Source: Rozella allomycis CSF55
Lineage: Eukaryota
Assembly (NCBI GenBank): GCA_000442015.1
Contig: KE560636.1
Location: 1 to 64,000, forward strand
Reading direction: 5' to 3'
DNA: 64,000 nucleotides
A program made the position numbers and the translations under genes. The notes beneath the pieces are model-generated. The model was given only the letters and a program-made list of their open reading frames with translations. It had not been told where the DNA came from and made no database searches. Position 1 is the stretch's first letter. Each line of letters begins with the position of its first letter. Positions 1 through 64,000 of the stretch are shown here, piece by piece.

Positions 1-28406: not shown

Positions 28407-29162
28407 CTAACAAATTCTTGATTGGTCTAATTCAAAATGAGATAATATAAACCCTGTTTTATACCTATTAGCTACAATTTTCCAATATAGAACTTGATGT
28501 TGAACAGGTCTCTTCTTATCCCAAATCACTTGACACAATCTTTTAATGATAGATGTTGATTGTGAAAAGGCCGGAGATATATGAGGTATAGTAATAACGC
28601 TCCAATCATGAATTCTTCTGCATATACTCTTTCTAACATTCTTCACAGTCAAGTCCTCTAAAGAAGATGAATTAATTTTTAGAAGGAACCAAGGAAAATT
28701 CTTTTCTTGATCACTATCCATGTTAAGAATTGAAGTTTTTTGTAACTCTTCGTGGATTTTTAATATTGAAATAAACTGAAAAATTTGATTAGATATAAAA
28801 TTTATGGTTCCAATGGATAAATTAGCTTCCGCCGCTTGAATTTTTAAATGGATATCTCCCAAGTTTTGTTTGTGTACTCTTCCTTCAAATATTACAAATA
28901 CATCCTTCAACGTTTGAAAATCGAATCCTTTTAAGTATTCATGTTCACATTGTCTATTTCGCCATGATTTATCAGTTTCAACTAGAACATTGTCAGATAA
29001 TGGAATGAATTTTAAATGATCAAAATGAATAAAGCTAAATTTTGTAACATCAATTTCTAAATGAATTTGTTGAAGAGAAGAGATGATTCTTGACCAAATT
29101 GAAGAGCGAGGTGACAAGATACAAAATTCGATCATGAAAAAATGACTAAATATTAAATTCAT
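28407..29162 (-). CDS. Hypothetical protein (boundaries uncertain; may continue through an intron)
   Basis: 251-aa ORF with no recognised motif. Confidence 0.5.
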   Translation of the reverse strand: MNLIFSHFFMIEFCILSPRSSIWSRIISSLQQIHLEIDVTKFSFIHFDHLKFIPLSDNVLVETDKSWRNRQCEHEYLKGFDFQTLKDVFVIFEGRVHKQNLGDIHLKIQAAEANLSIGTINFISNQIFQFISILKIHEELQKTSILNMDSDQEKNFPWFLLKINSSSLEDLTVKNVRKSICRRIHDWSVITIPHISPAFSQSTSIIKRLCQVIWDKKRPVQHQVLYWKIVANRYKTGFILSHFELDQSRIC

Positions 29163-29341
29163 AAGTATCTTTAAAAAAGAGAAAAGATTTTATTTAGTAA
29201 ACTGTAATTGTAAGCCAATGTATATTTCAAGCCATGTCCCGGATTAATTATATACTGCTTAATATAACGGAAACCTGCAAAGAATCATCGATGTGACGAT
29301 GTCCATCGATACATGGCCACAATTTCTTTGTTTTGTAAACA

Positions 29342-30030
29342 ATGTTCAAGAATACTTTCCAGGTAATCTTACTTGAAATTTCTTATGCAGTCTGGCTTTT
29401 TATCAATTCTTTATAGTATTGGGTAATCAATCCATCTTGTTTCAATCAATAGTTCTAAGCCTTTACAAATATGGGACAAAAAGGTGAGTAACGGTCACAT
29501 TAAACGCATAACTGATAATGACATACAATCCAGTGTATTGGAAATCATAGGGACTAATGTTTCGACTACTTACATTAGTTGTCCGGCGCAGGCGAATCGT
29601 ACGTTAGGTATTAAATTACCATTTCTTGTTATGATTATTAAGAATCTTAAGAAATATTTCACCTTTGAGGTCCAAGTATTCACCATTATAGATTCTTTTT
29701 TTAGGTATTGGATGACAAAAACGTTCGAAGACGCTTCAGAGCATCTAATTATCAGGTGAAAACAAATTAATATAAAAATAGAGCGCTACTAGAGTAAAAC
29801 CCTTCATTTGCACGATGCCCATGAGACTCGATGAAGGATGGAACCAAATTCAGTTCAATTTGTCAGATTTTACCAGAAGAGCGTACGGCACCAATTATAT
29901 CGAGACTTTGCGCGTTCAAATTCATGCCAATTGTCGTATCCGAAGGATTTACTTTTCGGATAGATTATACTCAGAAGAAGAATTGCCGCCTGAATTCAAG
30001 TTATTTCTACCCATTCAAAAGCAACAATAA
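29342..30030 (+). CDS. CFAP20: Cilia- and flagella-associated protein 20 (FAP20/BUG22)
   Basis: [25 protein letters not shown]...[23 protein letters not shown]...[30 protein letters not shown]. Confidence 0.97.
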
Positions 30031-30117
30031 ACAAGGAATTCCAATTCCAAGTTCAACTTCTTTTTCATTAGTTTATTTTGATTATGTCTTCCGGCTTCCC
30101 ATTTTTGAATTTTCAGG

Positions 30118-30530
30118 ATGTCGATTCAATTGCGCGTCCTTTTATCCAATGGGAAAACGAATGATTTTTCTATCCCTGAGAACAAAAGTATTTTAGAGAT
30201 TAAGAGTATTGTATATGAAGCATGGCCAAAAGGTAACGTAATGATGCAGTAGTTGTAAGATTGGAATGAAACTAAAGTTGAAGGAGCTTCAAATATTAGA
30301 TTTTTACATAAAGGAAAGTTTTTAGACGATAATGAAATAATTAATAGTAAGTATAAATATTACTTTACAAAGGTCTAACAAAGCAAGATGAGAAATACAT
30401 TACAGTACATTTAGTACCTAAGGCAAACGATATCAATGGACCCCAATGTAATGAAATATAGCCTCTATTAATAGCGCCCATGGATACAAAATCGCAATTC
30501 GATGGCGATAAATGCTGCTCGATTTTATAA
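30118..30530 (+). CDS. UBL3: Membrane-anchored ubiquitin-fold protein (UBL3/MUB-like); not in the ORF track
   Basis: Spliced translation MSIQLRVLLSNGK...AWPKDW...IRFLHKGKFLDD...TVHLV...CCSIL*, ending in a CAAX box. Confidence 0.85.
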
Positions 30531-30551
30531 TAAATTGTCTGCGCCTCAAAT

Positions 30552-31586
30552 ATGTGGCAACTCTTAAATTGCAATTCACCATCTCCAAGGGTGGGGCATT
30601 CTTTAACATCTTTTAAGAATTATTTATATCTTTTTGGAGGAGCTAGTTACGAGGAAGGTTTTCTAAATGAAATATGGCAATTTGATATAGTATCGAATGA
30701 ATGGCTTCGTTTACAGCCTGAGAACCCGCCGAAAGCACGTTATGAGCACGGTGCTGTGCAAATTGGTCAATTTTTAATCATATTTGGGGGGCTTGGTGAA
30801 ACCTTGTTAAATGACTTATGGATTTTTGATTGTGAGGACAGTACATGGTGCGAGGTTTACAATAGAGATAGTACGGAATGGCCAAGTCCCAGAATGGCGA
30901 AGAATACAATTTTTGCGTCCAAATCTAATGAGGATTTTATTAATATTGGTCATCGAGTTGAGTTGAAAGATTACTATCTATTTATGGCTTTTGGAGCGGA
31001 TCTAGAAGATGAAGAAATAAAAGACAAAAATTTATACCAATTTAATTTTGGTAAATCAAAAAAGCTTTAAGCATAGAAACAAATAGATGGAAAATTGTTG
31101 AAACCACTAACGCGCCGCAATCTCGCTTTGGGCATGGGTTTGTAAACTTGGGAGACAAGGCTTACCTTTTTGGTGGAATGGACGCTCATAACACATTTGA
31201 TTCACTTTATGAACTGAACATGCGTAAGATGGACATGTTATAAAACAATAGGTAACTATGTTTGGAGGGTGATAGATGTCCCTAAACCACTTGCACGAGC
31301 TGGCTTCTCCATAGAAAAACATGAAGACAAAAAGAAATTTATGATTTACGGAGGCATGGATAAATTTAAAAAGACCTTCAACCATGAAACATTCTTTTTC
31401 GATACAGGTAAACTTTCTTATTACGTTAGACTAGAAACTTCTAAATTCGAACTTTTATTTGCTGATAAAATCCCAGGTACTTTGGTAGATTGTGATGTGA
31501 CTTTGTGCAACGACAAATTCTATATGTTTGGTGGAATGAATCAAAGCGGTGTATTCAATAGGATGTACTGCTTAGAATATCAATAA
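30552..31586 (+). CDS. Kelch-repeat protein
   Basis: Repeats PRVGHS...LYLFGG, ARYEHG...IFGG, SRFGHG...LFGG, MIYGG, YMFGG. Confidence 0.85.
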
Positions 31587-31700
31587 ACAATTTTAAGCAA
31601 TTGCATTATTTGCCGTTTGAAATGATTTAGCTTATTAACAGGTATTAACAAGTTCAAGAACACAAGGTATTTTGTAAAGAAAATTTGGAACAAGCCACGC

Positions 31701-32856
31701 ATGACCAAAAATTACACACCCAAAAATCCAGAATACTATGAAAGCTTGAACAAAATCCCATTGTTTATGGATAAAATGCCCGAAAACATTGAAGATAATG
31801 AAGTATTATTAGCCATCCAATCACTTCTGTATGATGGGACACCTGAAGGTAAGTTTTGTGTATTTTGCTTGCAAATAGATGTGGCTAGTAATTTTAAAAG
31901 ATCGGGAAATGAAGAATTTCAGCTTGGCAGATATGCAAGTGCTGCTGAATTTTATTCCAAAGCAATTTTACAAAAATGTGACAAAGAAGATCTTAACGCA
32001 ACCCTGTATGCAAATCGAGCAGCATGTAATCTTAAGTTGGGTAAAATAAAAATAAATTCTCGACAGAAAATTACAGGCAATGTTTGTCAGATTGTGCGCA
32101 GGCGCTGAAGAGAAAGCCCAATCACTTAAAGACTCTGTTCCGCTCTGCGGTGGCATCCTTGGCACTTGATAGATTGGAAGAAGCGAAAGATTCATGCAGT
32201 ATCGGATTATCTATAGATTCATCGGCAAAGGAATTTTCTGAATTGTTAAAGTCGATTTCCGCTCGACAATCGATCCTCGACAAAAAAATAACGGAACACC
32301 ACAAAAAAATGGAAGACGCAGATATTCAAGAAAAAAAGCTATTTGAGCTTTTAACAGTATTTTTTAACAGTCCTAAATATAGAAACGTCGTTATGCTCTA
32401 GCCAATGATCAAGACATTAGACCTAGCCCAATTCCTGTTGCGGATTATCAAAATATTCCAAAGCCTATCCCAGATGACGATTATATTAAATGGCCCGTTT
32501 TTCTTCTTTACCCTGCTTTTGGGCAAGCAGATTTTATAGAAGGATTTCATGAACTTGACTGCTTTCAAGGTAACAAATTCGATTATCTAAGAATAGACCA
32601 CTTGAATTTGATTTTGGCAGAACCTGCGCCTTGGGATCCAAACTTTGAGAACCGTGTGGATAATGTAAATATCTACTTCGAGGCATGGTCGGATTCCAAA
32701 ATGACAAAGAAAAAACTTTTTAAAGTGGCCCCTAATACGACACTACTAGAAGTTCTTCATCATCCCATGCTCACTATCTATAATGGAATTTTGTCGTTTC
32801 TGGTTGTGTCCAAGAATTCGCAATCAGAGTTTGAAGGCACGTATCTAAAAAATTAA
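31701..32856 (+). CDS. CNS1: TPR co-chaperone Cns1/TTC4
   Basis: IPLFM...LAIQSLLYDGTPE, FKRSGNE, LYANRAACNL, WPVFLLYP. Confidence 0.88.
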
Positions 32857-32932
32857 ATAAATTATCAATAAGAATTAAAATATAGGATATATATATATAT
32901 AGAATGATTAACTAATAGTATTCTCCGACAAA

Positions 32933-34602
32933 ATGGAACAATTGATCGAGGAAATATTTCAGGCAGTTAAATTCAAGGAATTGGCGCATAAGGATCTGAA
33001 TTTTAAAAAAATTGATTCTTTAAAGTCCAGTGATGATATTTTGTATCTCGTTCCCTGTATACAATCCCAATTGATAAATATATGGTCGACAAGCCATGAG
33101 GATGGATTCGGCTGTAATTTGGATATTTTAAATCATCGAAAAGCATTAGCAGAGCTAGAAATGAAACAAAACAGTGAATATTTCTTGACGCCGCTTTCAT
33201 TCTTAGTTAAGGATATACAAAGTTTGCGTTTGGATTCGAAAAACATCAAAAATATTCCACCTTACTTTAAGTACCTGTCTAATGTTAAAGAACTATATTT
33301 AAATGGCAATTCAATTGCGACTTTGGATAATGTACCTTTGAATGTGGTACTCCTCAGTCTAAACTATAACGGGTAAAATATAACATAACAGATTATGGAT
33401 AGAATCCATAAAATGTTGAACTTTAACAGATTCACTAAAATTTCTCGCCTCTTTTTATCACGAAACCAATTACAAGAACTACCCGAAGGATCTCTGCCAT
33501 GTACTTTGCTATCATTAGATCTAAGCTTTAACAGTCTAAATAATCTTGAAAGAACTTGTCAAGTTTTATCTTCATTGCAAAAGTTAAGGGTTCTTTGTTT
33601 GCAAGTAAAATGTATTTTAGTTCACAATAAAAGGGAAATTTCTTCTCACTATGCAAGATTTACAGGGACTATGTCTGCTCCAAAATCAAATCATTATCAT
33701 TCTTAGATGATATTGAAGTAAACTATTCAAAGTTGGTCCCATTCGATAGCGAAGCAGCTCAAAGTACAATACATGTCAAATATTAATAGTTATGAACGAA
33801 CTTCAGTTAGAAATAACATTTTCAAGATTAATGAATTTAAATGCACGCTTTTCTTCAGATGATAATTACGAGTAATATTGCTTATTAGCCGTTAATGTTA
33901 TTCTTATGAAGTTATGTTTGTATTTCCTCAGAAAGGAATAATCGATATAATAACAGAAGAGTTTCAAATCAGAAAGAATAATAATGAGCCTTTAGAGCTT
34001 GACTTTAGCTATATTTTAACCCAAAGTGTCAATATTGATACTATAGAAGCGATTGAAAGTATGAATTAGATTTATACCAGATAAGATGGTTTAGATATAT
34101 ATCTCTTGCGCAAAAGATACGCTGTTTTCGACATGCCTGTAGATAATGAAATTGAGGAAAGTGTAGAAACGCCATCACCTGCATTAGCTCCTGTTATAAT
34201 GAAACAAAGGCAAAAAGAAAAAGAAAAACCTAAATCAGCCTCAAAAACAAAAAAGAAGCAAACTTTACCGGACAGTAACAGTATAGACGAAGAAATGACA
34301 AGATTTGCGAAGAACCATCCAGGAAAGTCTTTGCATTGGCCAAGCAACCGTAAATATAGAAGATTTGTTGGTGGGAAAAGTAACTTAAGTCTTAAGAAAT
34401 TCAAAAGAATCTTGATTTGAAAAATGTTGATGTAAGAAAGTCCGACTATTTCATGAGGCACGATAAGGAGATGTACGATGCCATTAAGTCCAACCCCATG
34501 CAAATTGAAAACTCTCAAAAGAATAAAAAAGTTCAAGAGCCACTTCAAGACTTTTCAGAGAGACTGTGTAGTTTAGACATAAAATTTACATTTATTAAGT
34601 AA
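32933..34602 (+). CDS. Leucine-rich repeat protein, LRRC43-like
   Basis: LRRs (LYLNGNSI, LSLNYN, LDLSFNSL, LCLQGN) plus a lysine-rich tail. Confidence 0.65.
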
Positions 34603-34605
34603 TGA

Positions 34606-35942
34606 TTAGCAGATATCAAATAAATATTTGGAAATATCAAAATTCACAGATTTTGAAAGTTTGACGATGTAATCATAGCTAACATTACATTTTAGTTTAA
34701 GACAATCAATTTTCTCTAAAGAATTCATTTGGATCAAGAATCGCAATGAAACCAAATTTCTAACCTAATATTGCAATATCATTACTCTCATACCTGCTCA
34801 AATACATCAACACAGGGAGGGATTGATTCCGGGATAATATTGTAGAAAATGCCTAGCATTCTTTCAAGAACAAAAGATTTCGGGCCTTTAAGTAAAAGTT
34901 TCGATCTATCATTTTTATTCTTACTTTTAGTTTTCCTAATCGCACCGCCTTTCTTCTTTTGAACCTCAATCTTGGCGAAATATTTCCCATCCAACTTGGC
35001 GGGGTTGTATGAAGCCAAATAAGAAGATATTAAAAGATATTTGGAACAAACAGAAAGATCATTGTCAATAGAATCCCCGGCGAAAGATATTGTGCTGTTA
35101 GTAGTGTATTTTTCCATAATATCATCTCTGTTAGTGTCGAATTGATATAGCGATATTTCACGAAGGTAAAGTTTATTGATGTTTTGACTAATAAACGGCT
35201 GAATCCATTTGTACAGTCGAGCACGATCCGATTCTACGATTATACCCTGCTGAATTGGATAAATGTAATGAGGAAAAAGTAGTTTAGATAAATAAATAAG
35301 TTCCTTTAACTGACTACAACAAGCATGAAATATATCGTATATTAACTCTACGAAAGGCCTAACAACCGTTTGACAATATGATTTATCATTGCACGAATAT
35401 ATTTCTTCCGAAATAACATCAATAATCTGCTCTTTAGTATAATCAGAAAAATGAAACAAAATTGGATCTTGAAATGTTTTTGATCTAAATCTATCCCAGA
35501 CGATAGTACTGAGAAGAACAATAGTTATATTCAGATTCGATAATTTGTTCAAGTTAAACAGCGCTGTTAAAATCGAACCATCCCAATCTCTTAACTTCTC
35601 TGCATGATTTAATACCATGATAACGTTTTTATCAATTTGTTGATTTTTTAAAATAGAAGCAAAATCCAATGGATTATCGCAACTTACTGTATCTTCAGGC
35701 AAAAGATGACTTAACATGCGATCAAATAAAATTCTAGGTGTGAAACAATCCCATATATCAACATATAAATAGGTATCGTCCCGTTCGTCCATTATTTTCT
35801 TTATTACTTCCAATTTTCCAACACCTTCTTTACCATGGATAAATATAGCTGAATTTGACTATATAGACATTAAATTAACCAAATTTACCGTTTCTAATAG
35901 GGCCTTTAGATGTCTATATTGATCTTGCCTGTGTAAATGCAT
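34606..35942 (-). CDS. ORC5: Origin recognition complex subunit 5
   Basis: FIHGKEGVGK Walker A-like; HAEKLRD; HFSDYTKEQ; SKYLLISSYLASYNPAKLD; LKGPKSFVLERML. Confidence 0.92.
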
Positions 35943-36041
35943 ACACCAGTTTGAGGTCCAACCGAAATTTCGAAGTATGCCTTGTGAAAATATGTAATAA
36001 TAAATAATGCAAATACTTTAACGCCGTAAATAAATATGGAT

Positions 36042-36712
36042 TTATTCTTGTTCTCTTTTCAAAATTGCAAAGAATGCAATTATAGCAATAACCAAGTATT
36101 TAACTTTGGGATTTTCGTTCATTAAAATTGTAATATAACCAAGATAAGGTAAATAACTTCTTTTACAAACATCAATACTCTTACCCAGATACTCTTCCAG
36201 TGACTTCTTTTCTCTTGAGCCAATTTTTAGATGGTACTGCTTCTCTGTAAAGAACTTAAATTATTATAAAAATGGATAATACCTCTGTCATCTACGCTAT
36301 TATTATCACCCTTCGTTAATATCGTCAATGTAGTTGAATTTGATTTTTGATGAATACGCATTAATCTATGTACAATAGGAATGTCTTTTCCTTTAAGTTC
36401 AAACACTACAATGTCCCCGTGCTCTAAAGGCCTGTTGGCCATCGACAAGAAAAGAATATCACCTCTTTCAAAAGCAGGCGACATGGACTCACTATTTAAA
36501 AAAGAGCTGTTAAATTACGATAATACAACAACGATAGGAGTTGCAGTGTTGGTGGCCAAACCGATTGTCTTCCACATCATAAAAGCTGATGACACAACCA
36601 AAAGGAATGAAAGGATTTGAGTCATAAGCTACTACTATGAAAATAAAATATTTACAACTCGTTTGTTCATGCCCTTGAATGTTTTTAGCTGTGTACAGAT
36701 AGTGTCCATCAT
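36042..36712 (-). CDS. SEC11: Signal peptidase complex catalytic subunit Sec11
   Basis: [40 protein letters not shown]. Confidence 0.93.
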
Positions 36713-36733
36713 TTTTGTTCTCAATTTTCGTAA

Positions 36734-37723
36734 ATGTCGTCAAAGTTGGAAATGAGTGAAAACGATCGTTTCTTGGCCTTCTCAATTTTAGAATACTTTA
36801 AAACTTGTATTGAGGGCGAAAAAATTCCAAGCACAAAAGTGGAAGCCCTCAAAGGTAATTTGGAGTCACTGAACAAATGTAGTGGCAGGGGAATGTATCT
36901 CTGAAGCCTTCAACATTGATTTTAATAAAGATTTCGACAAATACCATACCTCATCCGTTACTCTAGAGAATATATTTAAGGTTTTTATGGAAAAAAGGGA
37001 AAAGCTCAACTTGGAACAAGAAGAATTAAAAATGAAAAAAGCGGAGGAATTAAAAGCGCAAGGGAACGTCAAGCTGTCTGAGAAATGCTACGAAGAAGCC
37101 ATAAAACTCTATACCGAAGCAATTGGACTTTATCCCAAAAGCGCTATTTACTTTGGCAATAGGTAAATAGTTTCTAATATGGTAATCAGGGCCGCTGCAC
37201 TCAGCCAACAAGGAAAGTATGACCAAGCTATTGAGGATTGCCATCAGGCGTTAAAAATTGATCCGAATTACACCAAGGCGTATAGTCGGTTAGGACTAGC
37301 ATTCTTGCAACTACACAATTATGAGAAATCCGTGGAAAATTACAAAAAAGCCTTATCTTTTGACCCAAATAATGAAAATATTAAGAATGCATTAGCGCAA
37401 GCAGAAAGTAAATTGCAAACAATTAATAGAAATCAAAACGAGAGTACGTCGGAGTAAATCTCTACAACATATTTAATAGATCTCCCTCAACTAACCCTCT
37501 TGAAGGCCTGTTGAATAATCCCTCACTTTCCGGATTATTGAACAATCCACAGGTAAAATACAGATTTTATTTCTATAGGTGTCAAATATTTTGAATAACC
37601 CTGAAATGTTAAATAATATAATGAATAATCCTGCTCTTATGAATATGTAATGCATAAAGTTACCGCTAATAAAGGGCTCAAAATTTCCTCTCTGGAATGG
37701 GCAGACAGGGAAATAGTAGTTGA
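36734..37723 (+). CDS. SGT2: Small glutamine-rich TPR co-chaperone Sgt2/SGTA
   Basis: EALKVAGECISEAF; AEELKAQGN...NRAAA...IDPNYTKAYSRLG; C-terminal LLNNP repeats. Confidence 0.88.
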
Positions 37724-38099
37724 AAACGAAAATAAAATAATTACATTATTTCACCATTTAGACCGAAAATAGTACAGATCATAATTGGTGACCCTAATGG
37801 TCTATTTTTATTCACAGTTCAACTGCTTATTAAATAATTAAGTAGATTCAATTTAAGTTACTGAAATACGACGATTTTGTCTAAAACAGTACTAACCCGT
37901 ATGCTATGGAAACGACTTGCAATGACACTTAGCGCCTACTAATACAATACAATTAACTTAACGAGTTAATGATGACTTAATATTGTGTAATTATCATTAT
38001 CGGACGGGGAGTTTACGACCCGGACTTCAGAAACATGTTGAGCTAATACCATTTTAAGCACCGCTGGTAGGAGATAAAAACCATCGCGGCTTGCGGCGA

Positions 38100-40350
38100 G
38101 GGCGCAGTCAAAAATTTATGAAATTTCCTTAAAATGTCGTCGCCTTTTCGCCGTCGCGGACCCGCCTTGTCGCTTTTGAAAGTCACGACATCATAATATT
38201 CTTTTTTTGTAATTTCTGATTGTTTTAGTTAGTTTGGATAAGCGTATTTTACCTAGAGAAGCGATAGAAAGGTTCACTGTACCAAACCAATTGTGGCAGC
38301 AAGTAATGAATAATGAAGCGTACGATGTTTGGTACAAAAGAAATTTAAGGCTATCATATCACCCCTTTTAATGTGCGCTCAAAACAAATTCGATAAGTTG
38401 GTGCGAACTCACACATTGGGTTTTAATCGCGCACGGCTTTGAAAAAATAAAAAGTTTTCCTGGGGTAGTTGGTGCTATAGATGGCACCCTAATTCCCATT
38501 GATCTTCCAAANAAAAAATTTATGAAATTTCCTTAAAATGTCGTCGCTTTTTTGTCACCAATTGGCGAAGATCCCCCTTGTCGCTTTTGAAAGTCACGAC
38601 GCAATATGAACCAAAATACCGCCATTTGCCTCTTAATACATCAAAATATTCTTTTTTTGTATTTTCTTATTGTTTTAGTTAGTTTGGATGGGCGTATTTT
38701 ACCTAGTGAAGCGATAGAAAGGTTCACTGTACCAAACCAATTGTGGCAGCAAGTAATGAATAATGAAGCGTACGATGCTTGGTACAAAAGAAATTTAAGG
38801 CTATCATATCACTCCTTTCAATGTGTGCTCAAAAAGATTTCCATAAGTTGGTGCGAAGTAAATTCTCTGCCTCATCACAATTCAACACGCGACATTGATT
38901 TTCGTTTGGCCGTCACATTAACATTTTGAAGCAGCTCGAGTGGTTTTCGAGAGGTTGCAGGGCATTATGGGATTAGCAAATATAGTGCTGTACATTACGT
39001 GCATCAAGTCGTAAATGTTCTTTATAAAATCTCAAACACCATTATTAAGTTACCTCAGACTGGAACACATTGGGTTTCAATCGCGTACGGCTTTGAAAAA
39101 ATAAAAAGTTTTCCCGGGGTAGTTGGTGCTATAGATGGCACCTTAATTCCCATTGATCGTCCAAAAGACTTTGAAGGATGGTATTGTCGCAAAAATTTTA
39201 CAGCTCTCAATATGCAAGGGATTTGTGACCATGAAAGACGATTCATGGCAATATCAATACGTTCCGGTAGTCATAATGACCAGTTATTGTGGAATCGAAG
39301 CATATTTGGTGATCGGGCAAATTGTATTATACCNATCACAATTCAACACGTGACATTGATTTTCGTTTGGCCGATCACGTTAACATTGTTAAGCAGCTTG
39401 AGTGGTTTTCGAGAGGTTGCAGGGCATTATGGGATAAGCAAATATAGTGCTGTACATTACGTGAATCAAGTCGTAAATGTACTATATAAAATCTCAAACA
39501 TAATTATTAAGTTACCTCAGACTGGAACACATTAGGTTTCAATCGCGTACGGCTTTGAAAAAATAAAAAGTTTTCCCGGGGTAGTTGGTGCTATAGATGG
39601 CACCCTAATTCCCATTGATCGTTCAAAAGACTTTGAAGGATGGTATTTTGGCAAAAATTTTACAGCTCTAAATATGCAAGGGATTTGTGACCATGAAAGA
39701 CGATTAATGGCAATATCAATACGGTCAGGTAGTCATAATGACCAATTATTGTGGAATCGAAGCATATTTGGTGGTCGGGCAAATTGTATTATACCACCCG
39801 GTTTTTACTTTTTAGNAGTTAGGTAGTCATACGGACCAATTATTGTGGAATCGAAGCATATTTGGTGATCGGGCAAATTGTATTATACCGCCCGGTTTTC
39901 ACATTTTAAGTGACGCAGGATACGCTTTGCAACCTGAATTGCTTGTTCCATATCCTGAAATTGATTGCAAAGTAATATCTTTGTACAATCATTACGATAC
40001 TAACACAAGAATCGTAATTGAATGTGCCTATGAAGACTTCAAAAATAGATGGCAAAAGTTATAAATGCCATTAAATTAAAACAGTTTTCGTGAGATGGCT
40101 AAAATCGTTGGGGCTTTGTAACCCTGCACAAGTTGACTTTAAAGACAATACAGTTTTGGAAGAAAATTTTGACAATGTGTTTTACTCTGATAACACGCCA
40201 GCCAGCAGATATTGTTCATAAAAATATTCGACATAGAATTGCCGAGAGTAAACGTAATTCTATTAAAAAAATTGTTCCAAGCACAAAAACTAAATACATA
40301 AATTATTTTATTTCCTACCTTCACAATACAATCAAGCGTATTAAATAGGG
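38100..40350 (+). mobile_element. PIF/Harbinger DNA transposon: at least four overlapping, degenerate partial copies separated by N joins
   Basis: DDE_Tnp_4 motifs FPGVVGAIDGTLIPI, RKNFTALNMQGICD, GSHND, LSDAGY, TRIVIECAY..FKNRW; HTH SGFREVAGHYGISK; stops and frameshifts. Confidence 0.9.
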
Positions 40351-40398
40351 CATACATGGCTTCATTTAAATTCCTTTGAGATTCCGAAATCAGGTTTN

Positions 40399-41213
40399 GA
40401 GTAATTATCACAAATTTACATAATAGTGCAAAGAGGATTAACGATCCATTCTACACACTAGATTTCGGCAATATTTTAACTACAAATCAGCCATACGACA
40501 TTTCTCTAGAACTTTTATTGCCAACTAGTCCTGTTAACGTGGGCATGGGTAATTTTATGATCAAAGTAGATCTACTCAATGCTAAAGATGAATTAATAGC
40601 ATCATGTTCGAAACCCGCCTTGTTAAGATATGAATCACTGCTGGTTAAAACAATCAAGACGGCATTCTTTGGAATGCTATATATCTTTAATTTCAAGAAA
40701 GAAGAGGAAACTTTAATTGTGACATCTTTTAATGGGTACAAAGACACTATTGTAATTAAATCATTTTGTGGTATTTAGAGTTCAAGTGCCACTAAGGTCA
40801 ATATTACTATATTGGATCCCAATATCCAGATTTATGAAGCTTTTATCAGATTCGATGCCTTATTTACTGGGTTAAGGTACACAGAAAACTGCCAATTCAT
40901 AAGATTTTATATGTACTTTTGGAAATACACAACTGCAACATTTTTTGTGTTAATATTATTCTCTATTGAAGCATTTCTGGCGTTTTGTGTAGTATACTGC
41001 GTTTATTCATTAACTATGGAAATCAATTGTAAAACTGAGTCAGTGTCGGATATTGAAAACGAGAGTGAAGACAATCTATTAACTAATGGGCATACAAAAG
41101 TTTTAGATAAGATAAATGGGGACGCCATTGTTCCTGAAATCAATGCCACCACTAGCTCAAGTGAAAGTGAAGGGCCCCCCTCAGACCAATTTCGGTCGAC
41201 AAAAAATTTTTAA
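40399..41213 (+). CDS. Seipin (BSCL2 family); 5' end lost at N gap
   Basis: QPYDISLELLLPTSPVNVGMGNFM, KPALLRYES, IQIYEAFIRFDALFTGLRFYMYFW then a TM helix. Confidence 0.88.
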
Positions 41214-41639
41214 CCTGTCCAGAATAAAATTAGTTTTGCATATTAAATACTAAATAGTTTATTTAGTTCATTTTATTTAGCCTCGCCAAATTCTGAATTG
41301 GGCGACGTGAACGAAAGAACAAGACATTGACAAAGACCAATCTAAAATCACGTTCAAAACATGTTTTCTGAAACTTTTGTTAATCAAATGCCATAGAATT
41401 TGGACAATTCAGGATATTACCTCTCTATGTGGGCATATACTTTTCTATGGAATTACCTTTAGAAATCTAAAGTTGATTAGTTATGCTAACAAACGACTTG
41501 ACAAACCATGGGATTTTTAGATGTCTCTTGTGAAGTAATGCAGTTATGTTACAAAGTGGATTTTGGCGAGGAAGCCAAAATCATATTTCTGAACCTTGCT
41601 ACCTTAAATATAAAAAATTATACCCCTGTCATTTGTCAA

Positions 41640-42092
41640 ATGAAAACACGGGGTGTTTCCAAAAGAAAAGGAAAGGATGAGCTCTCCATACAATCCACCA
41701 AAAAGCCGAAATCGCGCAAACTACAAGCAAGACTTGTAGAGCTTGAAACAGAACTTAAAGCTAAAAAAGAAAAACTAGAAGAAGCCAAAGTTGAAGAGCT
41801 AGAAGCAAAACTTAAAGCTCTAGAAGAAGAAAACACGAAGCTAGAAGCACAACTTAAAGCTCAAGAAGATCAAGAAGGAATAATAGGTAAAATCATTACA
41901 AAAACTTGTTCTTAGTGAATTTTCATGGATACAAAAAGGATTCTGAATATTTAAAGTATTTGGAAATAGGCAAAAAGTTACGAGACGAGCCCGAATTTAA
42001 GAATGTTGAAGGTTTAATTAATGACATTAACACGACTGATACTATTAACGACGACTTGGCCTTTGTTGTTTTAGCGGCGTCAAGTGGCACTG
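41640..42092 (+). CDS. Coiled-coil plus P-loop NTPase protein, 5' fragment (Crinkler-effector-like), truncated by N
   Basis: Basic N-terminus, heptad repeats, mini-intron near 41887-41914, then LAFVVLAASSGT(G) Walker-A-like start. Confidence 0.5.
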
Positions 42093-43099
42093 NAGTCTTT
42101 CAGATGATTGAACAAAAACATCGGTTAACTTGTCAATGTTACTCATTGCCGTTTTAAACGATGATAATGGGATTGATGGAATAGTTTATTGAGCGGTCGG
42201 AGTGTTAAACATTTCATTTATATTCTTCAAAAGTCCAGATTCGTCATGCGACTCACTAAAATTTACATCAGCTACTGTGTGCGCATTACTCATGCTATCG
42301 GCAAAAATTGTTCCTCCTAACCCTATCAGTTACTGAAAGACAGTTTTCATCATTTCCCAAAGTGAATTTTTCGCGGTAAAGCTTTGTTTCCGGTTTCATT
42401 TTGGGTGCCAAATAATTCTTGTTGAGCTAATGAAGTCTATTTGTCACCTGTTTTGGTGTCAATAATGACCCACGTAAGATTTAAAGCTCTTGTCAAAGTA
42501 ATAAGGTTTGGTTTCTATTGTGTGTGTTTGGAGCTTTTAGAAATACATTTTTGATGTTTGACTCTTCATATCGATTACATACTAGTTCAATGTCCATGTC
42601 TTTAGACCACTCGGCCCTTGGCATTATGTTTTCCTAATATTAAACAAACAGTTTAGTCTTTTTTCGGGTTCCGAATCATCACTATTTTCGGTCTTTCTTT
42701 TTTCATGTACTTCTACCGGGGTTACCGCTTTTACATTTACGCTTTTGCTATTTGGAAAATTTGAAGGCGTCGACGCCGGCTAGTCCTACCAGGCCTTTAA
42801 GGGATTTACATCTTTGACCAGGGGTTTATCAAATAGTTTGTGTGTCTGTGTGTATAAACCATTTTTGCTTCCGAGGCTCCTCAAATTTGGTCTATGAACT
42901 TAGAACACCCAATATACCAAGAAATAGATATAGATGGCGACCGTTTTTACCGAGAGAGGAATATCTGAATTTCAAAATTCTTATAAGGCCTAGTGATATC
43001 AACCAGGGTAGTTGCGTTAACAAAAGGATCAGCTAACCTTCTCCCAATTCTACGTTTTCTATTTTGGTATCAGTAAAATTCTTACCTACCGAAAGGGAG

Positions 43100-43400
43100 C
43101 TTAATCATTATGTTGCGGATGACGCAATGGCAACTGAGACTATGTCGAAGACGAAGAAGACCTTGCCCTGAATGGACACCGCTAAAGCAGTTGAAAACCG
43201 CAGGATGTTCATACCAAAACGTAGAACGAAACTTGTTGCACTAGTTGCCATTCGAAAATGTCAGAGTTGAAGAAATCCCTGAAGCACTTCTAGACAGGGA
43301 TGGAATCATTGTGCCGTGAACTATCCAGTTCAACATGGTGAAAACGCTAATCCCAGTAAAGTTCCTCTACCCATCTTTTGCTCTTAGGAAATAATGCCCG
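43100..43400 (+). pseudogene. Degenerate coding remnant of unknown family
   Basis: Protein-like frame AGCSYQNVERNLLH*LPFENVRVEEIPEALLDRDGIIVP* with in-frame stops. Confidence 0.3.
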
Positions 43401-43750
43401 AGCTTGAATGGACTCTACGCGTACTCATTCCTTCTATTTGCCAGCTTTGGTTAAAGTGCTATCGAACCAAATTAACCCAGTGGGTGGAGTTCTCCACTTT
43501 GGGCCTATTTCGTGAGGCTTCGTATCTGGTTTGGCCCTGAATGACATGGGAATTTATTAATTGCCAAGTTCTTTGTAACCGCTTTCTAGCGTACCAAAAA
43601 CATTTTTGCTACAAATTGGAGCGCTTACGCGTTCTTCTAGTTCTCAACCAATTTAGGTTGAAATAGTCATATACAATTTTCAAAACAGAATTGTTAAAAA
43701 GATTTGCGACACAAATTGTGGCGTAACATAGTCGTAACCCTTGTCAATGA

Positions 43751-44055
43751 TTGTACGTTTTGGAAAACACAAAAAAGAATCTTTATAACTCGTCAGAAGG
43801 ATTGTGGATAAATAAAAGTATTAAAATTGACGTCGTAGGTATTAAGAAGGGCTCTAATGGGCGACGCTGCTCGGAACACGAAGTTTGTCGAGACTCATTG
43901 GAAATAAGATCAATCAAATTCTATAATGTGGGTATACAATAATATTACGCGGTGACTATAAAATTCTTTTAGAATAGAAAAGACACCACGAACACTTGAA
44001 GAAGTTGTTGTTGTGAGAACGGTTGTTGATGGTGCCCCAACATGTAAAAGGGTGC
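43751..44055 (+). pseudogene. Remnant of an uncharacterised Cys/His-motif family (IDVVGI...GRRCSEHEVC...DGAPTCK)
   Basis: Motif pieces in broken frames; ends at the left TIR of the Mutator-like element. Confidence 0.4.
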
Positions 44056-44199
44056 CGGTAAAAAAGCATTTTATTTTGGAAAAAAGAAAAAGGAATAGTA
44101 TAAAAAAACATTTATTATTTTTACCCGATTTATGTGCAAAATGCGTAATGAAAAAATGGAAAAGGAATCGCCGTTGTTAGAAAACTTGAAAATTGAAAA

Positions 44200-44690
44200 T
44201 AGAGGACAATAATAAATAGTAACGTAGAGGGAAGTTTGATATTAAAAATAGAGAAGGAAAAACGGTAAACATTAAAAATAAAGAAGGAAAGAGGGAAGGA
44301 AGAGAGGAAAGAGGTAAAAACAAAAATAGGTTAATATTGAAAATAGAGAAGGAAAAGAGTTAAATATTAAAAATAGAGAAGGAAAAGAGTTAAATATTAA
44401 GAATAGAGAAGAAAAAGGGAAAAACAAAAAGATGTATTAAGAATAGAAAGGAATGTGGTAAACATTAAAAATAAAGATAGAAAAAGGGAAAGACGGAAAG
44501 AGGGAAAGAAGGACAGAGGGAAAGAAGGAAAGAGAGAAAGAAGAGAGAAAGAGTGAAAGAGTGAAAGAATGACAGAGGGAAGGAAGGAAAAAAGGAAGGA
44601 AGGAAAGAGGGAAAGAGGGAAAGAAGGTAAAGACATATACAGATGGAGAGAAGTAAAATTACGGAAAGATAATGGTAACAACAAAATGTG
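44200..44690 (+). repeat. Purine-rich low-complexity subterminal tract including 29-bp repeats AAAATAGAGAAGGAAAAGAGTTAAATATT
   Basis: Seen directly in sequence. Confidence 0.8.
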
Positions 44691-44707
44691 AAAATATTGA
44701 ATGCTTT

Positions 44708-46654
44708 TTATTGAGGGCGTTTATGTGGACGCCCTCTGTTAACCTGTTTCGGTGAGGCAGATGTTTTTCTGGTTTCAGCCTGCTTTACAAACCTTCCTAT
44801 GCGTGGAATATTTTCAATAAAAAAATTGCCTTTTTCACATACAATTATTATATGTTTGCAAACAGCATAAGCCAGGAAGCGCAAACAAGAACAATGCACC
44901 GGCTTTAGAGATACAATGTATGTTCGTTTTGAGTCGTTATTGCGCGACAATTTAAACACTTCATTTTTCCCTATCTTAATTAATAAATATAACAACCTCG
45001 TTGCCGCTGTATCGTGTAATGTTGAAATTCTTTTCTCGCGGCGGCTTCAACATTCCTTCTTCCTTCATCCGTAGCATAGCTTCGTAAGAATGGACGACTT
45101 TCACACTGACAGTAATCATGGATAACAATAACAAGCGTTTCCAAAGTATGTTTGAGACCTTGTCTTTTCCTGTTAACATATCGTTTCAGTCTTTCATTAA
45201 AGGATTCATTAGAGTTATTGGTTCTTGCAACGCCCAAGCGTAAAGATACCAGTTAGTGCTGTTGCCTGTAAACCATTGATCTTCTAGATAAAGCCAAACA
45301 GAGGGTTTGGCTCTAAGAGATTTTTTTAGGGCAAAATAATGTTTCTGCCATTCTTTTTCATTGCGAGTAAAATGAAGATTTCGCATTTGAGTCAATACAA
45401 TTTTTTTTGTAATCTCATCAATTTTCACTATGTAAGAAACAATATAAATTACTTTTGATTGCAAATGTTCTTTCACATTTTTTACCACATGAAACCAACA
45501 CATTAACAAGGTTGGCACATGATCTCCAGTAAAATATTTTCTAATGCTGGAACCTATTTGTGGGGCTGCATCAGCCATTATATAATCAGGTCGAAATGGT
45601 ATCTTTAAAGATTTCTGAATAAAGCTTCCAATGCATGCCATAAAAGAAGATAGTCCGATTCTTTGAAATGTGACTGCAAAGACAACGCTATGGAATGAAA
45701 ATGACCACTTATGTCTGAGATACCTAAAATTATGTAAATATGAAAAAATATTATACCAAACGCAACTACTACGAAATCAATATTAGTAAGTCGCCAAGTT
45801 TCGTCTACATGTAAAATTACTGTTTTTAATAATCGTAAAGATTCCTTGTAGGGCTTTAGCAGTCCCTTGGCAGAAAGGCAAACCATAAAATGGTCATTTT
45901 CAGTGCCCTTTCCAAATGTTACCTCTCCCTCTCCATTTATATAGGCTATAAATCCAATCCGTTGACTCTACGAACATGCCATATCCCATATCAATTGATT
46001 TCAAAATCCTTCTAAAATAATAATTATGTAATAAAAGTATATTTTAACTATCAATTGGCGAAGTTTTTTCTATTTTGTTAAGGGCGATTCAAACCGCTTC
46101 CAAAACTCGGGTAAGAAATAATGTCACGATAACATATCAAAAATTTTGGCCAAAAACCGCAGTTTTGAGCCAGATCGAGAGTTGCAGTATTTGTCAACGG
46201 AAAAAATTATACGCAAATTCTGGAACNCATAAAACAGAATCATCAGGGAAATTTTGATATTCCAAGTCGTTCATGGTATTGATGTTTTTAGTTCCGCCAG
46301 TAATAATTTGTCTGCAAGTTTCTATTGAGTTGCTATTTTCATCATCTATGTGTAATAAAAAATATATATACCTTGAGTCTTTTTAATGTATTTACGTTTG
46401 TTTATTACTTCTAATTTTGTTGGAAAGTAATCAATGTCCGAAAAATGGGCTTGCAGTTCTCTATATAAATCTTTTGGTTTTGCATCTAAATTTTCTTTTA
46501 TATACGCCAGCTTACGACTTGTAAAGAGTCCTTTACAAACCATAATATCATCACCCTCGGTGGCCGGAAAATGTTTTAAGGAATTTTTTTCAACTTTTAT
46601 TTGGCCACATTTTAGACATGACGTGGCCCTAAATTGCACTTCACATTTGCTTCC
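44708..46654 (-). pseudogene. MULE transposase with SWIM zinc finger, frameshifted
   Basis: LHVDETW, IMADAAPQI, CWFHVVKNV, TNNSNESFNERLK, SWIM CSCLRFLAYAVCKH, N-terminal C..H finger; at least three frame breaks. Confidence 0.88.
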
Positions 46655-46655
46655 N

Positions 46656-46727
46656 TAGTACAAATGTGACGATATTTAGAGAGTGTAAGATTCCTGTTTG
46701 AAATACAATGGCGAGAATTTGTTTTGC
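46656..46727 (-). other. 72-bp contig fragment of a 7TM paralog between two Ns
   Basis: AKQILAIVFQTGILHSLNIVTFVL, a diverged copy of part of 49076-49918. Confidence 0.75.
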
Positions 46728-46728
46728 N

Positions 46729-48038
46729 GCACTGACACCTGCTATTGCCAAAGCCATACATTTGAAAGTGGGACGTCGTCGAGGCTTGGGGAAAGTGTCC
46801 ATCTGGACCTGCTGCGTGTTACTCAGGGGCGGAAATAAGTCTAGCGGGTTTAAATTGTTTGCCAATGCACTTAGTCATGTGGAAAAGACATTCAATGAAG
46901 AGAAAGTCCTCAATTTTTTTTCGACAGAATACTTACAAAAGGCATTATCAATCAAAAATAATAATGAAAACTTAGTAGTGATGGAAGATGAATTGGAGTA
47001 TCTCTTTAAACGATGTGGAGTATTAAATTCATCAGGGTGTGATTCAAAACTTCGTTCAACATTGTTGTCGTTAGCGAATGGAGTTGGGTTTAATAAAAAA
47101 TGTCTTTCAGGAGAAGTGGCGGCAACATCGCCATATATATCAATACATGGATATATACAGCCACATCCATTTATTAAAGCGTTTGCACAATCTTTGAGTA
47201 ATCTTTTGTGTACTTTATGATAGATGACAGCGATGGGTTCTTTAATAGGTTTGTTTTCTTTTTTCCAGAACCCAAGCAGACTACCTTAAAATACCAAATG
47301 ACTCTCAATGAATCACTGTCGGATGTCAGTAATGAGTTGGGACAGCTCTTCATTGCGTTGTATTCCTTTCTGTTTAAAACAAACATAAGTCCGATAGAAG
47401 AATTTAATGAAGCCGCTTTAAATATGGTTCTTGATTTAGACGAAAAATTGACTTTGGCTTTCTTGGATTCATACTATCGACTGGCTGATGAGCGAAAATG
47501 TTATACGGATCATGAAAAGGCGTCCAAAGTATCTAAATCCCGTGATTTCTTATTTGCCTTTATCTTGGTAATTCATTTAGTAGAAACATTTGGTCTGTGC
47601 TTGAACTGCAAAGATTGCACAACGACTCCATTAACAATAACAGTGCGAGACGTTGCTGCAGCTAAATCATTATTAGACATTGTCACTAAAAGCAATGACT
47701 TTCTTATTGATAGCGTGAGAGATTTACCCAGTATTCCAGGTCTTCCAAGGGAAGAACAATCTAAAATGCATAAAGTTATTGTAGCCATGCTAAACTATTT
47801 TCTTAAAGAGTATCAAAACGAAAACATATTCATAAGCAAAACAGCAATGACTAGACAATTTCGAAGGGTTGGATCAGAGGACATTGCACGCATCATTTCT
47901 AAGCTTGCGAACATTGGTTTGTGCAGTGCTTTTAAGAAGTCTGGAAGAGGTAGGGAGTTGGTTGTTGAAGTGAATGGAATCATTGAAACAATTGGAAATT
48001 TCAGTGATTTTGTTAAGGAATTCTCAGAATATCGTTGA
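46729..48038 (+). CDS. DUF3987/YfjI-like AAA+ helicase-type protein with C-terminal winged-helix-like region; 5' end lost at N
   Basis: Variant Walker A LLRGGNKS; Walker B VVMEDEL; RSTLLSLANG; ISIHGYIQP; DGFFNRF; 26-nt intron at 47198-47223. Confidence 0.75.
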
Positions 48039-48468
48039 ACATAGTATAACATAAATTACATTTATTTCCTTAAGCATATTTACATCTTTACAATTACTTC
48101 CTTCCCAAGCTATTATTTTCGAATTAGTAAAAAAATAGTCAAAAGTTATTTTAATTTGCAATTTTTTCCAATTCCCATCTTTCCTTCCTTCCCGGTTCTC
48201 AAAACACTTTTGGGACTTTTCAATTCTCTTTCCCAATTTCCCAACGTTTCTTGCTTTTGATTGTTACAGCAAGCTTTGTACATTTTCATTATTTTATCTT
48301 CATTTTAATATTTGTCCATGTTATTCCTTCCAATTTGTAAACACTTTTGGACATTTTTTGTCATTTTCCTCCTTTCTTGTGCTTAATTACCTGATTCTAT
48401 ATGCATTATTTCCCTATAAAAAACGCAGTGTGTATTTTTCCAAAATAAAATGCGTTTTTACCCTCTTN

Positions 48469-48711
48469 ACAGCTAACAGGCAGAGACTTGCAATCTGTAG
48501 AAGGCACGATATTTAAGAGGAAAGGAACGAATGCACTTACCAAGGATAGAACGTAATGGGCGATTGTGATGTATGTGAGAGGAATCATTTTACCAATTGA
48601 TATTGCCAACGTAACTATCAGAAAGCAAATACCAACAATGAATGATGCGAAAAAGACACCATTCACAAGGCTTACCTGTTGTGTGATCGTTATGACAGTT
48701 TCAAGATCCAT
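48469..48711 (-). CDS. 7TM protein paralog, 5' part, truncated by N
   Basis: MDLETVITITQQVSLVNGVFF...STDCKSLPVSC, highly similar to 49076-49918. Confidence 0.75.
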
Positions 48712-49075
48712 CAGCGGGACAATGCGGAGTATTTCTTTTTTTAGTCCAGGCAGCACAAAAATGGGCACTTAATCTTTCTTAAAGAATTCATTAGTAAATT
48801 TGTAACCGATTTGCACGATCATTGGTTCAAATAACTTAATATAATTAATATGAATGCCTTTTGTTCGGCTGTGAAATGAATTTCAATGACACTAATCTAT
48901 TACAGTATTACGATCTCTAAAATCTCCATCTCTAAGAATATCATAAAAACGTGAATAGTGGCAACATTAATTTATTACTAGGAAATGGGCGCCGAAGCTT
49001 TTATATTAGNTAAAATCTCCAACTCTATAAATATCAAAAAGTGGCAAGAGGGCCAGAGGCAACATTAATTTATTA

Positions 49076-49918
49076 CTAGGAAATGGGCGCCGAAGCTTTT
49101 ATATTTGTAATTTTATGTGCCGTTGATGTGTGCTTTCTCTTGGATTCCAGTTCACTTGAAGTTCCATCTTCTCTTCTCGATTTAATATAAATCAAAAATG
49201 TAATAACATCGGTTAATATTTGAACGATATACACAATCAACACATACATGAGGCCTTCTGGAAATATAAAGAGATTGAGTACAAATGAGGCGACATTAAG
49301 AGTGTGCAGGACTCCTGTCTGAAACACAATAGCGAGAATTTGTTTTGCAAATGTATTGTTGTTTGAATTGCTTAATGTAGATGCGATATTTGATAGCTTC
49401 TTCCATTTCTTCATGTACATTACAATGACATATAGATCTGAAAACAGCAAAACAAATCTTTGAATATAGTTCCATGTTTGATCAATGACGGGTGCACATT
49501 GGAAGGGGACTGGACGGAAGGGGACTACAAAGGAGCAGAAGCAAATACCGAAAATGACGTTTAGGGCAAAGAGCACTTGCGTAGTTTTGACGATTCGATT
49601 GTCATAGTTGTATAGAGCATTTAATCTGAGACCAGAGACATACCAAGCGATGCATTTTGAAATGTAGTAGAATGCGCAGCTAACTGGCAGAGACTTGCAG
49701 TCTGTGGAAGGAAATATGTTTAAAAGAAAAGGAATGAATGCACTGATCAATGAGAGAACGTAATGGACGATTGTGATGTATGTGAGGGGAATCATTTTGC
49801 CGAATGATATTGCGAGAGTGATAATGAGAAGGCAAGTACCAACGACGAATGATGCGAAAAAGACGCCATTAACAAGACTTACTTGTTGTGTGATTGTTAT
49901 GACAGTTTCAAGGTCCAT
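49076..49918 (-). CDS. Intronless seven-transmembrane GPCR-like protein (280 aa)
   Basis: About 7 hydrophobic segments; Cys before TM3 (DC) and in ECL2 (QCAP); LR at the TM3 end; polar C-tail. Confidence 0.75.
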   Translation of the reverse strand: MDLETVITITQQVSLVNGVFFASFVVGTCLLIITLAISFGKMIPLTYITIVHYVLSLISAFIPFLLNIFPSTDCKSLPVSCAFYYISKCIAWYVSGLRLNALYNYDNRIVKTTQVLFALNVIFGICFCSFVVPFRPVPFQCAPVIDQTWNYIQRFVLLFSDLYVIVMYMKKWKKLSNIASTLSNSNNNTFAKQILAIVFQTGVLHTLNVASFVLNLFIFPEGLMYVLIVYIVQILTDVITFLIYIKSRREDGTSSELESKRKHTSTAHKITNIKASAPIS

Positions 49919-50044
49919 GAGCGGATTAATTGCGGAGTATTTCTAATTTTAGCACTGGTTAGAATAAAGAATGAGTATATACAGTATATACGTAATATTT
50001 AATGTCATATCTTAATGTAATATCTTAATGTTAGAGTAAATTAT

Positions 50045-52117
50045 TTATTCATCAATAATCATGACGGTTGAATCATTTGATGTTTCAGTTTGTTTCTTTT
50101 TGAATTCTTCCAATTCTCTTTCGTATCTAATTTTATCTTTTCTAGCTAATTCTTCGTATTTCTATAAAATTGAAGAAAATGAAATTACTTCTTTTTCAGT
50201 TGAAGAGAGGGAAGTCCATTTTTGCCCAACCAATTTACCAACTTCAGTGAAAGAAGCAGAAGGGTTTTCAGCTTTAATTTTAGCTCTCATGTCAGAAACA
50301 AAATAAATGTAAGCACTGAGTGCCTTCTTTGGGCCTTCTTTTTTCTTTTTCTTTTTCTTTTCTTTTTCGCCATCATCTTTTTTCTTTTCAGATTTTGGTT
50401 TTCTTTCTTTTTTGGGTTTTTCTACTTTTGGTTTCTTTTTCTCTTTTTCAGTTTCATTGTTTTCATCTTCTTCATCTTTGTTTTCTTTTTCTTCGCCTTC
50501 TTGTTCAGAGTTTGATTCATATTCAGCGTCGAATTCTTCAGCAACGTCAGATTGACTCTTTGAGCCATCAAAATCTTCATCTTCTAAAACTTAAAGAAAA
50601 TAAAAATTGATACCAGAAGAATCGGATCCTTCAGGGGCTGCAGAGTTTTCAGAGGCACTTTCGTATTCTTCTTGAGCATACCCTGGCACTTCTTCATATT
50701 CCAATGCAGATTTAACTTTAATCTTCTTTTCAATTAAAAATGATTGAAGGGCTGAATATTCTTCTTTTGAAATATTAGAGAATGGATATTCAATTCCAGA
50801 ACGCATTGTAATCTTAAGATCAAAAGATCTCGCAGAAGTGTTTGCACCAACACGTGAGAATTCAACTGAACTAATGTCAGAATGTGGCATGAATATTGTA
50901 GGCTTTGGAATAAACAAAAATGATCTCTCCAATGGATAAAGAGTTCCTTCACTTGCTTTCATTGAACATTTTATTCCTGAAGATGTTGGATAAGATCCTG
51001 GCACCGTAATCTTTTTTTGAGACAAAGTTTTTATTAAAAGTGAAACAATCTCATAAAATGGCCCCTCATATCTATTTCGTAATTTTCCTTCAAATTTTTC
51101 TTGATTCATTTTTTCATCAAAATTTAAATCTTCCAATTCCATCTCATCATCTTTTGCAAATTGAAGAACAAAAAATGGATATCTAGTCTGCCCTTGTCTA
51201 ATCGGTGGATCTAACCCTATCACAAAATTTATATGAATATCATCAGGCTTTGGCAACAAAAATAACTTTACAATGCTAGAATACATAATCTTATAATCAT
51301 AACTCTTGCCTCGCAATCTAAGAAACGTTGGAAACATATCAAACTCATATCTTCCTCTTGGCGTCACGCATTGAATATCTGATATCCTTTCATTACAAAA
51401 CACATCCATCTCTTACGTTACAATCTTCTCTCCTGATTTCGTACTCAATTCCGCCAAACTCTTCAATCTCTTATAAAACACCTAAATTGCTACCCTCACA
51501 ATCATTTTACATCAGCTGCTGCTTCTTCTGTATCTTCATCTATTTGAACCGTCCCTGGAATATAAAACCTTATCTCAGTTAATTGATCTCCCTTTTTATT
51601 CTTGGAACTTTGATGCATTTCAACCGAAATTTCATTCTTTGCTGCCACAACGGCATTCGAGACTTGATCCACGGGAATCTCAAACATAGTCTTTCCCTCA
51701 ACATTAAACGTTATCGCATTCTCTTGAAACTCTGTCTGTCCCCAGTTATACCCCTTCACACTCAACTCTTGAACTTCAAATGGCTTATCATACCACCTCT
51801 TCACAAATTCTTTCATCTCTTCATACGCCTATCTTACACCCTAATCACAATTACATCCCTCGGAAATCCATCAAATTTGTAAATTCCTTCCTCACAAATA
51901 ATTCGGATTTGATAGTCCCTCGCACTGCGCAACCAAACCAATCGCTTCATTTGCGTCAAATCAACTGTTGTTATACTCCCTGAACCAGAATCTTTAAATG
52001 CTAAACCCGATTCTGCAAACTTTATTTTTCCAGACACCTATCTTCTTTTTTCAAAATTATTACTGATCCATCCTTTCCATAATAATACACACCCTCATAG
52101 TCAATCGTATCCACCAT
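50045..52117 (-). CDS. SSRP1: FACT complex subunit SSRP1/Pob3 with C-terminal HMG box
   Basis: LSVKGYNWG, CVTPRGRYEFD, LRLRGKSYDYKI, LDPPIRQGQTRYP; HMG PKKALSAYIYF...FTEVGKLVGQKW. Confidence 0.95.
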
Positions 52118-52159
52118 TTCAACGCGACTTTACAAGGGTTGTTTCCTGAATTTCACAAA

Positions 52160-52519
52160 ATGGAACAGACAAGAACTCACTTATACTCGCAAATGGAACA
52201 CTGTAACATTCTTCAACACATTTTATTTAGTACATTCCAAGTACCACGGCACTGGAAATACAGATATCACCAAATAGTAACACTCTCTCGTATATTAAAT
52301 AGCGAATGGCTAAACACTCAACATAGAGACTCTTTGGCTTCATTTGTCAGTCATCAAAACTTGCTTAGATATTTTTCAATCGCAGAAAACGAAAGTATCG
52401 AAAGAACTCGTCTAAATCTACTCGATAAAATGATTCAACCTTGCGGTCCTCCACCAAAGAAAACACTCGCTCAAGAATTACTTAATTCAGGTATCAAAAA
52501 TGAATCTGCAGATTACTAA
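52160..52519 (+). CDS. SF3B5: Splicing factor SF3b subunit 5 (SF3b10/Ysf3)
   Basis: Spliced translation SQMEHLHSKYHGTGNTDITKYEWLNTQHRDSLASFV...IAENES...KMIQPCGPPP. Confidence 0.92.
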   Translation: MEQTRTHLYSQMEHCNILQHILFSTFQVPRHWKYRYHQIVTLSRILNSEWLNTQHRDSLASFVSHQNLLRYFSIAENESIERTRLNLLDKMIQPCGPPPKKTLAQELLNSGIKNESADY

Positions 52520-52550
52520 CAACGCATAAATCTTTATTGTAAATTTTGAA

Positions 52551-52754
52551 TTAAATGATAGCAATACGCATTTTCTTTTGGTTATTTGTTGGTGCACTAA
52601 CACTTGAATGCTTCCGTTTACTTCCTTTTAGATATCGGTTTATTATTGACGCTTTCAGCAGACTCATTTTTGGTGAATTTGGCACTTTTGCTCCGGTTTT
52701 AAGTGATACATAAGCCATTCGAACTCTTAGTTTGTCTACAGCGTCAACAGGCAT
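52551..52754 (-). CDS. Small hypothetical protein, possible Whi5/Nrm1-like motif; start uncertain
   Basis: 67-aa ORF with VDKLRVRMAYVSLK and a basic tail. Confidence 0.35.
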   Translation of the reverse strand: MPVDAVDKLRVRMAYVSLKTGAKVPNSPKMSLLKASIINRYLKGSKRKHSSVSAPTNNQKKMRIAII

Positions 52755-52896
52755 TAAAGAAATGGATGTGTTTCCACTTGGAGGCTGGTTGCACTATCCT
52801 CTAAGAATAGATGTACATTCTAAAAATAACTAATAGAATATTTCAGTTGAAAATCTAAAAATAGATCTTGACATTCACTTTCATCTTATGCAAAAT

Positions 52897-53382
52897 TTAT
52901 TTAATGTCCGCAGGATCAACAGTATGCTTAATAGCAGTCCTGCACATGGGACATTTTGAAGGACTTAATTTCTGAGCGCATGCCAAACATGAGCAGTAGT
53001 GACCGCAAGGAATAAAGACCACTTCCTTTTCAGTATCCAAGCAAATAACACACTCTTTCTCATTTTCATCTGTAAATATTTCAATATTTTCAAATTTGGG
53101 TGTTTCATCAACCTTGTCTTTCTTAATAGTTGGTTTCTTTTTCCTTCCGCGTGAAACATTCGGAGCCTCGTCAAGAACTGTGATAGGATCTCGAACTCTA
53201 TAAAAATAGCAAGAAGCTGTTTGTGAAAGAGTTATGCTTTCTCTGGGGACACTAAAATACCTTCCTTCTTGGCGAATCGCCCTGGGAAATTGGCAATTCG
53301 CATCATTGTAATAGCCCGGAGAAATAATACGTACGCGTAGTCTGCCACCTTCTTTGACGCATTTTAGAAAAACCTCCGCCAT
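52897..53382 (-). CDS. Intronless C3HC4 RING-finger protein with an uncharacterised N-terminal domain
   Basis: CVICLD...FIPCGHYCSCLACA...CPMCR; N-domain LKCVKEGGRLRVRIISPGY...NCQFPRAIR. Confidence 0.88.
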   Translation of the reverse strand: MAEVFLKCVKEGGRLRVRIISPGYYNDANCQFPRAIRQEGRYFSVPRESITLSQTASCYFYRVRDPITVLDEAPNVSRGRKKKPTIKKDKVDETPKFENIEIFTDENEKECVICLDTEKEVVFIPCGHYCSCLACAQKLSPSKCPMCRTAIKHTVDPADIK

Positions 53383-53564
53383 TTACCAAAAAACCTAGAA
53401 ACCTTGTTCATAGAAAATTCGAACCTATTTTTTGACACAAGATTTCAATGGATAAATATTTCTTGTTGCTCCAACTCCTTTAATTTTTAAAGTACTAGTC
53501 ACTAGGGTTTGGTAAAATACAATAAACAATCAAAATGCTGAGGATGGGGTAATAATTGTTAAAT

Positions 53565-55081
<1,517 letters not shown>

Positions 55082-55300
55082 CTAAACATGAAATAGAAAA
55101 TGATGAATAATGTGTTAAGAAAAATCCACGAATTTAAATAAAAGGGTTGAAAATGAAGATAGAAATGTCATTACTTTCTAATTAAAGTTTACAATGATAT
55201 GCGAGTAAATTTATTAATATATTTTAGATTTATTGCATGGACAGATAGGTATTGATTAATTCAGCGAAACTTTTTCGGTTGACGAAAAGAAATTTAGGAA

Positions 55301-56446
55301 ATGACTATCAAAGCTCAAGATTCTGTTATACATCTGTCAGCTCCAAATCTACCTTGGTATTTGTTATATTATTGTTTAATAGGCTTGAAAAGTATAGACC
55401 TAAAGTTTTGGCTGACGTGGTTGGAAATGAGGATATCATTTCAAGATTAAAGGTGATCGCAAAGCAGGGAAATATGCCCCATATGATTTTGTCTGTACTA
55501 TATTGAGTAGGTTTTAATAGGGTGCTCCAGGTATCGGCAAGACTACTGCAATTATGGCACTTGCTCGCGAACTTTTAGGTGATAGTATGAAAGATGCTGT
55601 TCTTGAATTAAATGCCTCTGACGACAGGTAATTTAGAGAAAATAAATCTTGTTTCAGAGGTATTGATACAGTTAGAGACAGAATAAAAACGTTTGCTCAA
55701 AAGAAAGTTACATTGCCAGCAAATGTTCATAAAATTGTCATATTAGATGAAGCTGATAGGTAAATGTTTATTATATTTTGGAACATAGTATGACAGCTGG
55801 TGCACAACAAGCTTTAAGAAGGATAATGGAAATGTACTCAAATACAACCAGGTTTGCGCTTGCATGTAACATATCATCAAAAATCATAGAACCTATCCAA
55901 AGTAGATGCGCAATTTTAAGATTTACCAAACTAAGTGACGATGAAATTCTCTATCGATTACTATCAATTTGCCGGGAGGAAAATGTGGAATATCAACATG
56001 AAGGTCTTCAAGCTTTATTATTTACTTCCGATGGTGACATGAGACAAGCCATAAACAATCTTCAGTCTACATTTTATGGCTTTGGATTTATTAACGCTGA
56101 AAATGTTTACAAGGTTTGTGATCAGCCGCATCCTACAATTGTTCAAGATATTGTCAAAAGCTGTTTGGCCAAAGACATTGAAAAGGCATTGTTACTTTTA
56201 AAGAATCTATCTTCAATGGGGTATTCGTCAATAGATATCATTGGAACATTTTTTAAAGTTGTCAAAAACATGGACGATATAAACGAGGCACTTCAGTTAG
56301 AGTTAATTAAAGAAATAGGATTTGTTCATATGAGAGTATTGGAAGGATTAACATCATTTTTGCAACTTAGTGGTTTGATTGCTAAAATGACTCGAGTTTC
56401 AATGGGAAAGGATGCAGAAAAGGCATTTACCGTAACGATTAAATAA
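55301..56446 (+). CDS. RFC4: Replication factor C small subunit (yeast Rfc4 / human RFC2)
   Basis: [64 protein letters not shown]. Confidence 0.94.
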
Positions 56447-56569
56447 AATAATTATATATTTGATTGTAACCGCATTTTTTCAAAGAATTAATTCTTTTAG
56501 TTAGAAAGACATAAATCAATTAGCTTTGTAGAGTAAAACAATTTGCTACTTTTATTGCAATATTATAAA

Positions 56570-57165
56570 TTAATCATAATGCCTCTCAATCAATTGAAGG
56601 TCAGGATCGCCCGGTTCAATTTCATTAAATCTATACGTTAGTTCATGTAACTCAGATATGTTTAATATCTTGACTTTGTTGTTCTCGATACAATTTGATG
56701 TTTGAGAAGTATAATCTCTATCTTTTGCTTGTTTATTTACCACAGGAGTAGAAGCAAGTATTTCAAGATTGGTCGCAACTCCTTTCATTTCCCGGAAATG
56801 CTTCGCTTTTCTTCTGGACAAAGGATACGGCCTCACTACAAGGTAATGATTAGGTTTTGAATAATCTTTCTGTATAGATTTGACATCTCTTTGTGGTTTT
56901 CCTTTAAAGCGATATGTGACATCTATTTTTCCATTCTCAATTGATTCGATAATCCAGTCCGGGTCGTATACTTTATACCCGTTGTGAATTTTCTTCTTCC
57001 GAGTGGTAATAATAATACCATCTTTTGGTAACTGTTGTAAACTAGAGACACATGATCCCCCGTATTTATCTATAAAACACAAGCTATGTCCTTACCGAAT
57101 AATTGGCAATATGTCTTGGGAACACTTTTATCAAAGTATGCGAATGACATGAAGAAAACGGTCAT
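56570..57165 (-). CDS. BRCT-domain protein
   Basis: KYGG...VYDPDWIIESIENGK BRCT signature. Confidence 0.6.
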
Positions 57166-57292
57166 GATGTTTAAAACAAGCTTCGGGCAAAATTCCTATT
57201 AAATTGACTCGATTACACAGTCAACGTTCATCTTGAGCTTGAATAATCATTAATAATAAAATATTTGTGTGATAACAAAAATAGTTTATTTT

Positions 57293-58677
57293 CTATTTGT
57301 ATTTGGTGCTTCAATATAATTTACCATCTTGTACTTTGAGCAGCGCATGGCATTCGGCATTTCCTATTTATTTTGTTTAAATAAAATACCTGGATGGCTT
57401 TATGAACAGAAGGATGATCTAATCCAAAAAAATCTTGGGTAGAAACATACTCACTCGCTTCTACATATGCTTCTCGACTTCGTAGCTGTGTAACAAATAT
57501 TCTCCATAAATCTTGAGGAGATGAAGACGTTGCCACTGTTTGTCCAGACGTTTCTGATATTGAAAACTGCTAAGAACTTGAATTGATGTATTACGATTGG
57601 TTTATCAGCCCCTTCACTAATTGAGCAAATCAAAAAGTCTTTAATTGATGGGTCATTGAGATCTGTAAATTTTCTTCTTGCGTGGTACCCAACAGGGTAT
57701 ATATACTTCTCTGTATGGAAAAACGGTTTATCGCAGATAACGTGACCAAGAGAGTCTATTGATATTCTCGCTTGCGATTTTCCAAGAACTACTGGCAGCA
57801 CATATTCTCCTCTATTATTTCTTGGAAGAGATTTCACCCGAACTGGTTTTTCCCTGTCAAGTGGTGATTGCTCGGAGCTTTGTGGTTTTTGCATTTGTGC
57901 GACCTGGACATTGTTGGCGAAAGGATTTGGCTGGAAATGTTGTGCATACATAGGAGTTTGATGGCTAAGTGTTTGCATGGCGATAGCGGCATGTGAAACC
58001 ATATGAAGAGGGTTCAAGTATGATCCTTGTGTTCTATCAAATGTACCTTGTCTTAGATGAGCATACGGCGACAAAACTTTGTTTTGGAAAATCATAGGCA
58101 CTCTATTCACATTCTGGACATTAACCTGTGGCGCTAATGTGACTTTGAGNGACATTGTTCGCGAAAGGATTTGGCTGAAAATGTTGTGCATACATAGGCG
58201 TTTGATGGCTAAGTGTTTGCATGGCGATAGCGGCATGTGAAACCATATGAAGAGGGTTCAAGTATGATCCTTGTGTTCTATCAAATGTACCTTGTCTTAG
58301 ATGAGCATACGGCGACAAAACTTTGTTTTGGAAAATCATAGGCACTCTATTCACATTCTGGACATTAACCTGTGGCGCTAATGTGACTTTGAGTCTTTCT
58401 TCAAAGGCTTCATCTTCCCACTTGCTTTCTGGTTCTTGAAGAGTACATAATTTGTGTGCATTATCATCATTATAATAAATTTCTAACGCGAGACTAAATT
58501 CTACTTTGAAAATATTTTTACAAACATTCCTGCCTGAGGTTGTTCATAATTTTCTCATTTTCATCGATCAAAGACCTCAGTTTTCTCCCTTCCTTGATAC
58601 AATAATATAATTTGTGGTACCTTTTCAAGAGCTTTTTGCTTTTGTTTTAGTTTTACGTAACGTTCTTTAAAAGTCAT
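57293..58677 (-). CDS. FYRN/FYRC domain protein, TBRG1-like (internal assembly duplication at N58150)
   Basis: FKERYVKLKQK N-terminus; LPVVLG...SLGHV...FHTEKYIYPVGY (FYRN); DFFGLDHPSVHKAIQEMPNA (FYRC). Confidence 0.8.
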
Positions 58678-58834
58678 GATAGCTGAAATTTCACAAGTAC
58701 GGAAGTATTAATAAAAATGGGGAGAATGATCTGAATATGCAAAATGATGACATTTAATTTTAAGTGTTTATAATACAAGTAAAAACTATGCAGCCGCCAA
58801 AAACAAATTAAATGAATCATCAGATTTGCCACAT

Positions 58835-59035
58835 TTATTCCACAACAGACACTTCATTCGATTCTTTTGAGTTTGCTTTATTCGCCAATATACCTTCAAG
58901 CATCAATTGTTCTTCACGTTTTACTTGACGATAGTGAGGAACAAGAAAAAACACTGTATAGGCAGGGAAAAGAAATAATGGATTAGATAGTTCAAAGGGG
59001 AGCAGTCCGAATAAACCAAAGTTTCTTGAACTCAT
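58835..59035 (-). CDS. Small single-TM hypothetical protein (66 aa)
   Basis: ORF with one hydrophobic helix; ACCCC motif upstream. Confidence 0.5.
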   Translation of the reverse strand: MSSRNFGLFGLLPFELSNPLFLFPAYTVFFLVPHYRQVKREEQLMLEGILANKANSKESNEVSVVE

Positions 59036-59327
59036 ATCTCTTCAATATTGATGAGAACTAGAACCGGGGTTTCTGATTGCTTATCAACTATTTGACAAAA
59101 TAAATCTACATGAAAAAGAACCACAGATTATTCAGATGATCAGATCAAAATGTCAGTGACCTTTTAATGATGATGTCAATTGTAATCGAAAGTTTGTGTT
59201 GATCACCGATTACAACTAGCTCGGACTTTCTCATGTTATGAAGATTTTACAGAGAAAGAAATATTTATGAATAAATAATCATCTCAATATTTATTTTCAG
59301 TCATTTTGACATTGTGATTTTTCGAAA

Positions 59328-61521
59328 ATGGCGACAGCGAGAAACAAAACCTTGAAGCCTCCACAAGAGTTAGATTTAGAAATACCTGTTTGTTTGACAA
59401 AATTTCATGATATAGATGACACAAAGCCTGTATTTCCTGCATCTAAAGGAAAAGGAGTAGTTACGAATCAAAGGCAGCAGGAAAATATAGATTCTAATAT
59501 AAAAAGAAAAATGCCGATGGGCGCAAATTCACATAAACGCCCAAGGTTAGATATTCCACCACCTGTACCTGTGAAAAAAGCTATGGTATCGAAACCAGCA
59601 ACCAGAGTTGCAAAGCCAGCTCCAGTTTCCAGAAGTAGGGTTACGGTTCCAAAGACTGCTAGTGGGAGACCAATGTCTACTTTGGAATTGCAGGTAAAAT
59701 ATTAGTAATTGAGTGAGGAGAATCAAATGCTTGCGATGGGAGAAAGAACAAGTGCATTAGAATCACAAAATTTAATGGCTCAAGAAACTATTCAAAGCAT
59801 ATCAGATAAGTTAAAAGAGAGTGAAAGTAGAGTGAATGAAATCAAGGCGACACTTGAGAGTAAAGTACAAATCAAGGAAATGGAGTCTGTTGAAAAGCAA
59901 AAAGAAATATATGAGCTGAAAGCCAAGATGCATGTAATCAAAATTTAAATAGTTAAATTTAGCAAAGAGAGTTAGAGATGGATATGAAATTAAGATCTTT
60001 AAATGAGAGTCATGAAATGAACGCAAGAAGTTTAAAGGACGACATAAGCAGATTAAATGAAAAGGTTACTCATCTTAAAAGAGATTGTGAATTCAAGGAA
60101 GAAAAAATATTTCAACTGAATGTAATTAGTCTTGTTAAAGTATAATAGAAAACAATAGAGTCACAATCACTGGCAATGTCTACAGCATCAGTAGATAATC
60201 AAACGTTAAAAGTCAGGCTTGAATCAATGGAAAATGCACATAAAGTTTTGATTAAAGAGAATGAAGAGTTAAAGAGGAAGCTTGAAGAAGCAAATGAAAC
60301 AATTAAAGCGTTGGAAAATCAAATTCAAGTTGATGAAAAGATTAGAAGAAAGTTGCATAATGATATTTTGGAATTGAAGGGAAACATTAGAGTATTTTGT
60401 AGAGTTAGGCCAATCCTACCAGGGGAAAGTGAAAATTCAGAAGAAACGAAAATTCAATTTCCAGAAAGTAAAGAAGAAAATCAGATTGAAATTTTGCAAA
60501 CCACGGAACATTTTTCTGATAATTCAAAACAAATTGTTAAATCTTTACCTTTTCAATATGATCGAGTTTTTCAACCAAATTCTTCTCAAAGCCAAGTGTT
60601 TAATGAAATATCGCAGCTTGTCCAATCTTCACTAGATGGTTACAGAGTTTGCGTTTTCGCTTACGGTCAAACTAACAGTGGAAAATCTTACACAATGGAA
60701 GGCCCCGCGATATTTGATGAAGACACAGCTGGAATGGTAAAATCAAACCATCATTATTTAATCTTAGATTCCAAGAGCTGTAAAACAAATTTATGAAACT
60801 GCCGAAGAGCTAAAAGAAAAGGGGTGGGAATATGAAATGGAAGCAACTTATGTTGAAATTTACAATGAAAACATTAGAGACTTGCTAGGAAACGGCGAAG
60901 AAAAGAAACATGACATTAGACACTCAAATGGCAAAACTATAATCACAGACATCACAACAAGTAAATTTATTTCTGCATTACGAAATCAGTTCAAGTGAAA
61001 GATGCTAAACAAGTTCTATCGTTAATCGAAAAGGCAAGAAAAAATAGAGCAGTTGGAGAAACTCAATGCAACGAACGTTCATCAAGAAGTCACAGCGTGT
61101 TCATCTTAAAGCTTAATGGCAAAAATTCTATAACAAATGAAGAAACTGAAGGTGTTTTAAATTTGATTGATTTAGCTGGTTCAGAGAGGCTATCAGCTTC
61201 AGGGGCAACTGGTGATCGATTAAAGGAAACCCAAGCTATAAATAAATCTCTCAGCAGTCTCGGTGATGTCATTGCTGCTTTGGCTAACAAAGAGCAACAT
61301 GTACCTTATCGAAATTCAAAATTAACTTATCTATTACAAAACTCTCTAGGCGGTAACTCAAAAACGTTAATGTTCGTCAATATTTCACCATTAGCTCAAA
61401 ACATTCAAGAAACAATTTGTAGTTTAAGATTCGCCACAAAAGTATATTTCATTAATTTTATTCATCATAGGTGAATGCTTGCCAAATAGGAACAGCAAGG
61501 AAAAATATTACACTAAAATAA
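59328..61521 (+). CDS. Kinesin-14 (Kar3/KIFC1-like; C-terminal motor)
   Basis: [66 protein letters not shown]. Confidence 0.93.
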
Positions 61522-61554
61522 ATTTACTTTTGTCTAAGACTCTAAATTTCTTAA

Positions 61555-63541
61555 ATGGATACTCTAGATTATTTAAAATTGTATTTCAATGAAATCAAAG
61601 AAGAAAAACTCTTAGTACAAGAAGAAAAGGTTAAAGAACAATTATTCGACACAGTCCTCAAAGAATACCCCAAACTCAAAAGAGTCGTAGAAAGTGTTCA
61701 AGTTCTAAAAGACCACATATCATTTCTTAAATCCAAAAGACTTGAAAATATATCCATCATCAAGGTAATACTATCTATTCGCTCAAACAGCCACTTTATG
61801 AAAGACTCTCAGAGGAAAGACAGTTACTTGAACAATTGCGAAAACAAAAAATGCAAATAGAAAAAGAAAAAGAAAAGACTGTAATCATGATAAAGTTGGA
61901 AATGTTGCTCAATGATATTATTGTATCAAGTGATATCAACAGAATTGTTACATGCATGTTACAGATAAAGAGAATACTAAAGCAGTACAATATAGAAACT
62001 CAATCATTTGACTTTGTAATTATTACATATTTGTATTATAGAAACTAAAGGAGGCTAAAGAAAAGACCACGAAACAATTGGTAGTCTTGTTTGTTAAAGA
62101 CCCATCGTCAGCCATTAAATATGCCAGTCTTTGTGATTTAATGGATTGTCTATACGACAGATTTAGGGATTACAGGTTCAAACCGTTTATTAAAAAGTAC
62201 CTGGATGTCAAAAAAATGGATTCCAATTCCCTTGAAATTCTTTTACAAAAAATTATAGAATTCTTAAACGAGAATCACTTTAAGGAAATCCAGGAGACTA
62301 TTTCTAAAGTCAAAAATGCATCTTTTATTGTTTATTCAATTCTTCCTACTTTGGTATCCACACTAATTCAACGACACAATTCAATATTTCTTCCTGGAAT
62401 ACCATCCAAATTTCATCAAGTACTTCAATTCTATTCTTTAAATGTAGAATTATAAGCTAATAAATCAATTTATTGATGATTTGAAAAGAATTGCTGCGAA
62501 TGAGGATGAATTAAAGTTGATTAACGAGTCAGCATGTTTAACCGATTTGCTATTAAAATTTAACACTGGAATATATTTTCAAATTTTATATAATGATATT
62601 GTAGCCGAATTAGAAGAAGTCTTTGGAATGCCATCAATCCCGCCACCTTTGGAAGCATACGATATAGAACAAGACGAAAGATTTCATTTCTCTGCTTCAA
62701 CAAGATATCTTTCATCTTTGAACAAAATTTGGAGCGATAAATATTTTATTGGCCGACAAAAGGATATGTTCTGGAAGCTAACGATGCAAGTAAATAATTT
62801 GAACAATTACAATGTAGATGAACCTGAGGTATAAAATGTGGGTAGAATCACAATCCTTTCAAGTACCATAAATAATATTTTATTCTAGGATTTGAAAGGC
62901 AATGTAGCCCTGTACTTTGATGCTAAATCTGTTCCTCTACTTGCCCAGCATATATTCGAAAAAGATATATCCGGTCATTTACCAATGGAACATAAAGAAG
63001 ACTTTTCAGTTGCTTTTAAAAATACAATTATGCTTAACGTCAATGTCGAATCCAAAATATTAGAGTGTCTGTTATATTCTGCCAGCCAAAATATTGAGCA
63101 AGTGAAAACCTTGCCAAACATTTATAGAGGAAACAACAAAGCGGTAATGCATTAATTATTTTAAATTAGTAGATGCCAACAGAAAGTTCAGATTTCTTGT
63201 TATCGTTTTTTGAGCCTTTCCTCACATTTGAAACTACTTACAAGAATGTCATTCAAATTAGCTCTTTTGCTTTAGACTATTGCAGGAATTTGATTCCATT
63301 ATATTGCGAAGCCATCGATAAAGTATTGAAATCCATAAAAATCGCAGAAGAAAGTATAAGGAAATTAAGGAAGGTTAAAACGACATCTTTTCATTCAGAT
63401 GAAGACAAAATTAAAATGCAAATAACTTTAGATATTGATCATTTAATTCAACTTATAACCGCCAAACTTGGTGATCAAGGAAGGTCTTTTGATTTTAATC
63501 AGTTAATTGAGTTGAAAAATTTGATTACCAACAATGTATAA
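61555..63541 (+). CDS. COG2: Conserved oligomeric Golgi complex subunit 2-like
   Basis: IFLPGIPSKFHQNY, KFNTGIYFQI, FWKLTMQ, LPNIYRGNNK-MPTESS, AEESIRKL...SDEDKIKMQITLD. Confidence 0.8.
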
Positions 63542-64000
63542 ATAAACAATATTTAAATTATCTTGCATTAATGCTCGAATGGGAGATCGTCACATTGCTA
63601 ACGTTGAAATATATTTGAAAACGATAGAATGATAGGTCATGCAATTGAGGTTCTCTTGAAACACCTCATGGAACATTACCTACAGTGTTATATATCCGAA
63701 TGTCAAATGTAGACGAAATACTATCACTTTTATAATTCACTTGCTACATTCGTGCGTGGAGAAAGAAAAGGCACAATTAACTAAATTAACTTAATGAATA
63801 TTAGTATTTTCTCTATTACCATCTTGAATATCAGATATGTGCTTCACATGGATTATACTTTTTACTTCGCGCTCATACACCCACGGAGATAATCAGTCAA
63901 CCTCAACTTCGCGTACGCTTGGAGGTAGCATATTGGGCACGAAACTACTATTGGATAAGGATAAGAGAATATCAATAGGCCTTGAATCGATGACGATGAA

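What the first reader, a model, noticed from the sequence alone, without database searches (positions are those of the whole stretch)
44057..48462. Mutator-like transposon carrying a second, DUF3987-type helicase-like gene
Seen: matching 28-bp inverted termini (27/28 identical) with mirror-image purine-rich subterminal tracts enclose two divergently oriented genes, a MULE/SWIM transposase (minus strand, frameshifted) and an apparently intact AAA+ DUF3987/YfjI-like ORF (plus strand). Known: the MULE accessory genes I can name are mudrB-, Ulp1-protease- and VANC-type, whereas DUF3987 proteins are typical of phage and plasmid primase-helicase modules. Inference: a two-gene Mutator lineage with its own helicase-like ATPase, possibly undescribed. 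Caveat: three single-N joins (46227, 46655, 46728) and a stray 7TM fragment lie between the halves, and the right flank runs into N48468, so no TSD can be tested.
Basis: partly seen in the sequence, partly recalled or inferred. Interest (0 to 1): 0.78.

Follow-up and report, generated by a model that had tools for sequence, protein, structure and literature searches.

The report
Decayed fungal Mutator transposon with helicase-like passenger
A broken, badly assembled Mutator-type jumping gene in the fungal parasite Rozella allomycis has one end attached to a very divergent helicase-like gene, an unusual pairing that this single copy cannot prove to be a working two-gene transposon.

Summary
The window is Rozella allomycis CSF55. 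The 28-bp inverted termini are real: 27/28, with 0 chance matches in 100 shuffles. Both ends share GGAAGG-type subterminal motifs in mirror orientation.

The minus-strand gene looks like a MULE/SWIM transposase and is truly frame-broken. No Pfam MULE hit supports it, only protein-atlas leads, a sub-threshold SWIM hit and motifs seen by eye.

The plus-strand gene just passes Pfam's DUF3987 cut-off (27.8 and 30.2 bits against 27). Its "frameshift" is a normal 26-nt Rozella intron. It is not intact, because N46728 cuts off its 5' end.

The Ns are exact breakpoints in a patch of unreliable joins. The 5 readable flank bases give no target-site duplication, and the left flank is not 7TM. A second assembly orders the pieces differently.

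No other relative of the DUF3987-like protein was found anywhere. The verdict is a plausible but unproven two-gene MULE relic. No lineage is shown. Interest is moderate.

The parts
44057..44084 (.). Left terminal inverted repeat (GGTAAAAAAGCATTTTATTTTGGAAAAA)
   Evidence: 27/28 match to 48435-48462, with no other copy in the window.
44085..44650 (+). Left subterminal purine-rich tract with minisatellites (30-bp unit x6 at 44239-44423; 8/16/24-bp GGAAAGAA-type units at 44480-44633)
   Evidence: 80.7% purine; tandem repeats. GGAAGG 5 forward and 0 reverse.
44711..45046 (-). Transposase C-terminal piece with a SWIM-like CxC..CxH (VHCSCLRFLAYAVCKH)
   Evidence: PF04434 E=0.0066, 16.4 bits, below the cut-off of 19.6. 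Translation.
44983..45252 (-). Transposase piece in another frame, carrying RTNNSNESFNERLK (putative catalytic E region)
   Evidence: no GT..AG intron joins it to the upstream frame while keeping this motif, so this is a true frameshift near 45225-45252.
45189..45776 (-). Transposase core piece (IMADAAP ... CWFH)
   Evidence: 23 of 30 atlas neighbours are in the MULE set, top score 0.93; no Pfam MULE hit; no homologue among 142 candidates.
45608..45967 (-). Transposase piece with the putative first catalytic D (HVDETW), in a third frame. A one-base shift near 45610 links it to the next piece.
   Evidence: top score 0.95; 8 of 30 neighbours are in MULE / ZSWIM1-3 RNaseH-like sets and 19 are unnamed..
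46228..46654 (-). Separate stretch between two Ns. It holds an open frame that reads like the N-terminal region of the transposase, cut at both Ns.
   Evidence: ORFs 46346-46675 and 46194-46382. No family hit. The assignment is by eye only.
46656..46727 (-). 72-bp fragment of a 7TM paralogue (7TM-B), bounded exactly by N46655 and N46728
   Evidence: 84.5% identical to 49278-49348 of the intact neighbour, covering aa 199-222.
46729..47197 (+). DUF3987-like gene, exon 1. It is open from the N with no start codon. It holds a Walker-A-like LRGGNKSS, a Walker-B-like VVMEDE and the QP motif.
   Evidence: PF13148 at 27.8 and 27.1 bits against a cut-off of 27, profile positions 139-212; collinear with YfjI.
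47198..47223 (+). 26-nt intron GTAATC...GATAG
   Evidence: the annotated protein P0001 reads AQSL-N-DSDG across it; the local intron mode is 26-27 nt with GTAA/GTAT donors.
47224..48038 (+). DUF3987-like gene, exon 2 (GFFNRF motif, then about 190 aa with no family match), ending in a stop codon
   Evidence: PF13148 E=0.089, profile positions 221-295. P0001 scores 30.2 bits; no relatives beyond Rozella.
48039..48434 (+). Right subterminal pyrimidine-leaning tract with inverted GGAAGG/AAGGAA motifs
   Evidence: 65% pyrimidine. CCTTCC 4 of the window's 14, with none in forward orientation; pairs I1 and I5.
48435..48462 (.). Right terminal inverted repeat
48463..48468 (.). CTCTT plus N48468. This is the only readable right flank, followed by a join.
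   Evidence: homology to the 7TM neighbour starts right after the N, and CTCTT is absent from the left flank.
48469..48768 (-). N-terminal part (aa 5-93) of the 7TM paralogue 7TM-B
   Evidence: 84% identical to 49677-49952.

Best explanation
The region is the relic of a low-copy Mutator-like element (MULE) of Rozella allomycis, lying in a badly scaffolded patch next to tandem 7TM genes.

Shown:
- Two ends of one terminal family: a 28-bp terminal inverted repeat plus mirror-oriented GGAAGG-type subterminal motifs.
- Inside the left end, a MULE-like DDE/SWIM transposase reads outward and is broken by at least one true frameshift. This copy therefore cannot move itself.
- Inside the right end, in one uninterrupted stretch with it, a gene for a very divergent DUF3987-type P-loop protein also reads outward. 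It carries a normal 26-nt Rozella intron and has no internal stop, but its 5' end is lost at N46728.

Inferred:
- The two halves were once one cut-and-paste element of at least 4.4 kb. It had two outward-facing genes whose starts and promoter(s) lay in the unresolved centre.
- The transposase bound the terminal repeats and subterminal repeats.
- The DUF3987-like gene was a passenger taken up between the termini, as MULEs often do. It has been resident long enough to hold a host-type intron.
- If it had a role in the element, the likeliest is an ATP-driven DNA-unwinding or remodelling helper. I rate that as unlikely, not as the default.
For: - Termini: 27/28 match, only two matches in the window, 0.00 expected.
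- Shared oriented motifs. GGAAGG occurs 5 times forward and 0 reverse in the left end. Its complement occurs 4 times in the 424-bp right end, out of 14 in 64 kb, with 0 in forward orientation.
- The DUF3987 ORF, the right subterminal tract and the right terminus lie in one N-free stretch, 46729-48467, with the ORF on the interior side.
- The layout is symmetric. Each gene's stop abuts its subterminal tract (44711 and 48038).
- Transposase: two different frames both give MULE / ZSWIM RNaseH-like atlas neighbours. There is a SWIM-like CxC..CxH at E=0.0066. D, D, CxxH and NNxxES motifs are visible in the translations.
- DUF3987: 27.8 bits at E=1.9e-6 for exon 1 and a collinear continuation in exon 2. 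The annotated protein scores 30.2 bits and carries PF13148 in the database's precomputed annotation. The P-loop, DE and QP..GFxxRF motifs are collinear with a YfjI-family profile.
- Intron: the annotated model uses 47198-47223. Among GTA[AT]-donor candidate introns bridging host-gene frames in the window, 26-27 nt is the commonest length (examples 37163-37189 and 40752-40778). Of the 59 candidates of 24-31 nt, 35 begin GTAA or GTAT.
- Muszewska et al. 2017 (PMC5751038, passages read) report MuLE among seven superfamilies with single representatives in Rozella.
Against: - The two genes are never seen in one uninterrupted stretch. N46655 and N46728 enclose a foreign 72-bp 7TM fragment exactly where they would join.
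- The right flank is 7TM-B but the left flank is not.
- CTCTT is absent from the left flank, so no TSD of any length up to 30 is possible as assembled.
- Other single-N joins here unite near-duplicate copies: 461 bp at 95% across N39334, 91 bp at 92% across N39816, and 44 bp at 98% around N49010.
- A single-cell assembly of the same strain yields a model (P0002) that splices antisense 7TM-B sequence upstream of the DUF3987 C-terminal half.
- There is no Pfam MULE hit at E<=10, and no transposase homologue among 142 word-sharing longer proteins.
- The DUF3987 score is only at threshold. My own YfjI-family profile gives E=0.3 (rank 2 of 1058 ORFs), and hhalign gives 8% probability.
- PHROGs, NCBIfam and PDB sequence searches found nothing.
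- The Walker A is not canonical (GGNKSS).
- No second copy or relative exists in any searched collection.
Confidence: 0.45

Rival explanations
1. Scaffolding chimera of two different copies or kinds of element that share the same termini. One is a transposase-bearing MULE whose left end is seen at 44057. The other is a separate, perhaps non-autonomous Pack-MULE-like or truncated copy, inserted in 7TM-B, whose right end carries the DUF3987-like gene. The scaffold runs from one into the other and hides what lies between.
For: - The flanks do not agree: the right flank is 7TM-B, the left is not.
- No TSD is possible.
- A 7TM-B piece sits between the halves, collinear with the flanking 7TM-B piece.
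- Single-N joins elsewhere in the window join ~92-98% duplicates.
- P0002, from another assembly, differs by an in-frame extra codon and by order. That hints at a second copy or allele.
Against: - Only two matches to the terminus occur in the window, so the missing partner ends are not nearby.
- The literature reports single representatives per superfamily in Rozella.
- The symmetric gene-to-subterminal layout fits a single design.
Confidence: 0.3
2. The DUF3987-like gene is a resident Rozella gene, old horizontally acquired or virus-derived and now carrying a host intron. It merely lies beside a truncated MULE end and is not cargo of any mobile unit.
For: - It has a host-type 26-nt intron and an open frame while the transposase is broken.
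- It is annotated as an ordinary gene, O9G_002260.
- No paralogues suggest amplification.
Against: - It lies on the interior side of the right terminus.
- The 396 bp between its stop and the terminus carry the element's mirrored motifs.
- No orthologue was found in any other eukaryote or prokaryote, which is odd for a conserved host gene.
Confidence: 0.12
3. The plus-strand ORF is not a DUF3987 relative at all. The Pfam hit is a borderline chance match to an orphan protein.
For: - Scores are 27.1-30.2 bits against a cut-off of 27.
- An independent YfjI-family profile gives E=0.3, and hhalign gives 8% probability.
- PHROGs, NCBIfam and PDB gave nothing.
- An exhaustive phmmer search of the C-terminal 278 aa found no bacterial or phage DUF3987 protein.
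- Both AlphaFold models were unusable.
Against: - E=1.9e-6 is already corrected for the 24,736 Pfam models.
- Two separate reading frames hit consecutive parts of the same profile, positions 139-212 then 221-295.
- The P-loop-like, DE and QP..GFxxRF motifs fall in the same order as in YfjI.
Confidence: 0.1

Closest known systems
Two-ORF MULEs: maize MuDR (mudrA/mudrB), Yarrowia Mutyl (mutA/mutB), Arabidopsis Hiun (vanA/vanB/vanC), Capsaspora MULE-Co (unknown second ORF). As listed in Dupeyron et al. 2019, PMC6446971, passages read.
   Same: A MULE-type transposase plus a second, unrelated ORF between terminal inverted repeats. The short termini compare with Mutyl at 22 bp, Phantom-Ca at 34 bp and MULE-Mucorales at 40 bp in that paper's table. 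A SWIM finger occurs in several groups.
   Different: The second ORF here is DUF3987-like. That paper's passages list no helicase ('helicase' occurs 0 times in its text). Both genes read outward from the centre, whereas from recall the MuDR genes converge from promoters in the termini. Linkage and TSDs are not shown here.
Pack-MULEs (gene-capturing non-autonomous MULEs of plants). Passages in PMC6446971 and PMC6431247.
   Same: Foreign coding sequence lies between Mutator termini, and the transposase could be supplied in trans.
   Different: Per the passages read, Pack-MULEs carry fragments of host genes and full-length captures are exceptionally rare. Here no parent gene was found in Rozella, and the ORF is long (427 codons open) with an intron.
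DUF3987 / YfjI family of bacterial prophages, plasmids and phages, including the PriCT-DUF3987 helicase AgaPH (PMC11724360, passages read).
   Same: A Pfam PF13148 match above the cut-off. The P-loop-like, Walker-B-like and QP..GFxxRF motifs are collinear with YfjI. Both sit on mobile DNA.
   Different: This one is eukaryotic, intron-bearing and extremely divergent. No primase or PriCT partner is visible, though the N-terminus is missing. The P-loop is non-canonical (GGNKSS; YfjI has GERKST). AgaPH is a shown 5'-3' helicase, whereas nothing has been tested here.
Bacterial DDE transposase + ATPase pairs (phage Mu MuA/MuB, IS21 IstA/IstB, Tn7 TnsB/TnsC). Recalled, not from any call.
   Same: Only by analogy: a DDE transposase gene next to a P-loop/AAA+-type ATPase gene inside one element.
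   Different: No homology was tested or claimed. DUF3987 is not the IstB/MuB/TnsC family. No eukaryotic cut-and-paste element is known to me to use such a partner.

Membership tests
Mutator-like elements (MULE/MuDR superfamily) | Transposase with the MULE catalytic domain (Pfam PF10551) | tested here: inconclusive
   No PF10551 hit for any of the frame pieces, even at E<=10. The word-based homologue search found none among 142 candidates. Atlas neighbours: 23 of 30 in the MULE set at up to 0.93 for 45186-45776, and 8 of 30 in MULE/ZSWIM RNaseH-like sets for 45605-45967. These are leads only. The gene is split over at least 4 frames, which lowers any profile score.
Mutator-like elements (MULE/MuDR superfamily) | D..D..E triad with a CxxH motif after the second D (definition recalled) | tested here: inconclusive
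   HVDETW, IMADAAP, CWFH and RTNNSNES are visible in order in the translations. They were read by eye and not aligned to a family profile.
Mutator-like elements (MULE/MuDR superfamily) | Terminal inverted repeats | tested here: met
   28 nt, 27/28, unique in the window, 0.00 expected by chance.
Mutator-like elements (MULE/MuDR superfamily) | 8-11-bp target-site duplication | tested here: not met
   Only 5 nt of right flank exist before N48468. CTCTT is absent from the 30 nt left of the left terminus. As assembled there is no TSD, but the join makes this weak evidence.
Mutator-like elements (MULE/MuDR superfamily) | C-terminal zinc finger (SWIM in many groups) | tested here: inconclusive
   PF04434 E=0.0066, 16.4 bits, below the cut-off of 19.6. 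A CxC..CxH pattern is present.
Mutator-like elements (MULE/MuDR superfamily) | Several copies, or empty and filled sites showing mobility | not testable with these tools
   No eukaryotic genome or read collection was open. Only two terminus matches occur in the window.
DUF3987 (PF13148, YfjI-like helicase-type P-loop proteins) | Pfam score at or above the gathering cut-off (27 bits) | tested here: met
   27.8 bits (46702-47220), 27.1 bits (46729-47217), 30.2 bits (P0001). Profile positions 139-295 of 364 are covered. PF13148 is precomputed for P0001.
DUF3987 (PF13148, YfjI-like helicase-type P-loop proteins) | [quoted passage not shown] | tested here: inconclusive
   The Walker-B-like VVMEDE is present. 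The P-loop position reads LRGGNKSS, which is not GxxxxGK[ST]. It aligns with YfjI AESGERKST at only 2.1 bits.
DUF3987 (PF13148, YfjI-like helicase-type P-loop proteins) | Independent profile or structure support | tested here: inconclusive
   My own 15-sequence YfjI-family HMM gives E=0.3, rank 2 of 1058 window ORFs. hhalign gives 8% probability, E=0.0043, over 160 collinear columns. PHROGs, NCBIfam and PDB gave 0 hits. AlphaFold pLDDT was 34 and 36.
DUF3987 (PF13148, YfjI-like helicase-type P-loop proteins) | Association with a primase (PriCT/AEP) or AlpA-type neighbour, as in prokaryotic elements | not testable with these tools
   The N-terminus and upstream DNA are lost at N46728. Nothing of the kind appears in the visible part.
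Pack-MULE (captured host gene) | A parent gene elsewhere in the host genome | tested here: not met
   Only P0001 and P0002, the same locus family, were found in Rozella or anywhere. Unannotated copies cannot be excluded.

The most novel reading that the evidence does not exclude
A eukaryotic cut-and-paste DDE transposon (MULE) carries its own helicase-type P-loop ATPase as a working partner of the transposase. This would be functionally parallel to the bacterial transposase + ATPase pairs (MuA/MuB, IstA/IstB, TnsB/TnsC). The partner would have been acquired from a prokaryotic or viral DUF3987 replication module and then fitted with host introns.
Probability: 0.08. Interest if true: 0.7.

Novelty: new variant of a known kind. 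Interest (0 to 1): 0.38.

Why it matters
If the linkage holds, this would be the first MULE reported with a DUF3987-type helicase-like gene. All 13 papers that mention DUF3987 in the searchable library are on bacteria, archaea, phages or dsDNA viruses in general, none on a eukaryotic transposon, judging by their titles and abstract starts. It would also be a rare case of this prokaryotic mobile-element family inside a eukaryotic transposon, in an early-diverging fungal parasite. That would bear on how eukaryotic DNA transposons pick up accessory functions.

As it stands it is one decayed copy in a mis-scaffolded patch. The practical value is a correction: the annotated gene O9G_002260 is a 5'-truncated model, and this region of the assembly should not be trusted for gene order.

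Tried and rejected
- AlphaFold2 without an alignment: P0001 gave pLDDT 34.1 and the 163-aa exon-1 piece gave 36.3. Both were unusable, so no fold search was run.
The name of P0002 came instead.
- The word-based homologue search with the 196-aa transposase piece, longer proteins only, found nothing among 142 candidates. It says little.
- PHROGs, NCBIfam and PDB sequence searches of five, five and one pieces gave no relevant hit.
- My own YfjI-family HMM, built from 15 sequences, did not reach significance. Its top window hit, 24396-24698 at E=0.012, looks like chance.
- The genome-contig scan (bacteria and archaea) with P0001 found 91 pattern matches, none confirmed.
- I first read the frame change at about 47200 as a frameshift. 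I rejected this after seeing the annotated model and the local 26-27-nt intron type.
- I tested whether the transposase frame changes could also be micro-introns.
  - Near 45225-45252, no solution keeps the NNxxES motif.
  - Near 45610, the only candidates either delete the conserved E..Y..L stretch or use an atypical GTTG donor.
  - At 44996-44971, a 26-nt GTTGTT..ATAG intron is possible but atypical. GTTG donors are 3 of the 59 candidates.
- A simple insertion into 7TM-B was rejected because the left flank has no 7TM similarity.
- Complex prediction was not used. Both proteins are fragments and binding is not claimed.
- Not checked:
  - Metagenome contigs and viral contigs (closed);
  - any eukaryotic genome or read set;
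  - the rest of the Rozella assemblies;
  - supplementary tables of the MULE surveys, which may list second ORFs in more detail.

Full report
**Where we are.** The window is gene-dense, 32-38% G+C eukaryotic DNA. It carries fungal housekeeping genes: She9/Mdm33, RPN1, ORC5, TIP49, RFC, SSRP1, seipin and SGTA-like TPR. A search with the plus-strand ORF returned a 97%-identical annotated protein, "hypothetical protein O9G_002260 [Rozella allomycis CSF55]". It is 343 aa, sits on a 79,180-bp contig and has Pfam PF13148 precomputed. So the window is Rozella allomycis, an intracellular parasite of the water mould Allomyces.

**The observation.**
- The termini are real. 44057-44084 and 48435-48462 are 28 nt and 96% complementary.
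- A 23-nt core with up to three mismatches matches only these two sites in 64 kb. 0.00 matches were expected in 100 dinucleotide shuffles.
- The left subterminal tract (44085-44650) is 80.7% purine. It holds a 30-bp unit repeated 6 times and GGAAAGAA-type arrays.
- The right tract (48040-48434) is only 65% pyrimidine. It has no tandem repeats and is not the most skewed part of the window.
- The two tracts share short motifs in strictly mirrored orientation. GGAAGG occurs 5 times forward and 0 reverse on the left. Its complement occurs 4 times on the right, out of 14 in the whole window, with 0 forward there. AAGGAA gives 14 on the left and 5 on the right in the same way.
- The two ends therefore belong to one terminal family beyond the 28 bp.

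**The minus-strand gene.**
- Stop-to-stop frames on the minus strand read, in order: a piece with HVDETW (45967-45608), a piece with IMADAAP...CWFH (45776-45189), a piece with RTNNSNESFNERLK (45252-44983), and a piece with VHCSCLRFLAYAVCKH (45046-44711).
- By recall, this order of D, D, CxxH, NNxxES and a CxC..CxH finger is what MULE transposases look like.
- The tool evidence is thinner.
  - Pfam gives no MULE hit for any piece, even at E<=10. SWIM scores only 16.4 bits against a cut-off of 19.6.
  - PHROGs and NCBIfam give nothing.
  - A word-based search among longer proteins found none among 142 candidates.
  - The protein atlas puts 23 of 30 neighbours of the 196-aa piece in the MULE set, with a top score of 0.93.
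  - For the 120-aa piece in another frame, it puts 8 of 30 neighbours in MULE / ZSWIM1-3 RNaseH-like sets and 19 in unnamed clusters, with a top score of 0.95.
- I accept "MULE-like" as probable, not proven.
- I tested whether the frame changes could be introns.
  - Near 45225-45252, no GT..AG solution keeps the NNxxES motif.
  - Near 45610, the reading shifts by one base. The only candidate introns there either delete the conserved E..Y..L stretch or use an atypical GTTG donor.
  - At 44996-44971, a 26-nt intron is possible, but its GTTG donor is rare here: 3 of 59 candidates.
- The transposase gene is therefore truly broken at least once, probably twice.
- A further open frame at 46228-46654, between two Ns, reads like the N-terminal region of such a transposase. 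It has no family hit.

**The plus-strand gene.**
- The first frame hits DUF3987 at E=1.9e-6 with 27.8 bits against a cut-off of 27, on profile positions 139-212.
- The second frame continues the same profile at positions 221-295, with E=0.089.
- The annotated protein P0001 reads straight across the frame change as ...AQSL-N-DSDGFFNRF... It does so by removing 47198-47223, and it scores 30.2 bits.
- I first took that 26-nt "intron" for a gene-predictor patch over a frameshift. The window says otherwise.
  - The SGTA-like and seipin genes are each bridged by 27-nt GTAA..AG introns, at 37163-37189 and 40752-40778.
  - A survey of adjacent open frames found 61 bridged ORF pairs. Among candidates with GTA[AT] donors, 26 nt (9 cases) and 27 nt (6) were the commonest lengths.
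  - Of the 59 candidates of 24-31 nt, 35 start GTAA or GTAT.
- The GTAATC...GATAG intron of the DUF3987-like gene is of exactly this type.
- So the gene is not frameshifted. It has been in a Rozella-like genome long enough to hold a host-type intron. Rozella has about 2.5 introns per kb (PMC8476143, passages read).
- It is nevertheless incomplete. The frame runs open into N46728 without a start. The annotated Met at 46981 lies inside the Walker-B-like VVMEDE.

**How good is "DUF3987"?** It is borderline.

For it:
- The E-value is already corrected for 24,736 models.
- Two frames hit consecutive profile parts.
- A profile I built from E. coli K-12 YfjI plus 10 plasmid and 4 phage homologues aligns the same landmarks in the same order: LRGGNKSS to aesGeRKst, VVMEDE to liSDEa, and IQP...DGFFNRFVFFFPEP to vQP...sGflARfLlaqP.

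Against it:
- That profile gives only E=0.3 against the window's 1058 ORFs. It ranks second, behind a chance-looking hit.
- hhalign gives 8% probability, E=0.0043.
- The PDB sequence search (exon-1 piece only) gives nothing.
- The P-loop is not canonical.
- An exhaustive phmmer search of the C-terminal 278 aa against 1.84 billion representatives found only P0001, P0002 and two repetitive spurious proteins.
- Both AlphaFold runs failed, with pLDDT of 34 and 36.

One DUF3987 protein, the PriCT-DUF3987 protein AgaPH, has been shown to be a 5'-3' helicase with Walker A and B motifs (PMC11724360, passages read). "Helicase-like" is therefore a fair label for the family, but it is untested for this protein.

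**The Ns and the order of pieces.**
- The window has 13 single Ns.
- Around the finding they are exact breakpoints.
  - Similarity to the intact 7TM gene next door (49076-49942, minus strand) starts immediately after N48468. 48470-48744 matches 49677-49952 at 84%.
  - Similarity also fills exactly the 72 bp between N46655 and N46728. 46657-46727 matches 49278-49348 at 84.5%.
- Both pieces are on the minus strand and collinear. They come from one broken paralogue (7TM-B), and element pieces lie between them.
- The left flank of the element has no 7TM similarity.
- The five readable bases right of the right terminus (CTCTT) occur nowhere in the 30 nt left of the left terminus. As assembled, the two termini do not bracket one simple insertion.
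- Elsewhere in the window, single Ns join near-duplicate copies. 38874-39333 matches 39335-39795 at 95% across N39334. 39724-39814 matches 39818-39908 at 92% across N39816. 48957-49000 matches 49055-49098 at 98% around N49010. These joins are not trustworthy in repeats.
- P0002 ("ROZALSC1DRAFT_25044 [Rozella allomycis CSF55]", 213 aa, on a 2,559-bp contig) splices 63 residues of antisense 7TM-B (window 48569-48757, 90% identity) onto the DUF3987 C-terminal half (47580-48035, 99%, with one extra codon).
- The locus-tag prefix, together with Ahrendt et al. 2018, who applied single-cell genomics to R. allomycis (PMC6784888, passages read), suggests that P0002 comes from the single-cell assembly. 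That is my inference.
- Two assemblies of one strain thus disagree on the order of 7TM-B and the DUF3987-like gene.

**What it most likely is.**
- The safest statement is this. A Mutator-type terminus (28-bp terminal repeat plus about 400 bp of motif-bearing subterminal DNA) lies in one N-free stretch with, and on the outer side of, a spliced DUF3987-like gene. The matching opposite terminus lies in one stretch with a decayed MULE-like transposase.
- Each gene's stop codon abuts its subterminal tract (44711 and 48038). Both genes read outward. Both lose their 5' ends in the unresolved centre.
- The simplest design that gives this symmetry is one element of at least 4.4 kb with two divergent genes (confidence 0.45).
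- The main rival is that the scaffold runs from one copy, or one kind of element, into another that shares the termini (0.30).
- Less likely, the gene is a resident gene beside a truncated end (0.12), or it is not DUF3987 at all (0.10).
- Whichever holds, this copy is dead as an autonomous transposon.
- On function I commit to "passenger". MULEs are known to take up foreign ORFs: mudrB, mutB, vanB/vanC, an unknown second ORF in Capsaspora, and Pack-MULE fragments (PMC6446971 and PMC6431247, passages read). Nothing here shows a role in transposition.
- The open, intron-bearing frame beside a broken transposase hints that the gene outlived the element. With about 430 codons against about 600, that contrast is not statistically strong. 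This is my estimate, not a computed test.

**Novelty.**
- Full-text searches found 13 papers that mention DUF3987. By title and abstract start all concern bacteria, archaea, phages or dsDNA viruses in general, and none a eukaryotic transposon.
- Four papers mention it together with "transposon", all bacterial. One mentions it with "Mutator", where the word occurs only in a reference title.
- The MULE survey I read in passages lists second ORFs but no helicase.
- Muszewska et al. 2017 report that Rozella has single representatives of seven DNA-transposon superfamilies, including MuLE and PIF/Harbinger (PMC5751038, passages read). That fits the low copy number seen here.
- If the linkage is real, this is a new variant of a known kind. 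With one decayed copy, no relatives anywhere and an unreliable scaffold, I score it 0.38 rather than 0.78.

**Limits.**
- No eukaryotic genome, read or metagenome collection could be searched.
- Supplementary tables of the MULE surveys were not read.

Noticed in passing
window 38110-39908: PIF/Harbinger-type DDE_Tnp_4 fragments. 38930-39333 and 39536-39826 both match profile positions 1-67. They lie in a patch where single Ns join near-duplicate copies: 38874-39333 matches 39335-39795 at 95%, and 39724-39814 matches 39818-39908 at 92%. This looks like assembly stutter of repeat copies or haplotypes.
   Followed up: partly
whole window, e.g. 37163-37189, 40752-40778, 47198-47223: Host genes are interrupted by ultra-short introns. 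Candidates bridging adjacent open frames peak at 26-27 nt, and 35 of 59 candidates of 24-31 nt have GTAA or GTAT donors. Frame changes in this genome should not be read as frameshifts without checking for such introns.
   Followed up: partly
window 48469-49942: Tandem paralogues of a multi-pass membrane ('7TM') protein with no Pfam family. One is intact, a 288-codon open frame at 49076-49942 on the minus strand. One is broken (7TM-B) and about 84% identical in DNA.
   Followed up: partly
window 46981-48038 (gene model O9G_002260 = P0001): The public gene model starts at a Met inside the Walker-B-like motif. The open frame continues 84 codons upstream to N46728, so the annotated protein is 5'-truncated.
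   Followed up: yes
window 48569-48757 and 47580-48035 (protein P0002): A second public gene model from the same strain fuses antisense 7TM-B sequence to the C-terminal half of the DUF3987-like gene. It also has one extra codon (FVKKEF against FVKEF). This is either a chimeric model or contig, or a sign of a second copy or allele.
   Followed up: partly
window 10735-12633 (+): A 632-codon open frame with no Pfam match at E<=0.001.
   Followed up: no
window 48957-49000 and 49055-49098: A 44-bp stretch repeated at 98% identity on either side of N49010, between the two 7TM genes. This is another suspect join, where sequence may be missing.
   Followed up: no
window 24396-24698 (+): The best window hit of my YfjI-family profile (E=0.012, 10 bits, over a low-information helical part of the profile). 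It is probably chance.
   Followed up: no
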